Positions 1-33,293 of a stretch of DNA of 33,293 nucleotides are shown in pieces. Source of the stretch: Candidatus Bipolaricaulota bacterium (GTDB lineage: Bacteria; Bipolaricaulota; Bipolaricaulia; RBG-16-55-9); the NCBI GenBank assembly GCA_026982655.1, contig JALSGO010000077.1, forward strand, positions 1 to 33,293, given 5' to 3'. The notes below the pieces were generated by a model, which did no database searches, was not told the origin of the DNA, and saw only the letters and a list, made by a program, of their open reading frames with translations. How positions within the stretch are numbered: the first letter of the stretch is position 1; every line of letters starts with the position of its first letter. Made by a program: the position numbers and the translations under genes.

Positions 1-167
1 CCGGGCTCGAAGCCTTGAGGGACCGTCTTCACAAGCCCGAGCAGCGAGGCCCGCCGGGCGAGTGCGTCCATATGGGGCGTTCGGGCCGCTTCTAGGGGCG
101 TGCGCCCGCCCAGCTCGTCGAGGGGCTCGTCCGCCATGCCGTCGCCGACGAGGATGACATATTTCAT
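1..167 (-). CDS. N-terminal fragment (55 codons) of a COG3635 archaeal-type cofactor-independent phosphoglycerate-mutase-like protein; the gene runs off the window edge. This family is a proposed homoserine kinase analog.
   Basis: The minus-strand translation from ATG at 165-167 reads MKYVILVGDGMADEPLDELGGRTPLEAARTPHMDALARRASLLGLVKTVPQGFEP with no stop before the window start. It matches the conserved N-terminus of the apgM/COG3635 family. It lies 13 nt downstream of the DUF2283 gene on the same strand. Confidence 0.6.
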   Translation of the reverse strand, partial: MKYVILVGDGMADEPLDELGGRTPLEAARTPHMDALARRASLLGLVKTVPQGFEP

Positions 168-180
168 CGCTTTAACAGGC

Positions 181-381
181 CTAGACAGTCTCAAGTTGAA
201 CGATCTTCAGCTGCTCCGGTTGCACGCGTGTGCTGAGGTTCAAGATCTCAATGCCAATTACCTTGCCCTCTGCGTTGAAGTCTAAAACAACCCCTGGTTG
301 AACCTCTTCCGATTCAACGATCTCGGATTCATCAAGACGGAGATACAACGCATCGCTATCCCTGTCGATTTTCAGCCTCAT
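181..381 (-). CDS. DUF2283-family small protein, the putative antitoxin partner of DUF4258
   Basis: The 66 aa product begins MRLKIDRDSDALYLRLDES and ends GKVIGIEILNLS, the typical DUF2283 pattern. Its start overlaps the stop of the upstream DUF4258 gene by 4 nt. Confidence 0.6.
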   Translation of the reverse strand: MRLKIDRDSDALYLRLDESEIVESEEVQPGVVLDFNAEGKVIGIEILNLSTRVQPEQLKIVQLETV

Positions 382-626
382 CGTTTCCTCCTTAAACGCC
401 TATCGAAGAACACTGTGATCACACGATTGGGTTGAACGTGCGGGTTAACGACGACCCTTAGGAATCGTCCACTACGTTCTGAAATAGCTTTGATGTAGTG
501 AGTATTCCCTTCCGAGCCCATTTCTGTTCGATCGGGATCGTCGATTGTTCTCCGGACCCATTCTTCTGGGATGTTGCGTTCCCGCATCATGTCCTGCGCG
601 TGCTTTGAGAATTCGACCTCTGCCAT
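378..626 (-). CDS. DUF4258-family small protein, a putative toxin-like component
   Basis: An internal ATG at 626 gives [24 protein letters not shown]...FLRVVVNPHVQPNRVITVF, about 82 aa. The longer ORF reaching 740 would lie inside thrC. The start overlaps the thrC stop by 1 nt (TAATG). Confidence 0.55.
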   Translation of the reverse strand: MAEVEFSKHAQDMMRERNIPEEWVRRTIDDPDRTEMGSEGNTHYIKAISERSGRFLRVVVNPHVQPNRVITVFFDRRLRRKR

Positions 627-1681
627 TATAGCTTCAGGGCGTTTAAGACTGCTCCCATCTCCGCCGGAACCCGCACGGGCTCCGGCGCGCACGCCAACGC
701 GCGGTCGGGGTCTTTGAGCCCGTGGCCCGTGAGCGTGCATACGAGCGTAGTGCCTTCTTCGAAATACCCTCGTTGGGCGAGCTTGAGCACCCCGGCCACG
801 GAGGCCGCCGAGGCGGGCTCGCAGAAGATCCCCTCCTTCGCAGCCAATAGCCGATACGCTTCCAAGATCTCGGCATCGCTTACGGCCTCGATGAGGCCCC
901 CCGACTCGTCCCGGGCGTTTATAGCCTCTTGCCAGCTCGCCGGGTTCCCGATCTTAATGGCCGTCGCGATCGTCTCTGGGTGCTCGACGGGCGCGCCCCG
1001 CACGAGGGGCGCGGCCCCCTCGGCCTGAAAGCCCAGCATCTTGGGCAGGCCCTCGATCCTGCCCTTCTCGCGATATTCGCGATAGCCCTTCCAATAGGCG
1101 GTGATGTTCCCCGCGTTGCCCACGGGCAGCGCGTGGTAGTCGGGTGCCCGGCCCAAGGCGTCGCAGACTTCAAACGCCGCCGTCTTCTGGCCTTCGATGC
1201 GATAGGGGTTCACGGAGTTTACCAACGTCACGGGGTGCTCCTCGGCAATCTTTCGGACAATTTCGAGGGCCTTGTCGAACAACCCCTCAATTTGAAGGAC
1301 TTGAGCCCCGTGCATGATGGACTGGGCCAGCTTCCCCAAGGCGATGTTTCCCTCGGGGACGATCACGAAGCATTGGAGCCCCGCCCGCGCGGCGTACGCC
1401 GCGGCGGAGGCCGCCGTGTTCCCCGTCGAGGCGCAGATTACAGCTCTAGAGCCCTCGGCCACCGCCTGGGAGACGGCCACGGTCATCCCGCGGTCCTTAA
1501 ACGACCCGGTCGGGTTGAACCCCTCGCACTTGAGATACACCCGTACCCCCGAGCCTACGAGCTTCTCTACGGAGCGGGCCCGCACGAGGGGGGTGCCCCC
1601 CTCATGGAGGGTCACGATGGCGGAGTCGGGCAGCTTCGGCAGCCAATCGCGATACCGGCGGATGACCCCTTCCCAAGCCAT
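626..1681 (-). CDS. thrC: threonine synthase (PLP-dependent)
   Basis: The product contains [16 protein letters not shown] (the PLP-binding Lys motif) and [19 protein letters not shown]. The N-terminus [15 protein letters not shown] aligns with the ThrC N-terminus (M...IERYR..LP). I chose ATG at 1681 over 1702 because 1702 would overlap the asd promoter. Confidence 0.9.
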
Positions 1682-1695
1682 GATGATCCCTTCTC

Positions 1696-1724
1696 TTGAC
1701 ATCCCGAGAAAACTCCCTTATGTT
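1696..1724 (+). promoter_or_regulatory. sigma70-like promoter for the asd-lysC-hom operon: TTGACA, 17 nt, TATGTT
   Basis: The -35 TTGACA is at 1696-1701. A 17-nt spacer follows. The -10 TATGTT is at 1719-1724, about 38 nt upstream of the asd ATG at 1762. It sits in the 80-bp divergent region shared with thrC. Confidence 0.4.
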
Positions 1725-1761
1725 TACTCCATCTTTGTCGGCGGGACAACTCCAAGCGGCT

Positions 1762-2820
1762 ATGGACAAGCTCAAAGTCGGCATTCTGGGCGCCACCGGC
1801 ACCGTGGGCCAGCGCTTCGTGCAGCTCTTGGAGGATCACCCCTGGTTCGAGGTCGCGTATCTGGCCGCCTCGGAGCGCTCCGCGGGGAAACGCTATGGGG
1901 ATGCGTGTGCGTGGAAGCTCCCCACCCCGATGCCCGAGCGGGTGCGCTCCCTCGTCGTGCAGGAGCCGAAGCCGGGGGCCTTCGACGGACCCCTGGTGTT
2001 CTCGGGGCTTACGGGCGACGTAGCGGGACCCGTGGAAGAGGAATTCGCGAAGGCGGACTATGGGGTCGTAAGCAACGCGAGCAGCCACCGCATGGACCCC
2101 GACGTCCCCCTGCTCATCCCCGAGATCAACCCCGACCACTTGCAGCTTATAAAAGCCCAGCAGGAGAAGCGGGGGTGGAAGGGGTTTATCGTCACGAACC
2201 CAAACTGCTCGACGATCGCGCTCTGTCTGGCCTTGGCCCCGCTGGAGCGTGAGTTCGGCGTCGAAAAAGTGTGGGTTTCGACGATGCAGGCCGTCTCGGG
2301 GGCGGGCTATCCGGGGGTCCCCTCGCTCGACATCTTGGGGAATCTCATCCCGTACATCCCCAAGGAGGAACAAAAGATCGAGGAGGAGACGCGCAAAATC
2401 TTCGGACATTTCGCGCAGAACGCTAACGCTATTGAGCCCCATCCTATGGGGATAAGTGCCCAGACGACGCGTGTGCCCGTGCTCGAGGGGCACACGGAAA
2501 CCGTCTTCGTGAAGCTCCGCGAGGAAGCCCCCCTGGACGAGATCAAGCGGTCCCTTCGAGAGTTCAAGGCGCTGCCTCAAGAGCTAGGGCTCCCCAGTAC
2601 GCCGGAGTGCCCCGTGGTCGTGCGAGAGGAGCCGGACCGACCGCAGCCCCGCCTGGACGCCGAAATGGAGCGGGGGATGGTCACGGTCGTGGGCCGCGTG
2701 CGGCCCTGTCCCCTAACGAGCGTAAAATTCGTTCTCTTGGAGCACAACACGATCCGGGGCGCGGCGGGGGCCGCGCTCTTGAACGCGGAGCTGCTCAAGG
2801 CACAGGGGTATTTGCAATGA
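1762..2820 (+). CDS. asd: aspartate-semialdehyde dehydrogenase
   Basis: The N-terminus MDKLKVGILGATGTVGQRF has the NAD(P)-binding GxxGxxG motif. NPNCSTIAL carries the active-site Cys. The stop overlaps the lysC start in an ATGA arrangement. Confidence 0.9.
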   Translation: MDKLKVGILGATGTVGQRFVQLLEDHPWFEVAYLAASERSAGKRYGDACAWKLPTPMPERVRSLVVQEPKPGAFDGPLVFSGLTGDVAGPVEEEFAKADYGVVSNASSHRMDPDVPLLIPEINPDHLQLIKAQQEKRGWKGFIVTNPNCSTIALCLALAPLEREFGVEKVWVSTMQAVSGAGYPGVPSLDILGNLIPYIPKEEQKIEEETRKIFGHFAQNANAIEPHPMGISAQTTRVPVLEGHTETVFVKLREEAPLDEIKRSLREFKALPQELGLPSTPECPVVVREEPDRPQPRLDAEMERGMVTVVGRVRPCPLTSVKFVLLEHNTIRGAAGAALLNAELLKAQGYLQ

Positions 2821-4304
2821 TCGTGATGAAGTTCGGCGGCACCTCCGTCCAAGATGCCGCCGCCATGGAGCGGGTCATCGAGATCGTCCGCTCCCGCCGG
2901 GAGAGGCAACCCGTGGTCGTCCTCTCGGCCCTGGCGGGCACCACCGACGCGCTCCAGCGCTGCGCGGAAGAGGCCCATCGAGGCCGGGAGCGCGAGGCCC
3001 TTCAGCTCTTAGAGGACGGGATCGTCGTCCGCCACCGGGAGGTCGTAGAAGGGCTCCTCCAAGACCCGATGCAACGCCGCCTGCTGCTCGACTCCCTGGA
3101 GAAGCACTTCCAGGAGGTTCGAATGCTGCTACGGGGGCTCGCCATCTTGGGGGAGCTGACCCCCCGCTCGCTCGACACGGTCCTGGCCTACGGGGAGAGG
3201 CTCTCGACGCTCATTGCGACGGCGGCGATGCAGGAGCGGGGGTTGCCCGCCTGCTGGCTCGACGCCCGCGAGCTCCTCGTCACGGACGAGCAGTTCACCC
3301 AAGCCACGCCCCTTCCGGCCGAGAGCGCCGAGCGCGTGGAGAAGTACCTTAAGCCTCTGCTCCGCGACGGCGCTAAGATTCCCGTCACCCAGGGGTTCGT
3401 GGGGGCCACCCCGGACGGGCGGACCACCACCCTGGGCCGCGGCGGCTCCGACTACTCCGCTGCGATCCTGGGCGCTCTCTTGGACGCCGAAGAGATCGAG
3501 ATCTGGACGGACGTCGACGGGGTGATGACCGCCGACCCCCGGGTCGTGCCGGAGGCCCGCACGATTCGTGAGCTCTCGTACACGGAGGCCGCGGAGCTCT
3601 CCTACTTCGGGGCCAAGGTGCTCCATCCCAAGACGATCCGGCCCGCCATCGAGCGGGGCATCCCCCTGAGAATTTTAAACACCTTCAACCCGGAAGCCCC
3701 GGGAACGCGCATCGTGCGGGAGTCCGCCCGCGAGCCGCGCACGGTCAAGGCGATCACCGCGATCAAGGACCTGAGCTTGATCAACGTCGAGGGGCGGGGG
3801 ATGCTGGGGGTGCCGGGCGTGGCCGCCCGCGTCTTCACGGCGGTCGCCCGCGAGAGGATCAACGTGCTGATGATCTCGCAGTCGTCCTCGGAGCAGAGCA
3901 TCTGTTTTATCGTGGAGGCGACGGCTGCCGAAGGGGCGCTGAGGGCGCTGAGGGAGGCCTTCGAGCGGGAGCTGGAGAAGCGGCTCATCGACCGCATCTC
4001 GGCCCAAGACGACGTGGCGATCGTGGCCGTGGTGGGAGCGGGGATGCGCGGAACGCCGGGGATCGGGGCCAAGGTCTTCCGTGCGCTGGGGGAGGCTCAA
4101 ATTAACGTGATCTCCATCGCTCAAGGGTCCTCGGAGCACAACCTCTCCCTCGTGGTGGCCCGCGGGGACGCGGACGAGGCCGTCCGCGCTATCCACAAGG
4201 AGTTTCGCCTGGAGGAGCCTTATGATACGAACGATCCCGCTGGTGCAGCTCGGACTGGGAGGCGTGGGCCGGGCGCTCGTACGACAGATTCTGCAAACCC
4301 GTGA
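2817..4304 (+). CDS. lysC: aspartate kinase (monofunctional, with C-terminal ACT domains)
   Basis: The N-terminus MIVMKFGGTSVQDAAAMERV is the amino-acid kinase motif. ACT-like repeats appear as VAIVAVVGAGMRG...INVISIAQGSSEHNLSLVV. The reading frame continues 28 codons past the conserved C-terminus into hom. Confidence 0.85.
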   Translation: MIVMKFGGTSVQDAAAMERVIEIVRSRRERQPVVVLSALAGTTDALQRCAEEAHRGREREALQLLEDGIVVRHREVVEGLLQDPMQRRLLLDSLEKHFQEVRMLLRGLAILGELTPRSLDTVLAYGERLSTLIATAAMQERGLPACWLDARELLVTDEQFTQATPLPAESAERVEKYLKPLLRDGAKIPVTQGFVGATPDGRTTTLGRGGSDYSAAILGALLDAEEIEIWTDVDGVMTADPRVVPEARTIRELSYTEAAELSYFGAKVLHPKTIRPAIERGIPLRILNTFNPEAPGTRIVRESAREPRTVKAITAIKDLSLINVEGRGMLGVPGVAARVFTAVARERINVLMISQSSSEQSICFIVEATAAEGALRALREAFERELEKRLIDRISAQDDVAIVAVVGAGMRGTPGIGAKVFRALGEAQINVISIAQGSSEHNLSLVVARGDADEAVRAIHKEFRLEEPYDTNDPAGAARTGRRGPGARTTDSANP

Positions 4305-5313
4305 GCATCACGCCCGCACACGAAACGTGCGCTGGGAGTACGTCGCCCTGGCGGACCGGGACGGTCTCGTCTTCGAGCCCCAGGGCCTCTCGGACGATGC
4401 CCTTGCGCGGCTGGTGGAGGCCAAGGACCGAGGAGGGAAACTCCAAACGCTGGAGGGAGGCCGGCCTTGGTCGGGCGACCCGGCCTTGCTCGAGGGGATC
4501 GACGCTGCGTTCGGGGTCGTCGTGGACGTGACGGCCTCTGCCGAGACGGTCCCCCTGCTGCTGCGGGCCGTGGAGCGGGGCTGGGGGGTCGTGCTGGCGA
4601 ACAAGCTTCCGCTGGCGGGACCTCTAAACGTCTTTCGGACGCTGACCCAAAGCCCGAGGACGCGTTTCGAGACGACGGTGGCCGCGGCGCTGCCCGTGAT
4701 CTCCACGCTGCGGACGTTTCTGCTCGACACGGGCGATCGCGTGCAGAGAATAAGAGGCTGCGTCTCGGGGACGCTCAACCTCGTGTGTCAGCGTCTGGAG
4801 CAGGGAGAGCGGCTCTCCCGGATCGTTCGAGAGGCACGGGCCCACGGACACACCGAGCCCGACCCCCGCGAAGACCTAGCGGGGAGGGACGCGGCCCGCA
4901 AGGCGCTCATCCTCGCCCGCCTGCTGGGGCAGCCCTTGGAGCTTGAGGACGTCGCGGTCGAGGGGCTCTACCCCGCCGAGTGGGACGCATTGGGTGTCGA
5001 GGAGTTCCTGGAGCGCTTACCCGAGCTGGACGCGCGCTACCTCGAGCTCGCCGAGGAAGCCCGTTCCCGAGGTCGAACGCTGCGGTACGTCATCGAGGTC
5101 GAGGCCGAGGCCGCGGAGGGCCGCTGCCGAGCCCGTTTGGAGTCCCTGGCTCCGGAGGACGAGCTGCTGCGCCCCGGCGTCGCCGACAGCGTGGTGGCCT
5201 TCTACACCGAGCGCTACGCGAGCGGCCCGCTGATCGTCCGGGGCAAGGGCTCCGGCCCGGAGCTGACCGCCTCCGGCGTGCTGGCGGACTTGCTCCTGCT
5301 GGGCCAGGGTTGA
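4222..5313 (+). CDS. hom: homoserine dehydrogenase (short form without an ACT domain)
   Basis: The N-terminus MIRTIPLVQLGLGGVGRAL has the NAD-binding motif. The HSD signature HGHTEPDPREDLAGRDAARKALILARL is present. A GGAGG at 4211-4215 lies 6 nt before the ATG. Confidence 0.85.
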   Translation: MIRTIPLVQLGLGGVGRALVRQILQTREHHARTRNVRWEYVALADRDGLVFEPQGLSDDALARLVEAKDRGGKLQTLEGGRPWSGDPALLEGIDAAFGVVVDVTASAETVPLLLRAVERGWGVVLANKLPLAGPLNVFRTLTQSPRTRFETTVAAALPVISTLRTFLLDTGDRVQRIRGCVSGTLNLVCQRLEQGERLSRIVREARAHGHTEPDPREDLAGRDAARKALILARLLGQPLELEDVAVEGLYPAEWDALGVEEFLERLPELDARYLELAEEARSRGRTLRYVIEVEAEAAEGRCRARLESLAPEDELLRPGVADSVVAFYTERYASGPLIVRGKGSGPELTASGVLADLLLLGQG

Positions 5314-5338
5314 CGAGAACGGCGAGCTGCAACGTGCA

Positions 5339-6343
5339 TCAGTCCAGCGGCCTGCACCGTTCGTGTCGTCCCGTTCGGGGATCCAGACGCAGGGTGCCTA
5401 GCTGCAGCGTGGAGGCCTCCTCCACCGGCGTGAACACGTCCACGGCGTCCGAGGAGATCTCTTGGAGCACCCCTAACCCGCGGAACTCGCCGCCTTGGAG
5501 GAGGCCCACCAACCGACCGCGGAGGTCCTGCCACCGGTAGAGCTGCAGGCGGGGCACTCCGAGCTCTGCCTGCCAGCTCCTCAGCGTCTCGGGCTGCACT
5601 CGGTCCCCGGTGACGACGAGGACGGCCAGCTCGCCTTTGAGTCGCCACGCGGCTTGGATCGTTACCGCCTCGTGCGCGCGCAGCTCCTCGGGGGTCACGG
5701 GTTCTCCGCAGCCCAGAAGCCCCCGTTCGATCTTCAGGTCCTTCAAAGTCCAGCGCCGTCGTCGCGTGTTCGATCGGCTAAAGTACTCCCGGAAGGCCCG
5801 CTCGCGCGCAGCGATCCGCTCCTCTCGGGTCTTCACCCCGCGATGGGAGACGGCGAGATCGAGGATCTCAATCCCCTGAGCCGCGAAGAGTTTGTAATAG
5901 TCCAGCTCGCGGCCCCGCTGCATCAGCACCACGACGTCGGGCTGCACGAGATGGACGAGCTCCGTCTTGTAGGCGCGGGCCGCCCCGTCGGCGATGTACC
6001 CGTCGGTGTCGATCCAGCAGGGACGCTTCGCCCGCCGGGCCATGAGCGCGATCCCCACGCTGACTTGCAACAGGTTCCCCCGGGGGGAGACGTCGCCCAC
6101 GAAGTGCCCCGCCCTCGGGCAATCCGGCGTCCCGAGCGAGACCACCCCCGGAGGCCCGATCCAGGACTGCCCGACGTCCCCGTCCACCACTTCGCCTCCC
6201 AAGCGCTCCTGCAGGGCCCGGATCAGGGTGCTCTTGCCTACGTCCGTTCCGCCGAGGAAGAGGACCACCCCGCGGGGCGGGAGCCGCTCGGCCAGAGCGT
6301 CTACGGTGCGTTCGAGCGCCCGCGGCCTCGGGTACGTCCCCAT
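5339..6343 (-). CDS. Clp1/Grc3/Nol9-family P-loop polynucleotide 5'-hydroxyl kinase homolog
   Basis: The P-loop VVLFLGGTDVGKSTLIRAL matches the Clp1-family GxTDxGKST motif. The length is 334 aa. The rest of the protein is not otherwise recognisable to me. Confidence 0.5.
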   Translation of the reverse strand: MGTYPRPRALERTVDALAERLPPRGVVLFLGGTDVGKSTLIRALQERLGGEVVDGDVGQSWIGPPGVVSLGTPDCPRAGHFVGDVSPRGNLLQVSVGIALMARRAKRPCWIDTDGYIADGAARAYKTELVHLVQPDVVVLMQRGRELDYYKLFAAQGIEILDLAVSHRGVKTREERIAARERAFREYFSRSNTRRRRWTLKDLKIERGLLGCGEPVTPEELRAHEAVTIQAAWRLKGELAVLVVTGDRVQPETLRSWQAELGVPRLQLYRWQDLRGRLVGLLQGGEFRGLGVLQEISSDAVDVFTPVEEASTLQLGTLRLDPRTGRHERCRPLD

Positions 6344-6404
6344 AGCTCCCTAATGATACTCCAAGGGGGTTCTCGGAGGGAGTTCCGTTTGCGCGATCCA
6401 TCGG

Positions 6405-6433
6405 TTGCCGGGGAGCGTCCCATTTGCTATAGT
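6405..6433 (+). promoter_or_regulatory. sigma70-like promoter with extended -10 for the V/A-ATPase operon: TTGCCG, 17 nt, TGcTATAGT
   Basis: The -35 TTGCCG is at 6405-6410, followed by a 17-nt spacer. TG is at 6425-6426. The -10 TATAGT is at 6428-6433, about 95 nt upstream of the first atp gene. Confidence 0.4.
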
Positions 6434-6530
6434 GGGATGGCGCGAACCCTATCTTCGCTTAAGGGGCCTCTTCGTGGGGCTCCTTTTGCCGAAACGAGAC
6501 CGAGAGAGGGATCAGGAGGCCACGGACCGC

Positions 6531-6887
6531 ATGGCACACGCAGCAGAGACGGCGCAACCGATGAGCCCGGAGGAGCGATTTCGTGAGCTGATCGCCGTGC
6601 GCGAGGTCGAGCGCGAGGTCGAGGAGAAGCTCGCCGAGGCGCGGAGACGAGCAGAGCAGATCCTCGCGGAGGCGGACCTCCGGGTGGCCGAGCGGCGCGC
6701 GGACCTCGAGCGCCAGACCCGCGAAGAGATCGAGCAAAAGCGCGCGCAGACGCGCGGCGAAGCCGAGACCGAAGCCCAAAAACTCCTCCAGCAAGCGGAG
6801 CGCGAGGCCGAGGCGATCCGCCGCCGCGCGGAGAGCCATCGGGCCGAGCTATTAGACCGCTTCCGTCAGGAGTTGCTCGGAGGCTAG
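6531..6887 (+). CDS. V/A-type ATPase peripheral-stalk subunit (G/H-like)
   Basis: The product is about 118 aa, E/R/A-rich and coiled-coil in character (EEKLAEARRRAEQILAEA...). It is the first gene of a G-I-K-E-C-F-A order typical of bacterial A/V-ATPase operons. AGGAGG at 6512-6517 lies 13 nt before ATG 6531. Confidence 0.55.
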   Translation: MAHAAETAQPMSPEERFRELIAVREVEREVEEKLAEARRRAEQILAEADLRVAERRADLERQTREEIEQKRAQTRGEAETEAQKLLQQAEREAEAIRRRAESHRAELLDRFRQELLGG

Positions 6888-6938
6888 CACGGCGGAGGGA
6901 GAACCCGTCCTCAGGGAGGGCAGGAGAGGACCGCACCG

Positions 6939-8840
6939 ATGATTCGCAAGATGAAGCGGGTGTACCTTCTGTACACCCGAGCCGAGCAGGAGCGGCTGAT
7001 TCGGACCCTACAACGGCTCGGGGTGCTCCACCTCGAGGAGGCTCCTCCCGCGGATCCCGAGGCCGAGCCCCGCGCGGAGGAGGAGCTTTCCGAGCAGCGA
7101 CGCGAGATCGAGAACCTCCTCATCAAGGCCCGTGGCGTCTTGGACCTCTTCGAGGAGATCGATCCGCAGCTCGTCCGGGGCATTCCCCGGGTGCCCAGAG
7201 CGGTCACGGAGGAGATCTCCCTTTCCGAGACCTTGCGCGAGGAGATCGAGAAGCTCGAAGGCCGCCTGCGGACGCTTGTTGCAGAGCGCCGTAGCCTCCG
7301 AGACCGCCTGGCTGCCGGAGAGCGCTTTCGCGAGGTCGTCTACGCGGCCGAAGCGCTTCTCCAAGAGGTGCCTACCGAAGGGAGAGCGGTTCTCGCGTTC
7401 TTGGGAAAGGCCCAAGATCGGGATCGCGAGCTGCTGTCGCAGATCGAACAGACGCTGCAACAGACCCTTGCAGGCCGGTTCCAGCTCGCCCGGCAGAGCC
7501 TCAGCGAGGGACGGATTCTGCTGATCGTAAGCGTAGACCCCCTCTACTCCGACGCGGTGCAGGAGTATCTGGAGGCGAAGGGACTGCGTCCGCTGGCGTT
7601 TCCGCCCCATGTCGAGGCCGAGAAGGGCCTGTCCGAGGCCCTCGCCCAGCTGCGCGCGGAGGAGACGACCCTCCCTCGTCGGCTCGCTCTTCTCGAGGCG
7701 GAGCTGCGAACGCTGGCGGCCGAGCACGTCTCCACCCTCCTGCCTCTTGTTGCTGCCTTGGAGAACCGGTTGGCTCAGCTGGATGCGGCCATGCGATTCG
7801 GATATACGGACTTCTCGTTGCTCGTCATCGGATGGGTTCCCGCCGACGAGCTCCCGCGCTTCCGCGAGGAACTCCAACGGGAGTTCCCCGGAATCGTGAT
7901 CAACGAGGACCCCCAGCCCGCCTCCCACGAAGAGATTCCGGTCGCGTTCCAGAACCCGCCCTGGGTGCGTCCCTATCAGCTCCTCTTGGAGTTGATGGGC
8001 CTGCCCAAGTACGGCACCGTAGACCCTACGCCGTTTGTGAGCCTGTTCTTCCCCACCTTCTTCGGGCTGATCGTGGGGGACTTCGGGTACGGGCTCGCGC
8101 TGCTGGCGATCGTCCTGTGGGCCAAGCGCAAGTGGGGGCACACGAGCGAGATGCTCCGACATGGCCTTACGATCGCCACCCACGCCTCGGTGATGGCCGT
8201 GCTCTTCGGGCTGGTCTTCGGCGAGTTCTTCGGGTTCGTGATGCCCTGGCCCCACTTCGCGCGGCTTAAGGCGGCCACCTCGTTCCTGCTCTTCGCCGTC
8301 GCCTTGGGGGCGGTCCACGTGCTTCTCGGATTCCTGCTCGGGGCGATCAACGCGCTGCGCGAGCGCAGCCCGAAGCACCTCTCCGCGAAGCTGGGAGGGG
8401 GCCTCGCCCTGCTGGCCATCGGGGTTGTGGTGGGGACACTCTCCGGCGTGCTCCCCGAGGAGCTGCGCACGCCGGGGATCGCCCTGTTGGCCGCCGCGCT
8501 GGTGATGCTCCTCTACGGCGAGGGATTCATGGGGCTCTTGGAGGTGTTCACGTACGTGGGCCACGTGGTCTCCTACGCCCGGATCATGGGCTTTGGACTC
8601 GCTGCCGTGGTGTTGGCGGAGCTGGCCAACGAGGCCGCCGGGGCCGTGGGGAACCTCGTGCTGGGGGTGCTGGTGGGGGTCGCCCTGCACGCCGCCCACT
8701 TGGTGTTGGACGCCTTCGAGTCCACGATCCAGTCGGCCCGGTTGCACCTGGTCGAGTTCTTCCACAAGTTCTACGAGGCGGGCGGACGGGCCTACGAGCC
8801 GTTCCGCGAGCGCGCGGGCGTCCCGCTTCGGGAGGAATAA
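6939..8840 (+). CDS. atpI: V/A-type ATPase subunit I (membrane a-subunit)
   Basis: The product is 633 aa. It has a soluble coiled-coil N-terminal half and a C-terminal polytopic membrane domain, and sits at the right position in the operon. Confidence 0.85.
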   Translation: MIRKMKRVYLLYTRAEQERLIRTLQRLGVLHLEEAPPADPEAEPRAEEELSEQRREIENLLIKARGVLDLFEEIDPQLVRGIPRVPRAVTEEISLSETLREEIEKLEGRLRTLVAERRSLRDRLAAGERFREVVYAAEALLQEVPTEGRAVLAFLGKAQDRDRELLSQIEQTLQQTLAGRFQLARQSLSEGRILLIVSVDPLYSDAVQEYLEAKGLRPLAFPPHVEAEKGLSEALAQLRAEETTLPRRLALLEAELRTLAAEHVSTLLPLVAALENRLAQLDAAMRFGYTDFSLLVIGWVPADELPRFREELQREFPGIVINEDPQPASHEEIPVAFQNPPWVRPYQLLLELMGLPKYGTVDPTPFVSLFFPTFFGLIVGDFGYGLALLAIVLWAKRKWGHTSEMLRHGLTIATHASVMAVLFGLVFGEFFGFVMPWPHFARLKAATSFLLFAVALGAVHVLLGFLLGAINALRERSPKHLSAKLGGGLALLAIGVVVGTLSGVLPEELRTPGIALLAAALVMLLYGEGFMGLLEVFTYVGHVVSYARIMGFGLAAVVLAELANEAAGAVGNLVLGVLVGVALHAAHLVLDAFESTIQSARLHLVEFFHKFYEAGGRAYEPFRERAGVPLREE

Positions 8841-8893
8841 CGAGCGAAACCGAGCAAATTCAAAACCCATCCAAAGGAGCGTGAGGCGAGACG

Positions 8894-9229
8894 ATGACCT
8901 TCAAGTTCAAGCTCAACAAGTTGGCCAAGGCGGTGTTGATCTTCAACGTGATCCTGTTGAGTCTCCTGATCGGCGGTTTGGTCGTATCGGCCCAAGAGGA
9001 AGAGGAGGCCAAGGGTGCGGACCCGTTGGCCCAGGGGATCCGGGCCGTGGGAGCGGGACTGGCGTTCTTGGGAGGGGCTCTGGGAACCGGCATCGCCCAG
9101 TCGCGCATCGGACCGGCGGTGATGGGCGCGGTCGCCGAGGACCGAGCGAACTTCGGAATCGGCTTGATTCTCATCGCCATCCCCGAGACGCTCGTGATCT
9201 TCGGCTTCGTGGTCATCTTCCTGCTGTAA
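8894..9229 (+). CDS. atpK: V/A-type ATPase proteolipid subunit K (c/L)
   Basis: The product is 111 aa and hydrophobic. It has the Gly-rich helix GAGLAFLGGALGTGIAQ and the conserved carboxylate in IPETLVIFGFVV. Confidence 0.8.
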   Translation: MTFKFKLNKLAKAVLIFNVILLSLLIGGLVVSAQEEEEAKGADPLAQGIRAVGAGLAFLGGALGTGIAQSRIGPAVMGAVAEDRANFGIGLILIAIPETLVIFGFVVIFLL

Positions 9230-9239
9230 TCTAAGGACG

Positions 9240-9839
9240 ATGGAGCTTCTGGAGAAGATCCGACGCGAGGGGGAGGAGCGGGTCCAGACGATCCTCCGAG
9301 AGGCCGAGGAGGAGGCGCAAAGGCGCATCCAGGCCGCGGAGGAGGAACTCTCCCGCTGGCGGGAGGAAGCCCTCAAGCGCGCCGACTCCGAGATCGAGGG
9401 CGAGAAGCGCCTGATCTTGAGTCGAGCGCGCGCCCGCGCGCGGGAGATCGTGCTGCGGGCCAAGAGCGAGGCGGGCGAGCAGCTCTTCCGCAGCCTCTTG
9501 GAGGAGGCCGAGAAGCTGCGGGAGGACGCCAAGCGCTACAAGGCGTTCCTTGCGCGCTGCCTGAAGGAAGCCGAGGCCGAGATCGGCGGCCCGCTCGTGC
9601 TCTACGTGGACCCCCGCGACGAGAAGCTCGTCAAGTCGCTCCTTAAGGGAAAGGACCACAAAATCGGCGGCTCGATCAAGACCCTCGGGGGGGTCCTGGC
9701 GACGAACGAGCGCGGCGACCTCCTGGTGGACAACCGCCTGGAGACCCGCATCCAGAAGCTTCGGGAGATCCATCGCGCGGCGCTGAGCTACGAGCTCTTC
9801 GGCGCGCAGGCCCCCAAGACCCAAGCCACGGTGGCCTGA
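9240..9839 (+). CDS. atpE: V/A-type ATPase subunit E
   Basis: The product is 199 aa with a charged coiled-coil N-terminus (MELLEKIRREGEERVQTILREAEEEAQRR). It sits at the expected operon position. Confidence 0.8.
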   Translation: MELLEKIRREGEERVQTILREAEEEAQRRIQAAEEELSRWREEALKRADSEIEGEKRLILSRARARAREIVLRAKSEAGEQLFRSLLEEAEKLREDAKRYKAFLARCLKEAEAEIGGPLVLYVDPRDEKLVKSLLKGKDHKIGGSIKTLGGVLATNERGDLLVDNRLETRIQKLREIHRAALSYELFGAQAPKTQATVA

Positions 9840-9866
9840 TCCCGAGCGTTTCGATCCGATCCCGCG

Positions 9867-10952
9867 ATGAGCTACGAATACCTGAACGCGCGGCTGCGGC
9901 ACCTCAAGGCCCGGCTCCTCAAGCCGGAGCAGTTCGCCCAGCTGTTGGGGCTGAGTGATTTGGAGGAGTTCATCGCCGCGCTGGCCGAGACGGATTACGC
10001 GCCCGAGATCGAGCGGAGTTCCGTGGAGTTTTCGGGCTACGCGCTCGTCGAGGACGCGCTCACCCGGCACACCCAACGGGTCTTTCGGCACCTGGCGGAC
10101 ATGGCTGTCGGCGAGGCCGACACCCTCATCCGCATCCTGTTGGAGCGCTTCGAGGTCTTCAACCTGAAGACCATTCTGCGGGGCTTCCACGCCGGGGTAG
10201 ACCCGGAAGAGACGGCCCGCAACCTCTTCCCCACCATCCTGTACCCGACGGCCTTCTACCAGGAGTTGCTCAAGCGCGAGGGGATCCCTGCGGTGGTCGA
10301 TTACCTGCTGGCGGTGGGGAATCGCTTCTACAAGCCGCTGACGGAGGCCTTGCCCGACTACGAGGCGACCCGCCGCCTGGCCCGCTTGGAAGGTGCCTTG
10401 GATGCGTTCTACTTCGAAAGCGCTCAGAAGACCCTGCGGGAGATGAGGAGCGAGAGCGCCGAGATCGTCCGCAAGATGCTCGGGGTCGAGGTCGACGTGC
10501 TCAACTTGGTGTACGCGCTCCGGGTCGTCGAGGCCGGGGTGGAGGCGGAGGAGAAGTTCCGGTACATCCTGCCGGGGGGCGAGCGGATCCAGGAGCCCCT
10601 GATGCGAGAGCTGCTCGCCAGCTTGGACAAGGCGGCCTTCTTGCGGAAGCTGCAGGAAACCCCGTACGCCCGCGCGCTGGGCGAGTTCGACGAGACGATC
10701 ACCGCCGGGGAGCTCCAGGAGCGTCTCGAGGCTTGGCTTTATAATCAGAACTGCCGCATCGATCCGGGGCGGTTCTTCGACATCCAGCCCGTGGCCGCTT
10801 ATATCTGGCGCGTGAACGTGGAGGTCACAAACTTAAGGGTAATCGCCTCGGGGCTGTGGCGCGGCGCCTCGCGGCAGGCCGTCGAGGACCAGCTCATCTG
10901 GGTCCCGGGCGTGATGCCCGAGCGCGAGCGCGTCGTGGCGGGAGCCTCCTAA
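9867..10952 (+). CDS. atpC: V/A-type ATPase subunit C (the d-subunit homolog)
   Basis: The product is 361 aa, starts MSYEYLNARLRHLKARLL and is all-helical. It sits at the expected operon position. Confidence 0.8.
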   Translation: MSYEYLNARLRHLKARLLKPEQFAQLLGLSDLEEFIAALAETDYAPEIERSSVEFSGYALVEDALTRHTQRVFRHLADMAVGEADTLIRILLERFEVFNLKTILRGFHAGVDPEETARNLFPTILYPTAFYQELLKREGIPAVVDYLLAVGNRFYKPLTEALPDYEATRRLARLEGALDAFYFESAQKTLREMRSESAEIVRKMLGVEVDVLNLVYALRVVEAGVEAEEKFRYILPGGERIQEPLMRELLASLDKAAFLRKLQETPYARALGEFDETITAGELQERLEAWLYNQNCRIDPGRFFDIQPVAAYIWRVNVEVTNLRVIASGLWRGASRQAVEDQLIWVPGVMPERERVVAGAS

Positions 10953-11020
10953 TCTCGGATCGGAGCTTGACGGGGGACGGGACTCCGGAGAAGCGAGGAC
11001 GACGGGAGGCGAGGAAGCCG

Positions 11021-11389
11021 ATGAAGCCGAAGGCGAGGAAGCCGCTGGTGGTGGCCGCGAGCGACATGGCCGACGGGTTCCGCTTGGCCGGGATTCCCGT
11101 CCTGGAGCTCGAAGACGAGACGCACATCGACGAGGTGATTCAGCGCATCCGGGAGCGGGAGGACGTGGCCCTCGTCCTCGTGGACGAGCGGTTCATGGGG
11201 CCGTTCGAGGAGGCGTTCGAGGCCGCGGGCTGGCCGATGATCGCCTCCTACCCCTCCGAGCTCGTCCAAAGGGAGCAGTCGTACATCGACGAGCTCACGA
11301 TGCGCTACCTGGGACAGAAGATCTACGTGGAAGGCGAATCCGAGTCCGAATCCGAGGGCGAAATCGAAGGGGAGGGAGACGGAGCATGA
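11021..11389 (+). CDS. atpF: V/A-type ATPase subunit F with an acidic Glu/Ser-rich C-terminal tail
   Basis: The N-terminus MKPKARKPLVVAASDMADGFRLAGIP aligns with the subunit F N-terminus (..VIAD.ETA.GFRLAG). I took the internal start at 11021; the longer ORF from 10856 overlaps atpC. The C-terminus is YVEGESESESEGEIEGEGDGA. The stop overlaps the atpA start (ATGA). Confidence 0.75.
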   Translation: MKPKARKPLVVAASDMADGFRLAGIPVLELEDETHIDEVIQRIREREDVALVLVDERFMGPFEEAFEAAGWPMIASYPSELVQREQSYIDELTMRYLGQKIYVEGESESESEGEIEGEGDGA

Positions 11390-13188
11390 CACAGGTGATT
11401 GAGGGCGTCATCTCCCGGATCTCCGGCCCGGTGGTGCGGGCCAAGGGGATGACGGGGATCAAGATCCGCGACCTCGTCGAGGTGGGCGAGATGGGCCTCA
11501 TCGGCGAGGTCATCGAAGTCCGGGGCGACGAGATCGCCATCCAGGTCTACGAGGAGACGGACGGCCTCACCGTGGGCGAGCCTGTCCGCTCCGAGGGGAA
11601 GCCCTTCTTGGTCGAGCTGGGGCCCGGACTCTTGGGGAGCGTCTACGACGGGATCCAGCGCCCCCTGGAGGTGATTCGAGATCAGACGGGGAACTTCATC
11701 GAGCGCGGGGCTTCGGGCGACCCGCTGCCCCGGAACAAGAAGTGGGGCTTTCAGCCTCTGGTGAAGCCGGGCGACGAGGTCTCGGAGGGGGACTTCCTAG
11801 GCTGGGTCCAGGAGACCCCCACGATCAAGCACTACATCCTGGTGCCCATCGGGATCTCCGGGCGCATCGCCGAGATCCAAGAGGGCGACTTCACCGTGAC
11901 GGACGTCATCGCCCGCCTGGAGGACGGCACGGAGCTCACCATGATGCAGACGTGGCCCATCCGCCAGCCCCGCCCGGCCAAGCGGAAAGTCCCCACGAGC
12001 GTCCCTATGATCACGGGGACCCGGATTCTCGATGTGTTCTTCCCCGTGCCCAAGGGGGGGAACGCGATCATCCCGGGACCCTTTGGTAGCGGAAAAACCG
12101 TAACTCAGCAATCTTTGGCTAAGTGGTCCGATGCGGATATCGTCATTTATATTGGATGCGGCGAGCGCGGGAACGAGATGACCGAGGTGCTGACGGAGTT
12201 CCCCGAGCTGGAGGACCCGCGCACCGGCGCGCCCCTGATGAACCGCACCGTCCTGATCGCCAACACCTCGAACATGCCCGTGGCCGCCCGCGAGACCTCG
12301 ATCTACACGGGGATCACGTTAGCGGAATATTACAGGGACATGGGCTACGACGTGGCCTTGATGGCCGACTCCACCTCACGGTGGGCCGAGGCGCTCCGTG
12401 AGATCTCCGGGCGTCTCGAGGAGATGCCCGGCGAGGAGGGCTACCCGCCCTATCTAGCGAGCCGTATCGCAGAGTTTTATGAGCGAAGCGGTCGCGTGGT
12501 GTGCCTGGGGAGGGGGATCCCCGAGGGCAAGCCGCCCTTCGAGGGCACCCAAGACGAGCGGGGTGGATCCGTGACGGTGATCGGGGCCGTCTCCCCGCCC
12601 GGAGGAGATTTCTCCGAGCCCGTCACCCAAAACTCCCTGAGGATCGCGGGCGCCTTCTGGGGGTTGGACGCCAAGCTCGCCTACAGCCGCCACTTCCCCG
12701 CCATCAACTGGCTTACGAGCTACTCCCTCTACGTGGACGCGCTGCGGGAGTGGTACATTCAGGAGTTGGGCGAAGAGTATCTGGAGATGCGCACCCAGCT
12801 CATGGACATCCTCCAGAAGGAAGATGAACTGAGCAAGATCGTCCAGCTCGTGGGGAAAGAATCGCTCAGCGACCCGGACAAACTCTTGCTGGACATCGCC
12901 CGCACGGTGCGCGACGACTTCCTGCGACAGAGTGCCTTCCACGAGATCGAGGCCTACTGCCCGCCCAAGAAGGCCTACTACATGATGAAGGCGATCCTCA
13001 CCTTCTACGAGACCTGTAAGCGGCTGTTGGGGAAGGTGCCCTACGCCGAAATTCTGAAGCTCCCGGGCTGGGAGAAGCTCTCCAACATGCGCTACTTCCC
13101 CAACGACGCCTTCGAGGAGCCGTTCCAGCAGCTCCTCAAGGAGCTGGAGGAGGAGGGGGCGACCGTGGGCGTGGGGGCCGCTTCCTAG
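11386..13188 (+). CDS. atpA: V/A-type ATPase catalytic subunit A
   Basis: The product is 600 aa. The Walker A motif GPFGSGKT is present, together with the non-homologous insert region typical of A subunits. Confidence 0.95.
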   Translation: MTQVIEGVISRISGPVVRAKGMTGIKIRDLVEVGEMGLIGEVIEVRGDEIAIQVYEETDGLTVGEPVRSEGKPFLVELGPGLLGSVYDGIQRPLEVIRDQTGNFIERGASGDPLPRNKKWGFQPLVKPGDEVSEGDFLGWVQETPTIKHYILVPIGISGRIAEIQEGDFTVTDVIARLEDGTELTMMQTWPIRQPRPAKRKVPTSVPMITGTRILDVFFPVPKGGNAIIPGPFGSGKTVTQQSLAKWSDADIVIYIGCGERGNEMTEVLTEFPELEDPRTGAPLMNRTVLIANTSNMPVAARETSIYTGITLAEYYRDMGYDVALMADSTSRWAEALREISGRLEEMPGEEGYPPYLASRIAEFYERSGRVVCLGRGIPEGKPPFEGTQDERGGSVTVIGAVSPPGGDFSEPVTQNSLRIAGAFWGLDAKLAYSRHFPAINWLTSYSLYVDALREWYIQELGEEYLEMRTQLMDILQKEDELSKIVQLVGKESLSDPDKLLLDIARTVRDDFLRQSAFHEIEAYCPPKKAYYMMKAILTFYETCKRLLGKVPYAEILKLPGWEKLSNMRYFPNDAFEEPFQQLLKELEEEGATVGVGAAS

Positions 13189-13208
13189 CTTCCTAAAAAG
13201 GGGGAGCG

Positions 13209-14354
13209 ATGGACTTTCGCTTAAGCGAGGAGCACGAGCTGTTCCGCCGCACCGCGAGGGACTTCGCCCAGAAGGAGCTGGAGCCCCGCGCAAAAGAGTT
13301 CGAGGAGCAGCACGCCGTCCCCCCCGAGATCCTCCGGCAGCTGGGGGAATTGGGCTACCTGGGGCTGATGGTCCCGGAGGAGTACGGCGGAGTGGGGGCC
13401 GACACCCTCAGCTACACGATCGTGATGGAGGAGCTCTCTCGCGCGTGCGCCTCCACCTCCACGGTGGTGAGCGTCCAAAACTCGCTGGTGGAGTTCCCCA
13501 TCGCCGAGTTCGGAACCCCAGAGCAAAAGCGCAAATACCTTCCGAAGCTCGCGACGGGGGAGTGGATCGGGGCCTTCGGGCTCACGGAGCCCGAATCGGG
13601 CTCGGACGCCGCGGGGATGAAGACCACCGCCGTCCGCGACGGGGATTTCTACGTTCTGAACGGTACGAAGCGCTTCATCACCAACGCGGCCTTCGCTCAA
13701 GTGTTCGTGGTCTTCGCGTTGACGGACCCCGAGGCGGGGAACAAGGGGGTGAGCTGCTTTCTCGTGGAGCGAGGCACGCCCGGGTTCACCGTGGGCGAAG
13801 AGGAAGACAAGATGGGGATCCGCGCCACCTCCACCTGCGAGCTCTTCTTCGAGGACTGCCGCGTGCCCTCTGAGAACTTGTTGGGCGAGGAGAACCGGGG
13901 CTTCAAGGTGGCGATGCTCACCCTGGACGCGGGCCGGATCGGGATCGCCGCGCAGGCCGTCGGCATCGCGCAGGCCGCGCTCGACGAGGCCTTAAAGTAC
14001 GCCCAGGAGCGTGTGGCCTTCGGGAAGCCCCTGGCGGCCTTTCAGGCCATTCAGTTCAAGCTCGCAGAGATGAAAACGAAGGTGGAGGCCGCGCGGCTCC
14101 TCACCTACCAGGCCGCCTGGAAGAAGGACGCGGGCGAGGACTACATCCTCGAGTCGTCGCTGGCCAAGCTCTACGCGGCGGAGATCGCCAGTGAGGTGGC
14201 CGACGCGGCGGTCCAAATCCACGGCGGCTACGGGTACATCCGCGACTACAAAGTTGAGAGGCTGTACCGAGACGCGCGGATCACCCGCATCTACGAGGGG
14301 ACGAGCGAGATCCAGAAGCTGATCATCGCCCGCCAGCTCCTCGGGCGGGGCTGA
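13209..14354 (+). CDS. acyl-CoA dehydrogenase (short-chain/butyryl-CoA DH-like)
   Basis: The product is 381 aa. It has the ACAD motifs [14 protein letters not shown] and [44 protein letters not shown] precedes the ATG 20 nt after the atpA stop. Confidence 0.9.
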
Positions 14355-14370
14355 CGTTGCTCGATCGAAT

Positions 14371-14565
14371 TTAAGGCGATTGCCTGGACCCGCCCGTGAG
14401 GTTCTCCAGGGGATAGAGCGGGGCGAGCCGGCGGATCTTCTCGAGAATGGCCTGCCGTTCCCTCTCGCTCGTCGCCTGCGCGTACTTCTCCTTGAGCTTT
14501 TGGATCTTCTGCCGCCGCTTCTGCCACTTCCGCAGCAAGAACCGCTCTCGCTTCGGCTTGGGCAT
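14371..14565 (-). CDS. hypothetical small basic protein (about 64 aa), tentative
   Basis: The product reads MPKPKRERFLLRKWQKRRQKIQKLKEKYAQATSERERQAILEKIRRL. Its K/R/E-rich composition is coherent, whereas the overlapping plus-strand ORF looks like an antisense artefact. It lies 40 nt downstream of the beta-CASP gene on the same strand. The Shine-Dalgarno sequence is weak. Confidence 0.3.
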   Translation of the reverse strand: MPKPKRERFLLRKWQKRRQKIQKLKEKYAQATSERERQAILEKIRRLAPLYPLENLTGGSRQSP

Positions 14566-14605
14566 AGCAAGAGTGTACTTACCGAATCTTGGATTTCTCT
14601 GCAAC

Positions 14606-16183
14606 CTACAGCTTGAGAGAAACCCCTTCCCGGGGGAGAACGACTTGAACGGGGCTGTCGGCAAGCTTTTCCTGAAACCATTGGGGGTGCTCGGTGTGGA
14701 GGGGCACGACGACCTTGGGCTCTACGGCGAGGACAAAGCGCAGAAGCTCGGGACCGGCAGCGTGGCCGCTGGCATGCACTTGAAGGGGCCGGTGACCGTT
14801 GTGGGAGTTGATGTCGAAGCGGGCGAGCCATCGAATCAAGCGCTCCTGAGACAATTCCATCTCCTCGTTGAACGGCTCGGTCATGGCCCGGACGTAGCGG
14901 GACCCCTCGGGGGGCTGTATGTCCAAGAGGTTGTTGAAGCGCCAGTAGTCGAGCTGGAGCACGTAGCGCTCGGGCTCCCGGCGCAGGTCCAGGGCAGTAA
15001 GCCCCTTCTCGAGATGGGTGAGGTCCGGGCCTTCTTCCTTGGTCCATTGCGCTTTGTACCCGGCTTTGTACTTGTAGTGGACGTAATCTGCCGGGCTGTA
15101 GAGTAGGTAGTGGCTACGCTCCAAGAAGACGTGGACGCAGGGGTCGGCCTCCGGAGCGTGCGGGTGCTCTAAGTGATGCAGCAGGTAGGCGAGCCGAGGG
15201 AAGACGACGAGCTCGCGTCCGGCGGCCAAGGCCGCCTCGCGGACGGTCTCGAAGCGCTCGACGTCCTTCCAGGCGAACCCAACCATTGCAAGTCCTCGGG
15301 TCTCCCGAAATGCTTGAGTTAGTTCCTCGCAGACGCGGGCCTCGTCGTCGCGTTCCTCTTCAGCGACCCGGGTCCCCTCGATGAGGAGCACGTCGGGCTC
15401 GAGGCCCTCTAGATGCCGAAGGGGGTCGATGGGCCAGCGCCCGTGGAAGCGGATATCTCCCGTATAAAGGACCGTCCTCCCTTGGGATCGGAGGACGAAG
15501 GCCGTCGCGCCGGGGACGGAGTGGCTCACAGCCACGGGCCAGACGGTGATCTCGGGGCTCTCGGGGAGGGGAAAGGGCCGATGGGGCTCTACGGTGTGGA
15601 GGGTGCGGGGTTCCTCTTGACCGCTGACGATCTTGGGAGCTCCCGGGGCGAAGCCCTGCTTGCTACACTGCAGGACGCGGCGCTTGAGGCGGACGGCGTC
15701 GCGCTCAAAGCCGCTGTAGTTCCCCACCTCCATGGCAATCTCCATGAGGGTGCGGGTGGGGGCGGAAGCGTAGATGGGCACGTGCCCTAAGAAGCCGACG
15801 AGCCCGACGTGGTCGTCGTGGGCGTGGCTAAGGAGGACGACGTCTACGGGAGGCTTCCCGTGGCGCTCGATGTGCTCCTCGGCACAGGGGAGATCGCACT
15901 CCCAGAGGGGGGCGCTGCGCCCCAGGAGCTTGGGATCGCCGAGGGGTGCGAAGGCATCCCGGCGGTAGAGTCCGGGGATGCGGGGTAAGATCCCCAGCTG
16001 GAGGTAGTCGTGGAGCTGGGCGTTGGTGCGGGGGGCTAGGTACTCCTCGTAGTAGAGGGCCTTGCGCTTGTAGGAGATGCCGAAATCCAGCAAGACTTTG
16101 CCCACGGGGAACTCGACGAGGACCTTATTGCCCCCGATCTCGTTGACGCCACCGTGGAGGGTGATCCTTATGCCCTTAGTCAT
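14606..16183 (-). CDS. RNase J-like metallo-beta-lactamase / beta-CASP family nuclease
   Basis: The product is 525 aa. The N-terminus IRITLHGGVNEIGGNKVLVEF is MBL motif 1. LSHAHDDHVG is the HxHxDH motif. The C-terminal HASGHAAGPELLRFV...VVPLHTE is the beta-CASP motif C seen in RNase J. The start lies 2 nt after the SbcC-like stop. Confidence 0.75.
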   Translation of the reverse strand: MTKGIRITLHGGVNEIGGNKVLVEFPVGKVLLDFGISYKRKALYYEEYLAPRTNAQLHDYLQLGILPRIPGLYRRDAFAPLGDPKLLGRSAPLWECDLPCAEEHIERHGKPPVDVVLLSHAHDDHVGLVGFLGHVPIYASAPTRTLMEIAMEVGNYSGFERDAVRLKRRVLQCSKQGFAPGAPKIVSGQEEPRTLHTVEPHRPFPLPESPEITVWPVAVSHSVPGATAFVLRSQGRTVLYTGDIRFHGRWPIDPLRHLEGLEPDVLLIEGTRVAEEERDDEARVCEELTQAFRETRGLAMVGFAWKDVERFETVREAALAAGRELVVFPRLAYLLHHLEHPHAPEADPCVHVFLERSHYLLYSPADYVHYKYKAGYKAQWTKEEGPDLTHLEKGLTALDLRREPERYVLQLDYWRFNNLLDIQPPEGSRYVRAMTEPFNEEMELSQERLIRWLARFDINSHNGHRPLQVHASGHAAGPELLRFVLAVEPKVVVPLHTEHPQWFQEKLADSPVQVVLPREGVSLKL

Positions 16184-19049
16184 TGCGTTGCTTACAAAAC
16201 CTCACTTGATGAATTCTCTCTTTGAGTCTCGGGACCTGCTCGAAAAGCCACCGATGGCGTACCTCATGGCACGAGAAGACGATAACTTGACGATCTCGAG
16301 CGAGATGCTCGGCTAAGAGCTTCATCCCCTTGAGGAAGCGCTCGTCGTGGCTGTGGGGAAAGGGCTCGTCGAGGACCAACGGAAGGGTCAGTTTGCCTTG
16401 TGCCAGGAAGTCAGCGATTGCAGCACGGACGATAAAATACAGTTGCTCAACCGTTCCACCGCTGAGCCTGGGAGGGGAACGATCTTGGGAAGCGTGGAGC
16501 TTCTGCTTTGTCTCAGGGTGGATAAACGTTAAGCGTAGGTCCTTCTCGAAGCGAGGCTTCCCGTAATGGGGGAGGATCTCTTGGAAAGCCCTTGTGGCAA
16601 ACCCGTTCAGATGCTCAGCCCAAATCTCGTAGACCTCAGTCGAGATGTGTCGTAACGTATCTTTGGCAATTGCTACTGCGCTTTCTACTTTCTCCGCTCT
16701 CTTCAAGCTTTGCTTCCGATCTCTAAGCTCTTGGTAGAGCTCAGGCAAAGAGCGAGTCTCTTGCAAGGTTGAACGGATCTCTTCCTCCAAACAAGAGACT
16801 TTCTCCCGCATCTCTTCGATATCGTTTGTTATTTGATCCAGCTGTCGTTGGTAGAAGATTCGATCTGCGTCAGGATCAGGGCAAACCGTTCCTTCAGGCC
16901 AGTCCGATTGCATTTGTGCAATTTGCTGCTTTAGCTCTTCTATTCGCTCCTTTAGGCGGTTCCTCTCCTCAGGAGGGAGAAGGAGCTCGCGCTCTCGCTC
17001 GATCTCCTGCACCAGCTGGCGAAAGCGCTGGACTTTCTTGACAGCCTGGTCAAACGCGGTTCGTGCGTCCTCGCCTCGGAGGCTGCTGTCCAATCCGGAC
17101 TCTTGTAAAAGCTCCTCGACCGCTTGATTCTGCATTTGCAGCTGTTTTTCCTTCTGGATGATATCTCCTTCCCGTTCCGAGATCTTCCGGCGGAGCTCCT
17201 CCTGCCGGGAGCGCAGAGAAAGGGCTAGATTTGCATTCTCAAGGATCTCTCCAAGAGAAGCGGAGGAAACCTTATCGAGCTGTAGGGCAACCCCTCTGTG
17301 CTCGCACCAGCGATAGGCTTCTTCGCGCAGTTGGCGTAGTTCGTCTTGAACGCCTTCCCACTGTGCCAGGAGCCTCTGAAGCTCTACTGTTTCCTGTTGA
17401 AGAGCTTGCCACTCCGCGAAGCTTGTGAGGAGATCCTCCTCGGAGCCAGTTTCTAGCTCACGAGCCAAAAACCTTAACCGCCGGTCCCTCTCCTGCTCGT
17501 CCTGTTCTAGCCGGTTGAGGTCTTCCTGCGCTCGCTGAAGATCCAGCTTGATGTTCTCATAGTCTCGATCGTATTTGGATTTGCCCCTTTGGTGTAGAAC
17601 CGCCCCCCCAAGGGCCATCAGTGCACCTATCCCGGTCAAGATCCCTCCAGCCGTCACGTTTCCCCAAGCTGTAAGCGCAAGTCCGGCCCCTAGGGCTACC
17701 AACCCACTGAGCCCTGCGAGGCGCGTTATCCGCCTCCAGTGGGCCCTTTTGCTCTCGATCTCTTGGAGGGATTCTTCCGCTCTGTCCCTTCGAAGGGCGA
17801 TGTTCTCCCTTTGTTGCGCTCCCTGTGCTCGGGCATGAGAGGCTTCATAGAGGAAGCGACGATCCTCGGGGGATAATCTTTCAAAGAGTTCCTGCAACTC
17901 CTCCAGCCTGTGTTCATCAAACCCTTCCGCTGCCAGGCGCGCCCGCTCCTTGTCCATCCGATTGCACAGCTCCCGATCTGAGCGCTCTGCCTCTTCCAGT
18001 CTCTTGATCAGTCCGAGCAGATCGTCCCTTTCGTGTTGGGTGCAGTGGGCCAACTCCCTCAGCTGTTCGAGGCTCTGTTCACAAGCTTCCAGTCTCCTGC
18101 GTTCTTCCTCTAACTTTCTCTTGAGCTGGGTGATCTCCGTTGAAAGCCTGTCAATTTCATCAAGCCAGCGATATAAGTTCCTTTGCTGAGCGTCGGGGAA
18201 CTCCGCATAATCCGCGAGACGCTCTTGCTCTTCCTCAAGCTGCCGGATTCGCTCCCGTCTTTGGCTATCCTGTTGGAGCTGGTTCTCCACTTCTTGAAGC
18301 TCCGTTTGATATAGCAGATACGTTGTGGTGGTTTGCTGGCATCGTCGCTCGTTAAGTTCCACGTGCAGGCGAGACAGTTGATCTTCTTTGTCCTCGATGC
18401 GGTTACGTCTCTGTTCCAACTTTTGAATCTCGGCGGTTAACTCAGCGATTCGCTGCTTAAGACGTTTCTTCTCTGTGCTCAGCTTCAGCTTCTTCCCCAT
18501 CTTGCGAAGGGGATAGTCATTCTCAATCTGCTCTAGGGCATCAAGGGCTTCAGCAACGGTGCGTTCACCTCCTTGGGCATCCGCCACGCGTTGCAGGACA
18601 CGAGTTAGGCCTTCCGGGTCTTGGATTGCCATCTTCCCCTGCTCGACGAAGACGCTCTTTTGGAACTCCTCGCGTGAGAGGTCCAGCAATTCTTCGCCTA
18701 TGGGGATCATCTTGTTCTTCGAGGCAAGGAACCGATCCGTGATGTCGTGACCATCCTCCCAGATGCGAACGCGTCCGTGTCTGAAGTTCCGCTCAATGAT
18801 CACCCTTTTACCTTGTAGCTCTAGCTCTAGTGCTAGGGAGAAGGCTCCATCGTTCAAAGGCTGCCAGCTCCATAGTGGATCGGTTGGCTTCGGTTTGCGA
18901 GGCCCGTAGAGCCCCTCGAGGATGGAGGCTGCGAGCGTGGACTTCCCCTCTTCGTTGGGGGCAATCCAGAGGTTGAGCCCTTCCGGCTGAAACTCGATGT
19001 GGCCGGACAAACAACCGAAATCCCTTAGCTCAATCCGCCGAATTCTCAT
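16176..19049 (-). CDS. YhaN/SbcC/Rad50-like SMC-family ABC ATPase with a central double-transmembrane hairpin
   Basis: The product is 957 aa. The N-terminal P-loop LWIAPNEEGKSTLAASIL is of the AAA_27/YhaN type (NE[AE]GKST). A very long coiled coil follows. The C-terminus has the signature RLSGGTVEQL, the Walker B LVLDEPF and an H-loop SCHE. No CxxC zinc hook is present. Instead, residues about 444-485 (LAGLSGLVALGAGLALTAWGNVTAGGILTGIGALMALGGAVL) form two hydrophobic helices. Confidence 0.8.
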   Translation of the reverse strand: MRIRRIELRDFGCLSGHIEFQPEGLNLWIAPNEEGKSTLAASILEGLYGPRKPKPTDPLWSWQPLNDGAFSLALELELQGKRVIIERNFRHGRVRIWEDGHDITDRFLASKNKMIPIGEELLDLSREEFQKSVFVEQGKMAIQDPEGLTRVLQRVADAQGGERTVAEALDALEQIENDYPLRKMGKKLKLSTEKKRLKQRIAELTAEIQKLEQRRNRIEDKEDQLSRLHVELNERRCQQTTTTYLLYQTELQEVENQLQQDSQRRERIRQLEEEQERLADYAEFPDAQQRNLYRWLDEIDRLSTEITQLKRKLEEERRRLEACEQSLEQLRELAHCTQHERDDLLGLIKRLEEAERSDRELCNRMDKERARLAAEGFDEHRLEELQELFERLSPEDRRFLYEASHARAQGAQQRENIALRRDRAEESLQEIESKRAHWRRITRLAGLSGLVALGAGLALTAWGNVTAGGILTGIGALMALGGAVLHQRGKSKYDRDYENIKLDLQRAQEDLNRLEQDEQERDRRLRFLARELETGSEEDLLTSFAEWQALQQETVELQRLLAQWEGVQDELRQLREEAYRWCEHRGVALQLDKVSSASLGEILENANLALSLRSRQEELRRKISEREGDIIQKEKQLQMQNQAVEELLQESGLDSSLRGEDARTAFDQAVKKVQRFRQLVQEIERERELLLPPEERNRLKERIEELKQQIAQMQSDWPEGTVCPDPDADRIFYQRQLDQITNDIEEMREKVSCLEEEIRSTLQETRSLPELYQELRDRKQSLKRAEKVESAVAIAKDTLRHISTEVYEIWAEHLNGFATRAFQEILPHYGKPRFEKDLRLTFIHPETKQKLHASQDRSPPRLSGGTVEQLYFIVRAAIADFLAQGKLTLPLVLDEPFPHSHDERFLKGMKLLAEHLARDRQVIVFSCHEVRHRWLFEQVPRLKERIHQVRFCKQRND

Positions 19050-20292
19050 TGTCGTCCTCTTCGTCCTCAGCTGCTAGGAACCCTGTTTCCCTGACGAACA
19101 CCTTTCCGAGGGTCAGCGCATCCAGCCCCATGTAAAGAGCTTCTTTGAGGATGGCTCGCTTCTCGGGATCGCTCTCCTCATCCATTTGGTGGAGGAGCTC
19201 GCGCGCGAAGCGAGCCTCCACGGTGTGGCTCTTGCTGTGACGGTAAGCCTCTAAGTCATAGTCCGGCTCGGCTTGGTTCACGACGTGCACGTGCCAAAAA
19301 CGCTCTTCTAAATCTTGGGGGACGTTAGGCATAACGCCATGCGGATGTCGGCCTGTTAGCTCCACGCAGAGCACATCATCCTGAACGGGCTGGGGTCCCA
19401 CTTCCCTCTCGATTGTGGTATGGATCCTCTCGTGCATCGCTTCTTGATGGTCTGTCCCCGTTAAATCCACTGGAACGATCCAAATCCGCCTTGGGTCAAG
19501 AGAAATTGGCTCTATGTCTGGAGAAACGCCGTCGTGCGTGATCTCTAAGATTAAGACGCCTTTCTTTTCGGTTTCCCGACGGTTTCGGGCTACTAAGCAC
19601 CCGGAATAGGCAGCTCGAACACGCCCTTGATCGTCTTGAATCGTCTGAAAGGCGTGGTAATGTCCCAGTGCCGCGTAGGAGAAGCCTTGGCACAATAGCT
19701 CTGCGTCCTCAAAAGGCGCTGTGATGAGCGGCTTCCCTCCGGGATGGAATCCCCCAAGACGCGAGCCATGGAAGAGCAGAATTTGGATCTCAGCGTCTTC
19801 GGGACGCGAGATCTTCTGCTGTAGGAGCCGCTCTTCTAAGGGCACGTTTTCGCGGAACGCCCGCCCTGTGATTGTGACCTCCGGTCGATTCGGCAGCCGA
19901 ACCGTCTCGAACTCGCCGGATGTGAATACGTAAACGTTTGGAGGCCAAGGAGACAGCCCGTGACGGGCCCAGAAATCCGGGGTATAGCCACACCGTGAGG
20001 AGTAGAAATCGTGGTTGCCAGGAGCTATATACGCCGGGATGTCGTGTTCATAAAGCTTGCGAAATTGAGCCCCGAGCCAGCCTACGGTATCGGGGGTGAG
20101 TCTTTCGTCTTCCCACAAGTCTCCAGGGATAAGTACTACGTCCACCGAGCGCTCGATGGCAAGGTCTATAGCTTTTTCAAAAGCCTTCCGGATGTCTTGA
20201 AGGCGAGCCTGCTGAGTTTGAACATCAGGGAACAGGGCTGCGGAGACTGCGCCATCGAGGTGCACATCAGAGATTTGCAAGGCTTTTAGCAT
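19030..20292 (-). CDS. YhaO/SbcD/Mre11-like calcineurin-type phosphoesterase (nuclease)
   Basis: The product is 420 aa. The metallophosphatase motifs are ISDVHLD, GDLWED, GNHD, FHGS and GHYH. It overlaps the downstream ATPase gene by 20 nt. Confidence 0.8.
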   Translation of the reverse strand: MLKALQISDVHLDGAVSAALFPDVQTQQARLQDIRKAFEKAIDLAIERSVDVVLIPGDLWEDERLTPDTVGWLGAQFRKLYEHDIPAYIAPGNHDFYSSRCGYTPDFWARHGLSPWPPNVYVFTSGEFETVRLPNRPEVTITGRAFRENVPLEERLLQQKISRPEDAEIQILLFHGSRLGGFHPGGKPLITAPFEDAELLCQGFSYAALGHYHAFQTIQDDQGRVRAAYSGCLVARNRRETEKKGVLILEITHDGVSPDIEPISLDPRRIWIVPVDLTGTDHQEAMHERIHTTIEREVGPQPVQDDVLCVELTGRHPHGVMPNVPQDLEERFWHVHVVNQAEPDYDLEAYRHSKSHTVEARFARELLHQMDEESDPEKRAILKEALYMGLDALTLGKVFVRETGFLAAEDEEDDNENSAD

Positions 20293-20408
20293 ACGTACAG
20301 CCCCTTTCTCGGATTTTCATGGCTCACCCGCGCACTCTTCCTAGCAGAGGATAACCCTCTGTGTCAAGAGTGGGAAGTGCGCCCGCGGTCCATCTGAGCT
20401 ATCATACG

Positions 20409-21119
20409 ATGATTATGAGCATTACGGAGCGTGTCCATCTCGCTCGGGAAAGGATCGCCCGCGCTGCCGAGCGCGCCGGGCGCTCTCCCCAAGACGTGCG
20501 CATCTTGGCGGCCACCAAGGGCCGCTCTGTTGCTGAGATCCTTGAAGCCCTCAAAGCGGGCATCGACCTCATCGGGGAGAACACCGTACAAGAAGCGCTC
20601 GGCAAGTTCGAGTTCCTCCCCCAAGAGCTGGAGAAGCACATGATCGGGACCCTCCAGCTCAACAAGGTCAAGGCCGCCGTAAAGCTCTTTCACGCTATAC
20701 AGTCCGTGGACTCGTGGGAGCTGGCCCGGGCCCTCGACCGCGAACTTTCCCGTATAGAGAGGGAGGAACCGTATTCCATCTTCCTAGAGGTGAACCCCGC
20801 AGGCGAGGAGACCAAGCGGGGCCTCCCTCCCGATCAAGTAGAGCCCCTGATCGAGCAAATCCAGGACCTCCAGAACGTGCGCGTCGTGGGGCTCATGGCG
20901 ATGATGCCCTATCAAGACCCCGAGACGCTTCGGCCTCACTTCCGCGCCATGCGGGAACTCTTCGAGCACCTACACCAACAGGCCCGGCAGAAGGGCTGGG
21001 CCCGGGTCGAGATGCGGTGGCTCTCGATGGGGATGTCCCACGACTTCGAGGTGGCCGTCGAGGAGGGCGCGAATCTGGTACGATTGGGGACGGTCCTCTT
21101 CGGACCCCGGGAGGCGTAA
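20409..21119 (+). CDS. yggS: YggS/PLPHP-family pyridoxal-phosphate homeostasis protein
   Basis: The N-terminus reads MIMSITERVHLARERIARAAERAGRSPQDVRILAATKGRS...LIGENTVQEA, the alanine-racemase-N-like fold with the conserved K. I chose ATG 20409 (or 20415) over the upstream GTG at 20361. Confidence 0.8.
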   Translation: MIMSITERVHLARERIARAAERAGRSPQDVRILAATKGRSVAEILEALKAGIDLIGENTVQEALGKFEFLPQELEKHMIGTLQLNKVKAAVKLFHAIQSVDSWELARALDRELSRIEREEPYSIFLEVNPAGEETKRGLPPDQVEPLIEQIQDLQNVRVVGLMAMMPYQDPETLRPHFRAMRELFEHLHQQARQKGWARVEMRWLSMGMSHDFEVAVEEGANLVRLGTVLFGPREA

Positions 21120-21884
21120 ATGTACGAGATCCCATATCAGCTACGCCGTCTGCGGCGGTTTCTGTGGCAGAGCCCCGAGCCCGTCACCCGCACGCTCATT
21201 GCTGTGAGCATCGCTACGTTCCTGATCTACTTCGTGGCCGTCTTCTTCCTGCGGGCCGGGAACCCCTGGGAGTGGCTTACCTTCTCTCCCTTGGGCTGGT
21301 GGCTCAAGCCCTGGAGTCTTCTCACGTATCCCCTGGTGACGAAGGGGCTGTTCACGGTTGCCTTCGCGAACTACTGGCTCTGGATCGTGGGCGGGACGCT
21401 GGAGCGCTCCTGGGGCAGCCGGACCTTCGCCCGCTTCTTCGCGGGCGTAACCGCAGCCACATCGGTGGGGATTTGGGTCGGGAGCCTCCTGCTCAGCGCC
21501 CTGGGGCTGGAGCCGTGGCTCGACATCTCGTTGAGCGGTCTGTGGCTTCCGCTGGCGGGGCTCACGGTCGCCTGGTGCCTCCTCAACCCCGATCAGGTCG
21601 TGCTGCTGGGCTTCGTGCTCCCGATCCCGGGTCGGGTGCTGATGTGGCTCACGATCGCGTTCGTGTACTTCGGGTTTGCGATGGGATATCGCATGCCGTG
21701 GCTGGCCTTCTTCGCGCTCTCGGGGGTGGGGGTCGCCTACGCGTACACCCAACGGCGTTTGCAGTATCGCTCACGCCCTCGGGTCCCCCGACCGCCGACG
21801 CCCCTCGAGCGGGCCGTGGACTGGGCGCTCTTCCGCTGGGAGCGATTCAAACGGAACGTCCTGAGGCCAAGGAGGCGAAGGTGA
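21120..21884 (+). CDS. rhomboid-family-like polytopic membrane protein, probably catalytically inactive
   Basis: The product is 254 aa with six predicted TM helices. The TM2 region FTVAFANYWLWIVGGTLERSWGSRTF resembles the rhomboid HxxxN...GxxxE...G block. A LSG is present in TM4. No TM6 AHxxG histidine is evident. The start lies 1 nt after the yggS stop. Confidence 0.5.
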   Translation: MYEIPYQLRRLRRFLWQSPEPVTRTLIAVSIATFLIYFVAVFFLRAGNPWEWLTFSPLGWWLKPWSLLTYPLVTKGLFTVAFANYWLWIVGGTLERSWGSRTFARFFAGVTAATSVGIWVGSLLLSALGLEPWLDISLSGLWLPLAGLTVAWCLLNPDQVVLLGFVLPIPGRVLMWLTIAFVYFGFAMGYRMPWLAFFALSGVGVAYAYTQRRLQYRSRPRVPRPPTPLERAVDWALFRWERFKRNVLRPRRRR

Positions 21885-22426
21885 GGGCTTCGAACGTGCG
21901 ACGGGCACTCCTGCGGGGATATGTGGCTTGGGAACGTCTCGGACCCCGGCTGTGGAAGGTCTACGCCTGGGGGCTCCTCCTCGCCCGCGGGGCGGAGCTC
22001 CTCGTGGGCAGACCCTACATCGCGATCTACGCCGCCGACGGGCTCTTTTGGGGAACCCGAGCGCTGGAGGCCGGGACGCTCCTGGGGCTCTTCTTGTACG
22101 CGTACCGCCGCCCCTTCCTGACCCCCTTCTTCTGGAAGGTGTGGTGGATCGTCTACATGTACTTCTTCGGCGTGGGGATCCTCATCGGCATTCACCGCTA
22201 TTCCCCCTTCTGGATCAATTCCTTCGTCCTCGCGCTGCCGGAGTACATCGGGGTGTTCCTGTACGCGTTCCGCGCCCGCGAGATCTGGGGCGATCGCGTC
22301 CCCCGGCCCGCTCCTCCCTCTGCTCCCGCCCCCGCCTCGGATCCCGACGCTTCTTCCGCTCCCCCTGCTACGGACCCGAGCGGAGGAACGCCTCCGCCAG
22401 AGCGAAGTCGAGATCCCGACAGATGA
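21881..22426 (+). CDS. hypothetical membrane protein with a Pro-rich C-terminal tail
   Basis: A GTG start at 21881 overlaps the upstream stop, with AGGAGG at 21871-21876. The product VRASNVRRALL...FFWKVWWIVYMYFFGVGILIGIH has about four TM helices. A low-complexity tail PRPAPPSAPAPASDPDASSAPP follows. The long N-terminal part of the 20714 ORF is an out-of-frame artefact. Confidence 0.45.
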   Translation: MRASNVRRALLRGYVAWERLGPRLWKVYAWGLLLARGAELLVGRPYIAIYAADGLFWGTRALEAGTLLGLFLYAYRRPFLTPFFWKVWWIVYMYFFGVGILIGIHRYSPFWINSFVLALPEYIGVFLYAFRAREIWGDRVPRPAPPSAPAPASDPDASSAPPATDPSGGTPPPERSRDPDR

Positions 22427-23318
22427 CGAAGACGAGTTGGCAGGCGATCTCCCGCGCGGCCTCGAGGGGGAGGACCCCTTCGCAGCCGAAGCACGTGCCT
22501 CGCCAGCGGAGGCTGAATTTGTCCAACCAGAGCACGAACAGGGGAAGCCCCGAAACGACCGGAGCATCCCTCACCTCTTGGAGGAGGATTCGCAGGAGAT
22601 CTGGGTCTTGTCCCCTCGAGAGCGCGTAGACGAGCACGCGCAGGGAGGAGCTGAGGGCTTCGAAGGAGAGGTTCGGAGCGTATTTCCACACCCGGAGGAT
22701 CTCCTTGGCCCAGTAGGCAGCACTTCGTTCGTCATCGAGGGTAAACCTTCCGTACTCCACCAAGGCGAGGAGGGGCTCCCGGCGGGACGGGGAAGCCTCC
22801 GGCTTGTAGAGTGCCATGTCGAGATAGGCGGTCGGGCCGTTCGGTCGGAAGGAGAGGTTCAGCGAGACAACCCTCCACTGCTTCTTCGAGAGGATCTGCA
22901 CAACCCGCAGGATGCGGGCACAACGATAATCCTCGAACGTCTCGAGGCGTGTAATAAAAAAGGCGAACTCTCGATAGCAATCGAGGACGAACTCCCGGGC
23001 GTCGGGAAGCGTCTGGGGGGAGAGCTCCGGGCCCTGGCGGGCGAGGTTCTCTAAGAGCGCTGCGAACCGACAGTTGAGGATGCGGGACTTCTCGTATCCA
23101 AGGTCAAGGGTTAGCAACACCGTCCGAAGGGTGCGGACGATCTGGGCGTCCAACTCCTCCAGGAGGGCGGGGTCGGCATGGGGGAGGAGGCGGGCCAGGG
23201 AGAGGAGCTGGCTCTGTCGACAGGCCGTCGCCGTTCCCAGCTCGAAGGCCACCCCCAGCCCGAGGATGAGGAGCACGGCGATGAGAATCGTTCGGAAGAC
23301 TCCTCTCATGGCGCTCAC
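22368..23318 (-). CDS. hypothetical secreted or periplasmic protein with an N-terminal signal peptide
   Basis: The product is 316 aa. It starts MSAMRGVFRTILIAVLLILGLGVAFELG and I see no recognisable domain. It lies downstream of rarA on the same strand. Confidence 0.45.
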   Translation of the reverse strand: MSAMRGVFRTILIAVLLILGLGVAFELGTATACRQSQLLSLARLLPHADPALLEELDAQIVRTLRTVLLTLDLGYEKSRILNCRFAALLENLARQGPELSPQTLPDAREFVLDCYREFAFFITRLETFEDYRCARILRVVQILSKKQWRVVSLNLSFRPNGPTAYLDMALYKPEASPSRREPLLALVEYGRFTLDDERSAAYWAKEILRVWKYAPNLSFEALSSSLRVLVYALSRGQDPDLLRILLQEVRDAPVVSGLPLFVLWLDKFSLRWRGTCFGCEGVLPLEAAREIACQLVFVICRDLDFALAEAFLRSGP

Positions 23319-23369
23319 CCCTCAAGGATGCTGACAAAATGGGCTTGGAAATGTCAAGCCCCGGACGTC

Positions 23370-24707
23370 TTACGCGTTCTCCTCCTTCGACGCCTCCCGC
23401 AGCCTCCTCCGCAGCTCCTCCCACCGCTCGAGGCGCCTGCGGATCTCCCGCTCGAAGCCCCGCTCCGTCGGGCGATAATATACGCGATCCCTCAAGGATT
23501 CGGGCATCGAGTTCATGGGGGTAACCCCCTCCTCGTAGTCGTGGGCGTACTCGTACCCCCGCCCGTAGCCCAGCTCCTTCATGAGCTTCGTGACGGCGTT
23601 GCGGATGTGAAGGGGGACGGGCTCCCGGCGCGTCTCCTCCACGTCGCGGCGGGCCTCTCCGAAGGCCTTGTACACGGCGTTGCTCTTGGGGGCCGTGGCC
23701 AAATACACCGTCGCTTCGGCCAGCGCCAGCTCCCCTTCGGGGCTGCCCAGGAAGTCGTAAGCGTCTTTCGCCGCCAGCGCGATTTGCAGGGCTTGGGGGT
23801 CGGCCAACCCCACGTCTTCTACGGCCATCCGCACCAGTCGTCTCGCGAGGTAGAGGGGATCTTCCCCGGCGGCGAGCATCCGGGCGAGCCAGTAGAGCGC
23901 GGCGTCGGGCTCGGAGTTGCGCACCGCCTTGTGCAGCGCCGAGATCAAGTTGAAGTGCTCCTCCCCCGCCTTGTCGTAGAGCGGCGTCTTGCGCTGCAGC
24001 GCGTTCCGGACGTCTTCTGCGGAGATCGTGGAGCCCCCGCAGAGGTCCGCGGCCAGCTCCAGGAGGTTTAAGGCCCGGCGGGCATCCCCGCCGCACGCGT
24101 CCGCGATGAACGCCTCCGCTTCCTCGGTGAGCGCGAGTCGGCGCTTCCCCAGTCCGCGCTCCTCGTCCGCCAGCGCCCGGCGCACGATCGTGCGGATCTC
24201 CTCGGGCGCGAGGGGCTGGAGCACGAAGACCTGCGAGCGGGAGAGCAGCGCGGCGATGACCTCGAACGAGGGGTTCTCCGTCGTGGCTCCTACCAGAATT
24301 ACGGAGCCCTCCTCCACGTAGGGCAGGAAGACGGCCTGCTGGGCCTTGTTGAAGCGATGGATCTCGTCGACGAAGAGGAGGTCGCGGGTTCCGTAGGATT
24401 GAAATCGAGAACGGGAGCGCTCCATCGCCCGCTGGACGTCTTTGATGGAGGCGCGCACGGCGCTGAAGGGGACGAACTCGGCCTCGTAGTGCCGGGCGAT
24501 GATCCGGCCCAGGGTGGTCTTGCCCGTCCCGGGCGGACCCCACAGGATCAGGGAGCGCACCCGGCCCTCCTCGATCATCCGCCGCAGGGGCTTTCCTTCC
24601 CCGACGAGGTGCTCTTGCCCCACGAACTCCTCTAGGGAGCGGGGCCGCATCCGCTCGGCCAGCGGGGCCTTCGGCTTCTCTTGACGGAACAGCTTCGTTT
24701 GGTCCAC
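23370..24707 (-). CDS. rarA: replication-associated recombination protein A (AAA+ ATPase RarA/MgsA)
   Basis: The product is 445 aa. The Walker A motif is LILWGPPGTGKTTLGRIIA and the Walker B is LLFVDEIHRFNKAQQ. The C-terminal region is MgsA-like. Confidence 0.9.
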   Translation of the reverse strand: MDQTKLFRQEKPKAPLAERMRPRSLEEFVGQEHLVGEGKPLRRMIEEGRVRSLILWGPPGTGKTTLGRIIARHYEAEFVPFSAVRASIKDVQRAMERSRSRFQSYGTRDLLFVDEIHRFNKAQQAVFLPYVEEGSVILVGATTENPSFEVIAALLSRSQVFVLQPLAPEEIRTIVRRALADEERGLGKRRLALTEEAEAFIADACGGDARRALNLLELAADLCGGSTISAEDVRNALQRKTPLYDKAGEEHFNLISALHKAVRNSEPDAALYWLARMLAAGEDPLYLARRLVRMAVEDVGLADPQALQIALAAKDAYDFLGSPEGELALAEATVYLATAPKSNAVYKAFGEARRDVEETRREPVPLHIRNAVTKLMKELGYGRGYEYAHDYEEGVTPMNSMPESLRDRVYYRPTERGFEREIRRRLERWEELRRRLREASKEENA

Positions 24708-24828
24708 GTTCGACGTCGTGCGTGTGATTTCGTACCATTCTATCCGGACCTCCGGATAGCCGCCAAGGGCTCCGCAAGGGCGGTTAGTGTCGGCATCGGC
24801 ATGGGAGCGGTCGGGGCTTCCCCGCGGA

Positions 24829-24857
24829 TTGACGCCGTCCTTGTCGGCTGCTATAGT
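24829..24857 (+). promoter_or_regulatory. sigma70-like promoter with extended -10 for padR-MFS: TTGACG, 17 nt, TGcTATAGT
   Basis: The -35 TTGACG is at 24829-24834, followed by a 17-nt spacer. TG is at 24849-24850. The -10 TATAGT is at 24852-24857. Confidence 0.4.
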
Positions 24858-24865
24858 TGTGCCGA

Positions 24866-24883
24866 TATATCGCTAGCGACATA
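24866..24883. promoter_or_regulatory. 18-bp near-perfect palindrome, a candidate PadR operator: TATATCGCTAGCGACATA
   Basis: The arms are 9 bp each with one mismatch, and the core TCGCTAGCGA is perfect. It lies just downstream of the -10 and overlaps the expected transcription start, 18 nt before the padR start. Confidence 0.35.
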
Positions 24884-24900
24884 ATCCCGAAGTACAGGAG

Positions 24901-25437
24901 GTGGCAACGATTCAACGCGGCTTTCTGAAGTACTACTTGCTGAAGCTCCTTAGCGAGGAGCCGCTTACGGGCTACGGCCTCATGAAGCGCATCGAGGAGG
25001 AGACGGGCTTTTGGAAACCCTCCACCGGCTCTGTGTACCCCCTTCTCCAAGCGTTGGAGGAGCAGGGTTGGGTCACCCAGGAGGGAGAGGCGGAGCGTAA
25101 GGTCTACAAGCTCACGGAGGCCGGGCACAAGGCGTTAGCAGAGGCGCACCACGCCAAGGAAGAGCTTCTCGACGGCCTCCAGCGAGCCTTCGAGATCTTC
25201 CGGCGTGTCTTCGGCGTCGAGGAGGTCGAGCCCGTTCACAGCCGTCTGCGCAGCTTGCTGCGGGGGGAGTCGCTGGGGTCCGATCGCATTCCCAAGGCCC
25301 TCCAATCCCGAGTCGTCCTGTTGCGGCATGTCCTGTTGAGCTTGCCCTATGAAGAACTCTCCTCCGAGGAGCTGGATGCGATAAACCGTGTGCTGGAGGA
25401 CACGCTGAATCGACTGAGCCCCTTTATCGAGCCCTGA
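24901..25437 (+). CDS. PadR-family transcriptional regulator
   Basis: The N-terminal winged helix-turn-helix reads GFLKYYLLKLLSEEPLTGYGLMKRIEEETGFWKPSTGSVYPLLQALEEQGWV. It starts with GTG and lies immediately upstream of the MFS gene. Confidence 0.75.
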   Translation: MATIQRGFLKYYLLKLLSEEPLTGYGLMKRIEEETGFWKPSTGSVYPLLQALEEQGWVTQEGEAERKVYKLTEAGHKALAEAHHAKEELLDGLQRAFEIFRRVFGVEEVEPVHSRLRSLLRGESLGSDRIPKALQSRVVLLRHVLLSLPYEELSSEELDAINRVLEDTLNRLSPFIEP

Positions 25438-25446
25438 TCCGGACGC

Positions 25447-26718
25447 ATGAACCCTCAACAGAAGAAGCAGCTCTTCGTGCTGTTCCTCACCCTCTTGGTG
25501 GTGATGATCGGCTTTGGGATTATCCTGCCGATCATGCCGTTTTACGCGCAGAGCCTGGGAGCCACCGCGACCCACCTGGGCTTGCTCTTCGCTACGTACT
25601 CCCTGATGCAGTTTCTCTTCTCCCCCCTGTGGGGCAGGCTCTCGGACCGGGTGGGGCGCAAGCCGATCTTGTTGGTGGGGTTGGCGGGTATGGCGGTCTC
25701 CTTCGTCCTCTTTGGGTTCGCTCAAACGTTGTGGATGCTCTTCGCCGCCCGCCTCTTGGGGGGGCTCCTCTCCTCGGCTGTGCTCCCTACCGCTATGGCC
25801 TACGTGGCGGACTCCACCGGTCACCGGCACCGCGGCAAGGGGATGGGGTTGATGGGGGCCGCTATGGGATTGGGGATGATCTTCGGGCCGGCGATCGGGG
25901 GGTTCCTAGGGGCCAACCCCACCGTCCCGTTTCTGGTGGCGGCGGGCCTTGCCCTGTTGGTGGTGGGCTTTGCCGCCGTCTTCCTCCCCGAGTCGTTGGG
26001 GCGGGAGGTCCGAGACCGCATCCGATCTCAGTCCCAATCCCAACCGCCAGGGAGCGTGCACACCCGGGTCCTTCGGGAGCTGAGGGGGCCGCTCGGTCCG
26101 CTGCTGGGGCTGAGCTTTCTCAGTCAAGCCGCCTTTGCTAGCATGTTTGGAACGTTTGCCCTCTTCACGGAGGCCAAGCTCGGGTTCGGCGAGGCCCAGA
26201 TGGGAGCCGTGTTTGCCGTCATGGGGTTGGTGGGTGCCTTGGGCCAAGGGATCCTCGCGGGGCGGGCCATCGCTGCCTGGGGCGAGGAGCGGGTCACGCA
26301 GATCGGGCTCCTCGTGAGCGGCGTGGGGTTCTGGAGCCTACTCCTCTCGTACGATCTCGTAAGCCTCCTGGTCCTTGCGTCCGGGATGGGCTTGGGCGGG
26401 GCGTTGATCACCCCTGCGATCTCCGCCTTGCTCTCGAAGCGCACCCCGCCCGAACGCCAGGGGGCGATCCTCGGCGTGTTCCACTCCTTCCAGAGCTTGG
26501 GCCGCATCGCAGGACCTTTGGGAGGAGGACTCGTCTTCGACCTGCTGGGATACGCCTTCCCCTACGTGCTGGCGGGAGGACTCTTCTTGTTCCTGGGCCT
26601 CACTGCCAACCTCTTCACGCGGTCCCAAGGGACGGGGGCTCGGTCCGCGCCCTCTCCCTCTTCCTCCCCCGCCTCGTGCGCTTCGCTGGACCGTTCCTAT
26701 CCGCCCGACCGCTCCTGA
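25447..26718 (+). CDS. MFS transporter (drug:H+ antiporter-like)
   Basis: The product is 423 aa with 12 TM helices. MFS motif A is GRLSDRVGRKP. The N-terminus is MNPQQKKQLFVLFLTLLVVMIGFGIILPIMPFY. Confidence 0.85.
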   Translation: MNPQQKKQLFVLFLTLLVVMIGFGIILPIMPFYAQSLGATATHLGLLFATYSLMQFLFSPLWGRLSDRVGRKPILLVGLAGMAVSFVLFGFAQTLWMLFAARLLGGLLSSAVLPTAMAYVADSTGHRHRGKGMGLMGAAMGLGMIFGPAIGGFLGANPTVPFLVAAGLALLVVGFAAVFLPESLGREVRDRIRSQSQSQPPGSVHTRVLRELRGPLGPLLGLSFLSQAAFASMFGTFALFTEAKLGFGEAQMGAVFAVMGLVGALGQGILAGRAIAAWGEERVTQIGLLVSGVGFWSLLLSYDLVSLLVLASGMGLGGALITPAISALLSKRTPPERQGAILGVFHSFQSLGRIAGPLGGGLVFDLLGYAFPYVLAGGLFLFLGLTANLFTRSQGTGARSAPSPSSSPASCASLDRSYPPDRS

Positions 26719-26834
26719 GGTGTTGAGCGCCTTCCCTCTCGCCTTGGCCTCGGATCTCCCGTATACTCCCGATACGATCCCGGCCTGCTCAGGGCCCGGG
26801 CAGCACAAGCATTGGGAGAAGGAGGTTACAAACC

Positions 26835-29654
26835 ATGGCAATGCGTACTGGCAAGCGGTCCCCGGCGCTGCTGGCCGTTGCAGCGATCGTCGGGGTGCTC
26901 CTTCTGGGGCTAGCAGGGGACCTCTCCCCCTCCTCCGGGAGGGCCACGGCTCAGGAGGCTCCCCCCCTGGACGAGTTCGTCGCCGACATGAAGAGCGATG
27001 AGGGGCTCTTCCCCGTTTACGTCAACGATCGCGACCAGGTGTTCTTCGAGATCCGTGAGGAGAACTTCAACCGGGACTTCCTCGTCGTGGTGCAGATCGC
27101 TCGGGGGATCGGGGAGTCGTTCCTGCTCACGGGGTTCCCCCTGGAGACCCAGATGGTCACCTTCCGGCTGCGCAAGGATCGCATCGAGTTGGTGGCCCGC
27201 AACCCCCTCTTCCGCGCCCGAGAGGGGACCCCTCAGGGCCGCATGGTGGAGCGAGGCTTTCGGGAGAACGTCCTCGCCGTCTTCCCCGTGGCGGCGGCGC
27301 AGCCGGAGGAGGGACGATACTTGATCGAGGTTACCCGCTTCTTCCTGAAAGACCCCGGTCTGGCGCCCGTGCTGCCGTTCCTCTACGGGGTGGGGTTCCG
27401 AATCGATCCCAACCGCTCCTCGTTCGTATACGCCAAGAGCTTCCCGGAGAACGTGGAGCTGGAGGTCGACCTCACCTACGCCGCCTCGCGGGCCTTCCCC
27501 AGCCGGACGCTCCCCGACCCGACGAGCCTGCCCGTTGCGATCCACTACAGCATCCTCCGGCTTCCCGAGGAGCCGATGAAGCCCCGTCTGGCGGACGACC
27601 GGGTCGGGTACTTCGTGACGACCTATAAGGACTACGATCGCCAGGGGGGCCGCACGGGGATCGTGCGGATCGTCAACCGATGGCGGCTGGAGAAGAAGGA
27701 CCCCTACGCCCCCCTCTCCGAACCGGTCAAGCCCATCGTCTTCTACCTGGAGGACACGATCCCGGAGGAGCTTCGGCCCTACGTCAAGGAGGGGGTGGAA
27801 GCGTGGAACAAGGCCTTTGAGGCGGCAGGGTTCAAGAACGCCATCCGCGCGGTCGACGCCCCCGACGATCCGGACTTCGACCCCGGAGATGCTCGCTACT
27901 CGACCATCCGCTGGGTCCCCTCGGTGACGTCGGTCTTCGCCATCGGGCCCTCGGACGTGGATCCCCGCTCCGGAGAGATCCTGAACGCGGACATCCTGGT
28001 GGTGGCCGACTGGGTCCGAGCCCTTACGGGCCAGCGTGACCTGTTGGCCCACGTGCGCAGCCCCCTGGACTTCCTGCGACAGGAGGCCGAAGCCTTACGG
28101 CTGGCGTACCGGCTCAACCCGGACTACGCCCGCCGTCTCTGCGCCTACGGGGCCTCCTTGCTCCCTTACTTCGTGACGTGGCGGCTGACGTTGATCGCCG
28201 ATGGGGTGATCGATGCCGACGAGCCGGTGCCCTTGGAATACGTAGGGGCCGCCATCCGCGAGGTCGTCATGCACGAGGTCGGGCACTCGTTGGGGTTGCG
28301 ACACAACTTCAAGGCCAGCATAGCGATCCCCTTCGACAAGCTCCACGACCCGGACTACACCCGGCAGTACGGCGTGAGCGCCTCCGTGATGGACTACAAC
28401 CCCCCGAACATCTCCCCCGATCGCGACGCGCAGGGGGAGTATTACAACTCCACGGTGGGCCCCTACGACGTCTGGGCGATCCAGTGGGGCTACATGCCCG
28501 TAGGCAACGAGACCCTCGATCGCCCTCATCCCCGGCTTCAGGCCATCGCTCAGGAGCACGCCCAGAAGGAACACTTCTACGGCACGGACGAGGACGGCTG
28601 GCTCTACCCGTACGCCCTGGATCCGTGGACGAACCAGTTCGACCTAGGCGGGGACCCGATCGCTTACTACAAGGGGCTGCAGCGGTTGACCGACCGGCTC
28701 TGGGCCGAGGTGGAGGAACGGTTGGTGGAGGAGGACGGCGAGCTCTGGCCGGTGCGCGGGGCCATCCATACCCTCCTCTACCAGCAGACTCAGGGGTACT
28801 TCTGGACGACGAAGTACATCGGAGGGGTCTACGTCACCCGGGCCCACAAGGACGACCCGGCCGGCCTCGTCCCCTTCCGGCCCGTCCCGGCCGAGGAGCA
28901 GCGCCAAGCGTTGCGGTTCGTCCTGGAGGCGTTCCGACCCGACATCCTCCGGGAGTTCCCTAAAGAGCTCTTGGACAAGGCTCCGCCCCCGCGTTGGTGG
29001 GATCGCTACTCCGGCTGGCGGTTCGGCACCCGCTTCACTTACCCCCTCCACGACGTAGTCACGGGCATGCGCGCCGCCTTGTTGGAGATCCTCTTCTGGC
29101 CGGAGCGCCTGGCCCGCATCCGGGACAACGCCTATCGCTCCGAGGAGCCGAATCCCTTTACCCTGGAGGAGCTCTTCCGGGGCGTGACCGACGCGATCTG
29201 GCAGGACGTGCTGGTCGGCCTTCCCTCTGCGGACTCCTTCCAGCGCGCCCTCCAGAGCCTCTACCTCGACCGGCTGCTGCAGATGGCCGTTCCCGAGGGC
29301 TCTCCTGCGGGAGAGCGATCGTCCCGCCTCCCGGCTCCCTCCGCCGCCTCCGTCCCCCTAGGCCTTCCGGGCTCGAACGCGCTTCCCTCGACGGACGCGC
29401 CCTTCGGTTTGGGGATCGAGCGGGATCCCTGGCTCGAGGCCTACGGGGGGGCTGGCACCGATCCCATCGCTCTCCACCCCAACCCGGCCTTTGTCGCCCC
29501 ACGCGTGGACGAAGCGCGATCCCTCGCGCAAGCGGAGTTGGAGCGCATCGATCGGGCGATCGAGCAGGTGCTTGCAGAGGGGGTCTTCGACTCCACCCTG
29601 GAGGCACACCTCCGCGAGGCTCAACGTCGCATCGAGCGCGTTCTGGGTCGCTAA
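26835..29654 (+). CDS. large secreted zinc-dependent metalloprotease (HExxHxxGxxH, DUF4953/DUF5117-like)
   Basis: The product is 939 aa. A signal peptide MAMRTGKRSPALLAVAAIVGVLLLGLAG is present. The zinc-binding motif is VMHEVGHSLGLRHNF. GGAGG lies 9 nt before the ATG. Confidence 0.7.
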   Translation: MAMRTGKRSPALLAVAAIVGVLLLGLAGDLSPSSGRATAQEAPPLDEFVADMKSDEGLFPVYVNDRDQVFFEIREENFNRDFLVVVQIARGIGESFLLTGFPLETQMVTFRLRKDRIELVARNPLFRAREGTPQGRMVERGFRENVLAVFPVAAAQPEEGRYLIEVTRFFLKDPGLAPVLPFLYGVGFRIDPNRSSFVYAKSFPENVELEVDLTYAASRAFPSRTLPDPTSLPVAIHYSILRLPEEPMKPRLADDRVGYFVTTYKDYDRQGGRTGIVRIVNRWRLEKKDPYAPLSEPVKPIVFYLEDTIPEELRPYVKEGVEAWNKAFEAAGFKNAIRAVDAPDDPDFDPGDARYSTIRWVPSVTSVFAIGPSDVDPRSGEILNADILVVADWVRALTGQRDLLAHVRSPLDFLRQEAEALRLAYRLNPDYARRLCAYGASLLPYFVTWRLTLIADGVIDADEPVPLEYVGAAIREVVMHEVGHSLGLRHNFKASIAIPFDKLHDPDYTRQYGVSASVMDYNPPNISPDRDAQGEYYNSTVGPYDVWAIQWGYMPVGNETLDRPHPRLQAIAQEHAQKEHFYGTDEDGWLYPYALDPWTNQFDLGGDPIAYYKGLQRLTDRLWAEVEERLVEEDGELWPVRGAIHTLLYQQTQGYFWTTKYIGGVYVTRAHKDDPAGLVPFRPVPAEEQRQALRFVLEAFRPDILREFPKELLDKAPPPRWWDRYSGWRFGTRFTYPLHDVVTGMRAALLEILFWPERLARIRDNAYRSEEPNPFTLEELFRGVTDAIWQDVLVGLPSADSFQRALQSLYLDRLLQMAVPEGSPAGERSSRLPAPSAASVPLGLPGSNALPSTDAPFGLGIERDPWLEAYGGAGTDPIALHPNPAFVAPRVDEARSLAQAELERIDRAIEQVLAEGVFDSTLEAHLREAQRRIERVLGR

Positions 29655-29676
29655 AGGGCATCGAGAGAGGGACGGA

Positions 29677-29716
29677 GGACGGGGCAAGGGCGATCGTCTG
29701 CGCCCTTGCCCCGTCC
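29677..29716. terminator. bidirectional terminator hairpin between the convergent metalloprotease and CaCA genes
   Basis: A perfect 16-bp stem GGACGGGGCAAGGGCG / CGCCCTTGCCCCGTCC flanks an 8-nt loop. It is followed on the plus strand by CTTTAAGCGTCCTTTT. Confidence 0.6.
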
Positions 29717-29730
29717 CTTTAAGCGTCCTT

Positions 29731-30702
29731 TTAGCGGAACAGCCAGAGGAGAAAGCCGATATAGCCCAGAAGGAGCAATGCTCCTTCCCAGCGTTCCACG
29801 CGGGGGCGTGATCCTATGCCCAGGAGCGGGAGGAGCGCGAAGGAGAAGAGGAGCATGAAGGGGATTTCGCGGGTGAGCCAGGCGGGCAGGATCGGGAGAG
29901 GGTGGACGAGGGCTACGATCCCTACGACGCTCAGGAGGTTGAAGATGTTGCTGCCGACGATGTTTCCTACGCTGATGGCCATCTCGCGCCGCAGCGTTGC
30001 CACCACGGTGGTCGCAAGCTCCGGCAGGGAAGTGCCTACGGCGACCAGCGAAAGGCCGATCACGCCTTCCGAGACCCCGAGCGCTCGGGCGAGGGTCACC
30101 GCGGAGTCCACCAGCAACCGCGCCCCCCCCAACAGCACCAGGAGGCCTCCCAACGCCAAGAGGGCGTTGATTCCCACCGCTCTCCCCTTGCCCTCGCGCG
30201 CCGGAACGGGCCGTTTGGGGCTGTCCTCGTCGAGGAGTCCCTCGGCCCGGTAGATGTACATCAGCCCGAGGAAGACGCCGAGGGCCACGACCAACACCCC
30301 TCCGTCGAGGCGGCTGATCTGCCCGTTGAGGGCCAGCCCGTAAAAGAGCAGGGAGATCACGAGCATAAAGGGCACCTCTCGGCGGACCAAGGAGGAGCGC
30401 ACCTCGAGCGGGCGCAGCAGCGCGGCGATGGCCAGGATGAGCCCGATGTTGGCTACGTTGCTCCCTACCACGTTGCCCACGGCCAGGTCGGGTGTGCCCC
30501 TTAGAGCGGCCAGCAGGCTCACGGCCAGCTCGGGAGCCGACGTGCCGAACGCCACCAGCGTCAGGCCGATGACCCAGCGGGAGATCCCGAGGAGTTCGGC
30601 GAGCCGAGCCGCCCCGCGCACGAACCCCTCGGCGCCGAGATAGAGCCCCCCCAGCCCGAGCAGAAACCCTACCCCTTCGAGGAAGAGCTCCGTGTCGGTC
30701 AT
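29731..30702 (-). CDS. Ca2+/cation antiporter (CaCA family, YrbG-like)
   Basis: Two alpha-repeats are present: GTSAPELAVS and GTSLPELATT. I chose the internal start MTDTELFLEG at 30702. Confidence 0.8.
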   Translation of the reverse strand: MTDTELFLEGVGFLLGLGGLYLGAEGFVRGAARLAELLGISRWVIGLTLVAFGTSAPELAVSLLAALRGTPDLAVGNVVGSNVANIGLILAIAALLRPLEVRSSLVRREVPFMLVISLLFYGLALNGQISRLDGGVLVVALGVFLGLMYIYRAEGLLDEDSPKRPVPAREGKGRAVGINALLALGGLLVLLGGARLLVDSAVTLARALGVSEGVIGLSLVAVGTSLPELATTVVATLRREMAISVGNIVGSNIFNLLSVVGIVALVHPLPILPAWLTREIPFMLLFSFALLPLLGIGSRPRVERWEGALLLLGYIGFLLWLFR

Positions 30703-30757
30703 GATGGGTGAGGGACCGAGCCGGGGGACAAGGGACGGAACGGGGGTCCGGTCAGCT

Positions 30758-30982
30758 CTACGGCTCGACTTCGTACGGCAAGAGGGCCATAACCCGAGCC
30801 CTCTTGATCTCACGGCTTACGCGGCGCTGATGCTTAGCACAGAGCCGGCTGACCCGCCGGGGCAGGATCTTCCCCAAGCGGTTCATGTAGCGCCGAAGCT
30901 CCTCCGGACGCTTGTAGTTGAGCTGGATGTTGTGCTTGCATACCTCACAGACTTGGCGTCGTTTCCTACGCATGGATCTCAA
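30758..30982 (-). CDS. rpsR: 30S ribosomal protein S18 (bS18)
   Basis: The 74 aa product carries the S18 signature YKRPEELRRYMNRLGKILPRRVSRLCAKHQRRVSREIKRAR. Its start overlaps the ssb stop (ATGA). Confidence 0.9.
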   Translation of the reverse strand: MRSMRRKRRQVCEVCKHNIQLNYKRPEELRRYMNRLGKILPRRVSRLCAKHQRRVSREIKRARVMALLPYEVEP

Positions 30983-31464
30983 AACGGAACCTCCTCTTCT
31001 CCCTCCGAGGGGGTCTCATGGGGTCTCGAACGGGATGTAGGGGGCGGCGGCGCGGGCGCGGCCGCGTCGGCCGGAGGGATCGACGATTCGGAAGCGCTCG
31101 GATAGGCTTCCTCGTCCCCCCTTGTGCCGGCCCCGGGAGCCCCCAGGAACTGCACGGTATCCGCTACCACCTCTACGACCTTGCGGCGCTCGCCCTCCTC
31201 GGTCTCGAAGGAGTCGATGCGCAAGCGCCCTTCCACGGCGACCAAACGCCCCTTGGCCAAGTACTGAGCACAGTTCTCCGCCTGGGCCCCCCACACCACA
31301 ATGGGGACGAAGGTCGTCTCCTCCTGGAGGTTTCCCTCGCGGTCGCGCCAGCGCCGGTTGACGGCGATGGCAAAGCGCGCTCGCGCCGTTCCCGCTTGGG
31401 TGTAACGGAGGTCTGGGTCGTCCGTTAGGTTCCCGATCAGGATGACACGGTTAAGCCCTGCCAT
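30979..31464 (-). CDS. ssb: single-stranded DNA-binding protein (single OB fold with an acidic C-terminal tail)
   Basis: The N-terminus is MAGLNRVILIGNLTDDPDLRYTQAG. The tail is EGEEEVPF. The Shine-Dalgarno sequence GGGAGGGGAGAAGG precedes the start. Confidence 0.9.
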   Translation of the reverse strand: MAGLNRVILIGNLTDDPDLRYTQAGTARARFAIAVNRRWRDREGNLQEETTFVPIVVWGAQAENCAQYLAKGRLVAVEGRLRIDSFETEEGERRKVVEVVADTVQFLGAPGAGTRGDEEAYPSASESSIPPADAAAPAPPPPTSRSRPHETPSEGEEEVPF

Positions 31465-31539
31465 AGCCTTCTCCCCTCCCTCTCTGCGGAGCGAACCCGA
31501 ACCTCCGTCCCGCCCGGAGGGCCCTGCGCCGGATGCCCG

Positions 31540-31893
31540 TTACGAGGATCCTACCTCCGCTTCCGATCCCGATCCCGATCCCGCCGTGCGCGCCGGGATC
31601 CGCCTCTCCCGTTCCTCCTCCTCTTCCAAGCGCACGACTTGGTAGCGCAGGACGTCCTCGTCCAGCTGAAAGCGCTCATCGAGGGTGGGGAGCTTGTTCG
31701 GATCGATCGTGAACGTCATGAGCACGTAGTAGCCCCGGTCGTAGTGGTCGATCTCGTAGGCGAAGGTACGCAGGCCCCACTCGTCCACCTCGTGGACTTC
31801 TCCCCCGCTCTCCGCGATGACTTGTTCATACTTTTGTACGATCCGGGGGTACTCCTCTTCCCGATCGACGTCGGGTCGGATGATGTAGAGCAC
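31540..31893 (-). CDS. rpsF: 30S ribosomal protein S6 (bS6); start codon uncertain
   Basis: The product YIIRPDVDREEEYPRIVQKYEQVIAESGGEVHEVDEWGLRTFAYEIDHYDRGYYVLMTF matches the S6 fold. The first canonical start is GTG at 31893. Conserved N-terminal residues appear to be encoded upstream of it. Confidence 0.8.
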   Translation of the reverse strand: MLYIIRPDVDREEEYPRIVQKYEQVIAESGGEVHEVDEWGLRTFAYEIDHYDRGYYVLMTFTIDPNKLPTLDERFQLDEDVLRYQVVRLEEEEERERRIPARTAGSGSGSEAEVGSS

Positions 31894-31965
31894 CTCATAC
31901 GTCCGTTCCTGTACTGATTTCAGCGCAAATCACCCCAGCCAAAGCGTTCTCGATGCGGTATACGC

Positions 31966-31994
31966 AGTATAGCCGAACGCACAGGAGATCTCAA
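31966..31994 (-). promoter_or_regulatory. near-consensus sigma70-like promoter for rpsF-ssb-rpsR: TTGAGA, 17 nt, TATACT on the minus strand
   Basis: The minus-strand sense is cTTGAGAtctcctgtgcgttcggcTATACTgcgta. The -35 is at 31989-31994 and the -10 at 31966-31971. The leader to the rpsF start is about 66 nt. Confidence 0.45.
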
Positions 31995-32086
31995 GCTCTG
32001 AGCAGCTTCCGAATAGCCCATCGCCTCGAGCGATCTGTCGTGTTAGGCCTCCCTGCCGTGGAGGGGCCTTGGGTTTAGCGAGCGCC

Positions 32087-33028
32087 TCAGGCTGCTCGGC
32101 TTGGACCTCTGTCCTTTTCCCCTTCCCGGGCATCTTGAGAGGCCTCGATCATCGCAGCTAATCCCCCCAGAACGCTCGAAAGCTCCACGGGCATGAAGAT
32201 CTTCGTCGCCTGCCCCTGCGCGATGCCCGCCAGCGCTTCCAGGTATTTGAGGGTGATGAGCTCGCTCGTGGGGCGTCCCTCGTGAATCGCTTGGAAGACG
32301 GTCTTGATCGCCTGGGCCTCGCCCTCGGCGATGGCGATCTTCTGGTACTTCTCCGCGTCGGCCACCTTCTGGATCGCCTCCGCCTGCCCTTCGGCCTGTA
32401 GAATGGCCGCCTGCTTCTGGCCTTCGGCCTTGGTAATTTCCGACTGACGGATCCCCTCGGCCTCCAGGATGAGCGCCCGCTTCTCCCGCTCCGCCTTCAT
32501 CTGCTTGGACATCGCCTCGGTGATGTCCACCGGCGGGTCGATCCGCTGGATCTCCACCCGGGTGACTTTGACCCCCCACTTGTCCGTGGCCTCATCCAGG
32601 ATCTGCCCCAGCGCCGCGTTGATCTTCTCCCGCGAGGTGAGCGTCTCGTCCAGGTTGAGGTCCCCGATCTGGTTGCGGAGGTTCGTCTGTGCCAGCTTGG
32701 TGACGGCTACGTTGAAGTCCTCCACGTTGTAGACGACCTTGACGGGGTCGATCACCCGGTAGTAGACGACGGCGTCCACCTCGACCACGACGTTGTCCTC
32801 GGTGATGACCCGCTGGGGCGGGACGTCGATGACCCGCTCGCGCATGTCCACCTTGACCATCTTGTCGATGATCGGCCAGATCAACCGCAACCCGGGATCG
32901 GCGGTGTGGTGATACTTCCCCAAGCGCTCCACCAAGCCGCGCTCGAAGGGGCGCACGATCCGCACCGCCGACCCGACGATGAACGCCGCGAAGACCAACA
33001 GCAAGATCAGAGGCCACATCGCTTCCAT
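32087..33028 (-). CDS. SPFH/band-7 (stomatin/prohibitin-like) membrane protein
   Basis: The product is 313 aa. An N-terminal TM helix [20 protein letters not shown] is followed by an SPFH core ([28 protein letters not shown]) and a C-terminal A/E/Q-rich coiled coil. Confidence 0.85.
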
Positions 33029-33043
33029 GGGGACACCTCCTCG

Positions 33044-33259
33044 TTACGATAGATGTCTTTCATAGCGCCACCAGCTGTAGACTCGGGCGACCGGGGCGAG
33101 AAAGGCCAGGATGAGCCATAGGGCTCCGACGACGATGCCTTTCGTGAAGAGGTACGGGGCAAAATAGAATCCGAACACCACGCCTACAACGGCGGCAAAG
33201 TTCCCGCTGAAGCCGTTGATCGGGTAGTTATACGTGAAGATCGTCCGAAAGCCTTTCAA
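33044..33259 (-). CDS. small two-TM membrane protein upstream of and coupled to the SPFH gene
   Basis: The 71 aa product reads MKGFRTIFTYNYPINGFSGNFAAVVGVVFGFYFAPYLFTKGIVVGALWLILAFLAPVARVY. Its stop lies 15 nt before the SPFH start. It is shorter than a typical NfeD partner. Confidence 0.4.
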   Translation of the reverse strand: MKGFRTIFTYNYPINGFSGNFAAVVGVVFGFYFAPYLFTKGIVVGALWLILAFLAPVARVYSWWRYERHLS

Positions 33260-33293
33260 GGTCTTGGCATAACATGGGCTATGGAAGGGACGC

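Follow-up and report, generated by a model that had tools for sequence, protein, structure and literature searches.

Here we report that the minus strand of a 33,293-nt stretch of DNA, hereafter the window, carries three linked genes for a putative Mre11-like phosphoesterase, a YhaN/SbcE-type, Rad50-like ABC ATPase and a β-CASP nuclease resembling RNase J. The reading we favour, to which we give an even chance, is that the locus specifies an SbcF/SbcE-type, Mre11-Rad50-like complex for DNA-end processing together with a translationally coupled accessory nuclease acquired in this lineage. In its favour are the DNA-metabolism neighbours of related gene pairs (MutS, DprA and an RNase H-fold protein) and the position of 11 of 11 Chloroflexota β-CASP homologs within Mre11-Rad50 operons. 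Against it stand the confinement of the triad to three related genomes, the contrast in third-position GC content (GC3) between its members, the unlinked position of the nearest β-CASP relatives, and the His-type motif C and RMMBL domain of the nuclease. ORF calls and Pfam matches confirm that the three long ORFs are real. The Pfam searches proposed in an earlier note on this DNA place Metallophos, AAA_27 and Lactamase_B/RMMBL on the respective genes.

Table 1. Features of the locus, in positions of the window.
Feature	Position	Strand	Basis
Mre11-like phosphoesterase, YhaO/SbcF type, 420 aa	19030..20292	minus	Pfam, folds, motifs
Rad50-like ABC ATPase, YhaN/SbcE type, 957 aa	16176..19049	minus	Pfam, profile search, motifs
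Central hydrophobic hairpin of the ATPase, residues 444-485	17595..17720	minus	hydropathy; coiled-coil apex, where Rad50 has its zinc hook
RNase J-like MBL/β-CASP nuclease, 525 aa	14606..16183	minus	Pfam, AF2/Foldseek, motifs
Small basic ORF, DUF6800, 64 aa	14371..14565	minus	Pfam, 36.6 bits; adjacent
Candidate sigma-70-like promoter of the operon	20409..20437	minus	weak evidence

Overlaps of stop and start codons link all three genes. The 20-nt overlap between the first two, described in the earlier note, is borne out by the window sequence; the 2 nt which that note placed between the ATPase stop and the nuclease start, in contrast, are really an 8-nt overlap of the ATPase stop with the β-CASP ATG (ATGACTAA, positions 16183-16176). 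In the two close relatives that carry the same triad (L003 and L004), this overlap measures 4 nt. A ribosome-binding site, GAAAGGGG, lies 8-9 nt 5' of the ATG of the Mre11-like gene. Within positions 14000-20700, the candidate promoter at 20409..20437 is the sole promoter-like match and does not exceed the expectation from shuffled sequence, and a scan of the same region found no terminator-like sites on the minus strand inside the operon. An Rfam scan of the window recovered neither a structured RNA nor a riboswitch. The GC profile of the window dips across the operon region. The atypical composition attributed to the locus holds for the Mre11-like and ATPase genes (GC3 of 0.60 and 0.61) but not for the β-CASP gene, whose GC3 of 0.82 is host-like (flanking genes, 0.78-0.91). 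The same contrast is seen in both triad-bearing relatives, that is in three genomes, and the three genes may therefore have separate histories.

The small DUF6800 ORF had been counted as the fourth member of a coupled operon. It most likely encodes 64 residues, from an ATG at 14565 to a stop at 14371, as it is called on the source contig. Its start lies 40 nt past the β-CASP stop with no obvious Shine-Dalgarno sequence, and it is possibly co-transcribed. Since both triad-bearing relatives, L003 and L004, lack it, as do all other loci examined, a four-gene operon is unsupported as a conserved unit, and the small ORF was rejected as a conserved member.

The first gene product matches Pfam Metallophos with 47.7 bits, and its best sequence matches in the PDB are Mre11 and SbcD. 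Its AF2 model (pLDDT 93) retrieves only Mre11/SbcD structures as top Foldseek matches (TM-score normalised to the target, TMt, 0.6-0.72). The phosphoesterase motifs D9-x-H11, G57-D58, G92-N93-H94-D95, H175 and G210-H211-x-H213 are invariant across 43 homologs, which accounts for calcineurin-like motifs I-V in an Mre11 fold with capping domain. The protein does not reach the NCBIfam equivalog cutoffs for SbcD or Mre11 and therefore belongs to a distinct subfamily. Sequence and model together predict an Mre11/SbcD-fold Mn-phosphoesterase whose Mn site is intact.

The second gene product scores above the cutoff for Pfam AAA_27 (PF13514; 29.1 bits versus 22) and also matches AAA_23 and AAA_15. In a profile search of the PDB, its matches to Rad50 are confined to the head domains. 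An alignment of relatives conserves the Walker A motif (GKST), the Q-loop, the LSGGT signature, Walker B (LVLDEP) and the H-loop (CHE). The protein matches neither Rad50_zn_hook in Pfam nor a central CxxC. At the corresponding position it has two hydrophobic segments (residues 444-462 and 467-485, with Kyte-Doolittle peaks of 1.68 and 1.81), flanked by the basic stretches RRITR and HQRGKSK and kept in nine of nine close relatives. This is reminiscent of Bacillus subtilis SbcE, whose unique central domain carries a hydrophobic stretch and lacks a CxxC hook (PMC2811018). In addition, Gram-positive SbcE homologs have a strongly conserved proline in the central domain (PMC2811018). No proline is invariant there in the alignment of close relatives, and the turn in the window protein, WGNVTAGG, lacks one; the trait may be specific to Firmicutes. 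A homolog 47% identical to the window ATPase is named YhaN by JGI. Thus, the suggestion that the first two genes resemble yhaO-yhaN (sbcF-sbcE) stands: the AAA_27 score, the JGI name of the homolog, the absence of CxxC, the SbcE-like central domain and the SbcD-fold gene upstream all point to a YhaO/YhaN (SbcF/SbcE)-type pair, the likeness to YhaN being judged from Pfam, that name and the published description of SbcE.

The YhaN-type family is large, with 3,499 representatives of 50%-identity clusters at E≤1e-30. A central CxxC is missing from all 127 full-length representatives, and 125 of them carry hydrophobic segments at the centre. A hydrophobic hairpin thus appears to replace the zinc hook near-universally in the YhaN/SbcE family. 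The central transmembrane hairpin that the earlier note had singled out is therefore present, as two hydrophobic segments, but is no special feature of the window locus. A weak match of the hairpin to the heads of ClyA-family toxins (E~4e-3) was put down to composition.

The third gene product matches Pfam Lactamase_B, Lactamase_B_2 and RMMBL. Its AF2 model (pLDDT 93) is closest in Foldseek to EF2904 (2az4), followed by bacterial and archaeal RNase J; relative to RNase J structures, TMt is 0.56-0.77 at 13-19% identity, and the model fits shorter structures more fully than the ~550-aa bacterial enzymes (TMt 0.56-0.60). It is also shorter than bacterial RNase J and seems to lack a counterpart of that enzyme's C-terminal dimerisation domain. 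Across 55 homologs HxHxDH (H120-H125), H221, D243, E269, H390, HASGHA (H470-A475) and H496 are invariant, motif C being the "RNA-type" His. Pfam, PDB sequence matches and Foldseek therefore agree on the RNase J-like β-CASP enzyme that had been proposed. The protein falls well under the NCBIfam thresholds of both the RNase J and the aRNase J families: it reaches 58.1 bits with the bacterial model TIGR00649 (cutoff 400) and 49.5 with RnjA (cutoff 820). In phmmer it does not match the aRNase J structures of Mpy-RNase J (5HAA/5HAB) at E≤0.01, a likeness of fold only at 13-16% identity. A canonical rnj, one part of a condition under which the earlier note had said its proposal would fall, was thus rejected, given the 58 bits against a 400-bit cutoff and the low identity to solved RNase J structures. 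The predicted product has an RNase J fold with an intact di-metal site but is not a canonical RNase J. Its family is large and mostly archaeal and Chloroflexota, and some members carry the JGI label "ribonuclease J". A docking insertion specific to the operon-linked β-CASP clade was looked for in the alignment and not found.

We then surveyed gene neighbourhoods, as the earlier note had recommended. At almost every one of ~80 metagenomic loci the ATPase gene is directly preceded by the Mre11-like gene, and the two form a conserved two-gene unit. The exact triad, however, was found only in the window and its two close relatives among the loci examined; at none of the ~80 metagenomic loci does a β-CASP gene stand beside another YhaN-type pair. 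A universal "third nuclease" behind such pairs is likewise unsupported, since MutS, DprA, PGI, isocitrate/isopropylmalate dehydrogenase, a TonB-type receptor or an FHA protein are found downstream. MutS adjoins the pair in three loci (L009, L112 and L116), DprA is the next gene after the pair in two distant ones (L126 and L134), and L005, from the nearest sister lineage, has an RNase H-fold protein in third position. The survey shows the triad kept in two relatives, but the unrelated flanks of these genomes (YggS and acyl-CoA dehydrogenase) are syntenic as well, so the order of the triad may be mere inheritance.

The strongest alternative builds on this point: the pair would be a repair unit that landed beside a housekeeping RNase J-like ribonuclease, the genes being neighbours by descent and their products not cooperating. 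We consider this rather unlikely, although several observations fit it. The host-like GC3 of the β-CASP gene beside an atypical pair in three genomes is what insertion of the pair next to a resident gene would leave. Across the triad genomes, β-CASP identity is 76-78%, a housekeeping rate when set against 63-91% for flanking genes; ATPase identity is 47-56%. The nearest β-CASP relatives outside the triad clade (52-70% identity) stand alone, unlinked to any Mre11 or Rad50 gene, and the ~80 other YhaN-type loci have none. Moreover, the RMMBL domain, the His-type motif C and the "ribonuclease J" labels would suit a ribonuclease. On the other hand, all three genomes retain stop/start overlaps despite the divergence of the ATPase, and the β-CASP score falls well short of the RNase J and aRNase J thresholds.

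The same β-CASP family also occurs within classical Mre11-Rad50 operons. In 11 of 11 Chloroflexota homologs of the β-CASP gene that were retrieved, one per species (40-44% identity to the window protein), a zinc-hook Rad50 gene follows immediately downstream, and in eight of the 11 an Mre11-like gene lies upstream. These operons have tight junctions and unrelated flanks, with β-CASP identity among them down to 53%. As in the window, the β-CASP gene is tightly coupled with Mre11-like and Rad50-like genes. Unlike the window, they encode a canonical Rad50/SbcC with a zinc hook (713 or ~855 aa) and place the β-CASP gene between those for Mre11 and Rad50; a further PD-(D/E)XK nuclease, which is Cas4-like, is frequent, several loci including one. 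In a neighbor-joining tree, archaeal lineages lie between the Chloroflexota β-CASP clade and that of the window. The placement of β-CASP genes within Mre11-Rad50 operons amid unrelated flanks points to independent recruitment, and two chance associations are very unlikely, which weighs against mere descent. The occurrence of β-CASP relatives in classical Mre11-Rad50 operons suggests an undescribed DNA-end-processing partner. No description of the β-CASP-containing Mre11-Rad50 operons of Chloroflexota was found in the literature searched. Likewise, searches on β-CASP proteins with Mre11/Rad50/SbcCD operons, SbcEF and COG4717 returned nothing relevant past the 2009 paper on SbcE, and no paper on the architecture of the window locus was found, in agreement with the earlier note, whose author knew of no described system of this kind.

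In our favoured reading, an end-processing complex with an accessory nuclease, the ATPase dimer would clamp DNA ends in an ATP-dependent manner, like Rad50/SbcC, while the apex hairpin would enter the membrane or self-associate and so tether the complex, which would fit the polar foci of B. subtilis SbcE. Nicking or trimming of blocked ends would fall to the Mre11-like subunit. The β-CASP enzyme might then degrade the 5'-phosphorylated strand 5'->3', or strip RNA from RNA:DNA hybrids at breaks, leaving a 3' tail for RecA, which would correspond to the role of NurA beside archaeal Mre11-Rad50. Background for such an activity exists: SbcE and SbcF of B. subtilis function in double-strand-break repair and competence (PMC2811018), RNase J-family enzymes cleave ssDNA in vitro, and an archaeal RNase J forms a complex with RecJ3/4, mutants without RecJ3 or RecJ4 recovering poorly from DNA damage (PMC7864078, PMC10470531). 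More tentatively, and at clearly less than an even chance, we propose that prokaryotes use the clade of ~520-aa β-CASP proteins with an RNase J fold to process DNA ends and not as ribonucleases, and that machines of the Mre11-Rad50 type have recruited it on two or more independent occasions: once to the SbcEF membrane-hairpin type in a Bipolaricaulota lineage and once to the zinc-hook type, with a Cas4-like nuclease, throughout Chloroflexota. If this is true, the clade would take on the 5'->3' resection or cleaning of ends that falls to NurA in archaea and to SNM1/Artemis in eukaryotes, and may also help degrade foreign DNA.

A role in defence as such, in which the Rad50-like clamp would sense foreign linear or free ends at the membrane for both nucleases to destroy the DNA of plasmids or phages, seems improbable to us. 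The pair's low GC3 is a hint of horizontal acquisition, and β-CASP relatives adjoin defence genes in several settings: BREX BrxL (L177, 874 bits), a type IIG restriction-modification enzyme (L176), EcoO109I and a GmrSD-HNH gene beside Chloroflexota operons and, for remote homologs carried by plasmids of Thermus and Rhodothermus, AbiE, DUF262, Avs2, VapC and RM genes. These adjacencies are, however, anecdotal. The comparison with PADLOC (v2) called for in the earlier note matched no system to the locus: the ATPase gives weak, partial matches to LmuB, AriA and JetC which are generic to SMC-like proteins, and no model matches the Mre11-like, β-CASP or DUF6800 proteins. Known systems such as Lamassu, PARIS or Wadjet were accordingly not adopted. 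A viral scan gave a single weak ATPase match (L172) and none for β-CASP; among plasmids, ATPase matches are C-terminal fragments only and β-CASP homologs are distant (24-32% identity), so a phage or plasmid origin was rejected. Moreover, the window locus sits among housekeeping genes (a V-ATPase operon, acyl-CoA dehydrogenase, YggS, a rhomboid-like gene and RarA) in a position conserved in three genomes, and pairs next to MutS or DprA elsewhere are on large chromosomal contigs.

It is very improbable that the complex serves DNA uptake, handling incoming DNA at the membrane while the β-CASP enzyme degrades one strand, like the MBL domain of ComEC: SbcE and SbcF of B. subtilis are found at the competence pole and their mutants are mildly impaired in transformation (PMC2811018), the hydrophobic nature of the apex would suit a place at the membrane and DprA lies directly 3' of the pairs in L126 and L134, but this linkage is limited to two distant loci and the window carries no competence genes. 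We also know of no competence in the host's uncultured lineage, which counts against uptake.

The reading of the locus as an end-processing machine with an added nuclease bears on a wider gap. Resection in bacteria that have no RecBCD/AddAB-type or RecJ systems is poorly understood, as is the handover of ends from SbcCD/SbcEF to RecA. If a β-CASP nuclease recurs in operons of the Mre11-Rad50 type, it offers a concrete candidate, open to testing, for the 5'-strand nuclease that is missing, and would be a bacterial counterpart of NurA and of the eukaryotic β-CASP repair nucleases. Moreover, the SbcE/YhaN family spans thousands of 50%-identity clusters, and its putatively membrane-tethered Rad50 design has barely been studied since 2009.

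Compared with known systems, the pair shares with Rad50-Mre11 and SbcC-SbcD the ABC head motifs, long antiparallel coiled coils, the Mre11 fold with its Mn site, and adjacent, overlapping genes. It differs in its hydrophobic apex hairpin in place of a zinc hook, in the nuclease gene coming first and in scoring far under the NCBIfam cutoffs for Rad50, SbcD and Mre11. With archaeal Mre11-Rad50-HerA-NurA it would have in common, judging from genomic context, an Mre11/Rad50-type pair with a dedicated second nuclease and potential 5'-strand resection. The window cluster has neither the HerA helicase nor NurA, however, and its third nuclease is an MBL/β-CASP protein, whereas NurA has an RNase H-like fold.

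The β-CASP protein resembles RNase J and aRNase J in its MBL and β-CASP fold, HxHxDH, motifs A-C and HxSGHA, the motif with which RNase J holds the 5'-phosphate. It differs in its context, DNA repair instead of RNA metabolism, and in having the uncharacterised EF2904 (2az4) as its closest solved structure. SNM1, Artemis and Apollo are likewise β-CASP enzymes with a 5'-phosphate-binding pocket that process DNA ends 5'->3', but the similarity is distant (Apollo, E~2e-3) and orthology unsupported. Callebaut et al. are said to have described in 2002 a Val as motif C of the Artemis/SNM1 enzymes, unlike the His of the window protein.

Finally, the B. subtilis SbcF-SbcE-YhaM locus has the same order of a phosphoesterase, a ~960-aa SMC/Rad50-like ATPase and a nuclease gene, and its SbcE shares the AAA_27 N-terminus, the absence of a CxxC hook, a hydrophobic, insoluble-type central domain and an SbcD-like partner. 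The central proline conserved in Gram-positive SbcE is not conserved in the group of the window ATPase, and the host is a member of the Firmicutes, whereas that of the window is probably a member of the Bipolaricaulota. Third in B. subtilis is YhaM, a 3'-5' HD/OB exoribonuclease; the window has an RNase J-fold β-CASP protein in that place.

Reading the junctions of the minus-strand genes in the sequence places the ATPase ATG 20 nt within the Mre11-like gene, in agreement with the earlier note; the 2-nt gap it gave between the ATPase stop and the β-CASP start is in fact an 8-nt overlap, ATGACTAA. Within the operon no minus-strand terminator-like sites were found, and a single weak promoter-like site was seen upstream of it. 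The small DUF6800 ORF starts 40 nt past the β-CASP stop, and no clear Shine-Dalgarno sequence precedes its ATG. It is missing from L003 and L004, the two loci from other genomes that carry the Mre11-like/ATPase/β-CASP triad, where a DUF5647/DUF7718 gene pair is found instead on the opposite strand. Thus, as a conserved unit, the four-gene operon proposed earlier is not supported. About 3 kb upstream of the operon, on the same strand, is a RarA/MgsA-type gene, so named from its Pfam domains AAA and MgsA_C; the interval holds an ORF of 316 aa with no annotation, as well as the YggS and DUF1751 genes, which are divergent.

Features of the window and of related loci (identities are to the window β-CASP protein)
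Feature	Sequence	Position	Strand	Details
Mre11-like phosphoesterase ORF	window	19030-20292	minus	420 aa
Rad50-like ATPase ORF	window	16176-19049	minus	957 aa
β-CASP nuclease ORF	window	14606-16183	minus	525 aa
DUF6800 ORF	window	14371-14565	minus	64 aa, highly basic; best reading, ATG at 14565
Promoter-like site, weak	window	20437-20409		upstream of operon
RarA/MgsA-type gene	window	23370-24707	minus	
ClyA-family match region	window	17475-17699		ATPase residues ~451-525
Third-position gene	L005	4659-6431		590 aa, C-terminal RNase_H_2 (PF13482), 145 nt downstream
MutS downstream of ATPase	L009	10891-13551		
MutS downstream of ATPase	L112	9988-12690		
MutS downstream of ATPase	L116	449-3106		
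DprA downstream of ATPase	L126	2053-3105		
DprA downstream of ATPase	L134	1300-2403		
β-CASP gene	L012			63% identity; neighbours ABC-transporter, SnoaL and URO-D genes
β-CASP gene	L173			67% identity; neighbours small ORFs and BrnT/BrnA toxin-antitoxin pair
β-CASP gene	L177	1-3519 (locus)		70% identity; directly downstream of BREX BrxL (PADLOC, 874 bits)
β-CASP gene	L176	962-4767 (locus)		56% identity; downstream of type IIG restriction-modification enzyme gene
β-CASP homolog	L178	6977-8566		Thermus thermophilus pHC11
β-CASP homolog	L179	6977-8566		Rhodothermus marinus pRMAR01
Chloroflexota operon	L022	8689-14173		example
Chloroflexota operon	L021	4902-10721		example
Chloroflexota/Dehalococcoidia loci	L020-L023, L025-L027, L029, L031-L033			

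The first gene encodes a Metallophos protein (Pfam) whose top PDB sequence matches are Mre11 and SbcD. Only Mre11/SbcD structures head the Foldseek list of its AF2 model (pLDDT 93), and its phosphoesterase motifs do not vary across 43 homologs. The second gene product has AAA_27 and AAA_23 domains (Pfam) and keeps Walker A, Q-loop, LSGGT signature, Walker B and H-loop; the PDB matches reported for its family profile are Rad50 head domains only. In an exhaustive HMMER search this family reaches 3,499 cluster representatives with a threshold of E<=1e-30; loosening it to E<=1e-10 brings the number to 14,283. Residues 444-462 and 467-485 of the ATPase make up a hydrophobic hairpin with basic residues on its flanks. 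Central hydrophobic segments, at 0.47 of the length, are present in 125 of the 127 full-length top matches of the family, and a central CxxC in none (0/127). Therefore, the central hairpin is a trait of the whole ATPase family. The profile also weakly matches (E~4e-3) the hydrophobic heads of ClyA-family pore-forming toxins (MakA, Nhe/Hbl L1), a match that is probably compositional and that fits a membrane-inserting helical hairpin. The resemblance to Bacillus yhaO-yhaN seen in the earlier note is borne out, since AAA_27 is present and the CxxC-less hydrophobic centre matches the description of SbcE (PMC2811018). We conclude with high confidence that the pair is a DNA-end-processing complex of the SbcF/SbcE type.

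The third gene product combines MBL and RMMBL domains (Pfam); against the RNase J model, which has a cutoff of 400 bits, it reaches 58. Its AF2 model (pLDDT 93) is nearest to the uncharacterised EF2904 (2az4); next come RNase J structures of bacteria and archaea, with identities of 13-19%. The HASGHA motif and all metal ligands are invariant in 55 homologs. An RNase J-like β-CASP assignment, as first proposed, is therefore upheld. The family comprises more than 4,000 clusters at 90% identity, with matches in 476 GTDB species, mostly Bathyarchaeia, Thermoplasmatota and Chloroflexota; the closest named relatives of the window gene are from Candidatus Bipolaricaulia. The window itself recurs unchanged within an ENA metagenome contig of 61.7 kb.

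A word-indexed search gave only 19 ATPase relatives, to which a metagenome scan added 80 loci. The two closest, L003 and L004 (56% and 47% identity), keep the order Mre11-like/ATPase/β-CASP with overlaps of 4 nt. They share a YggS flank with the window, L004 also an acyl-CoA dehydrogenase flank, and their flanking proteins are 63-91% identical to those of the window. In the next relative, L005 (39% identity, low-GC genome), an RNase_H_2-domain protein, a different putative nuclease, holds the third slot. Across the 80 metagenome loci an Mre11-like gene lies directly upstream of the ATPase in nearly all, and no locus carries a β-CASP gene. The co-conservation envisaged by the earlier note is thus seen for the triad in L003 and L004, but not for the β-CASP gene in the other ATPase loci. 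Downstream genes vary (PGI, isocitrate/isopropylmalate dehydrogenase, TonB-type receptor, FHA protein, MutS, DprA). MutS (three loci) and DprA (two loci) follow the ATPase at 4-139 nt in more distant YhaN-type loci and are further links of such loci with DNA metabolism.

Codon composition divides the triad. GC3 is 0.60 and 0.61 in the Mre11-like and ATPase genes, compared to 0.82 in the β-CASP gene and 0.78-0.91 in flanking genes, so that the atypical composition ascribed to the module applies to the pair, but not to the β-CASP gene. The split recurs in L003 and L004 (over all three genomes, pair about 0.6; β-CASP and neighbours 0.72-0.91), with ATPases only 47-56% identical. Either the pair was inserted next to a resident β-CASP gene in a common ancestor, or its codon usage is kept at low bias, which might serve low expression; ancient transfer without amelioration and selection for low-bias codons are the candidate causes of so lasting a split.

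A second association was found in Chloroflexota/Dehalococcoidia. In all 11 loci the gene directly after the β-CASP gene encodes a zinc-hook Rad50/SbcC of 713 or ~855 aa; an Mre11-like gene lies upstream of the β-CASP gene in 8/11, and a PD-(D/E)XK Cas4-like nuclease gene (254-282 aa) immediately 5' of it in at least four. The order is thus Mre11-like, optional Cas4-like nuclease, β-CASP and zinc-hook Rad50, with junctions that overlap or leave gaps of 4-12 nt. Flanks are not conserved among these loci, and β-CASP identity in this clade goes down to 53%. In an NJ tree the triad β-CASPs are nested in an otherwise unlinked Bipolaricaulia-type clade, and the Chloroflexota clade stands apart, with archaeal clades between. 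Since the ATPase types and gene orders also differ from those of the window triad, the β-CASP family has joined Mre11/Rad50-type pairs at least twice. At an outgroup Altiarchaeales β-CASP locus, Mre11-Rad50 genes lie ~450 nt off on the opposite strand. The searchable literature yielded no description of either the β-CASP linkage to the pair or the Chloroflexota operon.

Because the translational coupling is conserved and the Chloroflexota association is independent, a functionally coupled accessory nuclease is the most likely reading of the β-CASP enzyme, which we hold with about even confidence. A role on DNA would be plausible by analogy, since RNase J-family enzymes cleave ssDNA in vitro (PMC7864078) and Haloferax aRNase J is found in a complex with RecJ3/4, mutants without RecJ3 or RecJ4 recovering poorly after DNA damage (PMC10470531). 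The main rival, that the gene encodes an unrelated RNase kept in synteny by descent only, we regard as rather unlikely. The nearest β-CASP homologs beyond the triad clade are solitary or adjoin defence genes, and the neighbours in L177 and L176 hint that part of the family resides in defence islands. Full-length, distant homologs (29-30% identity) on two megaplasmids (L178, L179) have neighbours that include AbiEi/AbiEii, DUF262, Avs2, VapC/Phd and an RM S-subunit gene. A defence role for the locus itself, at which several such adjacencies hint, is nevertheless improbable, as the window context is housekeeping and syntenic, PADLOC matched no system in the operon, and the operon genes are nearly absent from viral and plasmid collections.

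The pair is of a known, though neglected, kind. In B. subtilis, sbcE/yhaN is placed between yhaO (sbcF) and yhaM, and its product, with roles in double-strand-break repair and competence, has a unique central domain that is hydrophobic and insoluble (PMC2811018). Like SbcE/YhaN, the window ATPase has a hydrophobic central domain and lacks CxxC.

Follow-up and report, generated by a model that had tools for sequence, protein, structure and literature searches.

The window analysed here, a stretch of 33,293 nucleotides, encodes an SMC-like ABC ATPase of 957 residues which probably (we would put it at about three in four) belongs to a YhaN/SbcE-type, membrane-tethered Mre11/Rad50-like nuclease complex, in which an apical hairpin of two transmembrane helices replaces the zinc hook. 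Sequence statistics and the structure model together make insertion of the hairpin into the membrane, and its topology, the most likely reading. The ATPase gene and the two halves of its head are located as follows.

16176–19049, reverse strand: YhaN/SbcE-type SMC-like ABC ATPase, 957 aa (Pfam AAA_27 and AAA_23, Rad50/SMC matches)
18483–19049, reverse strand: N-terminal half of the ABC head, residues 1–189 (Walker A GKST at 35–38 and Q-loop Q137, by motif reading)
16176–16574, reverse strand: C-terminal half of the ABC head, residues 826–957 and the stop codon (LSGG at 862–865, Walker B LDEP at 893–896 and H-loop H928, by motif reading)

The first point to note is that the split ABC head is complete, with Walker A, Q-loop, signature, Walker B and H-loop all found. 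Residues N32, G35, K36 and S37 are among those invariant across homologues, S863, G865, R875 and D894 are likewise invariant (n = 40 homologues), and the pLDDT of the AF2 model exceeds 90 over residues 1–50. The Pfam scores were 29.1 bits for AAA_27 (cut-off 22) and 30.5 bits for AAA_23 (cut-off 27), the nearest solved sequences in the PDB are Rad50 heads (E = 2e-7), and the best Foldseek matches of the model are Rad50, Smc5/6, condensin, MukB and JetC. The NCBIfam Rad50 equivalog cut-off was not reached (69.6 bits for the best model versus 700). Pfam found no SMC_hinge in the protein, and the apex in the AF2 model is a 3-residue turn linking two continuous helices, with no globular hinge. The protein is best read as a YhaN/SbcE-type member of the Rad50/SbcC/SMC superfamily in which the N- and C-terminal halves build a single ABC head. 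The assignment to YhaN, again the best reading of the sequence, draws on the AAA_27 match, on the shared architecture and on the JGI name of a 47%-identical homologue (P0003, ‘uncharacterized protein YhaN’).

Between the two halves of the head, the chain is divided as follows.

17721–18482, reverse strand: ascending coiled-coil arm, residues 190–443 (AF2 helices 190–275, 286–329, 338–374, 379–390 and 394–461)
17664–17720, reverse strand: predicted transmembrane helix 1, residues 444–462, LAGLSGLVALGAGLALTAW (Kyte–Doolittle 19-residue window (KD19), Eisenberg, AF2 helix 394–461)
17652–17663, reverse strand: apex turn, residues 463–466 (GNVT), tight and uncharged (AF2 helix break W462-G463-N464)
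17595–17651, reverse strand: predicted transmembrane helix 2, residues 467–485, AGGILTGIGALMALGGAVL (KD19, Eisenberg, AF2 helix 465–532)
16575–17594, reverse strand: descending coiled-coil arm, residues 486–825 (AF2 helices 465–532, 537–584, 596–650, 659–688, 693–715, 730–765 and 768–825)

The AF2 model (mean pLDDT 85) has helices spanning residues 190–825, with the chain reversing at 462–464. Around the hairpin, DSSP assigns helix to 394–461 and to 465–532 and leaves only 462–464 non-helical, so the hydrophobic helices prolong both coiled-coil strands at the apex. In the model, the turn W462-G463-N464 sits at the apex of the antiparallel coiled coil which joins the split ABC head. The ascending arm, estimated from residues 190–443 to be ∼38 nm long if straight, ends in the basic cluster R435-AHWRRIT-R443, in which R435 is nearly invariant, and the descending arm opens with a second basic cluster, HQRGKSK (486–492). 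The hairpin is thus flanked by basic residues on both sides, RAHWRRITR at its N-terminal and HQRGKSK at its C-terminal end.

The hairpin itself, 17595–17720 on the reverse strand, translates to LAGLSGLVALGAGLALTAWGNVTAGGILTGIGALMALGGAVL, residues 444–485 of 957, with its centre at relative position 0.49. The KD19 maxima are 1.68 (start 444) and 1.81 (start 467), with the rest of the ATPase at or below 1.08, and the Eisenberg values (mean hydrophobicity/muH) are 0.69/0.11 for helix 1 and 0.74/0.19 for helix 2, compared with mean hydrophobicities of −0.2 to −0.7 in the adjacent coiled-coil windows. Because the hydrophobic moments are so small, the helices are non-amphipathic. A single KD19 window of at least 1.6 turned up in 381 of 2000 composition-preserving shuffles (19%) and was dropped as a significance test; since such a window is not rare in shuffles, the length of the charge-free run was taken as the meaningful measure. 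Residues 444–487 form a stretch of 44 residues free of D, E, K and R in a protein where these make up 35% of the whole; ∼2e-6 runs of this kind would be expected by chance, and none of 2000 shuffles contained one longer than 28 residues. Gly and Ala account for 48% of the hairpin, and helix 2, which is short (16–19 residues), carries small-xxx-small motifs at 469, 475 and 479. Hessa-scale values, summed simply, come to ∼+1.6 kcal/mol per helix, a marginal value for a helix that is to insert on its own. There are 10 cysteines in the ATPase, and no CxxC occurs anywhere in its 957 residues.

The original prediction had proposed a double-transmembrane hairpin at the midpoint of a Rad50/SbcC-like ATPase, at the tip of its coiled coil and in place of a zinc hook, and these elements stand. 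The coordinates map exactly; the split head and the Pfam, Rad50 PDB and Foldseek matches agree on the type of ATPase; the AF2 turn at 462–464 puts the segment at the apex; and the zinc hook is absent. Two Gly/Ala-rich, transmembrane-like helices are borne out, by sequence statistics and the structure model, in the KD19 peaks, the low moments and the K/R flanks, and the moments of 0.11 and 0.19 are not those of a soluble amphipathic coil.

The hairpin extends well beyond this genome. The family profile matches ∼9,200 cluster representatives at E ≤ 1e-30, spanning Clostridia, Dormibacterota, Gemmatimonadota and further phyla. Among the best 150 cluster representatives, every full-length protein (144/144) has a hydrophobic hairpin at its midpoint, with a core of median length 46.5 aa at relative position 0.47–0.50, and none (0/144) has a central CxxC. 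In a Clostridia-like branch, all 118 proteins likewise show the midpoint hairpin and lack a central CxxC. As a positive control, some of the distant matches without the hairpin in the same scan carry a CxxC at relative position 0.50–0.55. Because sequence identity across the hairpin is low within the family (0.22), what is conserved is its hydrophobic character, length and position, as would be expected of a membrane anchor. Across 310 proteins with the hairpin, the six-residue flanks on its two sides contain 2.42 and 1.89 K/R, compared with 0.89 in the rest of the protein. The helices of many homologues are far more hydrophobic (KD19 of 2.5–3.3), and the middle third of the core contains Pro in 64% and a polar or charged residue in 73% of cores. 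A separate search of genome contigs with a 4-sequence alignment gave 40 pattern matches, none of them a relative.

The hairpin is a hallmark of a large, little-studied YhaN/SbcE-type family and not a peculiarity of the present genome. Whether it is family-wide had been posed as a check on the prediction, and it is; nor do homologues carry a CxxC at that position. The claim that it is unusual holds in part: it does replace the zinc hook of canonical Rad50/SbcC, but within the YhaN/SbcE-type clade it is invariant, and the present locus is therefore an ordinary member.

The ATPase gene lies in an operon with two nuclease genes.

19030–20292, reverse strand: SbcD/Mre11-like (YhaO/SbcF-like) calcineurin-type phosphoesterase, 420 aa (Pfam Metallophos, E = 3e-12)
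14606–16183, reverse strand: beta-CASP/RNase J-like metallo-beta-lactamase nuclease, 525 aa (Pfam Lactamase_B_2, Lactamase_B and RMMBL)

The 3' end of the phosphoesterase gene runs 20 nt into the start of the ATPase gene, an overlap which includes the start codon, and the start codon of the beta-CASP gene shares 8 nt with the ATPase stop (ATGACTAA). All five motifs of the phosphoesterase are intact (D9xH11, G57D58, GNHD at 92–95, H175 and GHYH at 210–213), and its NCBIfam matches to Mre11 and SbcD are weak (38.9 for SbcD versus a cut-off of 77.65). A Metallophos gene is directly upstream of the ATPase in 7 of the 7 loci examined. The beta-CASP protein has HxHxDH at 120–125 and scores far under the NCBIfam RNase J cut-off; its gene also stands next after that of the ATPase in the two nearest relatives and is absent from that position in four more distant loci, and unrelated genes are found downstream in other loci. 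Synteny with housekeeping genes (a YggS-type PLP protein and an acyl-CoA dehydrogenase) is kept in relatives at 47–56% identity. A promoter and terminator scan of the operon gave nothing beyond shuffle expectation. The GC content of the operon is below that of its flanks.

The closest characterised counterpart is SbcE (YhaN) of Bacillus subtilis, which is likewise an SMC-like ABC ATPase of ∼960 aa with the AAA_27 domain and a deviant Walker A, in which two ∼300-aa heptad regions enclose a conserved hydrophobic central domain without CxxC. As in yhaONM, the gene for an SbcD-like phosphoesterase (YhaO/SbcF) is directly upstream and a third nuclease gene is downstream; here, however, the third gene encodes a beta-CASP metallo-beta-lactamase nuclease rather than the YhaM exonuclease, and downstream YhaM is a feature of the Bacillus operon which does not define the family. 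In contrast to Bacillus, the host here is uncultured and high in GC, with a V-type ATPase, whose A subunit has its best matches at only 54–61% identity, spread across archaea, Bacillota, Thermaceae and other groups. The central domain of SbcE was described as ‘unique’, conserved, hydrophobic, insoluble (the isolated domain when made in E. coli) and lacking CxxC, and was not called transmembrane (Krishnamurthy et al. 2009, PMC2811018); our literature search found no paper applying that term to the central domain of SbcE/YhaN. SbcE interacts with the SbcD-like YhaO, contributes to double-strand break repair and transformation, and gathers at the poles of competent cells, the site of the DNA-uptake machinery, while SbcE-YFP forms mobile foci described on the nucleoid, with no membrane pattern reported (PMC2811018).

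With Rad50/Mre11 and SbcC/SbcD, the present system shares the split ABC head, the long antiparallel coiled coil, the adjoining gene for an Mre11/SbcD-type nuclease and the Foldseek fold. It differs in that NCBIfam Rad50 and SbcD scores fall far below the curated cut-offs, and in its apex, a hydrophobic two-helix hairpin instead of a CxxC zinc hook. The function of Rad50/SbcC is thought to depend on the zinc hook joining apex to apex.

A role in joining arms could also be met in solution, if the hairpins bundled into a buried helical dimeriser, an analogue of the zinc hook or the SMC hinge, without entering the membrane. We regard this as improbable. The apex is indeed the dimerisation site in canonical relatives, and the small-xxx-small motifs and the 48% Gly and Ala would suit helix packing; however, a charge-free core of 40–56 residues with muH of 0.1–0.2 would present a large hydrophobic surface even as a four-helix bundle. 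K/R enrichment tight against both ends is a signature of membrane helices and not of soluble bundles, in over 300 proteins the core has the length needed to cross the bilayer twice and turn, and hydrophobicity is invariant despite low sequence conservation. The mobile foci on nucleoids in B. subtilis favour a soluble apex (PMC2811018), and the insolubility of the central domain in E. coli is compatible with either reading. It is also unlikely that the hairpin is monotopic or re-entrant, dipping into the inner leaflet in the manner of lipid-droplet or caveolin-type hairpins and not crossing the bilayer. Such an arrangement would accommodate the short, Gly-rich helices (about 16–19 residues for helix 2), the marginal insertion energy per helix, the very short uncharged turn and the Pro in the middle third of 64% of cores. 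Yet the median core of 46.5 aa suffices for two full spans, many homologues have helices with KD19 of 2.5–3.3, and 73% of cores carry a polar or charged residue in their middle third, in keeping with an exposed turn.

A third reading takes the locus as a Lamassu/Wadjet-like anti-phage or anti-plasmid operon, with the hairpin as a membrane-damaging effector or a sensor of DNA entry, and we consider it very unlikely. LmuB and JetC do share the SMC-like head and coiled coil, and PADLOC LmuB models matched at E = 2e-14 and 4e-10, with weak matches to JetC, AriA and PbeC, but these cover the generic head and coiled coil; identities of LmuB, JetC and AriA from PADLOC were rejected as generic SMC-like similarity. 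Neither neighbouring protein matches any PADLOC model, hence no LmuA, LmuC or JetABD partner is present; there is no defence-island context, and the ATPase is paired with a nuclease of the Mre11/SbcD type, the kind of partner found in repair complexes. To our knowledge, no apical transmembrane hairpin has been described for LmuB or JetC. One homologue (P0354) has a precomputed Pfam holin-family match (PF07332) over its hairpin region, and the lower GC of the operon could also be taken to favour a defence role; against this, housekeeping synteny conserved in relatives at 47–56% identity argues for vertical inheritance, and yhaONM belongs to the DNA-damage response in B. subtilis and B. pumilus.

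In the preferred reading, that of a membrane-tethered nuclease complex, the chain would form an antiparallel coiled coil ∼35–40 nm long, leading out from the head and returning to it, with helices 444–462 and 467–485 and their turn of 3–4 residues at the tip. The hairpin would most likely enter the cytoplasmic membrane with both of its ends cytoplasmic, tethering the tip of the arm, and the ATPase head would extend into the cytoplasm or the nucleoid periphery. The head would bear the co-translated SbcD/Mre11-like nuclease, plus the beta-CASP nuclease in the present lineage, and the complex may bind and process DNA ends or structures near the membrane. Rich in Gly and Ala and bearing small-xxx-small motifs, the helices of the hairpin would probably also pair two arms within the bilayer, and thereby serve for dimerisation in place of the zinc hook.

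More tentatively, and with rather less than even confidence, this may apply to the family as a whole: the transmembrane hairpin would be a functional replacement for the zinc hook, pairing the arms in the bilayer and fixing their tip, such that an Mre11/Rad50-type nuclease is stationed 35–40 nm from the membrane and acts on DNA entering or attached there. If so, candidate substrates are transforming DNA, DNA injected by phages or transferred by conjugation, and chromosome breaks close to the membrane, and the family would constitute a spatially restricted branch of end processing, separate from SbcCD. By swapping the hook for a membrane hairpin, the family would imply that the membrane can be the organising site of DNA-end processing. 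Both the ‘unique central domain’ of B. subtilis SbcE and the gathering of that protein at the poles, beside the DNA-uptake machinery, can be reinterpreted simply in terms of such a hairpin. For the present locus alone the result is more modest, an annotation: the data support describing the three genes of the operon as encoding a membrane-tethered nuclease complex, SbcE/SbcF-like, plus an additional beta-CASP nuclease.

The ATPase carries a Rad50-like split ABC head, and its arm ends at the apex in a hydrophobic hairpin that is conserved, not amphipathic and flanked by basic residues. The features concerned, all on the minus strand, are:

14606-16183, minus: beta-CASP / RNase J-like metallo-beta-lactamase (MBL), 525 aa, RMMBL tail, HxHxDH
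16176..19049, minus: ATPase ORF, 957 aa
ABC motifs of the ATPase (residues): Walker A GKST 35-38; Q137; signature LSGG 862-865; Walker B LDEP 893-896; H928
17595-17720, minus: apical hairpin, LAGLSGLVALGAGLALTAWGNVTAGGILTGIGALMALGGAVL, residues 444-485, centre at relative position 0.49
19030..20292, minus: SbcD-like calcineurin-type phosphoesterase, 420 aa, 20-nt overlap with the ATPase start

The Pfam models AAA_27 (29.1 bits, cut-off 22) and AAA_23 (30.5, cut-off 27) match the ATPase, and AAA_15 scores slightly under its cut-off; in NCBIfam the Rad50, SMC and related models match only below threshold. The nearest solved sequences are Rad50 ATPase heads (E=2e-7), and when 13 or 40 homologues are aligned, the invariant columns are those of the ABC motifs. 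An AlphaFold2 model computed from 40 homologues (mean pLDDT 85.1) has a beta-rich head formed by both termini and an arm that is almost unbroken helix, and its Foldseek matches in the PDB are Rad50, Smc5/6, condensin, MukB, JetC and LmuB. The ascending side of the antiparallel coiled coil comprises ∼254 residues, ∼38 nm if straight. Helix 394-461 is separated from helix 465-532 by W462-G463-N464 alone; the hydrophobic helices thus prolong both coiled-coil strands, with the turn forming the apex.

The original prediction was of two hydrophobic helices at the midpoint of the protein, residues 444-485, with no CxxC. Translation of the minus strand agrees with this placement, none of the 10 cysteines forms a CxxC, and there are two Kyte-Doolittle maxima (19-residue means), 1.68 starting at residue 444 and 1.81 at 467, with the rest of the protein never above 1.08. 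However, one such window of at least 1.6 arises in 19% of shuffles, and we therefore rely on the charge-free run instead. D, E, K and R make up 35% of the whole ATPase and are absent over residues 444-487; ∼2e-6 such runs are expected, and the longest in 2000 shuffles was 28 residues. The alternative of an amphipathic coil did not hold, as the two segments combine a high Eisenberg <H> (0.69 and 0.74, against -0.2 to -0.7 in the adjoining coiled-coil windows) with low hydrophobic moments (0.11 and 0.19), and so are uniformly hydrophobic. They are flanked by RAHWRRITR on the N-side and HQRGKSK on the C-side, are 48% G+A and contain eight small-xxx-small motifs. The simple Hessa-scale sum, ∼ +1.6 kcal/mol per helix, is marginal for a lone helix; hairpins insert into the membrane cooperatively.

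The original prediction left open whether the hairpin is family-wide, and it is. All 13 first-round homologues had the midpoint hydrophobic core and none a CxxC. A profile search over 1.84 billion cluster representatives returned 9,189 proteins at E<=1e-30, of which the best 150 were inspected; all 144 full-length proteins among these have the central hydrophobic segment, and a zinc hook at that position, sought as a central CxxC, was found in 0/144. The segment lies at relative position 0.47-0.50, with a median core of 46.5 aa (5th-95th percentile 40-56), and two hydrophobic peaks are resolved in 124. In the Clostridia-like branch, of 850-870 aa, the hairpin is present in 118/118 proteins, and hairpin-bearing members of named source come from Dormibacterota, Gemmatimonadota and Clostridia. 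It is missing from many more distant matches, six of which carry genuine SbcC-type hooks (CxxC at relative position 0.50-0.55); their detection by the same scan is a positive control for the absence of CxxC in the hairpin family.

Pairwise identity is 0.22 in the hairpin, 0.15 in the adjoining coils and 0.34-0.37 in the head, and despite this low value the hydrophobicity, length and position of the hairpin are invariant. Across 310 hairpin-bearing proteins, K/R averages 2.42 in the six residues before the core and 1.89 in the six after, against 0.89 per six elsewhere, and the N-terminal side is poor in acidic residues. The middle third of the core holds a polar or charged residue in 73%, which would fit a short exposed turn. 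Sequence statistics of this kind are the signature of a membrane hairpin that consists of two helices and has its two ends on the cytoplasmic side. The Clostridia-like homologue P0354 has a precomputed Pfam match to PF07332, a holin-type family, presumably on its apical hairpin (residues ∼410-460, LMLAGGVMLGIGLLLAILGLVISSAMMALLILGGVLLVGGGIVL); the match is probably compositional.

A soluble hydrophobic hinge is an improbable alternative: basic residues flank the segment, its hydrophobic moment is low, and its core has a length that suits two spans of the bilayer. A monotopic, re-entrant hairpin would accord with the Gly-rich composition of the ATPase's own hairpin, but the helices are far more hydrophobic in many homologues, and we consider this unlikely. 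It is very unlikely that the operon is a Lamassu/Wadjet-like defence system: although PADLOC LmuB matches reach E=2e-14, they stem from the generic SMC-like head and coil, the partner genes match no PADLOC model, and the surrounding genes are housekeeping and syntenic.

The ATPase works like Rad50/SbcC-Mre11/SbcD, yet is not to be classed with SbcC, as it has no zinc hook and scores under the curated cut-offs. It appears to belong with YhaN/SbcE, with AAA_27 above threshold, a hydrophobic, CxxC-less centre and the SbcD-like gene upstream, the link to B. subtilis YhaN resting on Pfam, the JGI 'YhaN' label of a 47%-identical homologue and the architecture. In B. subtilis the SbcE central domain is conserved, with a hydrophobic first half, a conserved proline and no CxxC, and expression of the domain by itself yields insoluble protein; the SbcD-like YhaO (SbcF) is an interaction partner of SbcE, which contributes to DSB repair and transformation, and accumulates in competent cells at the poles, where the DNA-uptake machinery assembles (PMC2811018). 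Its foci are mobile and "on the nucleoid", with no membrane pattern described (PMC2811018). In B. pumilus, yhaO and yhaN are listed in the lexA/SOS regulon, and the yhaONM cluster is peroxide-induced (PMC3896406).

We predict that what has been called the "unique central domain" in the SbcE family forms a transmembrane hairpin at the tip of the Rad50-like arm. YhaN-type entries in UniProt are annotated with predicted transmembrane helices, and the hairpin is probably known already at the level of database annotation. Full-text searches, which did not extend to the classification of ABC ATPases by Krishnan et al. 2020, found no such statement. The hairpin is real, conserved, mechanistically suggestive and easily testable in B. 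subtilis, and is not peculiar to the window.

Linkage of the ATPase to an Mre11/SbcD-type nuclease gene is obligatory, with a Metallophos gene directly upstream in 7/7 loci examined; the window's phosphoesterase matches Mre11/SbcD weakly and retains each of the five catalytic motifs. The downstream gene differs from Bacillus, the MBL nuclease sitting where yhaONM has the YhaM exonuclease. It is translationally coupled to the ATPase, whose stop it overlaps by 8 nt (ATGACTAA). Among the seven loci, an MBL gene follows the ATPase only in the window and its two closest relatives (56% and 47% identity). Both retain the upstream YggS-type gene, and the 47% relative also the acyl-CoA dehydrogenase neighbour (the contig of the 56% relative stops short of that position); these shared neighbours point to vertical inheritance, not to a mobile island.

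We suggest that the hairpin would cross the cytoplasmic membrane in-out-in and tether the arm apex, so that the head-nuclease module would act tens of nanometres beneath the membrane. The Gly/Ala-rich helices might pair two arms within the bilayer, standing in for the hook, and the beta-CASP enzyme could act as the second nuclease, a part that YhaM may play in Bacillus.

Both assemblies contain the complete 420-aa SbcD-like ORF (19030-20292, minus, in the window; 8758-10020 in locus L001), but ENA, NCBI and JGI call only 92- and 100-aa fragments, the Logan call alone giving 420 aa. The discrepancy seems to be a gene-calling error, for which the lower local GC content may be responsible. GC at 16001-21000, covering the three-gene operon and the YggS-like gene, is 53-58%, against 62-69% in the stretches on both sides. 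Synteny in the relatives argues against recent horizontal transfer, and the Glu/Lys/Gln-rich coiled coil accounts for part of the drop, but not for that in the SbcD-like gene. Between the SbcD-like and divergent YggS-like genes (20293-20360), a perfect 6-bp inverted repeat, CAGAGG-N5-CCTCTG, lies ahead of the SbcD-like start, immediately behind a TTGACA hexamer, and could be an operator; in Bacillus, yhaONM is under SOS control. The consensus promoter scan called no promoter in this stretch. A 64-aa DUF6800 gene follows the MBL gene (14371-14565, minus; 14485-14679 in L001), and the two closest relatives have convergent DUF5647 and DUF7718 genes at this position. Finally, the V/A-type ATPase operon at 6939-13188 (plus strand) encodes subunits I, c, E, C, F and A and runs directly into the acyl-CoA dehydrogenase gene, which replaces the B and D subunit genes usual there; its A subunit has at most about 61% identity to any species representative among the matches returned.
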